Below are positions 1 to 64,000 of a DNA stretch of 64,000 nt, one piece after another. Origin of the DNA: Sulfurospirillaceae bacterium (GTDB lineage: Bacteria; Campylobacterota; Campylobacteria; Campylobacterales; Sulfurospirillaceae); assembly GCA_033723415.1 (NCBI GenBank), contig JAWVXD010000001.1, positions 128,001-192,000 on the forward strand, written 5' to 3'. The position numbers were made by a program, and so were the translations under genes. The notes under the pieces are model-generated. The model had not been told where the DNA came from and ran no database searches. It was given only the letters and a program-made list of their open reading frames with translations. Each line of letters begins with the position of its first letter. Positions within the stretch are counted from its first letter, which is position 1.

Positions 1-275
1 GCCTTCTCAGAACCGGCTAACAATCCTAAACCTTGACTCTCTGGTCTTTTGCAGTGGATTGCATCAAATTCTTGAGCTATTGTGGCAGCTGATGGGGAAA
101 AGTATATTTTGACTTCACACTGTAGTCTTCCTTCTGATTCATGTCTAAAAAAAACAGCCATATCTTCTGGCTCATTTTTCTTTTTATAAGTAGATAAAAA
201 AAGTGTTTTTATATCTTCCATTATCTCTCCTGCCAACATCGCATCACCAAGATTACAGGTAAACCAAGTATTCAT
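1..275 (-). CDS. Hypothetical protein, 3' end truncated by window edge (MNTWFTCNLGDAMLAGEIMEDIKTLF...RHESEGRLQCEVKIYFSP...)
   Basis: Hand translation: ATG at 275 with AAGGAAAG SD upstream, frame open to position 1; not in ORF track. Confidence 0.75.
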   Translation of the reverse strand, partial: MNTWFTCNLGDAMLAGEIMEDIKTLFLSTYKKKNEPEDMAVFFRHESEGRLQCEVKIYFSPSAATIAQEFDAIHCKRPESQGLGLLAGSEK

Positions 276-387
276 ATCTTTACTTTCCTTATATCGAAAT
301 TTGTGTTCTATATAGAGACAAAATTATATATTATCTATTTAAAATATCATATTAGGTATAATGTACTCAATTTATTTTGGAGTATAG

Positions 388-1797
388 ATGAAAAAAATCC
401 TTATACTAGCTGATGGCATTTTAGCAAAATATTTTTTAGAAAGAGTTATCAATCTGCAAGACGGAGAAAATAATTATTCTGTCGTATATTATCAGAAAAA
501 ATCTGTGCCTGAACATATGCCCGAAAATTTTAAGTATCATTATTTTGATCCAACAAGTTTCAAAAAGCTGTCTTCCATCTTTGATGTAGATTTTTTTCAA
601 GTCATGATAGTAGTGTCAAAAAAGATAGATGCCGTAGAAGCTTACCAAAATATCAGAAAAATTGATTCTCAGATACAAATAGTTATGGTCGATAGATGGG
701 GAATAAAGTATGATGACAAAAGGTTGTATCTTTTGGATTCTAGAGAAGTTCTATCTTCCAGATTTGCTGATTATTTACCTGACATGCCGGTTATAGCACA
801 AAATGTCGGACTGGGGCAAGGTGAGATTATGGAAGTTAGAATTCCTACCGGCAGCTCTTATTCATATCGACATCTTGGCAGCATTGAACAAAGTAAATGG
901 AAAATTGCCGCGATATATAGAGCAAATGCCTTGATCTTACCAAGAGATTCTTTAATGATTCAACCAAACGATGTATTGCTTATTATCGGAAATCCCAATG
1001 TACTAAAAAGTGTGTATAAAAGTGCTAAAAGAGAGATAGGGCAGTTCCCATCACCGTTTGGACAGATAATCTACTGCTTGATCGACATGTTGAGCATGCG
1101 TGAGAAGGACATAGAAACTATCCTAAATGACGCTATGTTGTTACACTCCAAAATCAACTCTAGACGACTTTACATAAAAGTGATAAATCCCACATATTCA
1201 AAACAGTTTGAAAAGATCAAAAGCTATGAAGGAAAATATATAAGCGTCAATATTGATTATTATGAAAATTCTTTGCAAAAAACGCTTAAAACAGATGCCA
1301 AAAATCTAGATATAGGTCTTATCGTAGTTAGACATGATTTTTTTGTTAAGTACATAAAAGATCTATTTGAGATTAGAAAACCGATATTCAAGATTGGTTT
1401 TTGGGGATTTTCTGAAGTAAAAGAAGCAGTTATTTTAAGTAACAACAGTGAAGATATTGAAAAAGAATCTTCGGCTATATTTGATTTTTCCTCTCAACTG
1501 GATTTAAAGATAAAACTATACAATTTCAGACCGGAAGAAACTTCAACAGATGAAGAGTTAAGCGAGCATTTCAACAATCTTTCAAAGATATTTAATAAAG
1601 AAATAGAGATCATAGATTCTAAAAAAAATCCTCTTTTGGTACTTAGAAACAAAAATAATATTTTACAATTTGTACCTTTTAGCAAAAAAGTTTCTAGCTC
1701 AAACATCTTTTCTATCTTCTCTACAGATATGGAAAAGTTGTATTTTAAACTCGCTTCGAATTATCAAGTTTTTATCCCGGTTACAGTAGATTCATAG
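388..1797 (+). CDS. COG3400-type protein with TrkA-C (RCK_C) domain
   Basis: 469 aa; [10 protein letters not shown]...[21 protein letters not shown]-like core; usual neighbour of aroB in Campylobacterales; TATAAT at 357-362. Confidence 0.8.
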
Positions 1798-1805
1798 GAG
1801 AATAT

Positions 1806-2852
1806 GTGTTTATAAACATTGATTTTAATACAACGGAAAAAAGAGATTACGAGATTTTTATAGATGAACTGGAAAAGCTTGAATTTGACACTAAAGTAGC
1901 CATAGTTACAAACCCTACTGTGGCAAAATTTCATCTTGATCATGTATTGTCTATTATTAAAGCAGATGCTGTTCATATTATAAGTATACCTGATGGCGAA
2001 GAGTATAAAAATATGGACACGATCCAATATATACTTGATAATTGCTTTGAAAATAGATTGGACAGAAAGTCCATACTGATCGCACTTGGTGGTGGAGTCA
2101 TAGGGGATATGACAGGATTTGCGGCTTCTATCTTTCAGCGAGGAATTAAATTTATACAGATGCCTACTACGCTACTTTCTCAAGTAGATGCTAGCGTCGG
2201 AGGGAAAACCGGTGTAAATTCAAAGTATGGAAAAAATCTAATAGGAACGTTTTGGCAGCCAAGTCGTGTTTATTGCGAAACGAAGTTTTTGGATACATTG
2301 CCAAAGAGAGAATTCTCAGCAGGAATTGCAGAGATCGTTAAAATGGCCGTAACCTTTGATGCAGACTTCTTTAAATGGTTGGAAGAGCATGACCTAAGAG
2401 ACAAAGAAAATCTAAAGATAGCAATTCACAAGAGTATACAAACGAAAGCGAAAGTTGTCAGTGAAGATGAAAGAGAAGAGGGTGTAAGAGCTGTTTTGAA
2501 CTATGGTCACACTTTTGCTCATGTGATCGAAAACGAAACACTATATAAGACTTATCTACATGGAGAAGCTGTTGCTATGGGAATGGTTATGGCAAATAGA
2601 TTAGCTTGCAAGCTTGGTTTGATGAGTGAAAATGAGGCAAAAAGAGTAGAACTAGTATTAAGAAAATATGATTTGCCTACAACTTATAAAGTCAAGAATA
2701 CTGAAGAATTTTATCAACATTTTTTCTTAGACAAGAAAAGTCACCACAACAAAATTACATTTGTTTTAGCTAAAGGTATAGGTTCTTTTGACCTTAGAAA
2801 CGACATAGATAAAACTCTTTTATTATCGGTATTGAGTGAGAGACATGGCTAA
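1806..2852 (+). CDS. aroB: 3-dehydroquinate synthase
   Basis: [40 protein letters not shown] motifs. Confidence 0.97.
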
Positions 2853-4089
2853 GAAGGTATTTTTTAAAACATTTGGATGCAGAACTAATATCTATGATAC
2901 ACAAGTCATGATGCAGAATTTGAAAGATTTTGAAGTAACATCGGATGAAGATGCGGCACATATAGTAGTAGTAAATTCATGTACCGTGACAAATGGTGCA
3001 GATATCGGGGTTAGGAGCTATATAAATTCACTAAATAGAAAAGGCAAACAAGTTTTTATAGGTGGATGCGGTGCTTTTAGCAAGGGTGAAGAACTATTTG
3101 AGAAAGAGAAGGTTTTTGGAGTTTTCGGACACTCTGAAAAAGAGAATCTAAATAAGCTTTTACAAAGAGAAGAGAGATTTGTAGAAATAGGAGATCTAAA
3201 TTCACTAGATGAGACCATAGTAGAGGAATATCTCGGTAAAAGCAAAGCTTTCATAAAAATTCAAGAAGGATGCGATTTTAGGTGTAGTTATTGTATCATC
3301 CCATATGTGAGAGGTAACTCAAGAAGTCAAGATGAAAGCAAAATATTAGAACAGATCGAAAAACTGGCGACTAACGGCTATGGCGAATTTGTATTGACCG
3401 GTACAAATATCGGAAGTTACGGTAAAGACAAGGGAAGTTCACTTGGGAAATTGGTTCAGAATATAGGGAAAATAAGAGGAGTAAGAAGACTTCGATTAGG
3501 AAGCATAGAACCTGTACAGATAGATGAAAGTTTTAGAGAGATACTAAATGAACCATGGCTTGAGAGACACTTACATATAGCCTTGCAACACACTAATGAA
3601 GAGATGCTTCGTCTTATGAGAAGACGAAACAATGCAAAAGACGATCTGGATCTTTTTTATGAATTAGAAGATCTTGGGTTTGCCTTGGGAACTGATTTTA
3701 TAGTCGGTCATCCTGGAGAAAGTGATAGTATTTGGGAAGATGCCCTAAAGAAGATAGAAGATTTTCCTTTGACTCACATACACGCTTTTATATACTCAAA
3801 AAGAGACGGAACACCATCGGCTAAATTGAAAAATGAAATCAGGGGCGACATCTCAAAAATGAGATTAAAAGAATTAGAGTCCATTATCGCAAAGAAAAAT
3901 CTAGAGTTTAGATTGAAAAATAAAAAAAAGTTAGAAATATTAGTAGAAGAGAAGAAAGACGGTTTTTATATCGGATTTGATCAATTTTACAACAAAACTT
4001 TTGTAAAGTCGGATAAGAATATTTCAAAAGAATGGATAGAGATAGGAGATTATGATGTCAGGGAAAATGGAAACTATGCTGAATTTTAA
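2845..4089 (+). CDS. mtaB: tRNA t6A37 methylthiotransferase MtaB (radical SAM)
   Basis: TFGCRTN, NSCTVT, GCG UPF0004 cysteines; CDFRCSYC radical SAM motif; ATG at 2845 preferred over GTG at 2836. Confidence 0.9.
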
Positions 4090-5737
4090 ATCCAAAAAAT
4101 TATTAGTGGCTCTCATAGCGCTTTGTGTTATCGCTATTTTGTTGGGATATCAATATATACAAAATTCTCCTTCCATAATAAATCTTGATACATATAACAA
4201 ACTTCTCGATAAGGGCTCTATCCTCAATGCCAAGATCGAGCAAAACGAAGTCATTTTATATACACAAGATAAAGCTTACTCTATCGCAAAAGATGGCATT
4301 GTCATCAAAGATCTACTTAAACAAGTTCCTATAGAAGTAGCAAGTGATAGTCAATATGTAGATGATCTGACATCAGTCTTTGCATTTGCTTTGATTATGT
4401 TATTTGTGATCTTGTATGCAAAAAAAAGACAGTTAAAAGAAACTCAAGAAGAAGAGCACAAAAAAGAGCCAAAGATGCTCTCTTTGGATTCTCTTGCATC
4501 CTTTGATATGCATCCTGCAATCTCAAAAATAAAGTTTACCGATGTAGCCGGGATCAAGGAAGTCAAAGAAGAATTAGAAGAGATAGTCGACTTTTTAAAA
4601 TACCCTGCGAAATATTTAAAATATGGAATATCACTTCCAAGAGGAGTTTTACTGATAGGTCCTCCGGGAGTAGGAAAAACTCTCATAGCCAAAGCAGTCG
4701 CTGGTGAAGCAAATGTTCCGTTCTTTTATCAAAGCGGTGCCAGTTTTGTGCAGATTTATGTCGGTATGGGTGCAAAGAGAGTAAGAGAACTGTTTTCACA
4801 CGCCAAAGCTTATGCCCCATCTATTATCTTTATAGATGAAATAGATGCCGTAGGCAAAGCAAGAGGCGGTATGAGAAACGATGAGAGAGAATCTACACTC
4901 AATCAGCTTCTAACAGAGATGGACGGTTTTGAAGATAACAGCGGAGTAATCGTCATAGGAGCAACAAATAAGATAGAAGTGATAGATGAAGCTTTACTTC
5001 GCTCTGGTAGATTTGACAGAAGAGTTTTTATTCCTCTTCCTGATCTCTCAGATAGAAAAGAAATATTAAAGATATACTTGAAAAACAAGCCATATGATGC
5101 CAATATAGATGAAATTGCCAAGATGAGCGTGGGGTTTTCAGGTGCTGCCCTTTCCACCTTTGTAAATGAAGCTGCCATAAATGCTTTAAGAAGAGAGAGT
5201 CAGATGATTGAACAAGAAGATTTTACAGCCGTAAAATTAAAAGTACTTCTTGGAAAAACAAAAGTCTTAAGCTATAGTGAAAATGAAAAAAGAATACAAT
5301 CGGTATATCAGGGAGCAAAAGCTTTATGTGCATACTGGTTTGAAGTTGATTTTGACAAAATTACAATAGTGAATGATAGATTAAAAGATATGGACAAAGA
5401 GATAGAGTCCAAAACACAGATGTTGTCAAAAGTAAAAGTGTATCTTGCCGGAATAGTAGCTACAAAGATAAAATACAACGAAAAGTTTTCAAATTCAACA
5501 GATGATTTAAAAAGAGCTACCAGCATAGTTCAAAATATGGTAAACAACTATGGTATGGGAGACGGTGTACTTCCAAATAATATGGATGTAGAAAAAATTT
5601 TAAATGAAGCTTATTCTGAGGTAGAAAATTTTTTATTGGGTATGAGTACCACTCTTGATAACATTTCAGATATTTTATTTGAAAAAGAGAGCGTGTCAAG
5701 AGATGATTTGAAGAAAATCTTAGATGAAGTATTTTAG
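4076..5737 (+). CDS. FtsH-like membrane AAA+ ATPase lacking the HExxH protease motif
   Basis: Two TM segments, [18 protein letters not shown] ([19 protein letters not shown]); start uncertain (4052-4076). Confidence 0.88.
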
Positions 5738-6233
5738 TGGATTCTGCTTCCAGAATGAGCAGAGCTTATTTCAAGAATGGATACAAAACAATGATTTCTC
5801 TATAGCAGGGTTTAGTTACGGAGCTATAAAGGCTTTGGAATATTCGCTATCTTATGGGTATAGGATAGACAAACTTCAGCTTTTTTCTCCGGCTTTTTTT
5901 CAATATAAAGATAAAAACTTCACAAAACTTCAAATGTTCTCTTTTAAACAAGACCAAGAGAAATATGTCCAGGAATTTTTCTCAAACGCTATTTTCCCTT
6001 CTAAAATTGATATTTCAAAATTCATAAAAGCTGATACTTATGAAGCTTTGTCTGAGTTTCTAGATTATAAATGGGAAGCAAAAAAACTAGAATCCATACG
6101 AAAGCGTGGAATCAAGATAGAAGTCTATCTGGGTGCAAAAGATAAGATCATGGACCCAGATAAAGTTTTAGATTTTTTTCTTCCGTATTCTGATGTTTAT
6201 TTTATGAAAGATGTTGGACATATTCTCAAATAA
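5724..6233 (+). CDS. bioV: Pimeloyl-ACP methyl ester esterase BioV
   Basis: YFSGFCF N-terminus, GFSYGA nucleophile, LFSPAFF, D..GH C-terminus. Confidence 0.85.
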   Translation: MKYFSGFCFQNEQSLFQEWIQNNDFSIAGFSYGAIKALEYSLSYGYRIDKLQLFSPAFFQYKDKNFTKLQMFSFKQDQEKYVQEFFSNAIFPSKIDISKFIKADTYEALSEFLDYKWEAKKLESIRKRGIKIEVYLGAKDKIMDPDKVLDFFLPYSDVYFMKDVGHILK

Positions 6234-6819
6234 ATAAGACGGTACATTCCATCGCTCCATGTGCGCCTATGACCAAAGATTGCTCTATGTCAGCAGTTTT
6301 TGATGGACCGCTGATAAATGTTCCAAAAGTACTGTTATCTTTAAATTGTATCTTTTGATATGCTTCATGCATGCTGTCAACAATTTCACTGTTTTTCACA
6401 ACAATTAGCAGTTTACGGGCTATAAAATAGACTGCTCTATTGATATTTTGATCTTCCTTCACCCATACAGCTCCATTTTCAGCTACTGCAAATTCACCTT
6501 GGATTACAGCTAAGTCAATATCTTTGAGATCATGTGGATCTTTAACATTATTTGTGTGTATATGTCCTATATTCAAGTCAATATTTGTTGCAATTTCACC
6601 TATTTGTGTATAGTTGCTTTTTATATATTCCTCTAGTGTTATGTTGGTATCTAACCATCTTGCTACTCCACCTACTGAGTTTAGCATAGTTTCAAACTGT
6701 TTGTTTTTGTTATCATATATCACATGCTCAATCTCAATATCAGGTAAGTTTTTGTCTACATTGTTGCTACCGGCATTTCCTTGTCGAATGCTGTCTAAGA
6801 TTTGTTTTTTAGAGCTCAT
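6226..6819 (-). CDS. lutC: Lactate utilization protein C (LutC/YkgG)
   Basis: AVAENGAVW, FISGPSKTADIEQSLVIGAHG; ATG at 6819 overlaps lutB stop (ATGA). Confidence 0.9.
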   Translation of the reverse strand: MSSKKQILDSIRQGNAGSNNVDKNLPDIEIEHVIYDNKNKQFETMLNSVGGVARWLDTNITLEEYIKSNYTQIGEIATNIDLNIGHIHTNNVKDPHDLKDIDLAVIQGEFAVAENGAVWVKEDQNINRAVYFIARKLLIVVKNSEIVDSMHEAYQKIQFKDNSTFGTFISGPSKTADIEQSLVIGAHGAMECTVLFI

Positions 6820-8180
6820 TTTTTCCTCTCTTTGTATAACTCTTTGAAGCTGTTTTTTGGGAATTTTGGCAATTCTCTGTTCTTTCCCCAAAGATTTAAC
6901 TTTGAATATATAAAACTTCGTGGCATTATAGGAACTAATTTCCTTGCGATCCTTCCACCAAGAGCCATCATAGAAGGGTGTTGCATGACCCAGGTTGCTA
7001 TCTTTAGTGATCTATGTTTGGTTTTTGAAAGCAGACCGAGAGCAACTACATCTTGTCTATGTAGGTAGAGCTGTTCGTGAAGATCAACTTTGACAGGACA
7101 TATATTTGTACATGATGCACATAACGAACAAGCAAACGGTAGCGTGTAATTTCTTTTTATATCTTTACTCGCACCCAAAGTTGATCCTATCGGACCAGGA
7201 ATAGTGTATCCATAACTGTATCCGCCGCTTCTTCTATAGATTGGACAAGTATTCAAACAAGCGCCGCATCTTATACATTGGAGTGATTTTATATATTTTT
7301 TATTCGCTAATATTTTACTTCTTCCATTGTCCACTATGACAATATGCATCTCTCCGTCTTTTTGAGGAGAATGATAATGTGATGTATAAGTTGTGATAGG
7401 TTGTCCTGTTGCGCTTCTTGCAAGTAATCTTGTGAAAATAGAGAGATCTTTGAGTCTAGGTATAATTTTTTCTATTCCCATTGAAGCGATATGTAGCTTT
7501 GGAAGGCTTGCTCCAAGATCAGCATTTCCCTCATTGGTACAGACTACGATACCGCCTGTTTCACTTATAGCAAAATTTACTCCGGTTAAGGCTGCATCCG
7601 AGCCCAAAAATTTTTGTCTCAAATGTTCTCTTGCTTCTCGCGTCAGGTATGTTGGATCAGAGTTTCCTTTTTGTGTTTTTAAAAATTTTTCAAAAGTTGT
7701 TCCGACATCTTCTTTTTTTAGATGAATCGCAGGCAATACGATATGAGAAGGTGGCTCGTTTCTTAATTGTACGATTCTCTCCCCTAGATCAGTATCTACT
7801 ACTTCGATACCGTTGCTCTCTAAATATGGATTTAAGTGACACTCTTCTGTTAGCATTGATTTGCTTTTTACTAATTTTTTTGCACCTCTTTTTTGAAGAA
7901 TGTCTAAGACTATTCTATTGTGTTCTGTCGCATCTTTTGCCCAATGTACCTCAATACCTCTTTGTTTGGCATTTTTTTCAAATTCTTCAAGATAATAATC
8001 CAATTTACTTAATGCGTGCGTCTTGATCTGATCAGCTTTATTGCGAAGTTCTTCCCATTCATCTAAGCTGTGCGCTTGGATATCTCTTTTTTTACGAACA
8101 AACCACAATGCTTGATCATGCCATTTCATCCTTGGTACGTCTGAAGCAAACTTATCTGCTAACTCAGGATGGCTACTCAT
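6816..8180 (-). CDS. lutB: Lactate utilization protein B, Fe-S subunit (LutB/LldF)
   Basis: VKSKSM, TDLGE, PSHIVLPAIH, NEGNAD; CIRCGACLNTCP and CSLCASCTNICP clusters. Confidence 0.95.
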   Translation of the reverse strand: MSSHPELADKFASDVPRMKWHDQALWFVRKKRDIQAHSLDEWEELRNKADQIKTHALSKLDYYLEEFEKNAKQRGIEVHWAKDATEHNRIVLDILQKRGAKKLVKSKSMLTEECHLNPYLESNGIEVVDTDLGERIVQLRNEPPSHIVLPAIHLKKEDVGTTFEKFLKTQKGNSDPTYLTREAREHLRQKFLGSDAALTGVNFAISETGGIVVCTNEGNADLGASLPKLHIASMGIEKIIPRLKDLSIFTRLLARSATGQPITTYTSHYHSPQKDGEMHIVIVDNGRSKILANKKYIKSLQCIRCGACLNTCPIYRRSGGYSYGYTIPGPIGSTLGASKDIKRNYTLPFACSLCASCTNICPVKVDLHEQLYLHRQDVVALGLLSKTKHRSLKIATWVMQHPSMMALGGRIARKLVPIMPRSFIYSKLNLWGKNRELPKFPKNSFKELYKERKK

Positions 8181-8260
8181 CGTCTTTCTCCTTTACCTTG
8201 AGCGGAAGCCAAAGTTAAATTCTTAGTACTGAAGCTACTACTTTGTCGAGATGATTTCAT
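8177..8260 (-). CDS. Putative 27-aa mini-ORF bridging lutA and lutB (MKSSRQSSSFSTKNLTLASAQGKGERR)
   Basis: ATG overlaps lutA stop (ATGA); its TGA overlaps lutB ATG (ATGA); AGGGGG SD-like just upstream. Confidence 0.4.
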   Translation of the reverse strand: MKSSRQSSSFSTKNLTLASAQGKGERR

Positions 8261-9000
8261 TTTAACCCCCTCGCTAAAATTTGGGCTATATAGATCGTTT
8301 TGATAGGAAGTTTTTCTCGATCTATAAGACCTTGCATATGCATAAGACATGACATATCGACACCTGTGATATATTGACTCCCCGCTTTTATATGATCCTC
8401 TAAACGAGCTCTTCCCATGGCAACACTCATTGCCTCTTCAGTAACTGCAAAAGTACCTCCGAAACCACAACATTCATCATTACGTTGAAGCTCTGAAAAT
8501 GAGATATCATTTACCATATCTAGTATATTTTTAATTTTTGAAAAAACAGGAGTATTCCTTTCGCTCATACTGGCAAGTCCCAATTCTCTATGTCCGTGAC
8601 ATGAATTATGAATACCTACTTTATAAGGAAAACTTACGGATAACTCTTTTGGTTTTATGATATCGTGCAAAAATTCTATAAGTTCATAAGTGTTGTTTCG
8701 TATATGTTCAAAACCGTCCATCCCTGATAAAAACTGAGCATAATTGTTCCTTACCATGCTTACACAGCTTCCGCTAGGTGCTACAATGTAGTCATATTTT
8801 TTAAATATTTCCAAAAATCTTTTTGCCAAAATCGAAGCTTCATGAGCACATCCTGTATTTGCCATGGGCTGCCCACAACAAGTTTGTTCGAGAGGATATT
8901 CTACATCCAGACCAAAACTTTCCAGGATTTTTAAAGTATCCATAGATGCCTCAGGATAAAGTTCATTCATAAAACAAGGAATAAAAAGACCAATTTTCAT
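8257..9000 (-). CDS. lutA: Lactate utilization protein A (LutA/LldE, CCG domains)
   Basis: QTCCGQP, SGSC, HNSCH, ECCGFGGTF, DMSCLMH; AAGGAG SD. Confidence 0.95.
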   Translation of the reverse strand: MKIGLFIPCFMNELYPEASMDTLKILESFGLDVEYPLEQTCCGQPMANTGCAHEASILAKRFLEIFKKYDYIVAPSGSCVSMVRNNYAQFLSGMDGFEHIRNNTYELIEFLHDIIKPKELSVSFPYKVGIHNSCHGHRELGLASMSERNTPVFSKIKNILDMVNDISFSELQRNDECCGFGGTFAVTEEAMSVAMGRARLEDHIKAGSQYITGVDMSCLMHMQGLIDREKLPIKTIYIAQILARGLK

Positions 9001-9022
9001 TCAAGTGCTCCTTCTGAGTTTT

Positions 9023-9045
9023 AAGTTACTAATTAATTGTAACTT
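9023..9045. promoter_or_regulatory. Near-perfect palindrome upstream of lutA, candidate operator
   Basis: AAGTTAC-TAATTAATT-GTAACTT, 23-45 nt upstream of the lutA start. Confidence 0.4.
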
Positions 9046-9173
9046 TTGCATATAACAAAGAAATGACAAAAGTCCAATCAAGATAGTAATGTATTTAAAA
9101 TATACTCTATAAGTAACACTCCAAGTGTCAGAGAACAAACGATAAATACTACTGTCAATATTTTTTGCATGTT

Positions 9174-9800
9174 CTATCTTTGTGTTAGAGCTAATTTGAT
9201 AGCTAGTAAGCCAAATATACTTCCAGCTACTTTGTTTAATATTCCTTCGGCATTTTTGTTTCTGTTAAACCAATCTCCAAGTTTGCCGGCAACAAGACTA
9301 ACACCGCTAAATACCAAGAAAGTGCAAACTATAAAAATGAATCCCAAAATAAAGATTTGCAATGTTATGTTTCCATTTTTAGCATCTGTGAATTGTGGTA
9401 AAAATGCCAAAAAGAAGATTGAAACTTTAGGATTTGTAATGTTCATGAAGATGCCTCTTCTATAAAGTTTGAAATAGCTGAGTTTTGCCTGATTTGCTTT
9501 TAGATGGTGAGAAGATGAACTTTTGAAAGACAGATATGCCAAATATAGAAGATATAGAGCACCTATGTATTTTAATGCATCAAAAGCCAATTGTGAAGTC
9601 TGAAATATCGCAGCAACACCAAGTGCGACTGCAGTCGTATGAACTATCAATCCGGTACATAGCCCCATAGTCACAAATATACCCGGTTTTGCTCCTTTGC
9701 TCATAGATTGTGTCAAAACAAATATATTGTCAGGTCCAGGGGCCAATGCTAAAAGAACCGAAGCAGTGACAAATAAAACAATTGTATCAATAGAAAACAT
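9174..9800 (-). CDS. LysE/RhtB family amino acid exporter
   Basis: LALAPGPDN, GALYLLYLA, NITNPKVSIFFLAFLPQF. Confidence 0.93.
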   Translation of the reverse strand: MFSIDTIVLFVTASVLLALAPGPDNIFVLTQSMSKGAKPGIFVTMGLCTGLIVHTTAVALGVAAIFQTSQLAFDALKYIGALYLLYLAYLSFKSSSSHHLKANQAKLSYFKLYRRGIFMNITNPKVSIFFLAFLPQFTDAKNGNITLQIFILGFIFIVCTFLVFSGVSLVAGKLGDWFNRNKNAEGILNKVAGSIFGLLAIKLALTQR

Positions 9801-9972
9801 CAAAATCCTTTTTTCTTTTTATTCTATCAAATAAATCGTTTATATATTATTATTTCATTTCATAGGAAAAGTGAAGAATTTTCATTTAATAACATTTTGA
9901 TGTTTTGTAGCTTATAATTATGAAATATTTTTGAAAAAACTTTTATTTGCAAATTTTTTAAAAGCGAGATGA

Positions 9973-11304
9973 ATGAATCAAAAAACTCTCAAGATTATCT
10001 TTTTAAGTTATTTTGTTTTGATCTTAACAGGCGCAATTGTTCTTATGCTGCCTTTTACCCACGTAGGTCATTTGAAATTTATTGATGCTATATTTACATC
10101 TACTTCTGCGGTTTGCGTAACCGGTCTTATAGTGAAAAGTACGTCAGAATATTTTAATTTTTTTGGTCAATTTGTTATTTTAGTACTTATACAGATCGGT
10201 GGAGTAGGATATATGAGTTTAGTTACTCTTTTCTTTCTGTTTACAAAAAAGAATCTCAACATTCATGAAAAAAATATTGCAAAAGATTCTTTAAATTACT
10301 CGAGCAATTCTGAGATACAAAGTTTTATCAAAAAAGTTTTTTTATTTACATTTACTATAGAGGCAATAGGAATTTTCCTTTTAACTTTACATTTTAGTGC
10401 AAGAACACCATTTCTAAAAGCATTTTGGGAAGCCGTATTTCACACTGTTTCCGCATTTAACAATGCCGGATTTTCTCTCTTTACTGATAGCTTTATCGGG
10501 TATAATAATGATTTTTCTGTCATCATGATAATCTCATTGTTGGTTATACTTGGCGGTATTGGCTACTGGGTATTGGTAGAATTACATACAAAAGCAGTTT
10601 CAAAACGTTATATCTTGTCTGTTCATACAAAGATCACTTTGGTCGGAACGGCTTTTTTACTTATCTCAGGAACAATTTTGTTCTTGGCTATTGAGTGGGA
10701 CAATGCCCCTGTATTTGGACATATGTCCTTATGGCAGCGCGTTTTAAATAGTTTTTTCCTCTCGGTAAATTTTAGAACAGCCGGATTTAACAGTTTGGAT
10801 CTTTCTACTCTTAGTGAGCCTTCACTTTTTTGCTCTACCATATATATGATGATAGGTGGAGGTGCAGGAAGTACGGCCGGCGGTATTAAGATCACTACTG
10901 TTGCAGTACTTATGATATCAACTATTCACACAATCAAACTGAGCAATCAAAAACCGAATCTTTTTAAGAGAACGATTTCATCAGAAGTTATCCAAAGAGC
11001 TTCAGCTATCATAATTGTTGCATCATCAATCGTAATGAGCGCTACTATCATCTTAACAGAGACACAGCATACAGGATTTATGAAAACTCTATTTGAAGCA
11101 ATCTCGGCATTTTGTACCGTAGGAGTATCTGTAGGAGACGGTCACATTCTAAGCTTTTCAAGCGAATTTGACTCATTAGGTAAAGCTTTGATCATTTTAT
11201 TGATGTTAATAGGAAGAATAGGCATATTTGCATTTGGATTTTTAATAATGGGAAAAGAAAAAATAAAACATATACAATACCCTGAAGGAAGGATTTTACT
11301 ATGA
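9973..11304 (+). CDS. ktrB: Ktr/Trk K+ transporter membrane subunit
   Basis: SAVCVTGL, SAFNNAGF, RTAGFN, SAFCTVG P-loops; GSTAGGIK. Confidence 0.92.
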   Translation: MNQKTLKIIFLSYFVLILTGAIVLMLPFTHVGHLKFIDAIFTSTSAVCVTGLIVKSTSEYFNFFGQFVILVLIQIGGVGYMSLVTLFFLFTKKNLNIHEKNIAKDSLNYSSNSEIQSFIKKVFLFTFTIEAIGIFLLTLHFSARTPFLKAFWEAVFHTVSAFNNAGFSLFTDSFIGYNNDFSVIMIISLLVILGGIGYWVLVELHTKAVSKRYILSVHTKITLVGTAFLLISGTILFLAIEWDNAPVFGHMSLWQRVLNSFFLSVNFRTAGFNSLDLSTLSEPSLFCSTIYMMIGGGAGSTAGGIKITTVAVLMISTIHTIKLSNQKPNLFKRTISSEVIQRASAIIIVASSIVMSATIILTETQHTGFMKTLFEAISAFCTVGVSVGDGHILSFSSEFDSLGKALIILLMLIGRIGIFAFGFLIMGKEKIKHIQYPEGRILL

Positions 11305-11963
11305 AAACATACGCCGTTATAGGGCTTGGAAAGTTTGGATATCATATTGCCAAGGGACTGGCAGAGCAGGGGGCAGATGTGATCGCGATTGACAATGATG
11401 AACATAAGATACAAGAGATCAGTGAATATATAGAAGATGCTATTATATTAGACAGTACGGATATAAAAGCTTTGGAAGAAGCGGGTGTTGTTGGGCTAGA
11501 CACGGTAATCATAAGTATCGGTGAAAATATAGAAGCCAGTATACTAACCCTTATGGCTTTGAAAGAATTAAATAATAAAAATATAATAACAAAAGCCATA
11601 ACTCATACACATGGAGAGATACTTTCCCGCCTGGGTGCTTTTAAGGTGATCTATCCTGAGCGCGAATCTGCTAAAAAGCTTGTAGAAAATCTTGTCGGGG
11701 ATGTTATTATCGATCAGGTTGATTTTAGTAGTACGAACAAAATAGCAAAATTTTTGGTTACCAAAACTTTTATAGGCAAAACTGTTAAAGAAGTTGAGGT
11801 CATGTTCGAAAATGAAATCCATCTTATAGCTTGTAAAACCAGAGATATCTGGTCATTTGACATAGATAAAAGTTATAAGATAAGAGAACACGACACACTT
11901 GCCTTTATCGGTAAAAATGCCTTTATCGGAAAACTTAGAAATCTAACCAGGGAAGAAGAATAA
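11301..11963 (+). CDS. ktrA: Ktr/Trk K+ transporter RCK subunit
   Basis: VIGLGKFG Rossmann motif, IYPERE; overlaps ktrB stop. Confidence 0.92.
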   Translation: MKTYAVIGLGKFGYHIAKGLAEQGADVIAIDNDEHKIQEISEYIEDAIILDSTDIKALEEAGVVGLDTVIISIGENIEASILTLMALKELNNKNIITKAITHTHGEILSRLGAFKVIYPERESAKKLVENLVGDVIIDQVDFSSTNKIAKFLVTKTFIGKTVKEVEVMFENEIHLIACKTRDIWSFDIDKSYKIREHDTLAFIGKNAFIGKLRNLTREEE

Positions 11964-12054
11964 TTTTCATTTATATATATTTTCACTAAGCTATTTTTCT
12001 TTTGTTTAAACTACTTTTTGTATAATACTAGATATATCAAAATAAAGAGATTTT

Positions 12055-13101
12055 ATGAGTAGAATGACAAATAAAGAAGCTTTGGATTTAATTCAAAATT
12101 ATGATTTAAACGAACTAGGTCGCTTGGCGACACTTAGAAAAAAAGAGTTGCATCCTGATAAAGTCACTTCTTTTATAGTAGATCGAAATATAAATTATAC
12201 AAATGTTTGCTGGGTTGATTGTAAGTTTTGTGCATTTTATAGACATGCAAAAGAAGAAGATGCTTATGTGTTGAGTTTTGAAGAGATCGGCAAAAAAATA
12301 GAAGAACTCTTAGCGATAGGCGGTACGCAGATCCTCTTTCAAGGCGGCGTGCATCCAAAACTAAAAATCGAGTGGTATGAAGATTTGGTGGAGTGGATAA
12401 GTACGAATTATCCTACTATCACGATACATGGATTTTCGGCAATAGAGATAGATTATATTGCAAAAATTTCAAAAATCTCATATACTGAAGTACTTCAAAG
12501 ATTGAAAAATAAAGGACTTTTCTCTATTCCCGGTGCAGGTGCCGAGATACTAAGCGATAAAGTCAGAGACATCATCGCTCCAAAGAAACTCGATACTAAA
12601 GATTGGATCGACATACACAGACAAGCACACAAAGTAGGCATAAAATCCACGGCTACGATGATGTTCGGTACTGTAGAAAGTGATGAAGACATCATAGAAC
12701 ACTGGGAGCATATCAGAAATCTTCAAGATGAAACAGGCGGTTTTAGAGCCTTTATCATGTGGAGTTTTCAATCTGACAATACTAAACTCAAAGAAGAGAT
12801 CCCGACAATTCAGAAACAATCATCCAACAGATATCTGAGACTTCTGGCAGTGAGTAGATTGTATCTGGATAATTTCCCAAATATTCAAAGTTCATGGGTG
12901 ACTCAGGGGAGCTATGTAGGGCAATTGGCACTGATGTTTGGTGCAAATGACCTGGGTAGTACCATGATGGAAGAAAATGTAGTCGCAGCAGCCGGAGCGA
13001 AGAATAGAATGAATCAAGAAGAGATGATACGACTCATCCGAGATGTCGATGAAATCCCTGCTAAAAGAGATACGGCGTATAATATCCTAGAGAGGTTCTA
13101 A
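12055..13101 (+). CDS. mqnC: Cyclic dehypoxanthine futalosine synthase (radical SAM)
   Basis: NINYTNVCWVDCKFCAF, SIPGAGAEIL, NIQSSWVTQG, GANDLGSTMMEENVV; TATAAT at 12021-12026. Confidence 0.95.
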   Translation: MSRMTNKEALDLIQNYDLNELGRLATLRKKELHPDKVTSFIVDRNINYTNVCWVDCKFCAFYRHAKEEDAYVLSFEEIGKKIEELLAIGGTQILFQGGVHPKLKIEWYEDLVEWISTNYPTITIHGFSAIEIDYIAKISKISYTEVLQRLKNKGLFSIPGAGAEILSDKVRDIIAPKKLDTKDWIDIHRQAHKVGIKSTATMMFGTVESDEDIIEHWEHIRNLQDETGGFRAFIMWSFQSDNTKLKEEIPTIQKQSSNRYLRLLAVSRLYLDNFPNIQSSWVTQGSYVGQLALMFGANDLGSTMMEENVVAAAGAKNRMNQEEMIRLIRDVDEIPAKRDTAYNILERF

Positions 13102-13105
13102 TAAC

Positions 13106-14389
13106 GTGAAATATATATTAATTTTGTTTTTATTTTTGCAAGGAGTATTGATGAGTCAGAGTTTAGACAGCATAGAGGTAAAAGGTGTTAAAATACCAAT
13201 AATTTTTGAAAAAGACAACCATTTGCCTATAGTGTCAATGCAGATAGTTTTAAGATGTGCAGGAAGTATAGAAGATAATGGTCATAGCGGATTAGCCAAG
13301 TTTACTGCAAATATCTTAAATGAGGGTACAAAGAAGATGGGCTCGATAAAATTCTCAGAAGAGTTAGAGCAAAGAGCCATCAATTTAAGTGCAAATGCTG
13401 GAACAGAGACTTTTGTATTTGAAACTTCGTCTCTTAAAGAACAATTCCCTTACTCTATCACAATGTTAAAACAACTATTAGCTGATCCAAATTTTACAGA
13501 TGATAGTTTTTCCAAAGTCAAAAGTCAAACTTTGGGTATGCTTTCGTCTAAACAGAGTGATTTTGATTATCTTGCCGGTATAAATCTAAAAAAATTGATT
13601 TACAAAGATACACCGATGGCCGAACCGTTTTCAGGAACGGTAGAAAGTATAAACAAACTAAAACTCTCAGATGTGGAAAATTTTTATAATAGTCATCTGG
13701 ATTTGACAAATATGATAATAGTAGTAGGTGGAGATATAGGTATTAATGATTTTAAAAAAGAGATATTACCGCTTTTGCAAGAATTAAAAGTAGGTTCAAA
13801 AAGAGAGTTGAAATATTTTGATGCCAACGGAGATAAAAAGAAAGAGGTATTGAAAAAAGATACTGAGCAAGCATATATATACTTTGGAGCACCGTTTCAA
13901 ATGAGGAGTGGAGACAAAGATGACTACAAGGCTAAAGTAGCCAGTTTTATACTAGGTGAAAGTGGTTTTGGCAGTAGATTGATGGAAGCAGTTAGAGTTA
14001 AAAAAGGATTGGCATATTCTATATATTCAAGAAACAATATAAACAAATCTCACAGCTCATTTACAGGTTACTTGCAAACAAAAAATGAAAATTTAGAAGA
14101 AGCAACAAAGATAGTAAAAGAAGTTATAGATGAATTTGTAAAAAAAGGCGCTACAGCAGATGAGTTGGAGCAAGCAAAGAAATTTTTGTTAGGAAGCGAA
14201 CCACTAAGAAATGAGACGCTTTCACAAAGATCGTCTCGTGCCTTTTTCGAGTATTATCGAGGGTTTGAACTAGGACATTCAAAAAAAGTTTTGGAAAAGA
14301 TCGAACAATTGAAACTGAGTGATCTAAATGCATTTATTGAAAAACATAAAGAGATAACAAAGCTTAGTTTTTCTGTAGTTACGAACTAG
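13106..14389 (+). CDS. M16 family peptidase-like protein (non-catalytic type)
   Basis: GLAKFTANILNEGT in place of HxxEH; GFGSRLMEAVRVKKGLAYS. Confidence 0.88.
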   Translation: MKYILILFLFLQGVLMSQSLDSIEVKGVKIPIIFEKDNHLPIVSMQIVLRCAGSIEDNGHSGLAKFTANILNEGTKKMGSIKFSEELEQRAINLSANAGTETFVFETSSLKEQFPYSITMLKQLLADPNFTDDSFSKVKSQTLGMLSSKQSDFDYLAGINLKKLIYKDTPMAEPFSGTVESINKLKLSDVENFYNSHLDLTNMIIVVGGDIGINDFKKEILPLLQELKVGSKRELKYFDANGDKKKEVLKKDTEQAYIYFGAPFQMRSGDKDDYKAKVASFILGESGFGSRLMEAVRVKKGLAYSIYSRNNINKSHSSFTGYLQTKNENLEEATKIVKEVIDEFVKKGATADELEQAKKFLLGSEPLRNETLSQRSSRAFFEYYRGFELGHSKKVLEKIEQLKLSDLNAFIEKHKEITKLSFSVVTN

Positions 14390-14487
14390 ATCTTTTTTCA
14401 TGGCTCTAGCAGCTATAAACATCTCTTGTATCTAAACACTTTATTATTTGTGCAAAATGATACATGGTGCATAAGGGCAGTTATAAA

Positions 14488-16302
14488 GTGAATATAGAAG
14501 AAGATAAAGAAAAATTCAACAAATTAGGGATAAATAGCCTTTTAGAATTGGCTCTTCTTATCCCTAAATCCTATGACAATAGCTTTATAAACAAAACTCC
14601 GATACTAAATCAACAAAATTGTATAGAAGTAGAAGTTTTAAGATCAGTTAAGACACAAAAGTCTCTAAGTATTGATTTTTTTTGTAAAACTTGGAATGAA
14701 AAGATCAAAGGCGTAGTATTTCGACCAAGTTACTATCATGTTAAACTTTTTAAGCCTGGAGATACTTTGTATGTTAGAGGTAAGATCATATGGAATATGG
14801 GCAAACTTCAAATTCATCAACCTCAAGTTTTAAAAGATATTGATAAAGTCGTACCTAAGTATAAAACTGCGCTACAGAATGCTGTTATGAAAAGTTTAAT
14901 TCAAAAATATATAACAAAAGAATCTCTTATTGCAAACGGATTAGATGAAAAAAGTGCATACAATATATGGTTATTGCATAATCCAAATCTACATTTTTTG
15001 TCTGATTTTGAGAAAAACGGATATACTAATGAGATCCTTGAAGCGTTAAAATTTACAGAAATATACTCATATTTGAAATCACTCAGCGGTAAAAGCATCA
15101 AATACAAGGCAAAAAGTACTTTGGATTCTAGCGAGCTTGATTTTATCAAATCACTTCCATTCTCTTTAACCAATGACCAAATAAAATGTATTGATGAAAT
15201 AAAAAGAGATTTTTTAAGCGATGTAGCAGCTAAACGACTTATTATGGGTGATGTCGGATGCGGTAAAACTATAGTGATGCTAAGTGCAGTCATGATGGCT
15301 TATCCCAAAAGAACCGTTTTGATGGTTCCTACGACTGTTCTGGCAAATCAAATATATGATGAAGCTGTTAAATTCTTGCCAAGTCATGTAAATGTAGCAA
15401 AAGTTGTACAAAACAGTGACAAAGAAGATGATTTAAGTGATTATGATTTTTTGATAGGTACTCATGCACTTCTTTTCAAAGACTTACCTGAGACTCACTT
15501 GATCATGGTAGATGAACAACATCGCTTCGGCACTAATCAAAGAGCAAAGATATCAAACCTTGTGAAAGATGGCACTAAAAGAGCTCATTTTTTACAGTTT
15601 TCCGCAACTCCAATCCCTAGAACTCTCAGTATGATGCATTCTTCATTAGTCGATTTCTCATATATAAAAGAATTACCGTTTAAAAAAGACATAGATACTG
15701 AAATAATAAGAAAAAAAGAATTTCCTAAATTGATAGAACATCTGAAAAGAGAGATTAAAAAAGATCATCAAGCTATCATTGTTTATCCTTTGGTAGAAGA
15801 GAGTGAGGTTATTGATTATCAGTCAATAGAAGAAGGAAGAGGGTATTGGGAAAAAAATTTTGATAAAGTTTTTGTTACTTTTGGTAAAGATAAGTCAAAA
15901 GAAGAGATATTGGAAAATTTTAGAAATGAAGGTAGTATCTTGGTTTCTACAACAGTCATAGAAGTAGGCATATCTCTTCCAAGGCTTACCACGATCATCA
16001 TAGTCGCACCTGAAAGACTTGGATTGGCAAGTTTACATCAACTAAGAGGAAGAGTCAGCAGAAACGGGCTTAAAGGGTATTGTTATTTGTATACAAATCT
16101 TGCAAATAGTGATAGATTGGAAAAATTTTCAAAGACAACAGATGGTTTTGAGATAGCTGAGCTTGATTTAGAATATAGAGCTGGCGGTGATATGTTAAAA
16201 GGTGTTTTTCAAAGCGGCAAAAGTTTTGTTTGGTTCGATATGGCAAAAGATGAAAAAATCTTAAAAAAAGCTAAAGTATCGTTTGAGTATAATTGTGGCT
16301 AA
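14488..16302 (+). CDS. recG: ATP-dependent DNA helicase RecG
   Basis: GDVGCGKT, DEQHRFG, SATPIPRTL, TTVIEVG, LHQLRGRV; start 14464 or 14488. Confidence 0.95.
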   Translation: MNIEEDKEKFNKLGINSLLELALLIPKSYDNSFINKTPILNQQNCIEVEVLRSVKTQKSLSIDFFCKTWNEKIKGVVFRPSYYHVKLFKPGDTLYVRGKIIWNMGKLQIHQPQVLKDIDKVVPKYKTALQNAVMKSLIQKYITKESLIANGLDEKSAYNIWLLHNPNLHFLSDFEKNGYTNEILEALKFTEIYSYLKSLSGKSIKYKAKSTLDSSELDFIKSLPFSLTNDQIKCIDEIKRDFLSDVAAKRLIMGDVGCGKTIVMLSAVMMAYPKRTVLMVPTTVLANQIYDEAVKFLPSHVNVAKVVQNSDKEDDLSDYDFLIGTHALLFKDLPETHLIMVDEQHRFGTNQRAKISNLVKDGTKRAHFLQFSATPIPRTLSMMHSSLVDFSYIKELPFKKDIDTEIIRKKEFPKLIEHLKREIKKDHQAIIVYPLVEESEVIDYQSIEEGRGYWEKNFDKVFVTFGKDKSKEEILENFRNEGSILVSTTVIEVGISLPRLTTIIIVAPERLGLASLHQLRGRVSRNGLKGYCYLYTNLANSDRLEKFSKTTDGFEIAELDLEYRAGGDMLKGVFQSGKSFVWFDMAKDEKILKKAKVSFEYNCG

Positions 16303-16325
16303 TTTGTCAAAAATTGGAGAGTTTT

Positions 16326-16835
16326 ATGCGAAGACCCGAGCCAAATTCCAACAGATATGATCTTCAGCCGAACGATTTTATAGTTTCCAAGACGGATTTA
16401 AAAGGCAATATTACATATTGCAATCAAATCTTCATTCAAATATCTAAATATAGTGAGACTGAGCTTATAGGTGCTCCTCATAATCTCATTCGACACCCTG
16501 ATATGCCTCGTGTCGTATTTAAACTTTTATGGGATAGAATTAAAAATAAACAAGAGATTTTCGCATTTGTCAAAAATTTATCAAAAGACGGTGGGTATTA
16601 TTGGGTATTTGCAAATGTTACTGCATCGCTAGATTCTAGCGGCAATGTTATAGGTTATTATTCTGTACGTAGAAAACCAAGTGAAGAAGGTATAAAAGTT
16701 TTATCAGAATTGTATGCCAAGCTTATTGAATTAGAAAAAAGCGGTGGAATGGACGCTTCAGAAAAATATTTATTTGATTTACTAGATGAAAAAGGTGTAG
16801 GCTATGACGAGCTCATAGTCTCTCTTCAGGGGTAG
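16326..16835 (+). CDS. Stand-alone PAS sensor (Aer/CetB-like, probably FAD-binding)
   Basis: [65 protein letters not shown] before ATG at 16326. Confidence 0.9.
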
Positions 16836-16840
16836 CAGAG

Positions 16841-18130
16841 ATGTTTAATTCAAAAAAAGAGACAAAAAGTTATTTATTGGAAAAGATAAATAAGGTTGTA
16901 ATAAATGCTGCAGAAGGGCATTTTGAAGATAGAATCATAAATATTGATCTAAATGATCCATTGGCAGAAACTGCCTGGAGTATTAACAATCTTCTTGATC
17001 AGCTTGAAGCTTACATGCGAGATGCAAATACTGCTGTCGATCTTGCAAGTCAAGGTTATGGATATAGGAAGATGTATCCATCAGGTCTAAAAGGTCTTTT
17101 TGGTGCTTCAAGTAAAAATATTTCAAAAGGTGTCGAGGGTATTTTGATTGCAGGCAAGGAAAGAGTAAGAGCAAACTTAAGCTTGGAATTTGGTAATCTA
17201 AATGGTGGAATGGCTGCTTCTTTGAGAATTTTACAATCAGATATGTCAGAAGTCATACAAGTAGTCTCAAAGATAAGACAACTTTCTGAAGATACGGCAG
17301 TAAAATCAAATGACAGTCTAATTATCACAAATGAAGTATCAGAAAAACTAAATATTTTGATTGATTTAATAGTTGACATATCGGAAGCTATAAGCTCTCT
17401 AGGTGTAAGATCAGAAGAAATTTCATCTGTTGTAAGTTTGATCAAAGACATAGCAGATCAAACAAATCTGTTGGCATTAAATGCTGCAATAGAAGCAGCA
17501 CGTGCAGGAGAACACGGTAGAGGTTTTGCAGTAGTGGCAGATGAAGTGCGAAAGCTTGCCGAGCGAACAGCTAAAGCGACTTCTGAAATATCTATAACTA
17601 TACAAACACTACAGCAAGAAACCCAAAACATACAAAGCAATGCCAAAGAGATAAATGATATAGCTATCAATTCCGGTCAGGCTATCAGCGGTTTTAAAGA
17701 GACGCTATATAGATTTAACGAAGATGCAAATGAAACATCAAAGGCTTCAAAATATACTGAAGATAAAAGTTCTTCAACCTCGGTAAAGATCGATCATATA
17801 ATTTATAAAACAAAAACATATGCTTCAATATTAAAAGAAAAAATAGATGATGAAATTAGTGATGATGAAGAACATTGCAGATTTGGACAGTGGTATCAAG
17901 GAGCCGGAAAAGAATTGTTTGGCTACACCGAAGCTTATAAATCAGTAAATGATCCACACCACAAAATACATGACAATGTCAAATTGAATATAGATGAACT
18001 GCGTAAAAACGGCTTAACAAATAAAAATGCAAGTTTTTTCTTGAAAAATTTTACAAATATGGAAGAAGCTAGCAAGAAAGTATTTAAATGTCTAGATGAC
18101 ATGGTGCAAGAGAAGTTTAGGAGAGCATAA
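16841..18130 (+). CDS. Soluble methyl-accepting chemotaxis protein with HAMP-like region and C-terminal CZB domain
   Basis: [59 protein letters not shown]; no TM segment. Confidence 0.92.
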
Positions 18131-18140
18131 AAGCTCTCCT
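18119..18140. terminator. Hairpin between convergent MCP and hpf
   Basis: AGGAGAGC-ATAAAA-GCTCTCCT. Confidence 0.55.
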
Positions 18141-18146
18141 CATTTG

Positions 18147-18662
18147 TTAATAAAGGCCAAATTTAGCATCAGATCTTTTGTATAGAACTCTAACCTTTTC
18201 TTCTTTATCATGAAAGATCATAAATTGCTGACCATTTTCTTTAAGCTCCATAAGCGCATCATCTACGTCAAGCGGCTTATAGCTTTCCAATCTCATAGGC
18301 ACAATCTCATCTTCAGCATACTCAAGTTCGTCAGTTGACATATCAGGAGATTCTTTTTGTTTAAAGCTTGTTACCTTGTCATGATGTCTTCTCAAAACTT
18401 TTTGAGCACGCTCTATCGCTAAATCTATAGCAGCATAAACGTCTTTGTCTTTTTGCTTGATTACTACAGTGTTCATATGAGCCAGATTTATAGCGAATTC
18501 TACGCTAAAGCCTTTTTTACCGTTTTTTTCATCAGCTGATAGTATACATTTTGTGGAAATGATGTCTAAATTATACTTCTTCAATGTGTCTACGGCACTT
18601 TGAATGTGCTCCTTGATTGGCTCTGTAAGTTCTAATTGTTTTCCTACTATACTTAAATTCAT
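18147..18662 (-). CDS. hpf: Ribosome hibernation promoting factor (long HPF/RaiA)
   Basis: MNLSIVGKQLELT, DVYAAIDLA, C-terminal KPLDVDDALMEL..F..F..VLYKRSDAKFGL. Confidence 0.93.
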   Translation of the reverse strand: MNLSIVGKQLELTEPIKEHIQSAVDTLKKYNLDIISTKCILSADEKNGKKGFSVEFAINLAHMNTVVIKQKDKDVYAAIDLAIERAQKVLRRHHDKVTSFKQKESPDMSTDELEYAEDEIVPMRLESYKPLDVDDALMELKENGQQFMIFHDKEEKVRVLYKRSDAKFGLY

Positions 18663-18728
18663 AACTTCTCCTTAATACCCTAAGAATAGGGCTTTTTTGA
18701 GTAAAACTTACCCACCAAAATTATAACA

Positions 18729-18750
18729 AAACTCAGCTTAAGCTGAGTTT
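18729..18750. terminator. Perfect 22-bp palindrome: terminator of the pilin operon and/or operator at the hpf promoter
   Basis: AAACTCAGCTTAAGCTGAGTTT next to minus-strand TATAAT at 18720-18725. Confidence 0.5.
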
Positions 18751-18793
18751 CTGTGAGAAGGAAGCTTTAGTATGCATGGCAGGGAAATGCAAA

Positions 18794-19234
18794 TTATGGT
18801 TTTTGTATAGTTCTTCTGTGAATTCTTATTTGTTCGGTTGAAATTGTAGGGTTTGTTGTAACTGTAGTATCTATAATAACGGTTCTATTAGAATCTGGAG
18901 TAGATATAGTATTGTTCAATATATCATTGCAGCTGATCGGAAGACCATTGCCTATGTACATTATAGACATATTTATGTCATGTGTATAGTTTACCGTGCT
19001 AGGATATTTTATATCTATTGAATTTAGACAACCGGAAGTATTAAAATCATGCCCGCTAAGTGCTAGTAATGCAAACTCTGTACCACTTTTTGCTAGCAAT
19101 TCGGCTTCAATTTTCAAGTAGTCATCAGTAGTTTGTTTTGCAGATTGAGTCGAAAGAGAAAGTGCTAATGTAGCTAATGTTGCAACAACAAATAAAAATA
19201 TAATTGCAGTTATAAGAGAAAATCCTTTACGCAT
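18794..19234 (-). CDS. Minor pilin/pseudopilin, MshP/PilX-like (no Glu+5)
   Basis: MRKG|FSLITAIIFLFVVATLA class III signal; AELLAKSGTEFA; 1-nt overlap with upstream gene. Confidence 0.75.
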   Translation of the reverse strand: MRKGFSLITAIIFLFVVATLATLALSLSTQSAKQTTDDYLKIEAELLAKSGTEFALLALSGHDFNTSGCLNSIDIKYPSTVNYTHDINMSIMYIGNGLPISCNDILNNTISTPDSNRTVIIDTTVTTNPTISTEQIRIHRRTIQKP

Positions 19235-20169
19235 TAGTAAACCACCTTCTCTTTACAAAAGGCAAAGTTATCGCTTCCACTTCTAAAGGCATCATTTATA
19301 CACAATTTTAAACGAATTGTATCTCCGATCTTTGTAAATTTAAATGTACTTACATGTTCAGCTAAAAGAGAAACAGATGTATTTACATCATTATAACTTT
19401 CATTTTCCCAAGGCTGATAATTGTAATGAAGAGTCAGATTGAAGTCATTTGTATTAGTTCCTTCAGGAACGATTGAGTATGCGCTCCAAGCTAAATGATA
19501 CTGTTCAAAGATTTCATTTAGACCTTTTGCAGAAACATTTTCATCGAAATTTAACACATCATTTACACCTGGAGTATAAGAAACTTTAAATGTATAATTT
19601 CCATCAACTCCGCTCCATCCGTATTGTGTAACATCAAAATTTGATAGTCCGCTGAATATGATAGCAGGTCTGTTTGGAGTTGTTCCATCTAAACTTACTC
19701 TATTGTCTGATAACGCTTTTATGATAGAGTTTGTTGTATTTAGCTCACTACCTGATGTTTTTATCTTCCCGTAAGTACCCAAGTTTTTATCGGTCATATT
19801 ACTGTCTAAATCGATAAATCCACTCCACCCCGGATTTTTGAGTGCCTTAAAGCTATCATTATCGTATCCGATCCACTCTAATATTTGGTATGAATCATTT
19901 GCATCTGTCAAAGGCACGTAATGTGGGGCAGGTGTAGAAGTTCCGTTAGCATCTCTTGCTATTACACTATCTTTGATCCTATATTGTAATCTTTGTGATA
20001 TTTCGTTTAAAACCAAATCAGTTTGCGTTTGAAGCCTGTTTATGGCTCTAGTCTTTATATAATTTTCATACAGTTTTGATATAATCTCTGCTCCAATACT
20101 AGCTACAATCCCTAAAATTACTATAACCATGATGAGTTCGATCATAGTAAATGCAGACTTTTTATGCAT
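19234..20169 (-). CDS. Prepilin-type protein, MshO-like
   Basis: KKSA|FTMIELIMVIVILGIVA N-methylation motif; 1-nt overlap with upstream stop. Confidence 0.8.
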   Translation of the reverse strand: MHKKSAFTMIELIMVIVILGIVASIGAEIISKLYENYIKTRAINRLQTQTDLVLNEISQRLQYRIKDSVIARDANGTSTPAPHYVPLTDANDSYQILEWIGYDNDSFKALKNPGWSGFIDLDSNMTDKNLGTYGKIKTSGSELNTTNSIIKALSDNRVSLDGTTPNRPAIIFSGLSNFDVTQYGWSGVDGNYTFKVSYTPGVNDVLNFDENVSAKGLNEIFEQYHLAWSAYSIVPEGTNTNDFNLTLHYNYQPWENESYNDVNTSVSLLAEHVSTFKFTKIGDTIRLKLCINDAFRSGSDNFAFCKEKVVY

Positions 20170-20834
20170 CAATAAGCCTTTCTCAAAAGTTCACTTTCTC
20201 CAATATTGCAAGAGTAAGTTCTAAGAGTAAACGGTGAAATATCAGAGCCGGTGATACTTAAAGTCAACATTTTTATATTTGTTGATCCTGTAGTAACAGG
20301 AGTTGTTCCAAAAACAAAGTTGATATTGCTTGCACTATAATTGGCACTGTCGCTTACATATACTACGCTTGTTGTCATGTTGAAATCTTTAACATGATAA
20401 TCTAGATTTGTAGTTTGTGTACTTAACGTCAAATTGGTAGGTGTAGCACTATTGAAATCATCTATATCATTCAAAGCTCCTGTGTCAGGTCCTAAGTTTG
20501 CCGGAGTAGTGGCTTGGTTAAGGGCCGAAAAAAACTTTCTCCTTTTATCACCCTTGACATGTCCAATTCTTCTTACTCCATCGCTGCTTACATTGAGCTC
20601 ATTGTCGCCATTTGTAACTAAAACTTTTATAGTTCCGTTTTGCAATGAATTTTGATCCCATCTGTATGTAAGTGTGTCTCCTATCTTTGTTCTTGCAGCA
20701 AGGATTATTTCTTGTTGCATAGAATATTGATTGTTGTTTTGTGTCTGAGAAAGTAGTAAAGGCAGAGTCATAACTGCAATTCCCATGATAACAATAGCTA
20801 CGATTAGCTCTAGCATTGAAGCAGCATGTCTCAT
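20169..20834 (-). CDS. Prepilin-type protein, MshD-like
   Basis: MRHA|ASMLELIVAIVIMGIA; WDQNS and LNDIDDFN segments resemble MshD; 1-nt overlap with upstream stop. Confidence 0.75.
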   Translation of the reverse strand: MRHAASMLELIVAIVIMGIAVMTLPLLLSQTQNNNQYSMQQEIILAARTKIGDTLTYRWDQNSLQNGTIKVLVTNGDNELNVSSDGVRRIGHVKGDKRRKFFSALNQATTPANLGPDTGALNDIDDFNSATPTNLTLSTQTTNLDYHVKDFNMTTSVVYVSDSANYSASNINFVFGTTPVTTGSTNIKMLTLSITGSDISPFTLRTYSCNIGESELLRKAY

Positions 20835-23800
20835 CACCAATTAAGCCTTTGGTTTGATCTTACTGATATGTTGGTATCAATTACATGACCAAGTTTTCCT
20901 TGTCCTGCCCAGTTGTTTGCTGCATTTTTAAATTCAACTATAAAATCATTTTCCGTAGCATTAGGATTTGCCTGATTATAGATTAACCAAGATTTTCCAT
21001 ACATCTGAATCTTATCTATATGTGGTGCTGCATGTGAAAGTGTTATAGTTTCTGTTCCATTATTTATTGTTCCTGAGCTACCAGGAGTAGAAGTGCCGCT
21101 TAATGCAGAAAATGAATTTGCTCCATTTGCACTTACATCGCCAAATGAGTTGTTTAAGTGCATTGGATTGAGGTACCAGTTTATTGAATCAACACTTTCA
21201 CTTCCATTTACGTCAAATGAAGATTTATTGCAGTCTTTACAGTAAACTTCATAGTATATCTTTGCATTTCCGGAGTTTCCATCAAACGTATAATCAGGTG
21301 CATGAACACGACCAAAGTAGAATGTGGTATTTTGATCCGTAGTTCGATCAAAATCATTGCCTGTTGTATTATTTGCATCTTGAATAGATATATTAAAGTC
21401 ATTTTTTGTAATTCTAAAAGGTTCATTTGGAAGAGATGCAGATCTTGCAAAGTTAAATCTGACCGCTAGATTAGGTGCAGTGCCATTTAAAAATTCGCTT
21501 TGTGTTGCGTTAAATTCTGCAGAACCAACCGTATTATTGCTGTCAAGAGAAGTATGAACGCCATCATCAAAATATCTTATCCTAGTTTTTGCATCAGGTA
21601 GTCCGTTGAGCCAATTTGTAGGATTATTGATAAGTGAAACAGTAAAATTGACATCTTGAGAGTAACAGTTTGCCGTATAATTAGTCGCAGTAGCATTAGT
21701 ATCTAATATAGCTGTTGTTTGTAAAATGATATTTGCACTCATATTGCCGTCATTGGAAAGATATGTAAAGTTTGAGTTATTAAAGTTTTGAACATTGACA
21801 GTATTGACAAAACTTTTTGGTAAAAATGTGAGTTGCTTGAGAGCAGAGACCATACATCCTACTTTTCCATTTGCATCTGGAGTAGAGCTGGAACTTCCGA
21901 CTACACAATCATCAAATGCTTTACCATCGGAAGCTCCTTGATCAGTTTTAGTCCAATTTTCGTCGTATAGTGTCAAGTTAACATCCCCTACGTTGTTAAA
22001 AACAAGAGGAGAATACGTTGATTGTCCCGCACTGCTAAATACGATGTTTGGCGTTAAACTGATATGATTTGCTGCAAGTCCGCATCCCGGTGGTATAGTC
22101 AAATCCAGAGAAGCATTGAGATCAGAAACATTGAGATCAGAAGCATTGGTTATCGTTTGATTATAATCTGCTGCCAGAGTGCCGCTTGCAGAGGTCGCAT
22201 TGATATCTAAAATATAATTTCTTCCGCCTATCAATGGATTTGTTGTATTTAAAGCAAGAGAGTATGATTTAGGACGTATAGAAAAATTATCTCTAGAGCA
22301 TACATATTTAGTTGTCCCATTTGCAGTATATGCGATTTTAAATGAGAGATTTCTTGATGCAAAAGCACTGTTGACAGACATATTTTTAGAACTAACATTG
22401 CTAAAAGTCAATGTCTGAGTTGTCCCTGCAATTGGCGTCGTAGCATCACATAATTGTTGTTTACAACTATCATGTGCACATAAGTTATAATCCGGCGTAT
22501 TGATCAAAGAAACATTGAGATCACCGGTGTAATTTTTTGTTGTGATTTTATCAGTATTTAATGCCAGTACTTTAACGTTAAATGTTTGTCCGACTATTTG
22601 AGTATTTAGGGCATTGAGTTGAACTCTATTGTCTAAAGGATCTGAAGTTCCGCTGAATTGGTCACTGACGACATTAAAAACTCCGGCAGGAGCGTATGCA
22701 GAAAATGCATTGTTAAAGTAGGAGCATTTCTTTGTCGGTACTCCATCGTAAGCAATGCCAAGTTGATCATTTCTATAGCTAAGTAGGTAAGTGTTTTCGC
22801 TGACATTTTGATCAGCTATGGTTGCATTATATTTGAATTTTGTTACATTACTAAAGTACAGAGTCCCTCCGACGGTGGATGTTGCTCCGGTGCCTAAAAA
22901 ATATTTTGAAGTATTAGTATCTGAAGAAAATGATGCATTGTCCCCATCAACGGCGTCCGTTCTGTTGGTATCATAATAATGTGTACCCGGGATCGGTGCG
23001 ATGTTCATACTTTCGGGAATATATGCGTATCCGGAGCCTTTGTCAAAAATTTTCTCTATGGATACCCCTTTTGCCGGTTCATAATCTTTGTTAGTGACAG
23101 TTACTTCAATAGTCACATTATCATCTAAATACGGCTTGTTGGTTGCACTTATAGGAGCACCTTTATACAAAACTTGTTCTTCGTAACAAACTGCCGGTTG
23201 ATATAATTCAGTTGAAAAGGCAAATACTCCTGGGAAATACTCGTCTGCAGACATGTTGTTTCCACTGCTACTGGTTAACGATATAGTGGTAGAAGTTTGA
23301 GAATTACCGATTATGGCGGGATTCCCCGTTGTTCCGACATCAAAAGTGCGTATATCGACACCAATCGTATTTTGGCAGCTAGGATTTCTATTTGTAATAT
23401 TGACTCCATTAATATCTTCAGAAGACCTGAATATATTGTCCCCAAGAGGTATCGGTGTCGGTGGTTGATTGTTGTTAGTCATTGTGACACTATCATATAG
23501 CGATATGTCCCCTTCACCAGCAAATACTAAAAATTTTGAATCAACAGCACCGAATGATGGCGTTAAAAAGCCTGACAACGTTGTTGATACAGTATTATTA
23601 TAGACATCTTGATAGCCATCAAAAACTGAAATATCTCTGAGTTTTGCAGAAGTATCCTTGTAAACGATCACCAACGCCCAAGCTCCAAAACCATTGTTGC
23701 TTACAGGAGAGTATACATTGGCGACCCATTGGGGTTCATTATATCCAGTACTGTCTATAGTAGCTGCGCCGACACTGTCTATACTGGCTTTTATTTGGCT

Positions 23801-25063
23801 CGTTACATCGGCAACGCCTTGATAATCACCATTGTGCCAGTTAAATTTTGAATTAATCGTCGTAAGGGTCTGATAGCTTGTCTGTCCGTATGGCTTGAAC
23901 TTGACGGTAGCTCCATTTATGACATTACTGTTTGAACCTGTTCTTCCTTGCCAATATAAAAGAGCGTATAAGATGTTTGCACTACCCACCTTTGGGGGAA
24001 GCACAAGATTTGCAGATGTTGAATTAAAAGTACTACTGTCTGCATCTAAATCGGCATCTACGATCGTCAGGTTGTTATTATTTGTATTGAGTGGGGCACA
24101 GACACCTCCGCTGTCTAGTTTGACAGAGTTACCGATAATCTGCATATCTCCGGTTATGTCATCTTTTTTATACAGGGCAAAGGGTCTTAAGTTATTCGTA
24201 CTGTAGTCGTTATTGGCTGGATTGTCATCATCCAATATAGTGATTTGTGCTGTACTTTTACTGATGCTCATCCCTCCTGTTGGATTTGAGAGCGTAATTG
24301 TAAAATATTCATTGTTTTCTATAGTTAGATCACCATTGACCTGTATAGGAATGTACTGAGTCGAAGTTGAGTTAAATGTTAAAGTACCAGATGTAGTGGC
24401 ATTGAAATCGCTGCCATTTGTAGCTGTTCCGTCTGTTATATTGTAATCTACACTATAAGTTCCACCAGTTGCATTTACCAATGTCACAGGTATATTTACC
24501 GTGTGATATCCATTGTTCCCTTCAGCAAAAGATACATCGGAGATTGTAAAAGAAGGGGCTACACTTTTGATATATATATTATCGATTAATACATTTTCCC
24601 CTCTTACCGTAGTATTTGGATTGATGGTCATAGCTAGATCGCCGTTTGCATCAGCTTGAGCAGTTATAGTCGGGAAATTATATGTTCCATTTACATAAGT
24701 TTGTGTAAACAGGCTACCATTTACTGTAACATTGAGGAAGTCTTGACTTTCACCTGAATTTTCCCATCCTCCATAAGGTGTTGCTTGTAGATCAACCGTA
24801 ACAGTCTGATTAGCATAAGCTATCCCAAGATGGTATATTTTTGAAGCTGTACGGTCTTTATCTATATTCATTTCTTGATTATAAGCACTGACGCCGTTCC
24901 CCGTCCAGTTATTTAAACCACTGGAGAAATCATCACTAGCTATAGTAGCTGCGAGTAGACTGTATGGGATAAAAAGTAAAAATAAGAAAATACGTAGAAA
25001 AAAGTTTAAATGAAAAATATGAGGCATAAGAACTTTTATTCTTGTGTTATTGTCTATAGTCAT
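20834..25063 (-). CDS. Large secreted adhesin-like protein with Calx-beta domain and MshQ-like C-terminus
   Basis: 1409 aa, N-terminal hydrophobic signal, Calx-beta (SVDYNITDGTATNGSDF..GTLTF..VNGD..IENNEYFTITLSNP), SRDNFSIRP and FYFGRVHAPD motifs; AAGGAGG SD. Confidence 0.75.
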   Translation of the reverse strand: MTIDNNTRIKVLMPHIFHLNFFLRIFLFLLFIPYSLLAATIASDDFSSGLNNWTGNGVSAYNQEMNIDKDRTASKIYHLGIAYANQTVTVDLQATPYGGWENSGESQDFLNVTVNGSLFTQTYVNGTYNFPTITAQADANGDLAMTINPNTTVRGENVLIDNIYIKSVAPSFTISDVSFAEGNNGYHTVNIPVTLVNATGGTYSVDYNITDGTATNGSDFNATTSGTLTFNSTSTQYIPIQVNGDLTIENNEYFTITLSNPTGGMSISKSTAQITILDDDNPANNDYSTNNLRPFALYKKDDITGDMQIIGNSVKLDSGGVCAPLNTNNNNLTIVDADLDADSSTFNSTSANLVLPPKVGSANILYALLYWQGRTGSNSNVINGATVKFKPYGQTSYQTLTTINSKFNWHNGDYQGVADVTSQIKASIDSVGAATIDSTGYNEPQWVANVYSPVSNNGFGAWALVIVYKDTSAKLRDISVFDGYQDVYNNTVSTTLSGFLTPSFGAVDSKFLVFAGEGDISLYDSVTMTNNNQPPTPIPLGDNIFRSSEDINGVNITNRNPSCQNTIGVDIRTFDVGTTGNPAIIGNSQTSTTISLTSSSGNNMSADEYFPGVFAFSTELYQPAVCYEEQVLYKGAPISATNKPYLDDNVTIEVTVTNKDYEPAKGVSIEKIFDKGSGYAYIPESMNIAPIPGTHYYDTNRTDAVDGDNASFSSDTNTSKYFLGTGATSTVGGTLYFSNVTKFKYNATIADQNVSENTYLLSYRNDQLGIAYDGVPTKKCSYFNNAFSAYAPAGVFNVVSDQFSGTSDPLDNRVQLNALNTQIVGQTFNVKVLALNTDKITTKNYTGDLNVSLINTPDYNLCAHDSCKQQLCDATTPIAGTTQTLTFSNVSSKNMSVNSAFASRNLSFKIAYTANGTTKYVCSRDNFSIRPKSYSLALNTTNPLIGGRNYILDINATSASGTLAADYNQTITNASDLNVSDLNASLDLTIPPGCGLAANHISLTPNIVFSSAGQSTYSPLVFNNVGDVNLTLYDENWTKTDQGASDGKAFDDCVVGSSSSTPDANGKVGCMVSALKQLTFLPKSFVNTVNVQNFNNSNFTYLSNDGNMSANIILQTTAILDTNATATNYTANCYSQDVNFTVSLINNPTNWLNGLPDAKTRIRYFDDGVHTSLDSNNTVGSAEFNATQSEFLNGTAPNLAVRFNFARSASLPNEPFRITKNDFNISIQDANNTTGNDFDRTTDQNTTFYFGRVHAPDYTFDGNSGNAKIYYEVYCKDCNKSSFDVNGSESVDSINWYLNPMHLNNSFGDVSANGANSFSALSGTSTPGSSGTINNGTETITLSHAAPHIDKIQMYGKSWLIYNQANPNATENDFIVEFKNAANNWAGQGKLGHVIDTNISVRSNQRLNW
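22110..22148. repeat. Intragenic 15-bp tandem repeat (~2.6 copies)
   Basis: GAAGCATTGAGATCA/GAAACATTGAGATCA/GAAGCATTG, encoding NASDLNVSDLNAS. Confidence 0.8.
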
Positions 25064-25227
25064 GACATGCCTCCTTCCATATAGTATTATACTTTTAGTG
25101 TAGGCATTATTGAAGGTTACAATTATAAATATCTATTTTTTGCAACCCAACCACCCACCTTATTATTATAAAAACATAATAATGTTGCTTATTTATTCTA
25201 CAATGATAAAAGTAAAATTATACTTAA

Positions 25228-25605
25228 TTAAATATACTTAGAAATACTTTCAACTAAGCCAAAATCATTATATTTATTTACATCAAGTAAAACTTGTGCC
25301 ATAATTTTTTTGTCAAGATTGAAAATCAACGGTGCAATGAAATTAATAGTAGAGTCTTCTATCGGTTCTGTCGTAACCATTATGTTGAATATAGAAATAT
25401 TTGTCTCTTTATCTATCTCTAAAAGATTCTTAAAATACTCAGGCACTTCAAAATTATAATCTCTTAGCATAAACGGATTGATAAGAGTAAAAGTAGTTGT
25501 GCCATCAGGACTTTTTATTTTCATAAAAAAATCATCAATTTTTTCTAAATCAATCTTTTTAATTTTGTCAAATCCTAAAATCGGTGATATTATGTCAAAC
25601 GTCAT
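25228..25605 (-). CDS. fliW: Flagellar assembly factor FliW
   Basis: SPILGF, FTLINPFMLRDYNFEVP, STINFIAPLIFN..MAQV; AGAAGGAAG SD before ATG at 25605. Confidence 0.92.
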   Translation of the reverse strand: MTFDIISPILGFDKIKKIDLEKIDDFFMKIKSPDGTTTFTLINPFMLRDYNFEVPEYFKNLLEIDKETNISIFNIMVTTEPIEDSTINFIAPLIFNLDKKIMAQVLLDVNKYNDFGLVESISKYI

Positions 25606-25795
25606 AAACTTCCTTCTGGTGTTTAGTAATTTTATTATATCAAAGCACAAATAATATATCGGTAAATATGAAAAAAATTCAACTTTTATTTTCTGATAAC
25701 TAAAAAAAAGATACAATACAAACTCATTAACTAACCTTGTAAAAAGTGAATAAAGACAATACAAGGTCGAGTTATTTAATCTATTAAGGAAAACA

Positions 25796-26443
25796 TTGAT
25801 GAAAATCTATAAAGTTTTGTTGATCTCTATTTTTGTACTATTGGTAAGCGGCTGTTCTACGAAAGAAAAAGTTGCTATATATAACAAGCCTGCACTATAC
25901 TGGTATGACAAAATTATCAAAGAAGTACAAAATCAAGATCTAGAAAAAGCAGATGACTATTTTACATCTTTATCTAGTGAACACGTTGAATCACCTCTGC
26001 TTCCAACAAGTATGATGATGCTGGCACATGCTCATATGCAGGCGGAAGAGTATATTCTTGCCAACTTTTATTTGGATGAATATATTAAAAGATTCGGAGA
26101 TGCAAAAAACAGTGAATATGCAAGATTTTTGAAGATTAAAGCAAATTTTGACTCTTTTTCTCACCCAAATAGAAATCAACAGCTTTTGCTAGATACCATA
26201 GCCAATACAAAAGCATTTGTGATAAAATATCCAAATTCAGAGTTTAGGCCGATGGTTGAGACAATGCTGGTAAAATTACAATTGGCAAATCTTCAATTGA
26301 CTGAGCAGATAGCAAGTCTTTACAAACGACTTGATAAGCCAAAAGCCAGTAAAATCTATGAAAAGGAGATTAAAGATTCTTCATTGAAAAATGCGGACAT
26401 GATAAAACCTCATGTTTCATGGTTTAGATCCCTTTTTGAATAA
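25796..26443 (+). CDS. bamD: Outer membrane protein assembly lipoprotein BamD
   Basis: Lipobox VSGC, YNKPALYWY, SEHVESPLL, ANFYLDEYIKRFG; synteny with lon and fliW. Confidence 0.9.
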   Translation: MMKIYKVLLISIFVLLVSGCSTKEKVAIYNKPALYWYDKIIKEVQNQDLEKADDYFTSLSSEHVESPLLPTSMMMLAHAHMQAEEYILANFYLDEYIKRFGDAKNSEYARFLKIKANFDSFSHPNRNQQLLLDTIANTKAFVIKYPNSEFRPMVETMLVKLQLANLQLTEQIASLYKRLDKPKASKIYEKEIKDSSLKNADMIKPHVSWFRSLFE

Positions 26444-26480
26444 ATAACGATAGTTTCTAACATATAACCGAGGAGATATA

Positions 26481-28901
26481 ATGCAATTAAATAACTATAC
26501 ACAATTTCCTACGACTCTACCTATTTTAGTAGAGGATAACATTTTTTTATATCCTTTTATGATTTCTCCGATTTTTTTATCTGATGAAGAGAATATCGAA
26601 GCTGTAAATTCATCATTGGCAAATAATACTTTAATCATGGTTTGTCCTTCCAAATCCTCAGAAGAGGGAGGAAGAGATTTTGCTAGCATCTATGATGCAG
26701 GTGTTATAGGTTCTATCATGAGAAAAGTTGAACTTCCTGATGGAAGAGTGAAGGTGCTTTTCCAAGGAATGCAAAAAGGAAAGATAACGCAAGAGGTTGG
26801 AACAGATCCATTAAGAGCTATAGTGGATGTCATAAAATCCAATGAATCCAAATCTCAAACAAGCGAAGCAGGTCTTGTAATCTTAAAAGAAAAAGTACAG
26901 ACTTTAGCAAGGATAAGTAACTACTTTCCACCAGATTTTTTAAAGACCATCAACGATAATAATGAAGTGCATAGAGTTTGCGATCTTGTTGCAAGCAGTA
27001 TGAGGCTAAAAAAAGATCAGGCATATGAGCTTTTTATCATTGAAGATGACGAAGCAAAACTTCTGAAGCTTATGGAGTTTTTGATGGCAGAGATCGAAGC
27101 AAGCAAGCTTCAAAAAGAGATAAAAACAAAAACACACTCTCAAATAGATAAGATAAACAAAGAATACTTTCTAAAAGAACAATTAAAACAGATTCAAAAA
27201 GAATTAGGCACTGATAATCAAAGAGATGAAGAGATCGGAGAATATAGAAGAAAATTAGAGCTGAAAAAGAAATATATGGAAGAAGATGCATACAAAGAGA
27301 TATCAAAACAGATTGATAAACTATCACGTATGCATCCGGATTCTAGTGACGCTAGCATGATACAGAGTTATCTTGACTGGGTTATTGAGATCCCGTTTGA
27401 GAAACAAGCATCAAAGAAACTAGATATTTTAGATGTCAGATCACAGCTTGACAAAGATCATTACTCTTTGAAAAAGCCAAAAGATAGAATAGAGGAGTAT
27501 TTTGCAGTAAGAGAGCTTCTAGATAGAAGAGGTATAAAAGATAAAACTTCAAAGGGTGCCATACTCTGTTTTGCAGGACCTCCCGGTGTTGGGAAAACAT
27601 CACTTGCAAACTCAATTGCTACGGCATTAAAAAGAGAGTTGATTAGAGTAGCTCTTGGCGGGCTTGAAGATGTAAATGAGCTAAGAGGACACAGAAGAAC
27701 GTATATCGGAGCTATGCCTGGACGTATAATCCAAGGTATTATCGAAGCAAAACAGATGAATCCGGTTGTAGTTTTAGATGAGATCGATAAGGTAGCAAGA
27801 AGCTATAGAGGGGATCCTACGGCTGTTTTACTTGAGATTTTAGATCCTGAACAAAACAATAAATTTAGAGATTATTATCTCAATTTTAATGTAGATCTAA
27901 GTAAGGTTATTTTTATTGCAACGGCGAATGATGTGTCTTCTATCCCGGCACCTTTGCGTGACAGGATGGAATTTATATTTTTAAATTCATATACGCCTCA
28001 AGAAAAATATCAAATAGCTAGAAAATATCTTCTTCCTCAAGAATTGAAAAAACATGGATTGAAAAATAGTGAGATATCTATAGCAAAACCTACTTTAGAG
28101 ATGATTATTGCAAATTATACCAGAGAATCAGGTGTACGTAATCTAAGAAGAAGATTAGCTGAGATCTTGAGAAAATGTGCTAAGCAACTCTTATTGAACC
28201 CAAGTAACGAAAAGATTATTATAAATAACAAAAATATAAAAGATTATCTAGAAAAAACTGTTTTTGAAATCGAAGAAAAAGAGAAAGTTGATCTTATCGG
28301 ACAAGTCAATGGACTTGCATGGACAAGCGTAGGTGGAGATGTTCTGAAAATAGAAGCAATAAAAATACAAGGAAAAGGTGGGTTACAACTTACTGGTTCT
28401 CTTGGCGATGTCATGAAAGAATCAGCAAGGATTGCACAAAGTGTAATAAAAGTGCTTATTGACAATAATAAACTTGATATCCCCCTTAGTATTATTCCAA
28501 AATCGACATCTGACAAGGACGGCACGAAAGCTAAAGTAACTCCTAGTGATGTTTACAGAAGATATGACTTACACATACATGTACCTGAGGGAGCAACTCC
28601 AAAAGACGGTCCAAGTGCAGGTATAACGATGGCAACGGCTATTGCATCAATACTCTCAAATAAAAAAGTCAGAAGTGATGTGGCAATGACCGGTGAATTG
28701 ACACTTAGTGGGAAAGTGCTACCTATAGGCGGACTAAAAGAGAAGTTGATCGCTGCTTATAAAGCTAAGATAAAAACAGTTTTGATACCTAAGAAAAATT
28801 ATGAGAGAGATTTAGAAGATATACCTGAAGAAGTAAAATCAAAAATGGAATTTATCCCTGTAACTAGGGTAGAAGAAGTTTTAAAGCAAGCACTTATATA
28901 A
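26481..28901 (+). CDS. lon: Lon protease
   Basis: [30 protein letters not shown] catalytic Ser, IGGLKEK. Confidence 0.98.
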
Positions 28902-28912
28902 AGTGCTTGCTT
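28884..28912. terminator. Hairpin between convergent lon and rpsR
   Basis: AAGCAAGCACTT-ATATA-AAGTGCTTGCTT, 12-bp stem. Confidence 0.7.
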
Positions 28913-28918
28913 GTTAAA

Positions 28919-29185
28919 TTATTGAGTTAGTAGATCAAATGGAGTTGCAACAACTTTTTTAGTGTTTACAACATATGGGATCAACGCAGTAGCTCTTGCT
29001 CTTTTAATAGCTAGTTCTACCATCTCTTGATGTCTTTTGCAGTTGCCTGTTAATCTTCTAGGCATGATTTTATATCGCTCAGATAAAGAGTGTTTGAACA
29101 ATTTTGTATCTTTATAATCCATGAACTCTATCTTTGCTTCACAATATGTACAATATTTTCTTGCGTATTTTCTTTTTTCTGCCAT
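28919..29185 (-). CDS. rpsR: 30S ribosomal protein S18
   Basis: [28 protein letters not shown]. Confidence 0.97.
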
Positions 29186-29209
29186 TTTTTATCCTTTTTT
29201 CATCTTATA

Positions 29210-29674
29210 CTAAAATGGTATTTCATCTTCATCTATATCGATGACAGGTGTTTCATTACCATTGTGTTGGGGAGCAGTTTGTTTATAATTTTTTTGCTCA
29301 CTACTATAACTTTGTTGCTCAGGTTTATAGTCGCTGCCCTCGTTTGAGCCTTTAGAGTCTAACATTTGCATATTATCAACTACAACAGAGTGTTTACTTC
29401 TCTTATTGCCTGTTTGGTCAGTCCACTGGTCAAGTTTTAATCTACCCTCAACCATGATCTTTTTACCTCTGTTGAGATATTGATTTGCGATTTCAGCTGT
29501 TCTCCCAAAGAAAGTTATATCTATAAAACAGACTTCTTCACTCATGCTTCCGTCTTGTTTTTTAAATTTTCTGTTGGTTGCAATTCCTGTTGTACAAACA
29601 GCTCCACCACTTGGCATATATCTAAGTTCCGGATCTCTTGTTAAGTTTCCTAATAAAATTACTTTGTTAAACAT
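29210..29674 (-). CDS. ssb: Single-stranded DNA-binding protein
   Basis: MFNKVILLGNLTRDPELRY, C-terminal DEDEIPF. Confidence 0.97.
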   Translation of the reverse strand: MFNKVILLGNLTRDPELRYMPSGGAVCTTGIATNRKFKKQDGSMSEEVCFIDITFFGRTAEIANQYLNRGKKIMVEGRLKLDQWTDQTGNKRSKHSVVVDNMQMLDSKGSNEGSDYKPEQQSYSSEQKNYKQTAPQHNGNETPVIDIDEDEIPF

Positions 29675-29694
29675 GGTGCGACTCCTGTATATCT

Positions 29695-30108
29695 CTAGTC
29701 TTCGACAGTTTCTGTTGCTACACTTTCTTCTGCTTTTTCTTCGACTGTTTCTTCAGCTTTTTCTTCGACTATCTTTGGCGAATATTTTGCAACTTGTTTG
29801 TTCCAGAAGCTAAGTTCTTTTTGGTTCTCGAACTTAACGCTCATGTATCTGATGAATTCTTCAGTTATTCGTATAATTCTCTCTAGTTCGGCAATTGCAG
29901 ATGTAGGAGCTTTAAAATAAAATACACTGTAATATCCTCTATCATGCTTTTCGATAGGATATGCAAGTCTTCTTGTCTTCATATCTTGAATAGCAGCGAT
30001 TTCGGCACCGTTTTTTTCCAAAACTTCTTTAATGAAGTTAATCTTTGCCTTTGTCTCTTCTTCTGTAAGAGTAGGCTTAAGTACTGTTAGCAACTCATAA
30101 TGTCGCAT
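29695..30108 (-). CDS. rpsF: 30S ribosomal protein S6
   Basis: [28 protein letters not shown]. Confidence 0.97.
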
Positions 30109-30113
30109 TTTTT

Positions 30114-30150
30114 CTCCTTGTGGTTTTCACCCATTACTGAGTAAGGATGG
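30114..30150 (-). ncRNA. S6:S18-type ribosomal protein leader RNA (autoregulatory)
   Basis: Minus strand CCATCCTT-ACTC-AGTAAT-GGGT-GAAAA-CCAC-AAGGAG: anti-SD pairing, inner hairpin and unpaired CC before the SD; TATAAT at 30188-30193. Confidence 0.6.
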
Positions 30151-30193
30151 TATATTGCTTTGACTATAAAAATAGTTCAAGGGTGCGATTATA

Positions 30194-31180
30194 CTATAAG
30201 AAAGTTTGAAGTTTTATTAATGTTGATAGGAGAAGCGAGTTTTTATCTATATTTTGCATTTTTTTTAGTTTTAATTCATTTTCAAAAAGTAAGTCAAACA
30301 TACTTTTGTAAGCTTCTAGATTTATCATCATACTTAATTTTGATTTTTCATTTGCAATTTGAGGCGGAAGAGGGTATCCAAGTATTTCTTTTGGGTCAAA
30401 TCTGCCGTTGATCTTTATAAATGAGTGAAATAAAAACAGTTGGGTCAAGTTTGTCTCAATAGCATTAATAATGCGCACTTCATCGGCATTGCCAGATTCT
30501 AGAAGTTTGGTATATGTTTCTCGTATATCTTTCTTTTGTAGTAGTTCAGTTATAAATTTATCCATACTTATAGTGCCTACTCCATAAATAAGTCGGTCAA
30601 TATCTGCTATTTCTATATCTTTATCCAAAATACTGAGTTTGTTTAGATCATTTATACAAAGTGCTATGTCTTCATCTTCAAGCTGGAATAAATGTGAAAG
30701 AGCAAATTTACTTATTTTTATATTCATCTCTTTTGCTGCCATATCCAGCATAAACAAAGCTTCTCCCTGATTTGGGCGAAAAAATCTCACAAAACCTGCA
30801 TGCATCTTTGTTGTAAACGATTTCTCAAGGTTTTTAGCTTTTTTATCATCTCCGAAAAATTGATAAATTAAAAAATTTCCCTCATTCTTTAAACATAATC
30901 CTACTAAGACATCCAGCTCTTTTTTAGGAACTACGACATCTGTTTTTATGATCAAAATATTTCTGTCCCCAAAAAGTGAAGACTGAGAGAGGAAATTTTT
31001 TGCAGCTGCAATATTGTATTCATCATAATGAAGCAATAATTTTTCTTCAGGCTGTGCACCCAGCTTTTCTAAAGTTTTGGCTGCATTCTGGTTATTTTGA
31101 TATATACAACTACCGTAAAACAGTATTGATTTCGGTAATTGTCCTTTTTGTAAAATATTTTCAAATTCTCTTTTATACAT
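30194..31180 (-). CDS. holA: DNA polymerase III delta subunit
   Basis: MYKREFE, LSQSSLFGDRNILIIK, VRFFRP, EILGYPLPPQIA. Confidence 0.9.
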   Translation of the reverse strand: MYKREFENILQKGQLPKSILFYGSCIYQNNQNAAKTLEKLGAQPEEKLLLHYDEYNIAAAKNFLSQSSLFGDRNILIIKTDVVVPKKELDVLVGLCLKNEGNFLIYQFFGDDKKAKNLEKSFTTKMHAGFVRFFRPNQGEALFMLDMAAKEMNIKISKFALSHLFQLEDEDIALCINDLNKLSILDKDIEIADIDRLIYGVGTISMDKFITELLQKKDIRETYTKLLESGNADEVRIINAIETNLTQLFLFHSFIKINGRFDPKEILGYPLPPQIANEKSKLSMMINLEAYKSMFDLLFENELKLKKMQNIDKNSLLLSTLIKLQTFL

Positions 31181-33113
31181 CTGATTCTACTACTTTTGCA
31201 TATATTCTTGCAGATGCTATATCCGCTTCAACGATCTTCACTACTATTTTTTGAAATAATTGTACATTGTTATCAAGTAAAAATAATCGTGCGCCTTTTA
31301 TATCATCATCCAGCTTTGCTATCATGGTTCTTTCTGCATTGGTTACGACTGCTTTAAAGCTCTCTCCTATATGTAACATCGCCCATCTGGCAAATTTTCT
31401 GTCCATAAAATCCCAGGCTACTTTTGCACTTTCTCTCTCTAACTCACTTATCTTGTCGCACAGGGCACCCACGTCTTTTAAAAGATAATTAAATCTTTTT
31501 TTATCTTCATGCATATTTGCTTTTAGGAGTCTATGCAATAAAAGATCACTGTATCTTCGTATCGGAGAGGTGAAGTGCGTATATGATTTGAACCCTAGGC
31601 CAAAATGACCTCTGTTCTCCGGTTCGTATTTTGCTTTTTTTTGAGATCTGATTATTAGTTTATCAACTTCTTTTCTAATGTCTAGATTTAACGCTTTTTC
31701 TTGTATGATTTTTATCATTTTAGGAATATCTGTAGAAAAATCTACATCAATACCTATCATAGCTAAATCATCCAATAAAGATTGCAGTTTGTCATAAGAA
31801 GGGTCATCATGTGTTCTAAATATACCGTATGCTATTTTTTTTGATGCTGCTTTGTTCGCAAGAAGCATACAATCTTCGATGAGTTGATGAGAAGGAGTTT
31901 CGATCTCTTCTGTGGTAGATATGAGATTTTGTTCTTCATCAAGAGTCATTCTTATCTCGCTTGAGCTGAAATCAAATCCTTCTTTTAATCTATTTTCTCT
32001 TAATCTTTTTGTGATCTCGGAAAGGGGCATCAGAAATTTTAGTATTTCTTGATCTACTTCATCTATGTTTGAAAAATCTTTCTGTAGAAAAACATCTATC
32101 TGGTCATAGTTATATCTTTTTTTAGAATTTATGACAGTATCTAAAAGTTCTTCTTTAAGAGGCTCAAGAGTATTTTTATCTAGAGTTATCTTAAAAGTAT
32201 AAGCAAGTCTGTCTACATTGGGCTTTAATGAACATATATTTTCACTAAGTGTTCTTGGCAGCATTGGAATCGATTTATGAGGAAAATATATAGAAAAACC
32301 TCTTTTCTTTGCTTCTTTATCAATGCTCCCCATCTCAAATACATACTCACTTACATCAGCAATCGCAACATAAAGTATATAGTTCTCTATATCAAAATAA
32401 ATCGAGTCATCAAAATCCTTTGCATCAATAGGATCAATTGTACAAAATGGAAGATGTGTAAGATCAACTCTATCCGGGTATAATGATTTTTCTACTACAA
32501 CCCCATGACTTAATGCTTCGGTTTCACTTTCCTTTGTAAAGAATTCATCTTTTTCATAAATTCCCAAAGCTATTTTTTCATCAACTTTAGGATCATCTAA
32601 AACGCCTAGTATCTCTATGATATTATTTGTTGCATTGTCAATCTTTAGAACAGTATTTATAGGGAGTTGTTTAAGTGACTTTTGAGAAGCACTTATGTCA
32701 CAAACTAAATCAGTACTTATGTTTATACCCATAATCCTATTATTGTGGGATTTTGTATAAACTATACTTGTATTATGTGCCCTTTGTAAAATCAAAACAA
32801 CTTTGGCTTTGACTCTGGACCTTTTTTTTGAATGAAGCTGTTTTACAACGACTATATCACCTTTAGAAGCACCAAATAAATCTTTTGATTCAATAAGTAA
32901 ATCTCTATTATCTTCACCCAATATACTTAGAAAGCCGGTACCGCTTGTGGCTATATCAATCGTTCCTATCTTAAATTTATTGTTTAATTTGTATGTGTTT
33001 TTATGCTTCTCCAAGGCCTTAATCTTAATAAGATTATTGATTAAAGGCTGAAATTCTTGAGTGATTTCAGTAGCATTTACTTCAGTACAAAGTTTGAGGA
33101 TAAACTCTTTCAA
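31173..33113 (-). CDS. rnr: Ribonuclease R
   Basis: TIDPIDAKDFDD, VAIADVS, LIEDCMLLAN, HFGLG..YTHFTSPIRRYSDL. Confidence 0.95.
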   Translation of the reverse strand: MKEFILKLCTEVNATEITQEFQPLINNLIKIKALEKHKNTYKLNNKFKIGTIDIATSGTGFLSILGEDNRDLLIESKDLFGASKGDIVVVKQLHSKKRSRVKAKVVLILQRAHNTSIVYTKSHNNRIMGINISTDLVCDISASQKSLKQLPINTVLKIDNATNNIIEILGVLDDPKVDEKIALGIYEKDEFFTKESETEALSHGVVVEKSLYPDRVDLTHLPFCTIDPIDAKDFDDSIYFDIENYILYVAIADVSEYVFEMGSIDKEAKKRGFSIYFPHKSIPMLPRTLSENICSLKPNVDRLAYTFKITLDKNTLEPLKEELLDTVINSKKRYNYDQIDVFLQKDFSNIDEVDQEILKFLMPLSEITKRLRENRLKEGFDFSSSEIRMTLDEEQNLISTTEEIETPSHQLIEDCMLLANKAASKKIAYGIFRTHDDPSYDKLQSLLDDLAMIGIDVDFSTDIPKMIKIIQEKALNLDIRKEVDKLIIRSQKKAKYEPENRGHFGLGFKSYTHFTSPIRRYSDLLLHRLLKANMHEDKKRFNYLLKDVGALCDKISELERESAKVAWDFMDRKFARWAMLHIGESFKAVVTNAERTMIAKLDDDIKGARLFLLDNNVQLFQKIVVKIVEADIASARIYAKVVESDV

Positions 33114-33922
33114 ATTTCCAAATTCTCTATAGCGCTCAAGTATGTATTTATTTCTAGATCGTAATCTTGGATCAATCTCAATGCATCTTGTATCTGCTCT
33201 TCTTGTAGCGAGCCAAAAATATTTATAGAAGTTTTTACGACATGTAATGCTTTAGCAAATTTTTGCATATGCTCGCTTGCACTCAAAGGGTTGTTTGAGA
33301 ATTCAATTGCTTCGATTAATTCTGTTTCTAAATTCCATTTTTCAAATATTTTTGCGGTTATTTCCTCATTTGTAAAACCGGTAAATTCTTTTTCTATAAG
33401 TGACAATGCCATAAGATTTTCATTTCTTTCTATTTTCTTTTGAAATTCATCTACTAAATTTTGTTCTATTATCTCATGGGCAAGTATTAATTTTCCAACT
33501 TCCATCATAAAGGAAGCAGGCTGAAGTATATCTAACATACTTCTATCTATCTTTGTATACCATTTAAACATAAGGACGCTTTGTAGTGTGCTTATATTCA
33601 AAAATCTATCTTTGTCTATCTTATAAGGAGTAAGATCTATTTTTATATTATCTTTTATAGCGCTTGATAGTGCAAAACCTCTTATAGTTGCCATACCAAA
33701 AAGTGAAACAGCATGAGCAATACTTTTGATTTCTTTGCTAAAACCATAAAGTGGTGAATTTGCAGATTTTAGTATATTGGCAGTAAGCATTGGGTCTCTT
33801 TGAACAATTTTAACCAAATCTTGCATAGAACTGTCGGTATCTGAGCAGATCCTTTGTATCATCATAACCGTGTCATCTAATGGTGGAAGGGCTTTTATTT
33901 TTTGTAGTATCCCGCTATCCAT
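33110..33922 (-). CDS. HDOD domain protein
   Basis: IKALPPLD, DPMLTANILKSANSPLYGF, AVSLFG. Confidence 0.9.
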   Translation of the reverse strand: MDSGILQKIKALPPLDDTVMMIQRICSDTDSSMQDLVKIVQRDPMLTANILKSANSPLYGFSKEIKSIAHAVSLFGMATIRGFALSSAIKDNIKIDLTPYKIDKDRFLNISTLQSVLMFKWYTKIDRSMLDILQPASFMMEVGKLILAHEIIEQNLVDEFQKKIERNENLMALSLIEKEFTGFTNEEITAKIFEKWNLETELIEAIEFSNNPLSASEHMQKFAKALHVVKTSINIFGSLQEEQIQDALRLIQDYDLEINTYLSAIENLEI

Positions 33923-34062
33923 GTTTCGCCTTTTAATAAGATATAAGGCAATTCTACTATTTTGTATATTACAATTTGCTAAAGAAGCAAGAACCTGCTA
34001 TTATTATAGCTATAAAAGTTTGCTTTATCAGTTATCAAAATGTTTGTTTGGAGGAGAGCTTG

Positions 34063-35346
34063 TTGCATTTTTTACAACAGTTAACTGTGCTATATGTTGA
34101 AGATGAAAATCATATAAGAGAAGGGTACAGTAAGGTTTTAAAAAGACATTTTAAAGAAGTTTTTTGTGCGTCTGACGGTCTTGAAGGACTGGAAATGTAT
34201 AAACAATATTTGCCTGATATTGTTATAACTGATATAAGAATGCCAAATAAAAACGGTATAGAAATGGCAAAAGATATACTAAATATCACTCCTAAGCAGA
34301 TTATAGTGTTTACAACAGCCCATAGTGAATCCGAATACACTATGCAAGCATTGGAAATGCAAGTCTCAGGCTATATGTTGAAGCCTGTAGATAAAAATAA
34401 ACTAGTAGAAAAATTAAACAATTTAGCTGAGAATCTTCTTGCAAATAGAGAAAATATAAAACATCAAAAAGCTATACAAAGTATTTTAAATACACAATCA
34501 AATATTTTAATTTTGACTGATTTAGAAGATATTGAATTTGCTTCAAAATCTTTTTTTGACTTGTTCAATGTCACTAATAAAGAGGAATTTTCTCAAAAAT
34601 TTAAAAGATTTATTGATATTTTTTCTCCCTGCGATGATTGCTGCTGCATAAAATCTAAAAATGATTTTATAAAAAGTTATAAAGATAATGCAGAGTGCCA
34701 AAAAATCGTTTCTATTTCATATGACGGTCATGTAAAAAAATATCAAATCAAGATTGATACCGTCATGACAGAAAGCGAAGAGTTGTATGTTGTTTCTCTT
34801 TGGGACGTTACAAGTTTACATGAGGAGAAACTAAATGCAGAATTTAGAGCAGATTATGATGAATTGACAAAGGTGTACACTAGAGTTAAGTTCAATGATA
34901 TTTATGAAATAGAATTTTTGAGAGCACAAAGGTATCAAAGAGAATTTAGTTTGGCGATTTTAGATATTGATCATTTTAAAAGTATAAATGATCAATTTGG
35001 ACATTTGATAGGTGATGAAGTATTGCAAAAGTTTGCAAAATACTGCTTGGATAACTTAAGAAGTACTGATCTGTTCTTTAGATGGGGTGGTGAAGAATTT
35101 GTTTTAATATTAAGTGAAACCAGTCAAGAACAAGCCTCATTGGTATGTGAGAAGCTAAGGCGTGGTTTAACAGAATTAGAATTTCCTTTTGGGATTATAC
35201 TATCTATCAGTATCGGACTTAGCAGTATAAGAGAAAATGACTCTAAAAATGGCTTGTTCGAACGAGCAGACAAAGCTTTATTCAAGGCAAAACAATCAGG
35301 TAGAAACCAAGTTGTTGTAAGTGAAAAAACAAGGTATGCTAATTAA
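34063..35346 (+). CDS. Response regulator diguanylate cyclase (REC-PAS-like-GGDEF)
   Basis: VLYVEDE, ITDIRMP, TTAH, KPV; DIDHFKSIND, RSTD I-site, RWGGEEF; GGAGGAG SD before TTG. Confidence 0.92.
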   Translation: MHFLQQLTVLYVEDENHIREGYSKVLKRHFKEVFCASDGLEGLEMYKQYLPDIVITDIRMPNKNGIEMAKDILNITPKQIIVFTTAHSESEYTMQALEMQVSGYMLKPVDKNKLVEKLNNLAENLLANRENIKHQKAIQSILNTQSNILILTDLEDIEFASKSFFDLFNVTNKEEFSQKFKRFIDIFSPCDDCCCIKSKNDFIKSYKDNAECQKIVSISYDGHVKKYQIKIDTVMTESEELYVVSLWDVTSLHEEKLNAEFRADYDELTKVYTRVKFNDIYEIEFLRAQRYQREFSLAILDIDHFKSINDQFGHLIGDEVLQKFAKYCLDNLRSTDLFFRWGGEEFVLILSETSQEQASLVCEKLRRGLTELEFPFGIILSISIGLSSIRENDSKNGLFERADKALFKAKQSGRNQVVVSEKTRYAN

Positions 35347-37549
35347 AATGTTGATAAAGAGTTTTCTCTATATCTGCATTTTCATAGTAAATACTTTTGC
35401 AACAAATATATTGATTCTAAACTCTTATGAAAACACTTTTGAGTGGACCAGATTACAAAGTTCCACTATTATAGAGAATATTCAAAAAGCCCGTATAGAC
35501 AAGACGGACATATTTGTAGAATATATGGATGCACAAGTTTTTAAAATAACTCCTCAAAGAGAAAAAAATATAATAACCTATCTGCAGGATAAATATAAAA
35601 ATAAGTTATTTGATATTGTTGTCACAACAGATGACAGTGCACTAAAATTTGTAAACAAAAATAAAGATATAAAAATCTTTAAAAATGCAAAAGTTTTTTT
35701 TTCCGGCGTACATGATCTCACTTTTGCTAAAGAACTTGATAAAAACTTATATGCCGGTATATTTGAAAAAGAGAATCCTCTTGCTAATTTAAAGATAGCA
35801 AAAGAAATAAACAAAAGATTAAAAATTGTTTATGTAGTCTTTGACGGTACAGTTACCTCATTGGAAAGAGTAAATCTGTATAAAAAAAAGTATGCAAATA
35901 TAAAAAAAATAAAATTTATTTATATGTATAACCAGGATATTGAAAAAATAATTCAGAAATTGAAAAATTATGATAAAAACTCTGTTATGATATTACAGAG
36001 TTTTTCAAATTTTACAAGAGCAAATAAACATATATCTTATGTAGAAACTGCTCAGATATTATCAAAGTATTATAAAAATCCAATGCTGGTAAATAAGGAT
36101 ATCTACGTAAATATCCCAGATACAAATATCATTGGCGGTGATTGTACCGATGGTGAGAAACAAGGATATGTCGTATCTCAAATGATTATAAAGTACCTAA
36201 ATGGCACTAAAATACAAAATTTGGGTTTTGATTTGAGTCATGGTAATAAATTTTATTTGAATGTTGAAAATTTAAAAAAGTTTGGTTTAAATGTTAATGA
36301 TTTCAATCAAGGCAATCCAAAACTGATAAATGAACTAACCTCATTTTATAATTTGCATTCAAATCTAATAGATCTATTTCTAGTTATATTATTGCTAGTC
36401 TCATTATTCTTGATAATTCTGACAAAGAAAAATATGGACCTCAAAAAATCTTTAGTTAATTTTCAAACATTAGCTGAAACTACATTTGGGGCTACTATTG
36501 TTATTAATTCAAAGTTTATAATCGAATATGCAAACCAAAGAGTTTTGGAGTTGACAGGATATACACATGATGAGATTATAGGTGCCAACGCTACAAAATT
36601 TATCCATAAAGATGATCAAAAAAAAGTTTTCAAAATGGCTAGAGAAGGTGATGAAAATCCTAAAGAGACAAAGCTTTTAAAAAAAGATCAAAACTTTTTT
36701 TATGCACTTTTGAGAAGTAAGAGAATAAAGCTTGACAAAAAATATTTTGCGATCGTAAGTGCTATAGATATAACAAATATCAAAATTCAAGAACAAAAAA
36801 TAACACAAATGAATGAAAATTTAAAAATAGAGATAAAAAATGCGTTGGAAGAAAATACTAAACAACTAGAGTTTATCCAAGAACAGAGTAAATTGGCATC
36901 TATGGGTGAGATGATAGGATCAATCGCCCATCAATGGAGACAGCCTTTGAATGCATTAAATATAAATATACAGAACCTAGATGATGATTACGATGAAGGA
37001 TTGATTGACAAAAAATTCATTGATGACTTTATATATAAAAATAGAAAGATCATTGAATTTATGGACAAAACCATAGATGATTTTAGAAATTTCTTTAAAA
37101 TTGACAAAGAAAAGACAGATTTTAGCGTGATGAAAGTCATAAATGAAGTTATTAATATGGAATTAAATCACTTAAAAAACAACCAAATAAAAATAGTATT
37201 GACTGGAGAAGATTTAAATATTCACGGCTTTGAAAATGAATTTAAACAAGTTATGTTAAATTTGCTGAGCAATGCAAAAGATGCAATAATGGGACAAAAT
37301 ATAGATGATGGAAAGATCGAGATCATTTTGAAGGATAGGACAATTTCAGTCAAGGATAATGGAGGAGGGATAACGGAGCGTGCTATGGGAAGGATATTTG
37401 AACCATATTTTACTACAAAAGAACAAGGTTCTGGAACAGGGATCGGTTTATATATGTCTAAAACTATCATAGAAAAAAACATGGGTTGGACTCTGAGAGC
37501 GGAAAATATAGATGATGGTGCATTATTTGAGATTATTACGCAAGATTAA
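35336..37549 (+). CDS. Sensor histidine kinase (periplasmic substrate-binding-like domain, TM, PAS, HisKA/HATPase)
   Basis: GEMIGSIAHQWRQPL H-box, NLLSNAKDA, DNGGGI, FEPYFTTK, GTGIGLY; start uncertain (35321-35348). Confidence 0.92.
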   Translation: MLIKMLIKSFLYICIFIVNTFATNILILNSYENTFEWTRLQSSTIIENIQKARIDKTDIFVEYMDAQVFKITPQREKNIITYLQDKYKNKLFDIVVTTDDSALKFVNKNKDIKIFKNAKVFFSGVHDLTFAKELDKNLYAGIFEKENPLANLKIAKEINKRLKIVYVVFDGTVTSLERVNLYKKKYANIKKIKFIYMYNQDIEKIIQKLKNYDKNSVMILQSFSNFTRANKHISYVETAQILSKYYKNPMLVNKDIYVNIPDTNIIGGDCTDGEKQGYVVSQMIIKYLNGTKIQNLGFDLSHGNKFYLNVENLKKFGLNVNDFNQGNPKLINELTSFYNLHSNLIDLFLVILLLVSLFLIILTKKNMDLKKSLVNFQTLAETTFGATIVINSKFIIEYANQRVLELTGYTHDEIIGANATKFIHKDDQKKVFKMAREGDENPKETKLLKKDQNFFYALLRSKRIKLDKKYFAIVSAIDITNIKIQEQKITQMNENLKIEIKNALEENTKQLEFIQEQSKLASMGEMIGSIAHQWRQPLNALNINIQNLDDDYDEGLIDKKFIDDFIYKNRKIIEFMDKTIDDFRNFFKIDKEKTDFSVMKVINEVINMELNHLKNNQIKIVLTGEDLNIHGFENEFKQVMLNLLSNAKDAIMGQNIDDGKIEIILKDRTISVKDNGGGITERAMGRIFEPYFTTKEQGSGTGIGLYMSKTIIEKNMGWTLRAENIDDGALFEIITQD

Positions 37550-37588
37550 AGTTTTTTTAGATAAAATAATCTAACTTAAAATTTTTAA

Positions 37589-38623
<1,035 letters not shown>

Positions 38624-38630
38624 CAAAAAT

Positions 38631-38667
38631 ACATCGGGCAAAAGTATCTTCTTACTGCCCGATGTTT
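38631..38667 (+). terminator. Hairpin downstream of ilvC
   Basis: ACATCGGGCA...TGCCCGATGT 10-bp stem followed by TT. Confidence 0.55.
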
Positions 38668-38689
38668 CAAACCAATACAAAGATTATTT

Positions 38690-39790
38690 TTGACAAGAAA
38701 AAAGAAAAAACACCCAAGAACCAAAAAAAATATTTCTAGAAAAAAAACTGTTACAAAAAACAGACTTTTTTATATTGCTACTATTTCCGTACTGCTATTT
38801 TTAGGATTTGTTTTTTATAAATATGCTTATTTGCCTTCTCAAAAACATCAAGTTTCAAATGTTTCTGTTCAAAATGAAAAATCAACAAAAGAGTTGATGG
38901 ATAAGATGAAACATATGTTAGAGGTCGAAAATAAAAGAGTGAGAGAAGAGATAAATGCTAGTAAACGTAAGGAACCTGTAGTTGAAAAACCTATAAAGCA
39001 GATTGAAAAAATCATAGCATCTAAAAAAGAAGTTAAGACGCAAGACGATTCTAGTAAACAGCATTATCTATCTGAAGCGCAAGACTTCAAGAAAAATTCG
39101 AAACAAGAAGAAGCAAATGTAACTACTGAAAAGAGTGTAAAATACAAAGGAATGCCAAGACTGGCCATAATTATTGATGATGTATCATTTCCTCATGAAG
39201 TTAAGAGGATACAAGAGATACCATACAAAGTAACACCCTCATTCTTTCCACCTACAAAAGTACATCCTGAAACTGTAAAGCTCTCAAATGAGTTTTCTAT
39301 TTGTATGCTACATTTGCCCTTGGAAGCAATGAGCTATCCTCATCCCGAACCACAAACGCTTTTAGCATCTGATTCAAGGGATACGATCTACAAAAGAATT
39401 AAATCACTAAAGAGTGAATTTCCTCATATAAAATATTATAACAATCATACAGGAAGTAAGTTTACAGCAGATGAGCAGGCTATGGAAAAGCTTATATCAG
39501 TCATGCATGGTTTTGGATTGCATTTTGTGGATAGCAGAACAACAGCAGCCACAAAAGCGAAAGAAGTTTCTAAAAAACTTCACTTAAAACTTATTTCAAG
39601 AGATATATTTTTAGACAATACAACAAATCCAAAAGACATAATCTCTCAATTGAAAAAAGCTGTAGAAATTGCAAAGAAAAGAGGTTACGCTGTTGCTATA
39701 GGACATCCTCATAAGAATACATTGAAAGTTTTAATAGGTGCCAAAAAATATTTAAGAGGCGTCCGGATGGTTTATATTAATGAGATATAG
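38690..39790 (+). CDS. Divergent polysaccharide deacetylase family protein
   Basis: N-terminal TM; LAIIIDD, MLHLPLE, NNHTGS, FVDSRT, RDIFLD, AIGHP. Confidence 0.92.
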   Translation: MTRKKKKHPRTKKNISRKKTVTKNRLFYIATISVLLFLGFVFYKYAYLPSQKHQVSNVSVQNEKSTKELMDKMKHMLEVENKRVREEINASKRKEPVVEKPIKQIEKIIASKKEVKTQDDSSKQHYLSEAQDFKKNSKQEEANVTTEKSVKYKGMPRLAIIIDDVSFPHEVKRIQEIPYKVTPSFFPPTKVHPETVKLSNEFSICMLHLPLEAMSYPHPEPQTLLASDSRDTIYKRIKSLKSEFPHIKYYNNHTGSKFTADEQAMEKLISVMHGFGLHFVDSRTTAATKAKEVSKKLHLKLISRDIFLDNTTNPKDIISQLKKAVEIAKKRGYAVAIGHPHKNTLKVLIGAKKYLRGVRMVYINEI

Positions 39791-40552
39791 ATGCAAAAAG
39801 TAAAAGAAATTCCACAATGTTTTGAAATTCTTAAAAATAAACCAAAAGATTTATATTATGAAGGTAATTTATCTCTTATGAATATGCCTATGGTTGCAAT
39901 AGTCGGCACAAGGCACCCTATATCATATACTAAACAACTTTGCCTTAATCTAGGAAATGCTTTAAAAAAAAGAGGAGTGTGTGTAGTTAGCGGCGCAGCC
40001 ATGGGAGTTGATGCACTGGCACATAGATCAGCCTTCCCAAATACTATAGCTGTCATGGCAAACTCACTTGATATCTGCTATCCAAAAGTAAATTTTTCTC
40101 TTATAGAAGATATGAGAAGAGAGTCATTGCTTTTAAGTGAATATGAAGAAAATACAAAAGCAACAAATTATAGTTTTGTTTTGAGGAATAGATTAGTTGT
40201 TGCACTAGGAGAGGTTCTAGTCGTTGCAGAGGCAGATTTGGACAGTGGATCTATGAGAAGTGCTGAAATAGCTCATCAACTTGGTAAGAAGATATTTGTT
40301 TTTCCTCATAGGTCAGGTGAAAGTTTAGGAACAAATATGCTTCTTTCAAAAGGTATGGCTACGGCAATATATGACATAGATGATTTTGCTGATAAATTTG
40401 GCAAAATTATTGAAACGAGTGATAAATTTTTGGATTTTTGTAAAGAAAATGAAAATATTCAAGATATACTTGAAAAATTCGGTGATATGGTTTATGAGTA
40501 TGAATTGGCAGGAAAGATAGAAATTCATGATATGAAGGTTTTAGTACTTTGA
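39791..40552 (+). CDS. dprA: DNA processing protein DprA
   Basis: VAIVGTR, VVSGAAMGVDALAH, SEY, FVLRNRLV, EADLDSGSM. Confidence 0.93.
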   Translation: MQKVKEIPQCFEILKNKPKDLYYEGNLSLMNMPMVAIVGTRHPISYTKQLCLNLGNALKKRGVCVVSGAAMGVDALAHRSAFPNTIAVMANSLDICYPKVNFSLIEDMRRESLLLSEYEENTKATNYSFVLRNRLVVALGEVLVVAEADLDSGSMRSAEIAHQLGKKIFVFPHRSGESLGTNMLLSKGMATAIYDIDDFADKFGKIIETSDKFLDFCKENENIQDILEKFGDMVYEYELAGKIEIHDMKVLVL

Positions 40553-40944
40553 AGATAGCTAGCTTAGATATAGGGTTAAAAAGAATAGGAATTGCTATAA
40601 GTTTTGATAAAAAAATTGTTATTCCTCAAGATCCAATTTTTAGAAAAAATCGCATTCAAGCATCAAGGGATGTAGATAAGTTTCTGAACGATTGGGATAT
40701 AGATATACTAGTTGTAGGAGTCCCAAAATCTGGAAGCAGTGCAGAAGAAATGGAAAGAAGAATAAAGCATTTTTTATCTCTTCTTGAGTTTAAAAACAAG
40801 ATATACTTTCAAGATGAATATGGTACCAGCGTAGAAGCAAAAGAGATGATGAAAGGCATAAGTAAACAAAAAAAAGATGGAAAAATTGATTCGCTTGCTG
40901 CTAAATTAATTTTAGAAAGATGGTTATCTCAAAATAGTATTTGA
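40549..40944 (+). CDS. ruvX: YqgF/RuvX family nuclease
   Basis: SLDIGLKRIGIA, VVGVP, QDEYGTS, IDSLAAKLILE. Confidence 0.93.
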   Translation: MKIASLDIGLKRIGIAISFDKKIVIPQDPIFRKNRIQASRDVDKFLNDWDIDILVVGVPKSGSSAEEMERRIKHFLSLLEFKNKIYFQDEYGTSVEAKEMMKGISKQKKDGKIDSLAAKLILERWLSQNSI

Positions 40945-41703
40945 CTATTACTATCGTTTTTTTTCAAAATTAGCAAAAATATACCTATGTAACAGATAAA
41001 CAATTTGACTATTGATACCTTGTGAAATTTGCATCTTTACTACATTACTCAAACAGATATAGGAATTTTATAACTCGACAAATGAAATATAATCAGATAA
41101 ATTAATAATGTTGATGATGAATTATCTATAGAAAATATTTATTTTTCCCTTTATCTTTTGATAAAAATATTATCAAATATATGTTCTTTTTATATATAAA
41201 TTTTGGATAAAATGATCTTAATAAATTACTGTTTTTGTTCTTGAAAAATACATTATCTAGAATTAAAATTCTCCAAATTTAAGCATGTTTTATATATAAA
41301 TACTTAGAAAATATTATATAAAAAAATATAAAAAATAGTGTTTTATATATAGGCTATTTTCTCCAAATATATCATTGATAAAAATTTTAATCTTTTATTT
41401 GTATTAAATTTAAAATTATTGAGTCATTCTTCTTGTATTAGTTACCTATAGTAACATCAAATTTATTTGTTTATATTTTATTTAAAAAAATGCTTTCTGG
41501 TGATAGGTTATAAATCTGCTGCCTTTTAATGCCTATGAAATGAACGTTAACGCCCAAAATAGCCTAAACTATATCAATCAAAAATAGAATAAAAAATAGA
41601 CAATCATATAAAAATAGTTAATATCTATTTAAGATTAATTATCTACCATAGGAGGGATGTGTGTAAACACAATTTCAAAAATCTTAACACTTAAGGAGAG
41701 AGA

Positions 41704-42726
41704 ATGAAGTCAATTACTGGAGGATTAAAAATCTTTATTTTTAGTTGTTTGTTATTTTTAACTGCTACAGCTATGCAGGCAGATACTTGGAAGTACGCTT
41801 TGGGAGAAGGACTTAATGATCCTCAAGGATTGTATGCAACAAAATTCAAAGAGGTTATTGAGCAAAACTCTAATCATAAAATAAAGATCTATCCTGTCGG
41901 TACTCTTGGAGAAGAGAGCGATATAATGGAGCAAGTACAAGCAGGTTTGTTACAATTTGTTGGCCAATCGACAGGATATATGGGTGGAACAATACCGGAA
42001 ATGGATGTATTCTTTGTTCCTTACTTGATGCCTGACAATCCAAAACATCTCGGTAAGTTTTTCAAAGATTCTGTAGCTATTAACAAAATGTTCCCAAAAA
42101 TTTTTAGAAAACACAACCTTGAACTCTTGGGTATGTTCCCAGAAGGTGAACAAGCGGTTACAACCATGAAGGAGTTTCATTCACCTGCGGATCTTAAAGG
42201 AAAGAAAATAAGAGTTATGCCAGGTTCTCCTTTGCTAGTCGATACTTATAAAGCTTTTGGGGCTTCTCCTGTTCCTATGAGTTGGGGAGATTTGATTGGT
42301 TCTTTGAAAACTCACATGGTTGATGGACAAGAGAATCCGACTATTTGGATTGCTGCTTATGGACTAGATAAATTGACAAAGGTTTTGACATATATGGGAC
42401 ACAATCAATTTACAGCAACAGCCGTGGCAAATGAGAAGTTTTTCAATAGTTTAAGTGCAAAAGACAAAAAGCTTGTAAAACATGCTTCAGCCGTTGCATT
42501 AAATTATATACTAAAAGAAGCACAAGATTTGGATGCTTTAGGTTTGGGTAGAATTATACGCTCTAATCCAACTTACAAAATCGTAACTTTGACAAAAAAA
42601 GAAAGAGCTGTTTTCAAGAAAAGAGCTTCAAAAGTTGAAGACGCTTTTATAAAAGAAGCCGGTAAAAGCGGAGCTGCTATACTTAAACAAATGAAAATTG
42701 ACCTAAAAAATGCTGAGACAAAATAA
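41704..42726 (+). CDS. teaA: Ectoine/hydroxyectoine TRAP transporter substrate-binding protein (TeaA/UehA-like DctP)
   Basis: Signal peptide; DIMEQVQAGLLQFV, AINKMFPK, PEGE, KIRVM, DGQENP..W resemble Halomonas TeaA as recalled; ectoine catabolic neighbours. Confidence 0.85.
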   Translation: MKSITGGLKIFIFSCLLFLTATAMQADTWKYALGEGLNDPQGLYATKFKEVIEQNSNHKIKIYPVGTLGEESDIMEQVQAGLLQFVGQSTGYMGGTIPEMDVFFVPYLMPDNPKHLGKFFKDSVAINKMFPKIFRKHNLELLGMFPEGEQAVTTMKEFHSPADLKGKKIRVMPGSPLLVDTYKAFGASPVPMSWGDLIGSLKTHMVDGQENPTIWIAAYGLDKLTKVLTYMGHNQFTATAVANEKFFNSLSAKDKKLVKHASAVALNYILKEAQDLDALGLGRIIRSNPTYKIVTLTKKERAVFKKRASKVEDAFIKEAGKSGAAILKQMKIDLKNAETK

Positions 42727-42732
42727 TCTCAT

Positions 42733-42761
42733 TCACGATAGCCAGATATTGGCTATCGTGA
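42733..42761 (+). terminator. 12-bp hairpin after the binding-protein gene (mRNA stabiliser or attenuator)
   Basis: TCACGATAGCCA-GATAT-TGGCTATCGTGA, no U-tract. Confidence 0.6.
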
Positions 42762-42777
42762 GATAAAAAGGAACTTT

Positions 42778-43356
42778 ATGGATAAAAACTCTAATAGGGC
42801 TAGTATGCATTTTTTTAGTATGCTTGATTTTATAGATTTGCAAATCAGTAGACTCGAGGGATTTATTCTGGCTATAGGTATTATACTGATGGCTGTAAAT
42901 ACTGTTGCAGGAGTTGTTAGCAGATATGTATTTAATGATGCTTTAATATTTACAGATGAGCTAAATAGACTTTTTATAGTTATGGTTACTTTTGCAGGTA
43001 TTAGTTATGCCGCAAGACTAGGAAGACATATTAGGATGTCAGCATTTTATGATGTCCTTCCACAAATTTTTAAAAAAATCTTAATGATATTGATGTGTAT
43101 TTTAACTGCCTATGTTATGTTTAGTTTGTCTTATTTCTCGATCTTATATATCTTAGATATACATCATACGGGTCGAATTTTGCCTTCTTTGGGAATACCA
43201 GCTTATATAATTTATTTGTGGGTACCTATAGGATTTTTTGTTACAGGCATACAATATGCCTTGACTGTGATAAAAAATTTCAGATACAAAGAAGTATATC
43301 TGTCTACTGATGTGTTAGACGGATATTGTGATATAGATCCAACTAGTGTGATATAA
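42778..43356 (+). CDS. teaB: TRAP transporter small permease (TeaB-like DctQ)
   Basis: 4 TM; DELNR, TFAGISYAARLGRHIRMSAFYD, IYLWVPIGF, EVYLST. Confidence 0.85.
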   Translation: MDKNSNRASMHFFSMLDFIDLQISRLEGFILAIGIILMAVNTVAGVVSRYVFNDALIFTDELNRLFIVMVTFAGISYAARLGRHIRMSAFYDVLPQIFKKILMILMCILTAYVMFSLSYFSILYILDIHHTGRILPSLGIPAYIIYLWVPIGFFVTGIQYALTVIKNFRYKEVYLSTDVLDGYCDIDPTSVI

Positions 43357-43362
43357 GGAATA

Positions 43363-44649
43363 ATGATGGGTATAACAATTTTTACTTTGATGGTCGCTTT
43401 ATTGTTACTTGGTTTTCCTATGATGGTTTCTTTATTGGCAGGCTCAATGGTAGGTTTTTATGAGTTGTTTGGCGATTTTCATAGAATGCAATTTATGATA
43501 CAGCAAATGATGGGTGGAATACGACCTGCATCACTTATCGCAGTGCCTATGTTTATATTGGCGGCAGATATCATGACCAGAGGTCATTCAGCAGAGAGAC
43601 TTATAGATTTGGTCATGTCATTTGTCGGACATATAAAGGGTGGTTTAGCAGTAACAACTTCAGCTGCATGTGCGGTATTCGGTGCCGTGTCCGGTTCTAC
43701 ACAAGCAACTGTTGTCGCCGTAGGTTCTCCACTAAGACCGAAATTACAAGAAGGTGGATATAAAGATTCATTTATCTTGGCATTGATCATAAATTCAAGC
43801 GATATTGCATTTTTAATTCCTCCTAGTATCGGTATGATTATTTATGGAGTCGTTTCTAAAACCTCTATACCAGAGCTTTTTATATCTGGAATTGGACCTG
43901 GACTTCTAATTCTCTTAATGTTCTCTGTATACAGTATTGTTTATGCTCGCATAAATAATATTCCGACTCAACCTAGAAGTAGTTGGAAGGACAGAGCACT
44001 TGCATTTTATAAGGCTTTGCTACCACTTGGATTTCCAGTTATTATTATCGGTGGGATTTTTACCGGTATATTTAGTCCAACTGAAGCTGCCGCGATAAGC
44101 GTTGTTTATGCGATTATCTTAGAAATGTTCATATTTAGGACCATGAGCTTAAAACACTTTTATGAAACTGCAAAATCAACAGGTTTGGTAACGGCGATAG
44201 TTTTTATACTTGTTGCTGCAGGTTCCTCTTTTGCCTGGGTTTTATCTTTTGCTCAGATTCCTCAAGCTGTTTTATCTAGCATCGGAATTCAAGATATGAC
44301 ACCGCTTGGTGTACTTGGAGTGATAAACGTAGCCTTTTTTGTAGGTTGTATGTTTGTTGATCCAATAGTGCTTATCTTGATATTGGTACCGATTTTTGCT
44401 CCTGTAGTGAAATCTGCAGGATTAGACCCTGTTTTAGTTGGTACGGTGATAACATTACAAGCTGCTATAGGTTCTGCAACACCTCCTTTCGGTTGTGATA
44501 TATTTACTGCTATTGCTGTTTTTAAAAGACCTTATTTTGAAGTTATCAAAGGTATCCCTCCGTTTACCTTTATGCTTTTGTGTGTTGCTGCACTGGTGAC
44601 ATTTTTCCCTGGAATTGCATTATTCTTGAGAGATGTAGCTTTTAGTTAG
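43363..44649 (+). CDS. teaC: TRAP transporter large permease (TeaC-like DctM)
   Basis: LIAVPMFILAADIM, FGAVSGSTQATVVAVG, IPPSIGMI, SPTEAA, ATPPFGCDIF. Confidence 0.88.
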   Translation: MMGITIFTLMVALLLLGFPMMVSLLAGSMVGFYELFGDFHRMQFMIQQMMGGIRPASLIAVPMFILAADIMTRGHSAERLIDLVMSFVGHIKGGLAVTTSAACAVFGAVSGSTQATVVAVGSPLRPKLQEGGYKDSFILALIINSSDIAFLIPPSIGMIIYGVVSKTSIPELFISGIGPGLLILLMFSVYSIVYARINNIPTQPRSSWKDRALAFYKALLPLGFPVIIIGGIFTGIFSPTEAAAISVVYAIILEMFIFRTMSLKHFYETAKSTGLVTAIVFILVAAGSSFAWVLSFAQIPQAVLSSIGIQDMTPLGVLGVINVAFFVGCMFVDPIVLILILVPIFAPVVKSAGLDPVLVGTVITLQAAIGSATPPFGCDIFTAIAVFKRPYFEVIKGIPPFTFMLLCVAALVTFFPGIALFLRDVAFS

Positions 44650-44657
44650 ATATGTTG

Positions 44658-44817
44658 TAGTCCATAGTGGATTATTTTATCTTGAAGGAGTTTGATAAAG
44701 ACAAAAATTCAAAAATGTAGATTTTTGTTTTAGACATGCGTTAAAGTCATCAACGACTGTATTGTGTCGTCTTTTCAAACTCCTTTTTTATATGCGGACT
44801 GCTAAGTCCGGCATGAC
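44658..44817 (+). other. Highly structured intergenic element (multi-stem RNA or MITE-like inverted repeat)
   Basis: AAGGAGTTTGA(T)AAAGAC 44685-44702 pairs with GTCTTTTCAAACTCCTT 44769-44785, encloses two sub-hairpins and is followed by a T-run; flanking hairpins at 44658-44674 and 44795-44810. Confidence 0.55.
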
Positions 44818-44893
44818 GGTCTTGACTTTATAGATTGTTGAATTTTTAACAAATTATAAATTATTTTAAAACAAATTTTACCAAGGAGATAAA

Positions 44894-46051
44894 ATGATTC
44901 CAAGATATATGTCTGCCATGTGTCTCATCGGACATGGCGGTGTAGAAAAATTGCTCTATCGAGAGGACGTTCGTATTCGAGAACTAAATCCTCACGAGCT
45001 ACTAGTAAAAGTTACGGCGACTGCAAAAAACAACACTGACAGAAAGGTGAGAGAAGGATTGTACCCGACAAAAGACAATAATGACGTTGCATCGTTTGAT
45101 ATGGGCGGAACATCTTCTTTGCAGTTTCCGAGAATTCAAGGAGCAGACGTAGTCGGTAATATAGTTGCAGTAGGCTCTGATATAGATTCAAGAAAAATAG
45201 GTGAAAGAGGTCTTTTAGATTTTAATATATATGCAACCGACAGTGAAGATATCAATTTGGCTCCGGATTATTACGGACATGGTGCAGATGGAGGTTATGC
45301 CGAGTACATAATAGTTCCTAGTAGTCAGTTTTATTTAATTAAAAATCCAGAACTTGCAGATGCAGAGTTGGCCTCTATGGGTATGTGCTCATATCAGACT
45401 GCATTACATATGCTTAATATCGCCGGTGTAAAATCAGGAGAAAAAGTTTTAGTAACAGGTGCAAGCGGCGGAGTCGGTACTGCACTGATACAGCTATGTA
45501 AAATCATCGGAGCAATTCCTTATGCTTTAAGTTCTTTAGATAAAGAAGAGATGCTTTTATCTTTGGGAGCTCAAAAAGTAATCGATAGATCAAAAATCGA
45601 GGATGTCGCGCAAAATATACTTAAAGCAACAAATGGGGAAAATATAGATGCCGTTATGGATTTACTGGGAGGTGAGTATACTAGTAGGCTTATAGATACT
45701 ATGATCGTAGACATGAATAAAAGAGATACTTACCCTAGATTGTCTATTGCCGGTGCAAGCGGCGGTAACGTGAGTGAGATCTTATGGACCAAGATATATC
45801 TTTATCAAGTGCAGATATTCGGCGTCTCCCACGGAACTAGGGTAGAGGCTAAGCAGTTGATAAGATGGATACAAGACAAAAAGTTGATACCTGTTTTACA
45901 CGGCACTTTTAAATTATCAGATTTACATAAAGCTGAAGAGTATTTTGTTTCAAGAGATAACAATTTCTTGGGAAAAATCGTGATTGTGCCAGATTCTGAA
46001 TGGAATAGGCATGGCGAAAAATTTAAAGTGAGAAAATTCTATGAAAACTAA
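44894..46051 (+). CDS. Medium-chain dehydrogenase/reductase, zinc-independent (QOR/enoyl-reductase-like)
   Basis: GroES-like N-domain with AKNNTD and IQGAD where Zn-ADHs have C-x-T-D and GHE; VTGASGGVG; GKIVI. Confidence 0.88.
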   Translation: MIPRYMSAMCLIGHGGVEKLLYREDVRIRELNPHELLVKVTATAKNNTDRKVREGLYPTKDNNDVASFDMGGTSSLQFPRIQGADVVGNIVAVGSDIDSRKIGERGLLDFNIYATDSEDINLAPDYYGHGADGGYAEYIIVPSSQFYLIKNPELADAELASMGMCSYQTALHMLNIAGVKSGEKVLVTGASGGVGTALIQLCKIIGAIPYALSSLDKEEMLLSLGAQKVIDRSKIEDVAQNILKATNGENIDAVMDLLGGEYTSRLIDTMIVDMNKRDTYPRLSIAGASGGNVSEILWTKIYLYQVQIFGVSHGTRVEAKQLIRWIQDKKLIPVLHGTFKLSDLHKAEEYFVSRDNNFLGKIVIVPDSEWNRHGEKFKVRKFYEN

Positions 46052-47069
46052 GCATGTTATACAAATCATCGATACGCATGCCGGAGGCGATGTCAGCAGA
46101 ATCGTAATAGGAGGAATAAAGGATATACCAGCAGACACAGTCAGAGGGAAGATGGAATATTTGTCTCAATACGCGGATGGTTTAAGGGTAGCTTTGCTAA
46201 GTGAACCTTATGGCATACCCGAAATGTCTGTAGATTTGATTGTCCCTCCTAGCAATAAAGAGGCTAAGGCAGGTTATATCATTATGGAGGAGATGGGTTA
46301 TCCGATATATTCCGGTTCAAATACGATTTGTACGGCTACTGCCTTATTGGAGAGTGGTCTAGTGGAAAAAAAGGAAGGATTTAACTATTTTAAATTAGAA
46401 TCTCCCGCTAGTTTGGTAGAGATAGAAGCTTTTGTAAAAGATGGAATTGTAGAGTCTGTTACATGTGAAGGATTACCTAGCTATATAGCCGAATACAAAA
46501 ATAAAATATATGTTCCAAATTATGGAGAAGTAACATATTCAATCGCTTATAGCGGCGGATATTATGCTCTTGTTGATGCAAAAGAACTTGGTTTTAATCT
46601 TGTCAAAGATGAAGAAAATGCACTTCGTCAGTGTGCGTATGCAATCGTAGAGGAAATAAATAAAACTAAAATATACAATCATTATGATTTAGGATTTGTC
46701 GGGAAGTTGCCGTTTTTGCATTTTATGGGAGAAGTTGAGAAAATAATCGAAGGAGAATACAGATCAAGGTCTACTACATACGTTCATCCTGGAGTTATAT
46801 GCCGAAGCACTACCGGCACAGGTACTTCGGCAAGATTGGCTTTTTTGAACTATGAGGGGAAAATCAAAGAAGGAGACAAGCTAGAAACTGTTTCTTTGAG
46901 AAATACTAAGTTTGTCGGAGAGTTTTGTTTTGTTGAAAAGAAATTTGGTTTTGATATCGTTAAAAATAAAATATTCGGTAGAAGCTATATCTTAGCAAAA
47001 TCAGATATTTTTATTGATTTAACTGATCCTATTCTAAATTGTGACACGATCTCAATGATTACTTATTAA
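46041..47069 (+). CDS. Proline racemase superfamily protein, Ser/Thr catalytic pair (dehydratase type)
   Basis: IDTHAGGDVSRIV, SEPYG, YSGSNTICTAT (Ser at Cys1), CRSTTGTGTSAR (Thr at Cys2); overlaps upstream MDR gene. Confidence 0.9.
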   Translation: MKTKHVIQIIDTHAGGDVSRIVIGGIKDIPADTVRGKMEYLSQYADGLRVALLSEPYGIPEMSVDLIVPPSNKEAKAGYIIMEEMGYPIYSGSNTICTATALLESGLVEKKEGFNYFKLESPASLVEIEAFVKDGIVESVTCEGLPSYIAEYKNKIYVPNYGEVTYSIAYSGGYYALVDAKELGFNLVKDEENALRQCAYAIVEEINKTKIYNHYDLGFVGKLPFLHFMGEVEKIIEGEYRSRSTTYVHPGVICRSTTGTGTSARLAFLNYEGKIKEGDKLETVSLRNTKFVGEFCFVEKKFGFDIVKNKIFGRSYILAKSDIFIDLTDPILNCDTISMITY

Positions 47070-47081
47070 GCAAAAAAACTA

Positions 47082-47112
47082 TTGACAAAGTCTATGAAAA
47101 AACGATAGACTT
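47082..47112 (+). promoter_or_regulatory. Sigma70-type promoter with overlapping inverted-repeat operator
   Basis: TTGACA 47082-47087, 18 nt, TAGACT 47106-47111; AAGTCTAT-N9-ATAGACTT 47088-47112. Confidence 0.6.
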
Positions 47113-47140
47113 ATTTATCTTTTTCGAAAGGAGCTGTACC

Positions 47141-47299
47141 ATGTATTTCAAAGTATCTCTTGTTAATTTTGTTTACGTCAGTATAGCAGTTTTGAAAAAT
47201 TTTATATATCCTTCAATCAGTTATAAAATTATAAAGCCGATTGATAGAATCTTCGCCCAATACAAAGCTTTAGCCATCAAGCCCAGACAAACTCACTAA
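47141..47299 (+). CDS. Small unannotated ORF, 52 aa (MYFKVSLVNFVYVSIAVLKNFIYPSISYKIIKPIDRIFAQYKALAIKPRQTH)
   Basis: AAAGGAG SD 7 nt before ATG, directly downstream of the promoter; below the ORF-track size cutoff. Confidence 0.5.
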   Translation: MYFKVSLVNFVYVSIAVLKNFIYPSISYKIIKPIDRIFAQYKALAIKPRQTH

Positions 47300-47420
47300 A
47301 TTTAAATATTCTTCACAAACAATCTAAATTGTTCATATGCTATGCATATTATGAATTATTTAAGCTAGTGAGTACTTAAACAAATATTTTAAAACACTAT
47401 ATATTTAAGTTAAGGAGAAA

Positions 47421-48662
47421 ATGATGGCAAACGAGATGGAATTATTTGAAAAGTATGAATCAGAAATAAGAGCTTACTGTAGAGCAGTGCCTACGGTTTT
47501 TAAATCATCGCAAAACGCAATAATGATAGATGAAAACAATAAAGAGTATGTGGATTTTTTTGCTGGGGCAGGAGTATTAAATTTCGGCCACAACAATCCA
47601 AAGATGAAAACTGCAATCATAGATTTTATAAATAGAAATGGCGTAGCACATAGTTTAGATATGTTTACCGATGTCAAAAGAGATTTTATAAAAACTTTTG
47701 TTGATACAATTCTTAAACCGAGAAACATGGAGTATAAACTACAATTTACCGGTCCTACAGGCACAAATGCCGTAGAAGCTGCACTTAAATTGGCGAGAAG
47801 AACAACAGGCAGAGTCAATGTAGTGGCTTTCAACAGAGGATTTCACGGTATGACTTTGGGTGCGCTTGCATGTACCGCGAATCAAGCTTTTAGGGGAGCA
47901 TCCGGAGTTCCTTTAAATAATGTTATTAGAGATACGTTTAATGACATGCAAGCATTGAGCAACCTGAGGCAAAAATTTGAAGACAGGGGTTCTGGACTTA
48001 TGCCGCCGGCTGCTTTTTTAGTTGAATCAGTTCAAGCCGAGGGTGGTGTGAGAGTAGGGCAGAAAGAATGGCTTCAAGGTGTTCAAAAACTTGCAAAAGA
48101 CTTAGGATCACTTTTTATAATAGATGATATTCAAGCAGGAAGCGGAAGATGTGGAACCTACTTTAGTTTTGAAGATCTGGATTTAGATCCAGATATTATA
48201 GTTCTTGCAAAAGGATTGGGTGGATTTGGTACGCCGATAGGTATGCTTTTGAATAAACCCAATATTGATTCCAATTGGAAACCGGGTGAACATACCGGCA
48301 CATTCAGAGGACAAGGTATCTCTTTTGTTGCAGGTAAAATAGGAGTTGAGTACTTTAAGAACAATGATCTTTTAGATGGAGTGAAAGAAAAAGGGAGCTA
48401 TATTAGGAGTAGATTAGATGCACTTCAAGAAATACATAAAGATTTAAAAATAAGACAAAAAGGCATGATGCTGGCACTAGAATTTTCAAATGCACAAATC
48501 GCCAAAGAGGTTGCAACGAAATGTTTTGAAAGAGGACTTATTATAGGTGCTTGCAGTACCGGTGAAATTCTTAAGTTTATTCCTCCATTGACTATAGAGA
48601 AAGATGTTCTTCAAAAAGGCATGGATACTTTTGTTGATGTCTGTTTAGAAGTTCTGGGTTAA
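47421..48662 (+). CDS. ectB: Diaminobutyrate--2-oxoglutarate transaminase (EctB-type class III aminotransferase)
   Basis: ESEIRAYCR, DFFAGAGVLNFGHN, KLQFTGPTGTNAVEAALKLAR, IIDDIQAG, LAK (PLP Lys), PGEHTGTFRG. Confidence 0.85.
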   Translation: MMANEMELFEKYESEIRAYCRAVPTVFKSSQNAIMIDENNKEYVDFFAGAGVLNFGHNNPKMKTAIIDFINRNGVAHSLDMFTDVKRDFIKTFVDTILKPRNMEYKLQFTGPTGTNAVEAALKLARRTTGRVNVVAFNRGFHGMTLGALACTANQAFRGASGVPLNNVIRDTFNDMQALSNLRQKFEDRGSGLMPPAAFLVESVQAEGGVRVGQKEWLQGVQKLAKDLGSLFIIDDIQAGSGRCGTYFSFEDLDLDPDIIVLAKGLGGFGTPIGMLLNKPNIDSNWKPGEHTGTFRGQGISFVAGKIGVEYFKNNDLLDGVKEKGSYIRSRLDALQEIHKDLKIRQKGMMLALEFSNAQIAKEVATKCFERGLIIGACSTGEILKFIPPLTIEKDVLQKGMDTFVDVCLEVLG

Positions 48663-48672
48663 GGGGGTTGGT

Positions 48673-50064
48673 ATGTCATATAGTAAAACATCATTTGTAT
48701 CTATAAATCCAACTACAGAAGAAATCGTTTGTGAAGTACCAATGGATACTAAGCAGGAGGTTCAGGCAAAACTAGAGCTTTCTTTAAAAACTTATAACGA
48801 ATATTGGAAAGACACCACATTTGAGCAAAGAGCTGATATTTTAAATAAAGTCGCAGCAGAGATGAGAGCCAATTTAGATGAATATGCAATTCCTATGACT
48901 TTGGAGATGGGAAAGCCTATAAAAGAGGCAAGAGCTGAGGTAGAAAAATCAGCGTGGTGTGCAGAGCATTATGCAAAATATGCGAAAAGCTATTTAAAAC
49001 AAGACAATATAGAGTCGGATGCAACTTTAAGTTACGTCCAATATCTTCCTCTGGGTCCGACTCTAGGGATATTGCCTTGGAATGCACCTTTTTGGCTTGC
49101 GTTTAGATATATTGCTCCTGCACTCATGGCAGGCAATACATGTGTCATGAAACATGACTCTCACACGCCAAAATGCGCAGAAGTTATCGTTCAAGCATTT
49201 ACCAAAGCAGGCGCCCATGAAGGGATATTACAAAATTTGACTATCGCCAGTTCTGATGTAGAATCAGTCATGAGACATCCGATAATCACTGCTATATCAT
49301 TTACAGGTTCTGTCGGTACAGGGTCAAAAATAGGTGCGATTGCCGGTTCTGAGATAAAACCTTGTGTTCTAGAACTTGGCGGTTCAGATCCTGCTATAGT
49401 GCTAAGTGATGCGGATTTGGAATCGGCTGCTGATATTATATCCTTGTCTCGTATGATAAATGCAGGACAGTCATGTATAGCAGCGAAAAGAATCATCGTT
49501 GAGGAACCAATCTATGATGAATTTATTGAAATGCTTAAAGTAAGATTTGAAAGATTAAAAATGGGTGATCCGATGGATGAATCCACTGATATCGGTCCTA
49601 TTGCTAGAAAAGAGTTAGTCCATGAGATGCATCAACAAGTAAAAAGATCCATAGATGCCGGCGCAAAGTTGGTGCTTGGAGGCAAAGAGTACACGGGCAA
49701 AGGATATTTTTATCCGGCTACACTCTTAGTTGATGTCAATCCTGGTATGGTGGTTAGTTGTCAAGAGACTTTTGGGCCTATAGGTGTGGTTATCAAAGCA
49801 AAAAATGCCGAAGAAGCTTTAAAGATTGCCAACGATACGGAGTTTGGGCTTGGAGCTTCAGTTTGGACTGATGTTAAAAGAGGCGAAGAGATAGCAAGAA
49901 AAATAGTATCTGGACAAGTTTCGGTTAACGGTATAGTGAAAACAGATCCTAGATTACCTAGTGGCGGTGTTAAAAAATCGGGCTTAGGTAGAGAATTGGG
50001 TCCTCATGGAATCAAAATGTTCGTAAATGCTCAACAAATTTGGATCGGTCCTAAAAAGGGCTAG
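48673..50064 (+). CDS. NAD(P)-dependent semialdehyde dehydrogenase (SSADH family; DoeC-like role)
   Basis: ILPWNAP, SFTGS, LELGGSD, NAGQSCIA, ETFGP, GGVKKSGLGRE. Confidence 0.9.
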   Translation: MSYSKTSFVSINPTTEEIVCEVPMDTKQEVQAKLELSLKTYNEYWKDTTFEQRADILNKVAAEMRANLDEYAIPMTLEMGKPIKEARAEVEKSAWCAEHYAKYAKSYLKQDNIESDATLSYVQYLPLGPTLGILPWNAPFWLAFRYIAPALMAGNTCVMKHDSHTPKCAEVIVQAFTKAGAHEGILQNLTIASSDVESVMRHPIITAISFTGSVGTGSKIGAIAGSEIKPCVLELGGSDPAIVLSDADLESAADIISLSRMINAGQSCIAAKRIIVEEPIYDEFIEMLKVRFERLKMGDPMDESTDIGPIARKELVHEMHQQVKRSIDAGAKLVLGGKEYTGKGYFYPATLLVDVNPGMVVSCQETFGPIGVVIKAKNAEEALKIANDTEFGLGASVWTDVKRGEEIARKIVSGQVSVNGIVKTDPRLPSGGVKKSGLGRELGPHGIKMFVNAQQIWIGPKKG

Positions 50065-50087
50065 TTTTTTTAAGGAGAAAACAAAAG

Positions 50088-51266
50088 ATGAAACTAGCTT
50101 TTTCAAAGAAAGAGTATATATCAAGAGTTAAAAGAGTTCAGCGCTTAATGAAAAAAAGGGATATTGACATACTTGTTTCCACAGATCCAGGAAATATGAA
50201 CTGGTTGACCGGCTATGACGGCTGGTCTTTTTATGTTCATCAGGGTGTTATTGTCTCTGTTAATGATGATGAACCTATTTGGTTTGGAAGAGACATGGAC
50301 AGAAGCGCTGCACTTTTAAAGTGTTATATGCAAGAAGACAATATGATTGCATATCCGGAAGAATATGTTCAGAATGTTGACAAGCATCCTATGGAATGGA
50401 TCGCAAAAAATATTTTTTACAAAAAAGGATGGCAAAAAGTTGTAATAGCCACTGAGATGGATACATATTATTACACTGCCGCTGCCCATCTAACCCTTGT
50501 TTCAAATCTTTGGAAAGCCAGATTTGTAGATAGTCAGAATTTAGTAAATTGGGCCAGAGGCATAAAATCTGATAAAGAGATTGAGTATATGAAGATCGCC
50601 GGAAAAATAACATCTAAAATCCATCAAAGGATATTAGATGTTGCCAGAGTCGGTATTCCAAAACATTTTGTTGTCTCCCAGATATATGAAACAGCTATTG
50701 CAGGAGTAGATGGTCTAAGTGGAGATTATCCGTCAATCGTGCCTTTACTACCTTCAGGGAAAGAGGCATCAGCATCTCATATTACATGGGATGAGAGATC
50801 TTTTAAAGCTCATGAAGGAACATTTTTTGAGATGTCAGGATGCTACAAAAGATACCATGCTCCAATGGCTAGAACGATTTTTATGGGTAAACCTGACCAA
50901 AAATTTGTAAATGCAGAAAAAGCAGTGTTAGAGGCTATAGATGCAGGGCTAGAACAGGCAAAACCCGGAAATAGGACGTGTGATATCGCCAATGCTGTGG
51001 ATAAAATCATGACAAAATATGGTATAGATAGACACGGGGCTAGATGCGGGTATCCAATAGGCGTTAGTTATCCTCCTGATTGGGGAGAGAGAACTTGCAG
51101 TTTAAGATCTTCTGATTATACTGTTTTAAAACCAGGTATGACATTCCACTTTATGCCTGGAATTTGGCAAGATGATTGGGGTATTGAGATAACAGAGAGT
51201 ATTTTGATAACAAAAGACGGAGTTGAAACTCTATGTGATTTCCCCAGAAAACTTTTTGTAAAATAA
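50088..51266 (+). CDS. doeA: Ectoine hydrolase DoeA/EutD (M24 fold)
   Basis: NMNWLTGYDGWSFYVHQ, HPME, LVNWAR..KS, SHITW, RYHAPMART, GYPIGVSYPPDWGERT.SLR, TFHFMPG. Confidence 0.93.
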   Translation: MKLAFSKKEYISRVKRVQRLMKKRDIDILVSTDPGNMNWLTGYDGWSFYVHQGVIVSVNDDEPIWFGRDMDRSAALLKCYMQEDNMIAYPEEYVQNVDKHPMEWIAKNIFYKKGWQKVVIATEMDTYYYTAAAHLTLVSNLWKARFVDSQNLVNWARGIKSDKEIEYMKIAGKITSKIHQRILDVARVGIPKHFVVSQIYETAIAGVDGLSGDYPSIVPLLPSGKEASASHITWDERSFKAHEGTFFEMSGCYKRYHAPMARTIFMGKPDQKFVNAEKAVLEAIDAGLEQAKPGNRTCDIANAVDKIMTKYGIDRHGARCGYPIGVSYPPDWGERTCSLRSSDYTVLKPGMTFHFMPGIWQDDWGIEITESILITKDGVETLCDFPRKLFVK

Positions 51267-51275
51267 GGAGTGTAT

Positions 51276-52430
51276 ATGCCAATCAAATGGTCAGACGCAG
51301 TTAAAATTGCAACAGATTTCAGGCACGAACTTCATGCCGAACCGGAGTTGACATGGCAAGAAGTAGAAACTTCAAAAAAAATCAGAGCAATGCTTGATCA
51401 CTATAATATAAAGTGGAAAAGTTTTGCAAAGACAGGGACCGTAGGATATCTAGGGAAAAATATCAAAGGCAAACACATAGCACTTAGAGCAGATATTGAT
51501 GCCTTAGACGTACAAGAGACTACAGGTCTAAAATATGCTTCCGTGAAAAAAAATCATATGCATGCGTGTGGACATGATGGGCATACCGCCACTCTTATGG
51601 CAGTAGCTATCTTTTTGAGTGAAAATGAAACTAAACTCTCAAATCAAGTATCTTTAGTTTTTCAACCTGCAGAAGAAGGCGGGCATGGTGCAAAAAAGAT
51701 GATTGAAGAGGGATGTTTAGATGGAGTAGACTTTATATATGGCTGGCACAATTGGCCGGCCATTAAATTTGGACAGGCACTTTGTCCAGATGGAGCAGTT
51801 ATGGCAGGCAATGGGACTTTCACCATATCTTTAGAAGGAGAAGGCGGTCATTCCTCCCAACCTGAAATGTGTAAAGATCCTGTTTTGGCAGGTTCAGCCA
51901 TAGTTGTAGCACTACAACAGATTGTAAGTAGGCAAATAGGTCCACAAGATGCTGCAGTGGTTTCAGTTACATCATTTGAAGCCCCGAGTGGACTGACCGC
52001 TATTCCGTCTTTTGCTAAATTAGCCGGAAGTATCAGAGTCACAAGTTCTGAGATGAAAGAAGTTATAGCCGACTCTATTAAGAATATAGCAAAAAATACG
52101 GCAGCAGCATATGGAGTAAATGCAATAGTAGAATTTAAAAATAGATATAACGCTACTATAAACCATAAAGAAGAGGCAGAAAATTACAGAGAGATTTTAA
52201 AAAATAATTTGGGAGAGAATTGGCAAAGTCAGGTCAAGACTCCCATTATGGCATCAGAAGATTTTAGCTACTATTTAGAAAAGATTCCAGGAGCCTTTGC
52301 CCTAATAGGAAGTGATGATGGAGAAGAAAAGCACTGTAAACCTTGCCACAATGCTTCTTACGATTTCAATGATAAACTCATTGATGTTGCAGGGAAAATT
52401 TTAATGGAGTGCGCCGGGTATAGATTTTAA
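51276..52430 (+). CDS. M20 family amidohydrolase, probable N-acetyl-diaminobutyrate deacetylase (DoeB2-type)
   Basis: RHELHAEPEL, LRADIDAL, MHACGHDGH, FQPAEEGG, WHNWP, ASEDF, CHN..YDFND; directly after doeA. Confidence 0.82.
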   Translation: MPIKWSDAVKIATDFRHELHAEPELTWQEVETSKKIRAMLDHYNIKWKSFAKTGTVGYLGKNIKGKHIALRADIDALDVQETTGLKYASVKKNHMHACGHDGHTATLMAVAIFLSENETKLSNQVSLVFQPAEEGGHGAKKMIEEGCLDGVDFIYGWHNWPAIKFGQALCPDGAVMAGNGTFTISLEGEGGHSSQPEMCKDPVLAGSAIVVALQQIVSRQIGPQDAAVVSVTSFEAPSGLTAIPSFAKLAGSIRVTSSEMKEVIADSIKNIAKNTAAAYGVNAIVEFKNRYNATINHKEEAENYREILKNNLGENWQSQVKTPIMASEDFSYYLEKIPGAFALIGSDDGEEKHCKPCHNASYDFNDKLIDVAGKILMECAGYRF

Positions 52431-52433
52431 AAT

Positions 52434-52775
52434 TCAAATAAAAACTTCTATATATTGGTTTTCGTCAAATCCGACTATTATTTGATCTTTGTATTCTATA
52501 ACCGGTCTTTTGATTAGCATATTTTCTTTAGCTAGCCATTTTATTTTATCTTCATCACCTAAACTAAGTTCTTTAAGCCCCAATTTCCTATAGGTTGTCC
52601 CTTTTTTATTAAAGAGTTTATCTACTGTAGTCTTTTTTAACCAAGACTGTATTTTATCTATGTCTACAGACTCTTTCTTGAAATCTACAAATTCATAATC
52701 TATGTTGTGTTCTTTAAAAAAGTTTAGGGCTTTTTTTACGCTTCCGCAAGTTTTTATTCCATATACTATATTCAT
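52434..52775 (-). CDS. ArsC/Spx/YffB family protein
   Basis: YGIKTCGSVKKA, LFNKKGTTYRKL, LIKRPVI, VGFDE. Confidence 0.9.
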   Translation of the reverse strand: MNIVYGIKTCGSVKKALNFFKEHNIDYEFVDFKKESVDIDKIQSWLKKTTVDKLFNKKGTTYRKLGLKELSLGDEDKIKWLAKENMLIKRPVIEYKDQIIVGFDENQYIEVFI

Positions 52776-52842
52776 TAGTTAATCCTGTTTTAAATTTCAA
52801 TAGAGTATAGTATAATAAATTTTTATTTAAAAAGGAGTTATT

Positions 52843-53124
52843 GTGCAAGTAAATGTAAGCTCTATGAATGCATATAACGACTGGCTTTCAAATAATTCTA
52901 ATAATATTGCAAATGTAAATACTCAAGATTATAAAGCAACTAACACAAATATAACAAATATAAAGGGAGATGTTAATGCAGTCTCAACAAAGAGTTCTAG
53001 TGGAACTGATTTAACAAAAGAATTAACAGATCAGATATCTATAACAACAGGCTTTAAAGCTGATCTAAAAGCAGTTAAGACTCAAGATCAAATGTTGGGC
53101 TCTATTTTAAATCTTTTAGCTTAA
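52843..53124 (+). CDS. Small protein made of flagellar rod N- and C-terminal motifs only
   Basis: SNNIANVNT.DYKA N-motif; DLTKELTDQI...KAVKTQDQMLGSILNL C-motif; AAGGAG SD, TATAAT at 52811. Confidence 0.8.
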   Translation: MQVNVSSMNAYNDWLSNNSNNIANVNTQDYKATNTNITNIKGDVNAVSTKSSSGTDLTKELTDQISITTGFKADLKAVKTQDQMLGSILNLLA

Positions 53125-53130
53125 ATCTCA

Positions 53131-54153
53131 TCAAATAATCAACATAGCATCACCATAAGAAAAAAATCTATATTTTTCTTTAATAGCTTCATGATATAGT
53201 TCTAAAGTTTTTTCTATTCCGACAAATGAAGCTACAAGCATTATAAGTGTAGATTTCGGCAGATGAAAATTTGTCAAAAGATGGTTTACTCGTATAGGCT
53301 TGTTGTTCGGATGCAAAAAAAGATCACAATATCCACTTTTTTCTCTACTTCTTGCATAGTATTCAACTGTTCTTGTCACCGTAGTTCCAACGGCAAGTAT
53401 AGGTTTGTTGGAATCAAATAACTCACAAGTCTCTTGAGAGATATTAAAGTATTCTTCATGCATCTTATGTTCATTGATGTTGTCACTGCTTACCGGTTTA
53501 AATGTTCCGGCACCGACATGAAGTGTAAGTATTTTAGTATCAAATCTTTTCTTTAATTCTTCAAATTTTGCATCATCAAAATGCAGAGATGCCGTAGGAG
53601 CTGCCACTGCGCCTCTATTATGGGCAAAGACACTTTGATAATTGGTTACATCATCTTTATTATCTTCTCTTTTTATATATGGAGGGAGAGGTACATGACC
53701 TATATCTTCTAAAATGTCAAATAATTTAAACGTATCAATTTTTTCTTTGCCAACAAAAAATTCTACTACTCTAAGTCCGTCGTCATGTAATTCGACAACT
53801 ATGGCTTCTAAGTTCTTGTCAAAATTTATTATGCTGTTCTTTTTGACTCTTCCTTTAATATAGACTGAAAAAAGATTTTCCTGAAGCGGAGAATTTAATA
53901 ATAGCTCAACCTTTCCGCCTGTTGATTTCTCTCCAAAGATCCTTGCTTTGACAACTTTTGTATCATTAATGACGACAGAAGTGTCTGATGGAAAAAAATC
54001 AAGGATATCACCAAATTTCGAGTGAATAATTTTGTCTTTTTTTCTATCATATACTAAAACTTTTGCACTGTTCTTGTCCTTTAACGGACTTGATGCTATA
54101 AGTTCATTCGGCAAATAATAATCATATGTACTAAGCGAAAAGGGATCAATCAA
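53131..54153 (-). CDS. queA: S-adenosylmethionine:tRNA ribosyltransferase-isomerase
   Basis: INDTKVVKAR, PLPPYIKR, AVAAPTASLHF, TLHVGAGTF, TNFHLPKSTL, YRFFSYGDAM. Confidence 0.97.
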   Translation of the reverse strand: MIDPFSLSTYDYYLPNELIASSPLKDKNSAKVLVYDRKKDKIIHSKFGDILDFFPSDTSVVINDTKVVKARIFGEKSTGGKVELLLNSPLQENLFSVYIKGRVKKNSIINFDKNLEAIVVELHDDGLRVVEFFVGKEKIDTFKLFDILEDIGHVPLPPYIKREDNKDDVTNYQSVFAHNRGAVAAPTASLHFDDAKFEELKKRFDTKILTLHVGAGTFKPVSSDNINEHKMHEEYFNISQETCELFDSNKPILAVGTTVTRTVEYYARSREKSGYCDLFLHPNNKPIRVNHLLTNFHLPKSTLIMLVASFVGIEKTLELYHEAIKEKYRFFSYGDAMLII

Positions 54154-54157
54154 CTTG

Positions 54158-54946
54158 TTATATCTTCTTTTCTATAGCGTCTTGATTTTCTTCTGTCTCT
54201 TCATCATCCTCATCTGACTCTTCATCATCTTTATTTTTTGCAGCAGGATTAACTATTCTAGCAACAATGATGGATAAGCCGTATAAAACCACTAATGGAC
54301 CAGCCATTAAAAATTGTGTTAAAACATCAGGAGGAGTTAAAACAGCAGCAACTGCAAATATTATAATTATTGCATATCTGAAAAAATGAATTAATGCAGC
54401 GTCATCTACAAGTCCAAGTTTTGCAAAGAAAAATGTAATTACAGGCAATTCAAAAGCTATGCCGAATCCTACTAACAGTTTTGTAAAAAATCCTACATAT
54501 TCACCAATACTAGGAAGTGCAGTGAATAGTTGTGAGCCAAAATTTATAAGAAAATTAAAGCCAATAGGTACAACCATATAATAGCAAAACATAGAGCCTG
54601 CTACAAACATTAGTGTTGCAGATAATACAAATGGAAGCACAAGTTTTTTTTCATCTTCATAAAGTCCAGGTGCTACAAAGAGCCAGAATTGCCAAAAAAG
54701 TACAGGTAATGAGATTATAATACCGGCAAAAAACGAGACTTTTATGGCAGTAAAAAATGGTTCTTGTACCTTTGTAAATATAACGTGAGAGTTAGGAGGA
54801 AGAACACCGTTTAAAGGTGCGATCATCCAAGCTAAAATTGGTTCCCAAAAGGAAAAACATGCAAAAAACATAATAAACACAACAGCTAAAGAAATAAAAA
54901 GTCTTTTTCTAAGCTCAACTAAATGAGGTCTTAATTCATCAAACAT
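54158..54946 (-). CDS. tatC: Twin-arginine translocase subunit TatC
   Basis: HLVELRKRL, WLFVAPGLY..E, GIAFELP, LTPPD. Confidence 0.96.
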   Translation of the reverse strand: MFDELRPHLVELRKRLFISLAVVFIMFFACFSFWEPILAWMIAPLNGVLPPNSHVIFTKVQEPFFTAIKVSFFAGIIISLPVLFWQFWLFVAPGLYEDEKKLVLPFVLSATLMFVAGSMFCYYMVVPIGFNFLINFGSQLFTALPSIGEYVGFFTKLLVGFGIAFELPVITFFFAKLGLVDDAALIHFFRYAIIIIFAVAAVLTPPDVLTQFLMAGPLVVLYGLSIIVARIVNPAAKNKDDEESDEDDEETEENQDAIEKKI

Positions 54947-54948
54947 TT

Positions 54949-55350
54949 TTAAACATCCTCTTTTGTGTCATTATTTTCTATCTTTTTTTCTGTGTTTATT
55001 TGCTCTTTTGCCAATTTTTTTGACTTTACCGCATCTTCTTTCATCTCTTTTAGTGAATCGCTTAGCCCTTTAGTACTGTTTTTTATATCTTCTAACTCAT
55101 CAAAAGAGAGTTGTTTTTTTGTACTTGTTGCAGCTGCTTCTAGTTTTTTCTTATATTCTAATGCTTCTTCTTTTAACTCTTGTATATGCATCTCTTGTTC
55201 TATAGAAGATTTTGCTTCATTTATACTTTTTTTGAATGTTTTAAAGAATTTTGCAACTTGAACCATAGCATCTGGAAGTTTGTCTGGTCCTAAAAACAAT
55301 ACGGCTACGATGGCTATCATGAGTAATTCGCTAAACCCCATTCCAAACAT
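54949..55350 (-). CDS. tatB: Twin-arginine translocase subunit TatB
   Basis: MFGMGFSELLMIAIVAVLFLGPDKLP; upstream of tatC. Confidence 0.93.
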   Translation of the reverse strand: MFGMGFSELLMIAIVAVLFLGPDKLPDAMVQVAKFFKTFKKSINEAKSSIEQEMHIQELKEEALEYKKKLEAAATSTKKQLSFDELEDIKNSTKGLSDSLKEMKEDAVKSKKLAKEQINTEKKIENNDTKEDV

Positions 55351-55428
55351 AATTATTTCCGCCTTTGTGGTTTTATTTAAGAGAGAAATTATATCTTATG
55401 TTTACTCAAAAATAAATAAACTTTCTAA

Positions 55429-57726
55429 CTATTTTTGAGAAACTAATTTAGTACAAATACCTTTGTTTTTTTGCAGCATATCTTCAAAAGAATTTTTATC
55501 AAGCGGTTTGGAGCAATAGAACCCTTGTATGTATGTCGCATTTTTCTCATTTACGAACTTATATTGTTCATAAGTTTCAACACCTTCTACGATAACTTCC
55601 AGATTAAAATTCTTGGCAATTGCTAAAATTGTGTTTATTAGATCTTTGTCGTCTGCATCATATTGGATGTCTTGAGTAAAGGATTTATCGATTTTTAAAG
55701 TTGTAAACGGAAGTTTTTTTAGATAAGAGAGGGATGAGTATCCTGTACCAAAATCATCAATGGATAGATTTATACCAAATTCTCTAAGTTTTTTCATTTT
55801 CTTTTTTACTTCTTTTGCATTTTTAACAATTATTGATTCTGTCAATTCAAATTCTAAGTTATGTGGCTCAATTTCGGTTTGTTTGATTATTTGTTCTATT
55901 TGCCCTAAAAACTCAGGGTTATTAAATTGTTTTACACTTACATTTACTGCAATTTTATTAAGCATCGTAATTTTGTTAAATTTTCTTTGCCATTGCATAA
56001 ACTGTTGAATTGCATTTATAAGTACCCATCTACCTATATTGAAGATTAGCCCGCTTTCTTCAGCAATTGGTATGAATTCATCAGGTGATATTTGACCTAA
56101 TTTTTTATTTTTCCATCGCAAGAGCGCTTCTGCGCCGATTATCCTTGAAGTGGCGATTTCTATAATAGGTTGATAATATATCTCCATTTCATTTTTTGCT
56201 ATAGCATTTCGTAGTTCATTCTCAATTTCAAGATATCGTTTAGCCCTAAGTTCCATATATTTTTGATAGAATCTAGTTGTATTTCTGCCATCTTTTTTTG
56301 ATTGATACATGGCTATATCGGCATGTTTTAATACGTCTTCTGCAAGCTGCTCATTTTTACTTATCAAAGCTATACCTATACTTAGTGATATATTTAATCT
56401 ATGTCCGTCGATCTTAAATGGATTTTCAAATATTTTATGAATTTTTTCTGCTACAATCTCTGCTTTGAGCATTGCTTCTTTTTCATCTTTGGATAAATCA
56501 GGTAAAATGACAACAAACTCATCACCGCCTATTCTTCCGATAATATCTTCTTCTCTAGTACTATCTTTAAATCTGGCAGTAGCTTCTATCAAAAGTTTAT
56601 CTCCTACACTGTGGCCTAGAGAATCATTTATATTTTTAAAATGATCTAAATCTAAAAATATAATTCCGAAGATTATTTCATGTCTTTTGAATCTTGTTAT
56701 TTCTCTATTGATGTCATTTAGTATATTGGTTCTATTTGGTAAGTCTGTCAAAGAATCATAATTTGCTTTATGTTCAATATCTTTTTGTTGATTGATTCTT
56801 TGAGTGATATCACTTACGATTCCTACTCCGCCTATAACTTCCTCATTAGATGCTTTTAATGGATTTGTATTCATACTTATCCAAATACTTTTTCCTGTGT
56901 AATTTGTTGTGTACTCTCCCTCATAAAATCCTGAAAGACCTTCTATAGATGCCCTTAAAGTAGGCAATATAACTTTATCTTTCAGCGTATTCATATCTAG
57001 ACCTATGATATAGTCTCTTGGTGCTTCAATAAAATCTAAAAATTCTTGGTTGGCTTCTTGTATTATTAGATCAGTATTATAGAAAAAAACACCTATAGGG
57101 ACATATCTGAAGATTGTTTCAAATTTTTGTTCTGATTGCATAAGCTCAAATTTTTTGATTTTATATTGGGCAAGAGAGTCAGCTGCATCTGTGTAGTTTC
57201 TATTGAATTTTTTTGCTATATATAATAGTAAGATTAAAAACAATATTGCAAGTATCGCAATATTGTTATAAAAGCTGGTTTCTTGTATCAAAAGTTCCAA
57301 TATAAGAGGAATCAAGCTGATAAGTAAAAAAAGTTGAATGTTTTTGTAAAGATGAGAAAGACTACTTAATGCTCCTGCACTTATTCCTGTCATGATGATT
57401 ATGATGATCATTTGATATAAGTAATTTGACTCCGCAAAAAATAAAATAGGTACAAAACCCCAAGAGACAGCGGATAATACAACACCTAATGAAAAAATTT
57501 GATGCCATTTTTCTGTAGTAAACAAACTCCTGTCTTTATGGAATTTTACCATTGTTGTATAGCGAAACAGAGTAATCGTTAAAACTGAGAGAAACCAAAT
57601 TGTAAGTGCTGCATTGTTGACATGATCATAAAAGAGGGAAAAAAAGGCAATTGACGCTGTAATTACTCCTATTAGTGGTAGTTTAAGGCTTTGATATATG
57701 TCACTAATTAATTTTTCAGCAATCAA
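55429..57726 (-). CDS. Membrane-bound PAS-GGDEF-EAL c-di-GMP enzyme
   Basis: 5-6 TM; PAS; DLDHFKNIND, RIGGDEF; YQPI..GAEALLRW, DDFGTGYSS, LKIDKSF, EGVET, QGF. Confidence 0.93.
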   Translation of the reverse strand: MIAEKLISDIYQSLKLPLIGVITASIAFFSLFYDHVNNAALTIWFLSVLTITLFRYTTMVKFHKDRSLFTTEKWHQIFSLGVVLSAVSWGFVPILFFAESNYLYQMIIIIIMTGISAGALSSLSHLYKNIQLFLLISLIPLILELLIQETSFYNNIAILAILFLILLLYIAKKFNRNYTDAADSLAQYKIKKFELMQSEQKFETIFRYVPIGVFFYNTDLIIQEANQEFLDFIEAPRDYIIGLDMNTLKDKVILPTLRASIEGLSGFYEGEYTTNYTGKSIWISMNTNPLKASNEEVIGGVGIVSDITQRINQQKDIEHKANYDSLTDLPNRTNILNDINREITRFKRHEIIFGIIFLDLDHFKNINDSLGHSVGDKLLIEATARFKDSTREEDIIGRIGGDEFVVILPDLSKDEKEAMLKAEIVAEKIHKIFENPFKIDGHRLNISLSIGIALISKNEQLAEDVLKHADIAMYQSKKDGRNTTRFYQKYMELRAKRYLEIENELRNAIAKNEMEIYYQPIIEIATSRIIGAEALLRWKNKKLGQISPDEFIPIAEESGLIFNIGRWVLINAIQQFMQWQRKFNKITMLNKIAVNVSVKQFNNPEFLGQIEQIIKQTEIEPHNLEFELTESIIVKNAKEVKKKMKKLREFGINLSIDDFGTGYSSLSYLKKLPFTTLKIDKSFTQDIQYDADDKDLINTILAIAKNFNLEVIVEGVETYEQYKFVNEKNATYIQGFYCSKPLDKNSFEDMLQKNKGICTKLVSQK

Positions 57727-57907
57727 ATTTTTTCCTTCTTGTGTATTTGTAATGATTGATTTTCACAAATTATGTATAAGAACAACATTATTATAGCAAA
57801 AGATTGAAACAAGGTTCATAGTTTTATTGATAAAAAAGGTGTAAAAAGGTATTGTTACTTATAAATATATTAAATAAATATATTGACTTTATAACTTAAG
57901 GTAAAAA

Positions 57908-59476
57908 ATGAAATATGATGTTGTTGTTGTAGGGAGCGGGATTTCTGGTATGAGGGCAGCTATAGAAGCAAAAGAGCTTGGGGCAAATGTTGTATTGGTT
58001 ACAAAGTCTTCGTTATCTGCTAATAACTCTTTCATGGCAAAAGGCGGTATCAATGCCGCATTCGGCAATATGGGAGATAAAGATAATATTTTTCAACATA
58101 GCAGTGAGACGCTAAAGAGTTCAGTCGGCATAGGGAATGAAGAAGCAATAAGAATATTTTGTGAGCAAGCTCCGGCAGCTGTTAGAGATTTGATAACTTA
58201 TGGCGTTGAGTTTAGTAAATTAAAAAACGGTAAACTTGCACAGAGACCGTTTGGAGGATCGAAATTTAAGAGAACTATCTATGCAGCTGATGAAACTGGT
58301 CCTGCTATTATGAAAGCCCTTCATAATATTGTTAAAAAATATGAGATAGATGTAGTAAAAAATCATATGGTTATAAACTTGATAGTTAAAAACAATATAA
58401 TCTCAGGCGTTACACTTTTTGATGAAGAGACTCAAAAGGTGGTCGTTTGTGAGGGGAAAAGTGTAATCTTAGCCAGCGGCGGATTTGCTTCTTTATACAA
58501 AAATTACACTTCAAATGTTAGAGATGCAACAGGTGATGCGATTGCTATGGGATTAAGGGCGGGATTGAAGGCTATGAACCTTGAGTTTGTTCAGTTTCAT
58601 CCTACCGGTTTAGAAGGTACCAATTTTTTATTAAGTGAGGCAGCAAGAGCAGAAGGAGGTAAATTAGTCGATGAAAACGGTGAGTCGTTTGTGGATGAAT
58701 TAAATACCAGAGATTTTGTCACAAGAGCAATCTTCAAAGAGATGCAAAAGGGTAATAAAGTATTTTTGGATCTCAGAGCAGTTCCTGAAGACGTTATAAA
58801 CACTAAGCTTATAGGTATTAAAAAAAGAGTACATGCTCTTAAAAAACTAGATGCAAGCAAGGATTTGATTCCTGTTAGCCCTGTTGCTCACTACACAATG
58901 GGCGGTATAGAAACAGATACTATAGGACGAACTAGCATAGAAGGACTTTTTGTCATAGGAGAAGCCGGTGATAATGGAGTGAATGGAGCAAATAGACTTG
59001 GAGGAAATTCTTTGAGTCAAGGAGCAGTTTTTGGAAAAATATCTGCATATGAAGCGATGAAATTTGCAAATAAAATAAAAAAATTTAATGGTGTCGATTA
59101 CTATGATATTATGAAAGATATACAATTTGTTGAAAATCTGAAAGAGTTGGCAAAGCATACTGATGCAAATGAATTGAGAAATGAGATAGGACATGTTTTA
59201 TTTAAAAAAGTAGGTATTATAAGAACAGGTGTCGGTCTAAAAAAAGCATTGGAACGAATTACAGAGATAGAAGAACAAATCAAAGAACCATCAAGTGAAA
59301 AATCAACAAATGTCAAAAATATGCTTGAATTGGTAAATGCTATATTGGTTTCAAAAGCAGTTATTAAATCTGCTCTTGCAAGAGAAGAGAGTAGAGGATC
59401 TCATTTTAGGATAGATTTTCCTGAAACAGATAGAAAATTTAAGAAAAATACTCTTATAGGTATAGAAGACTTATAG
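57908..59476 (+). CDS. Stand-alone SdhA/FrdA/NadB-family flavoprotein
   Basis: GSGISG, AKGGINAA, EFVQFHPT, SEAARAEG, TRD, AHYTMGG, GANRLGGNSL, REESRGSHFR.DFP; no Fe-S or anchor gene adjacent. Confidence 0.85.
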   Translation: MKYDVVVVGSGISGMRAAIEAKELGANVVLVTKSSLSANNSFMAKGGINAAFGNMGDKDNIFQHSSETLKSSVGIGNEEAIRIFCEQAPAAVRDLITYGVEFSKLKNGKLAQRPFGGSKFKRTIYAADETGPAIMKALHNIVKKYEIDVVKNHMVINLIVKNNIISGVTLFDEETQKVVVCEGKSVILASGGFASLYKNYTSNVRDATGDAIAMGLRAGLKAMNLEFVQFHPTGLEGTNFLLSEAARAEGGKLVDENGESFVDELNTRDFVTRAIFKEMQKGNKVFLDLRAVPEDVINTKLIGIKKRVHALKKLDASKDLIPVSPVAHYTMGGIETDTIGRTSIEGLFVIGEAGDNGVNGANRLGGNSLSQGAVFGKISAYEAMKFANKIKKFNGVDYYDIMKDIQFVENLKELAKHTDANELRNEIGHVLFKKVGIIRTGVGLKKALERITEIEEQIKEPSSEKSTNVKNMLELVNAILVSKAVIKSALAREESRGSHFRIDFPETDRKFKKNTLIGIEDL

Positions 59477-59526
59477 TATAATATTTATCTAGTTTTTCTA
59501 GAATGATTAAACTTTAAGGAAAATAA

Positions 59527-60456
59527 TTGAAAAAAGCTATGCTCCTACTTAATATGGGGGGACCAAACAACCTATCAGAAGTAAAGACGTTCTTGAATAA
59601 TATGTTTAATGATAAAGCAATAATCGGCGCACCGTCGATCATAAGAAAAATGATAGCTTACTTTATAGTGAAAAGCAGATTAAAAGAGGCAACTAGTAAC
59701 TATGAAAAATTAGGTGGTATATCGCCTATAGTTGAAAATACGAAAAATCTTGTTCAGGAAGTACAAAAGGATCTGGATATAGATGTATTTTATATTATGA
59801 GATATACGCCTCCATTCGCTTATGATGTTTTGTCCCAAATACAAGATTATGATAAATTTTATGTGATTCCTCTTTATCCTCATTTTTCATCCACTACAAC
59901 AGTTTCTTCAATCGAACATCTATATGAAGCGGCGGATGCATTAGGTATAGATGATGAAAAATTTGAGATTATTGATAAATATTATGACAATGAAGTATAT
60001 AACCAAACTATAGTCGAGAGAATTAAAGAAGCTCTGGGAGATGATAATCCGGAAGATTTTGAATTGATATTTTCAGCACATGGTCTGCCTCAGAGAGTTA
60101 TAGACAAAGGTGATCCCTACATGACTCAAATAAAACAAAATGTCTATAGAGCAAGAAAAGAGCTTGTTAAAAACAATATCAAATTTTATAAAACACATTT
60201 AGCTTATCAATCTAGGCTTGGACCGGTAGAGTGGATAAAACCATATCTAGATGAAAAATTAAAAGCACTTAGCAAGAAAAAAGTTATTATATATCCGATA
60301 GCATTTTTAATTGACAATTCAGAAACAAAATATGAACTTGATATTGAATATAAAGAAATCGCCGATAATCTTGGTTTTATAGATTATAGGGTTGCCAGTG
60401 CTCCAAACAGTATGATAAAAAATACGATAAAAGATTTGTATAAACGTATGAGTTAG
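59527..60456 (+). CDS. hemH: Ferrochelatase
   Basis: LLNMGGP, MRYTPPF, PLYPHFS.TT, FSAHGLP, GDPY, YQSRLGP..W..P, DNSET. Confidence 0.96.
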   Translation: MKKAMLLLNMGGPNNLSEVKTFLNNMFNDKAIIGAPSIIRKMIAYFIVKSRLKEATSNYEKLGGISPIVENTKNLVQEVQKDLDIDVFYIMRYTPPFAYDVLSQIQDYDKFYVIPLYPHFSSTTTVSSIEHLYEAADALGIDDEKFEIIDKYYDNEVYNQTIVERIKEALGDDNPEDFELIFSAHGLPQRVIDKGDPYMTQIKQNVYRARKELVKNNIKFYKTHLAYQSRLGPVEWIKPYLDEKLKALSKKKVIIYPIAFLIDNSETKYELDIEYKEIADNLGFIDYRVASAPNSMIKNTIKDLYKRMS

Positions 60457-60460
60457 TGCA

Positions 60461-61516
60461 TCAATTGGTTATGAAAAGCGCTAATTCATCGCTTAGAAAA
60501 TAATCGTTATTGAAAATTTTTCCGTCTTTAGATTTTAGCTTATCATTACTCAGGAGAATATTGACATTTTTTATTTCACTTTTATAAAACTCGTTCATAT
60601 CAACTCCTGCTTCACTTCTAAGTCCCAGAAGTATTTTTTCGATATGAATATCCTCAGAACTTAAATGTTCAATACTTGTACATTTTGGGTTATTTATATA
60701 ATCTTCAATTTTTTTGTCAGTATAAAATCTCTTGTCTTTCAAAAATCCAACAGCTCCGGCTCCTATACCTATATAATCATCATGTTCCCAATACCCGAAG
60801 TTGTGTATACTTTTGTAATTGCCAAAGTTAGAAATTTCGTATTGAGGAAAACCTCTTCTTATTATTTCCTGCGTAAAAAACTTAGCTAGATCTATTGAAT
60901 CTATTGCAACCTTAGGTGTCTTAAAAAACGGTGTTCCTTCTTCTATTGTCAGTGAATATGCACTTAAATGATTTATAGGGAGAGAAAAAGCAATATCCAG
61001 ATCATTTGACAAAAGAGTTTTTTCATCAAGCATGGTTCCATATATCAGATCTATAGAAATATTCTTAAAACCGACTTTCTCTGCATTTTTTACAGCTTTT
61101 ATGGCAGAGTTTTTATTATGACTTCTGCCTAAGAACTTTAATTTTTTTTCATCAAAACTTTGTACTCCAAAACTTATTCTATTTACTCCAAGCTTTTTCA
61201 TCCCATCAAGCCAATTTAAACTGGCAGAATTTGGGTTTGCTTCAGTCGTAATTTCTGCATCTTCAGATAAATAAGGATTAAGAAGTTCAAAAAATTCTTC
61301 ATATAATTTGAAATTTATCGTAGAAGGCGTACCACCACCTATAAACAAGGATCTTATACTATGCTTTTCAACTGCAAAGTTAGACAATTCAGCTTCTAAA
61401 TGTTTAACTATAGAGGACATGTAAGATTTTTTTAAATCAAACTTGTCAACATAAGAATTAAAAGAACAATAATGACACAAACTATCACAAAATGGAATAT
61501 GAAGATATATAAGCAT
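60461..61516 (-). CDS. hemW: Radical SAM heme chaperone HemW (HemN-like)
   Basis: YLHIPFCDSLCHYCSF, GGGTPS, EANP, RISFGVQSF, YEISNF, HNFGYW. Confidence 0.9.
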   Translation of the reverse strand: MLIYLHIPFCDSLCHYCSFNSYVDKFDLKKSYMSSIVKHLEAELSNFAVEKHSIRSLFIGGGTPSTINFKLYEEFFELLNPYLSEDAEITTEANPNSASLNWLDGMKKLGVNRISFGVQSFDEKKLKFLGRSHNKNSAIKAVKNAEKVGFKNISIDLIYGTMLDEKTLLSNDLDIAFSLPINHLSAYSLTIEEGTPFFKTPKVAIDSIDLAKFFTQEIIRRGFPQYEISNFGNYKSIHNFGYWEHDDYIGIGAGAVGFLKDKRFYTDKKIEDYINNPKCTSIEHLSSEDIHIEKILLGLRSEAGVDMNEFYKSEIKNVNILLSNDKLKSKDGKIFNNDYFLSDELALFITN

Positions 61517-61606
61517 AAATAAATCACTTTTTTGATAGTATTTTATCTAAATAATAGTAGCTAAAACCTTTGATAGGATACAAAAAAATAAGAAAGTCTT
61601 GAGAAA

Positions 61607-62077
61607 ATGTCGGAAAATAAAAAATATAGACAAAATGTTGCTGCAGTTATATTGTCACACAAATACCCTCTTGTGTGTGAACTGTTTGTCGCCAGACGAA
61701 ACGACATGAAGAATGTATGGCAATTTCCACAAGGTGGTATTGATGATGGAGAATCAGAAAAAGATGCTTTATTTAGGGAGTTAGAAGAAGAAATAGGCAC
61801 AAATAAAATAGAGATAATAACAAAATACCCTGAACAATTAAAGTATGATTTCCCACAAACTATAGCAAAAAAGATGTATCCATTTGATGGTCAAAACCAG
61901 ACATATTTTTTAGTAAAATTGAAATCAAGTGCAAAAATAGACTTAAATACTAAACATCCTGAGTTTGATGATTATAACTTTGTAAAACTAGAAAAGATTT
62001 TTGAGATGGTTACATACTTCAAGAGACCTGTTTATCAAAAAGTTTTAAGCTATTTTAAAAAAGAAGGATATCTTTAG
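61607..62077 (+). CDS. rppH: RNA pyrophosphohydrolase
   Basis: YRQNVAAVI, WQFPQGGIDDGE..ALFRELEEEIG Nudix box, GQNQ, PEF, FKRPVY. Confidence 0.95.
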   Translation: MSENKKYRQNVAAVILSHKYPLVCELFVARRNDMKNVWQFPQGGIDDGESEKDALFRELEEEIGTNKIEIITKYPEQLKYDFPQTIAKKMYPFDGQNQTYFLVKLKSSAKIDLNTKHPEFDDYNFVKLEKIFEMVTYFKRPVYQKVLSYFKKEGYL

Positions 62078-62091
62078 TTAGTATTGTAATT

Positions 62092-62124
62092 ATAAGAGCA
62101 AAGATGGTTTATCTTTGCTCTTAT
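62092..62124. terminator. 14-bp perfect hairpin downstream of rppH
   Basis: ATAAGAGCAAAGAT-GGTTT-ATCTTTGCTCTTAT. Confidence 0.6.
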
Positions 62125-62327
62125 CCAAAGCAATCGTTTTGGATCAAGAGTAAATATAAACCACCCTTTGGGTAAAAAGATAAAACGACAATTATATTAT
62201 TATATTTTTATGATCCTGTATTAATTCTGGATTATTGTTAATATATGAATTGTGTTTGGCATTTTCTCTTTTTATTTGAAAATATAGATGGTTATAAGGT
62301 CAATTGTCAGATGGAAGTTGGTACAAA

Positions 62328-63530
62328 ATGCTTATAGTACAAAAATATGGGGGAACAAGCGTCGGCACGGTCGAGCGTATTTCAGAAGTTGCAAAAAGAG
62401 TTGCAGAAAGAAAAAAAGACGGCAATGATCTAGTTGTTGTTGTCTCAGCTATGAGCGGAGAAACGAATAAGCTGATAGAGCTGGCACATAGCTTTAGCAA
62501 AGATCCAAAGAAAAGAGAGATGGATCTGTTGTTAAGCTCTGGGGAAAGAGTAACAAGTGCATTATTAGCTATTGCTCTTAATGAAATGGGATATAAAACA
62601 GTTGCCATGAGCGGGAGGCAAGCAGGTATAGTTACAGACAACGTACATACTAAAGCCAGAATTGAACATATAGACGGCTCAAAAATAGAAAAAGAGCTTA
62701 AAAAAGGAAATATTGTCGTTGTAGCAGGATTTCAAGGTATTACAGATGTGGGTGAAGTCTCAACATTAGGTCGAGGCGGAAGTGACTTGAGTGCTGTTGC
62801 AATCGCTGGAGCATTGGGTGCTGATCTTTGTGAAATATACACTGATGTAGACGGTGTATATACAACTGATCCGAGAATCGAGCCAAAAGCAAAAAAATTA
62901 GCAAATATAAGCTATGATGAAATGCTTGAACTTGCTAGTCTTGGAGCAAAAGTACTACAAAGTAGGTCTGTTGAATTAGCAAAAAAATTAAATGTTAATT
63001 TAGTGACTAGAAGTAGTTTTAACACTAATGAAGGAACAAATATTTTGAGAGAAGAGGATATTATGGAAAAGCCACTAGTAAGCGGCATTGCTATTGATAA
63101 AAATCAAGCAAGGGTTACTTTAAGAGGTGTTACCGATAAGCCTGGAATTGCAGCGGAGATATTTAGAAAATTGGCAGAAGAGGGCGTGAATGTTGATATG
63201 ATCATTCAAAATGTCGGTCTGGACGGAACTACTAATTTGGGATTTACTATACCTGAAAATGAATTGGATGTAGCTAAGAATGCTATGAGTGAAATACAAG
63301 CTTCCCAAAGTGTTGAATTTGACAAAAATATAGTCAAAGTTTCAATCGTAGGTGTGGGTATGAAATCTCACAGTGGTGTTGCGTGTACAGCATTTGATAC
63401 TTTGGCAGATGAGAGAATAAATATAGAGATGATAAGTACCAGTGAGATAAAAATATCTATGGTTATTAGCGCAAAATATGGGGAATTAGCCGTTCGCGCT
63501 CTTCATGATGCTTATAAGTTGGATCAATAG
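62328..63530 (+). CDS. lysC: Aspartate kinase
   Basis: MLIVQKYGGTSV, VVSAM, TLGRGGSD, YTDVDGVYTTDPR, two ACT domains. Confidence 0.97.
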   Translation: MLIVQKYGGTSVGTVERISEVAKRVAERKKDGNDLVVVVSAMSGETNKLIELAHSFSKDPKKREMDLLLSSGERVTSALLAIALNEMGYKTVAMSGRQAGIVTDNVHTKARIEHIDGSKIEKELKKGNIVVVAGFQGITDVGEVSTLGRGGSDLSAVAIAGALGADLCEIYTDVDGVYTTDPRIEPKAKKLANISYDEMLELASLGAKVLQSRSVELAKKLNVNLVTRSSFNTNEGTNILREEDIMEKPLVSGIAIDKNQARVTLRGVTDKPGIAAEIFRKLAEEGVNVDMIIQNVGLDGTTNLGFTIPENELDVAKNAMSEIQASQSVEFDKNIVKVSIVGVGMKSHSGVACTAFDTLADERINIEMISTSEIKISMVISAKYGELAVRALHDAYKLDQ

Positions 63531-63533
63531 TCA

Positions 63534-64000
63534 ATGCAAAAGTTTTTAAAGTGGTCTTTGGAAAACATTAGAAAAGACAGTTCAATGATGAGCTGGATGG
63601 AAGAAAAAAGATTTGAATGGGTTCCTTTAAACGTTTCCATGCTCAAAAATTTATTAGAAGGTCATACTATTCTTGTTATCACTGATGACGATAGAGAATG
63701 GTTTTGCGAATATATGCTGGGTGATATAAATAAGCTTACTAAAAACAGACCTATACTTCCATTTTTATCTTTAAAATCACTATTTCCAAACCTAAATACT
63801 TTAAAAACAAAAGAAGACATAGAGCTTTTAGAAGATATGCTATTCCAATCTTTTCCAAACGGATATACATATTTTTATATTGGTAAAAATAACAATATAA
63901 AAATGCAAATAGCTAAAAGAAAAGACGATAGTTTTATCTGGGTGATGGATGAACAATTACAAAATAGTTTTTTCCTATCATCAAATGATGAAAATTTAGA
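63534..64000 (+). CDS. hobA: DnaA regulator HobA, truncated by window edge
   Basis: Hand translation MQKFLKWSLENIRKD..MSWMEEKRFEWVPL...TDDDREWF..Y...RPILP; follows lysC as in other Campylobacterota. Confidence 0.88.
   Translation, partial: MQKFLKWSLENIRKDSSMMSWMEEKRFEWVPLNVSMLKNLLEGHTILVITDDDREWFCEYMLGDINKLTKNRPILPFLSLKSLFPNLNTLKTKEDIELLEDMLFQSFPNGYTYFYIGKNNNIKMQIAKRKDDSFIWVMDEQLQNSFFLSSNDENL

What the first reader, a model, noticed from the sequence alone, without database searches (positions are those of the whole stretch)
44894..47069. Candidate alternative 5-hydroxyectoine pathway: Ser/Thr proline-racemase-family dehydratase plus zinc-free MDR reductase in place of EutABC
Seen: two overlapping genes between a TeaABC-type transporter and the doeA block. 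The racemase-family protein has YSGSN and CRSTTGTG where racemases/epimerases have MCGH and DRSPCGTG (Ser/Thr instead of Cys/Cys). The MDR has AKNNTD/IQGAD instead of the zinc ligands. No eutA, eutB or eutC is in the locus. Established: Ser/Thr and Cys/Thr members of the proline racemase superfamily include trans-3-hydroxy-L-proline dehydratases, which work with an imine reductase, and zinc-free MDRs typically reduce C=C bonds or quinones. Inference: 5-hydroxyectoine is a cyclic beta-hydroxy amino acid analogous to 3-hydroxyproline, so this pair could dehydrate it and reduce the product to ectoine for DoeA. Alternatively it could act on ring-opened hydroxy-DABA. I know of no description of such a route, but could not search the literature.
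Basis: partly seen in the sequence, partly recalled or inferred. Interest (0 to 1): 0.9.

Follow-up and report, generated by a model that had tools for sequence, protein, structure and literature searches.

The report
Candidate hydroxyectoine-to-ectoine enzyme pair
Two overlapping genes, a proline-racemase-type dehydratase and a zinc-free reductase, travel together through salt-loving bacteria and are a strong but untested candidate for turning the stress protectant hydroxyectoine back into ectoine, a step whose enzymes are still unsettled.

Summary
In detail: a zinc-free MDR (44894-46051) overlaps a Ser/Thr proline-racemase-family (PRS) gene (46041-47069) inside an ectoine uptake/degradation locus, and this complete genome has no eutA/B/C. 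The pair is a conserved cassette (adjacent in 80 of 80 GTDB loci), but usually stands alone in Halomonadaceae and Marinobacteraceae. It does not exclude eutB (35 of 58 carriers have it). The MDR subfamily also sits inside canonical eutABCDE clusters (PDB 4J6F is the S. meliloti member). So 'in place of EutABC' is true only at Campylobacterota loci. The ectoine link recurs separately: beside ectD, beside a second doeA module, and with an EutA-fold gene in the PRS slot. The H. elongata orthologues follow doeA and oppose ectD across salinities in published RNA-seq. The PRS keeps the dehydratase Ser/Asn/Thr set but has Cys where proline-acting relatives have the ring-nitrogen-binding Asp (240 of 240). 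Best reading (0.55): PRS dehydrates intact trans-5-hydroxyectoine and the MDR reduces the product to ectoine. No activity has been shown. New variant of a known kind; directly testable in H. elongata.

The parts
41704..42726 (+). TRAP solute-binding protein, UehA/TeaA-like (ectoine/hydroxyectoine uptake, inferred)
   Evidence: PF03480; 46-48% to DctP of eut clusters L130, L131, L137
42778..43356 (+). TRAP small permease
   Evidence: 44-54% to DctQ in eut clusters; no NCBIfam hit
43363..44649 (+). TRAP large permease
   Evidence: TIGR00786 over cut-off; 70% to DctM in eut clusters
44650..44893 (.). 244-nt gap where five related Campylobacterota loci carry a usp/teaD gene; none here
   Evidence: no Rfam match in 40900-53100; single copy in the genome
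44894..46051 (+). Zinc-free MDR of the NNTD/RIQGxD subfamily ('K-type'); proposed NADPH-dependent dehydroectoine reductase
   Evidence: 60% to the MDR after atf in the Paracoccus yeei eut cluster, 42% to S. meliloti 4J6F
46041..47069 (+). Proline-racemase-superfamily enzyme, Ser91/Asn94/Cys254/Thr258; proposed 5-hydroxyectoine dehydratase
   Evidence: model pLDDT 90, TM 0.90 to t3HypD 4K7G at 31% identity
47421..48662 (+). EctB-like DABA transaminase, second copy; catabolic DoeD role inferred
   Evidence: PRK09264 over cut-off; 46% to the genome's biosynthetic EctB
48673..50064 (+). SSADH-type aldehyde dehydrogenase; DoeC role inferred
   Evidence: 57% to the ALDH beside DoeA_2 in L156
50088..51266 (+). 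Ectoine hydrolase DoeA/EutD
   Evidence: TIGR02993 573 bits, cut-off 613; 54% to Paracoccus DoeA
51270..52430 (+). N(2)-acetyl-DABA deacetylase DoeB2 (M20)
   Evidence: NF038260 608 bits, over cut-off 550

Best explanation
The two genes form a self-contained cassette that removes the hydroxyl from intact trans-5-hydroxyectoine. Step 1 (inferred): the cofactor-free PRS enzyme uses Ser91, positioned by Asn94, to take the C4 (alpha) proton and eliminates the C5 hydroxyl, as Ser/Thr trans-3-hydroxyproline dehydratases do. This gives 2-methyl-1,6-dihydropyrimidine-4-carboxylate. Step 2 (inferred): the zinc-free MDR reduces that double bond, probably with NADPH, to ectoine. In this genome ectoine then enters DoeA, DoeB2, transaminase and ALDH (families shown, flux inferred). 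In Halomonas and Marinobacter the same cassette would undo EctD when salinity falls, with or without later breakdown. Shown: genes, residues, fold, linkage, distribution, published expression trend. Not shown: any substrate, product, cofactor or direction.
For: (1) Fixed pairing: 80/80 and 69/80 loci; 58 of 58 Halomonadaceae PRS carriers have the MDR. (2) Separate links to ectoine-specific genes: six Campylobacterota loci in three gene orders, five of them uehABC-usp-MDR-PRS-doeB2, the slot of eutABC in alphaproteobacteria; high-GC metagenome locus L156 beside DoeA_2 over cut-off; L161 and L163 with ectD over cut-off divergently next to the pair; both MDR subclades inside eutABCDE clusters after atf. 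(3) 4J6F is identical to that S. meliloti gene; PMC5924519 reports an ectoine-inducible oxidoreductase there and an adh of undefined role. (4) In 401 Pseudomonadota genomes all 20 strong MDR hits go with the PRS clade (8) or lie about 9-10 kb from eutA (12). (5) H. elongata HELO_2886/2887: TPM 95/101 at 0.17 M, 48/48 at 1 M, 19/24 at 2 M NaCl; doeA 200/89/38; ectD 18/16/127; DESeq +1.74, padj 6e-102 (PMC9006882 supplements). (6) Ser/Asn/Thr as in t3HypD B9K4G4, while the prolyl-N Asp is Cys in 240 of 240 clade proteins. (7) Natural hydroxyectoine is trans (PMC6890836), as the t3HypD substrate is. (8) PLP enzymes need a primary amine, which the ring lacks (PMC8739950). (9) ectD in 56 of 58 PRS carriers against 42 of 73 non-carriers.
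Against: No biochemistry. 78 of 80 GTDB loci and 77 of 80 metagenome loci have no ectoine enzyme nearby. 29 of 73 Marinobacteraceae carriers lack ectD; of 5 of these tested, all have ectC but only 2 have a close UehA/TeaA-like protein (43-45%). Low-salt induction is common: 419 genes up by TPM, 278 by both methods; the pair is not significantly changed in either of the study's other two DESeq tables. eutB co-occurs freely, so the route would be redundant there. At least three eutA clusters have no adjacent MDR (L129, L135, L137). The rhizobial MDR lies in the ssd-atf unit, which handles DABA and not the ring. EutD/EutE open hydroxyectoine directly (PMC8739950). Co-occurrence counts are not independent of kinship. 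Cofactor preference rests on a recalled motif.
Confidence: 0.55

Rival explanations
1. The pair acts on ring-opened products (hydroxy-N-acetyl-DABA or hydroxy-DABA), or the PRS is an epimerase standing in for EutA, with the MDR reducing a downstream imine, enamide or aldehyde.
For: doeB2 follows the PRS directly in five Campylobacterota loci. The rhizobial and Paracoccus MDR follows ssd-atf. Hydroxy-ADABA and hydroxy-DABA are real intermediates (PMC8739950). EutA has a Cys/Cys pair like maleate isomerase. Ser-containing PRS members can epimerise (PMC4113996). Cys254 could be a second acid/base.
Against: 73 of 111 Marinobacteraceae carry the PRS and 0 of 111 have TIGR02993-type doeA at E<=1e-60; DoeA_2 was below cut-off in the 2 genomes tested, so no ring-opening source is evident there. 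Thr at the second catalytic position is the dehydratase pattern.
Confidence: 0.15
2. The cassette handles another cyclic beta-hydroxy imino acid or osmolyte; the ectoine links reflect shared habitat and co-selection.
For: Most loci are stand-alone with unrelated neighbours. Carriers without ectD exist. The wider Cys-for-Asp group includes members in other contexts, such as a glycine-betaine-type ABC locus in S. americanum and a lysine-type locus L106. The genome has a third-type NNTD MDR in an unrelated operon.
Against: Repeated placement beside ectoine-specific genes in separate lineages, and no other shared pathway gene among the neighbours scanned.
Confidence: 0.13
3. [quoted passage not shown]
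For: Ser/Thr pair, best NCBIfam hit T3LHypDht and TM 0.90 to 4K7G. H. elongata EctD makes trans-3-hydroxyproline (Hara 2019, as cited in PMC6890836). Strong ectD co-occurrence.
Against: 229 bits against a cut-off of 550. The prolyl-N Asp is lost. No OCD or DHDPS gene next to the pair in 160 loci, apart from an OCD-like gene about 6 kb away in L033, L042 and L050 (MLD2 not tested). Expression falls when ectD rises. It does not explain the uptake operon or the MDR in eut clusters that lack the PRS.
Confidence: 0.1
4. The pair runs the other way or as a redox switch: the MDR oxidises ectoine or the C5 alcohol and the PRS hydrates or epimerises, giving an oxygen-independent route to hydroxyectoine or a C5 epimer.
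For: 29 of 73 Marinobacteraceae carriers lack ectD, and 5 of 5 tested have ectC. The reactions are formally reversible (inference).
Against: Induced at low salt, opposite to ectD; embedded in catabolic operons; closest zinc-free folds are NADPH quinone/enoyl reductases.
Confidence: 0.05

Closest known systems
[quoted passage not shown] 2014, PMC4113996) with OCD- or MLD2-family Pyr2C reductases
   Same: PRS fold (TM 0.90), catalytic Ser with positioning Asn, Thr on the opposite face, proposed syn-dehydration of a trans beta-hydroxy cyclic amino acid followed by NAD(P)H reduction
   Different: 31% identity; ring-N Asp replaced by Cys; separate branch of the tree; partner is an MDR; context is ectoine, not hydroxyproline
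EutABC of Ruegeria pomeroyi / Sinorhizobium meliloti (PMC5924519, PMC8739950)
   Same: Same slot in uehABC-usp operons in Campylobacterota; same proposed net reaction and the same proposed dihydropyrimidine intermediate; also unproven
   Different: No homology: two genes, no PLP enzyme, no OCD-family enzyme. Coexists with eutB in 35 of 58 Halomonadaceae carriers; occurs without doeA
Orphan 'adh' of rhizobial eut clusters, S. meliloti PDB 4J6F
   Same: Same NNTD/RIQGxD zinc-free subfamily (42% identity, TM 0.85); sister subclade that also pairs with the PRS clade in actinobacteria and some Marinobacteraceae at 71-84% identity to the rhizobial or Tsukamurella protein
   Different: There it follows ssd-atf beside eutABC with no PRS; function undefined in the literature read
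doeBDAC cluster of Methylomicrobium alcaliphilum 20Z (PMC7192451)
   Same: Ectoine degradation without eutABC, enuR or asnC; DoeB2-type deacetylase
   Different: No transporter and no hydroxyectoine-handling genes described there; the window adds TRAP and the MDR-PRS cassette

Membership tests
Proline racemase superfamily | PF05544 over gathering score; PRS fold | tested here: met
   255 bits; TM 0.87-0.90 to 6R76, 4K7G, 6HJG
Proline racemase / 4-hydroxyproline epimerase | Two-base Cys/Cys (or Ser/Cys) pair; NCBIfam cut-offs | tested here: not met
   Ser91/Thr258 in all 120 near homologues; 202/556, 152/376, 111/450 bits
[quoted passage not shown] | Single base (Ser with positioning Asn, or Cys) opposite Thr | tested here: met
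   SGSN and Thr258
[quoted passage not shown] | Asp that coordinates the prolyl nitrogen (Asp232 numbering of Zhao 2014) | tested here: not met
   Cys in 240 of 240 clade proteins
[quoted passage not shown] | NCBIfam NF047722 / NF045511 cut-offs | tested here: not met
   229/550 and 133/540 bits
[quoted passage not shown] | Neighbouring OCD- or MLD2-family Pyr2C reductase | tested here: inconclusive
   No adjacent OCD-family gene in 160 loci, OCD-like about 6 kb away in 3; MLD2 had no reference and was not searched
[quoted passage not shown] | Dehydrates t3Hyp in vitro | not testable with these tools
   needs assay
Zinc-dependent alcohol dehydrogenase (MDR) | Catalytic Cys/His/Cys and four-Cys structural zinc sites | tested here: not met
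   NNTD and GAD in place of the Cys and His motifs (motif positions recalled); three Cys in all, Cys165 kept
Zinc-free QOR/enoyl-reductase MDRs | MDR fold without zinc sites; curated family cut-off | tested here: inconclusive
   Fold met; best NCBIfam hits PIG3-type 101/297 and crotonyl-CoA reductase 99/379, none over cut-off
Zinc-free QOR/enoyl-reductase MDRs | NADPH preference | not testable with these tools
   Ser-Ser-x-x-Lys217 after the second Rossmann strand, Lys217 and Arg232 invariant; reading of the motif is recalled
EutABC system | EutA (TIGR02990), EutB (TIGR02991), EutC (TIGR02992) homologues | tested here: not met
   None in locus or genome
Ectoine catabolic (doe/eut) cluster | Ectoine hydrolase plus deacetylase, transaminase, ALDH and TRAP/ABC importer | tested here: met
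   DoeB2 and DABA transaminase over cut-off, DoeA 573/613, TRAP 70% to eut-cluster DctM

The most novel reading that the evidence does not exclude
One MDR subfamily is a dehydroectoine reductase that takes its substrate from interchangeable cofactor-free partners of two unrelated folds: this PRS clade, or EutA/arylmalonate-decarboxylase-fold enzymes (eutA in rhizobia and Paracoccus; a single-Cys EutA-fold gene in the PRS slot in L102). This would give a function to the orphan adh (4J6F), recast EutA as the enzyme that attacks the intact ring, leave EutB/EutC for ring-opened hydroxy-DABA, and mean that halophiles run a salt-controlled two-way switch between ectoine and hydroxyectoine (EctD one way, this cassette back), even when they cannot break ectoine down.
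Probability: 0.25. Interest if true: 0.85.

Novelty: new variant of a known kind. Interest (0 to 1): 0.7.

Why it matters
How the hydroxyl of 5-hydroxyectoine is removed is open: the EutABC activities are stated to be unknown (PMC8739950), and many catabolic clusters lack eutA (PMC5924519). This finding names two soluble, easily assayed enzymes and their orthologues in the industrial ectoine producer H. elongata (HELO_2886/2887), so the question becomes directly testable. If true, it adds a new reaction to the proline racemase superfamily, whose members were thought to do mostly three known reactions (PMC4113996), assigns an orphan structure (4J6F), and points to a gene pair whose deletion could raise hydroxyectoine yield or purity in Halomonas.

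Tried and rejected
Mutual exclusion of the PRS and eutB: rejected (35/23/35/38, p 0.16; among ectD-positive genomes only a weak negative trend, odds ratio 0.36, p 0.046; kin not independent). 'The MDR is an obligatory partner of EutA': rejected, since eutA clusters L129, L135 and L137 have no adjacent MDR, L130 and L131 have too little flank, and the plasmid tallies list eutA but no window-MDR hit at E<=1e-50 for Leisingera, Shinella and Burkholderia. 'EutA is an obvious dehydratase': not supported, it has a Cys/Cys pair. The genome's OCD as a hidden eutC: rejected. PRS genes next to eutBC in G061 and G117 belong to the Asp-type branch and not to this clade. ectD 9-10 kb from the pair in L111-L113 has unrelated genes between and was not counted as linkage. 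A first GTDB scan with the single protein found nothing; a viral scan with the MDR found nothing. Promoter and terminator counts equal shuffles; no Rfam family. The eutA search in G001-G005 (0 of 5) had no positive control at the time; the same model later rang in 44 of 401 genomes. Supplements of PMC11142988 and PMC11577897 held nothing on the racemase. The MDR tree's outgroups are saturated, so its root is not used. No complex prediction and no read mapping were run. Docking was not possible.
Full report
OBSERVATION. The downstream protein is a proline-racemase-superfamily (PRS) member (PF05544) with Ser91, Asn94, Cys254 and Thr258. Its model (pLDDT 90) matches the Ser/Thr dehydratase 4K7G at TM 0.90 and 31% identity. 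It reaches no NCBIfam cut-off (best 229 of 550 bits). The upstream protein is an MDR with NNTD and GAD in place of the zinc motifs and only three Cys. Its model (pLDDT 83) matches 4J6F first, then mostly quinone and enoyl reductases with a few alcohol dehydrogenases. The flanks are an ectoine uptake and breakdown locus: TRAP dctPQM, EctB-like transaminase, SSADH-type ALDH, DoeA just under cut-off and DoeB2 over cut-off. The genome (100% complete; Campylobacterota by its closest named homologues) has ectABCD-ask and no eutA, eutB or eutC. The PRS was found in 4 of 301 genomes of the phylum, and 4 of 4 family relatives tested lack doeA too, so the locus looks like an acquired block.

THE PAIR IS A CASSETTE. 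The best 80 of 415 confirmed GTDB loci all have the MDR directly upstream (three are truncated or frameshifted). In the best 80 of 207 metagenome loci of the sister subclade and its relatives, 69 have it, 7 are too short upstream and 4 lack it. In 131 Halomonadaceae genomes the PRS (>=60% identity) is in 58, two of them interrupted, and the MDR (>=65%) in the same 58 plus 2. In 111 Marinobacteraceae genomes the PRS is in 73 (56 at >=61%, 17 at 48-52%). Named relatives of the sister subclade are actinobacteria and halophilic gammaproteobacteria.

AGAINST THE SIMPLE STORY. Only 2 of 80 GTDB loci have ectoine catabolic genes within 10 kb, both Campylobacterota; only 3 of 80 metagenome loci have an ectoine enzyme nearby. 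eutB-type genes (E<=1e-100, none over cut-off; next to eutC in all 5 loci opened) are in 35 of 58 carriers and 35 of 73 non-carriers. No TIGR02993-type doeA was found in 111 Marinobacteraceae at E<=1e-60. That threshold could miss the DoeA_2 type, which was checked in only 2 genomes and was far below cut-off. 29 of 73 Marinobacteraceae carriers lack ectD. So the pair neither needs DoeA nor displaces EutBC.

FOR AN ECTOINE-SPECIFIC ROLE. (a) Six Campylobacterota loci keep the pair inside the catabolic operon in three gene orders; five read uehABC-usp-MDR-PRS-doeB2, and alphaproteobacterial clusters have eutABC in that slot after usp. These six are probably one acquisition. (b) The MDR subfamily is part of canonical clusters: after atf in Paracoccus yeei (60% identical), Rhizobium lentis and S. 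meliloti. PDB 4J6F is identical to the S. meliloti gene. PMC5924519 reports an ectoine-inducible oxidoreductase in that unit and lists adh among genes of undefined role. (c) The MDR tree has two sister subclades, and each holds both eut-cluster and PRS-paired members (support 100/100 and 80/65). (d) In 401 Pseudomonadota genomes 20 have a strong MDR hit (E<1e-80): 8 are PRS carriers without eutA, and 12 have eutA over cut-off about 9-10 kb away (two opened). None of 14 eutA-over-cut-off genomes has the PRS clade. That search scored only 4 candidates per genome, and the split follows taxonomy. (e) L156 (70% G+C) has the pair about 3.4 kb from an EctB-like/DoeA_2/ALDH module; L161 and L163 have ectD divergently adjacent. 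(f) In G012, one of two Halomonadaceae with the MDR but no PRS, a single-Cys EutA-fold gene (23% to EutA, far below its cut-off) fills the PRS slot; this is one case. (g) ectD is in 56 of 58 Halomonadaceae carriers against 42 of 73 others, and in 44 of 73 against 10 of 38 Marinobacteraceae (kin are not independent).

EXPRESSION. The H. elongata DSM 2581 orthologue is CBV42771.1 = HELO_2887 (65% identical, same motifs), preceded by the oxidoreductase HELO_2886, taken as the MDR from its position and annotation. In the supplements of PMC9006882 the two run 95/48/19 and 101/48/24 TPM at 0.17/1/2 M NaCl, like doeA (200/89/38) and more steeply than eutB and eutC, while ectD rises to 127 at 2 M. DESeq gives +1.74 (padj 6e-102) for low versus high salt and no significant change in the other two tables. 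This fits removal of hydroxyectoine at low salt, but 278-419 genes go up at low salt.

ACTIVE SITE AND CHEMISTRY. Zhao et al. (PMC4113996) give Ser90 as the base, Asn93 as its positioner and Thr256 as non-catalytic in t3HypD B9K4G4, and state that the prolyl-nitrogen Asp is conserved. Here that Asp is Cys in 240 of 240 clade proteins. In a tree of 127 rows, 67 rows, nearly all Asp-type where the motif was read, separate from the rest at 100% SH-aLRT (no characterised enzyme was a row). This argues for a dehydratase with a non-proline ring. Natural 5-hydroxyectoine is trans (PMC6890836), so the alpha proton and the hydroxyl lie as in trans-3-hydroxyproline (my inference). The product would be the dihydropyrimidine once proposed for EutB (PMC5924519). 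A PLP enzyme is poorly suited to make it, since the ring has no primary amine (PMC8739950). A conjugated C=C acceptor suits a zinc-free MDR (established family chemistry, recalled). Carriers without doeA favour the intact ring over ring-opened substrates.

VERDICT. Best explanation, 0.55: hydroxyectoine dehydratase plus dehydroectoine reductase. Rivals: ring-opened substrates or EutA-like epimerisation 0.15; another substrate 0.13; t3Hyp dehydratase or EctD side-product repair 0.10; reverse direction 0.05. It works like t3HypD plus reductase and like the proposed EutABC route but is a member of neither.

LITERATURE SEEN. Passages and two parts of the main section of PMC4113996; abstract, introduction and passages of bioRxiv 10.64898/2026.03.05.709796 (eutA absent from Halomonadaceae); passages of PMC5924519, PMC8739950, PMC11142988, PMC10228743, PMC6890836, PMC7192451, PMC3187862 (no eutA in H. 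elongata; eutBC dispensable on ectoine); passages and supplement rows of PMC9006882; supplement searches only for PMC11577897. Jebbar 2005, Schulz 2017, Mais 2020 and Hara 2019 were seen only as cited by these. No paper in the held library links this pair to ectoines: searches gave 0 papers, and (locus tags, dehydroectoine) gave only the review's EutB proposal and unrelated crystallography. Subscription journals, theses, patents and bioRxiv supplements were not searchable and may bear on novelty.

Noticed in passing
window 44650-44893: The usp/teaD gene found between dctM and the MDR in five related loci is missing here and from the genome; the gap holds apparent inverted repeats (seen by eye), with no Rfam match and no second copy.
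   Followed up: partly
window 47421-52430: Catabolic block uses a second EctB-like transaminase, an SSADH-type ALDH and DoeB2 instead of DoeD/DoeC/DoeB; the same transaminase and ALDH types lie beside DoeA_2 in high-GC locus L156.
   Followed up: partly
L091 6121-10773 (G000 C3): ectABCD-ask cluster in this Campylobacterota-type genome, so it both makes and degrades ectoines.
   Followed up: partly
L090 6702-15087 (G000 C9): A third type of NNTD MDR (36% to the window's) in a locus with an old-yellow-enzyme-like ORF, 2-hydroxyacid dehydrogenase, aminotransferase, RidA-like ORF, AraC regulator and ABC transporter (labels from sequence inspection); substrate unknown.
   Followed up: no
L102 7026-7787: EutA/arylmalonate-decarboxylase-fold gene with one Cys (Asp at the second site) directly after the MDR in a Halomonadaceae genome that lacks the PRS.
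   Followed up: partly
L136 9971-16536: EutA-like gene with an M20 amidohydrolase, a TRAP system 55% identical to the window's DctM and a distant M24 hydrolase: an ectoine-like catabolic operon for another compound. EutA-like/M24 pairs recur in L133, L138, L139, L141.
   Followed up: no
L115, L117, L143, L165, L179: AI-2E-family transporter gene directly upstream of the PRS or the pair in several loci.
   Followed up: no
L142 and L143 (G448): K-type MDR and sister-subclade PRS lie on different contigs of one genome; several Marinobacteraceae have this PRS without an adjacent MDR (L114, L115, L117-L119).
   Followed up: partly
L106 5747-9620: A more distant Cys-for-Asp PRS (35%) follows an aminotransferase and a 2-oxoadipate dioxygenase/decarboxylase gene, suggesting a lysine/pipecolate-type substrate for another branch of the group.
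   Followed up: no
L121-L123, L025, L067, G017, G131: Frameshifted or interrupted MDR or PRS copies in some genomes (L122, L123, L025, L067, L163, G017, G131); decay or sequencing error not resolved.
   Followed up: no
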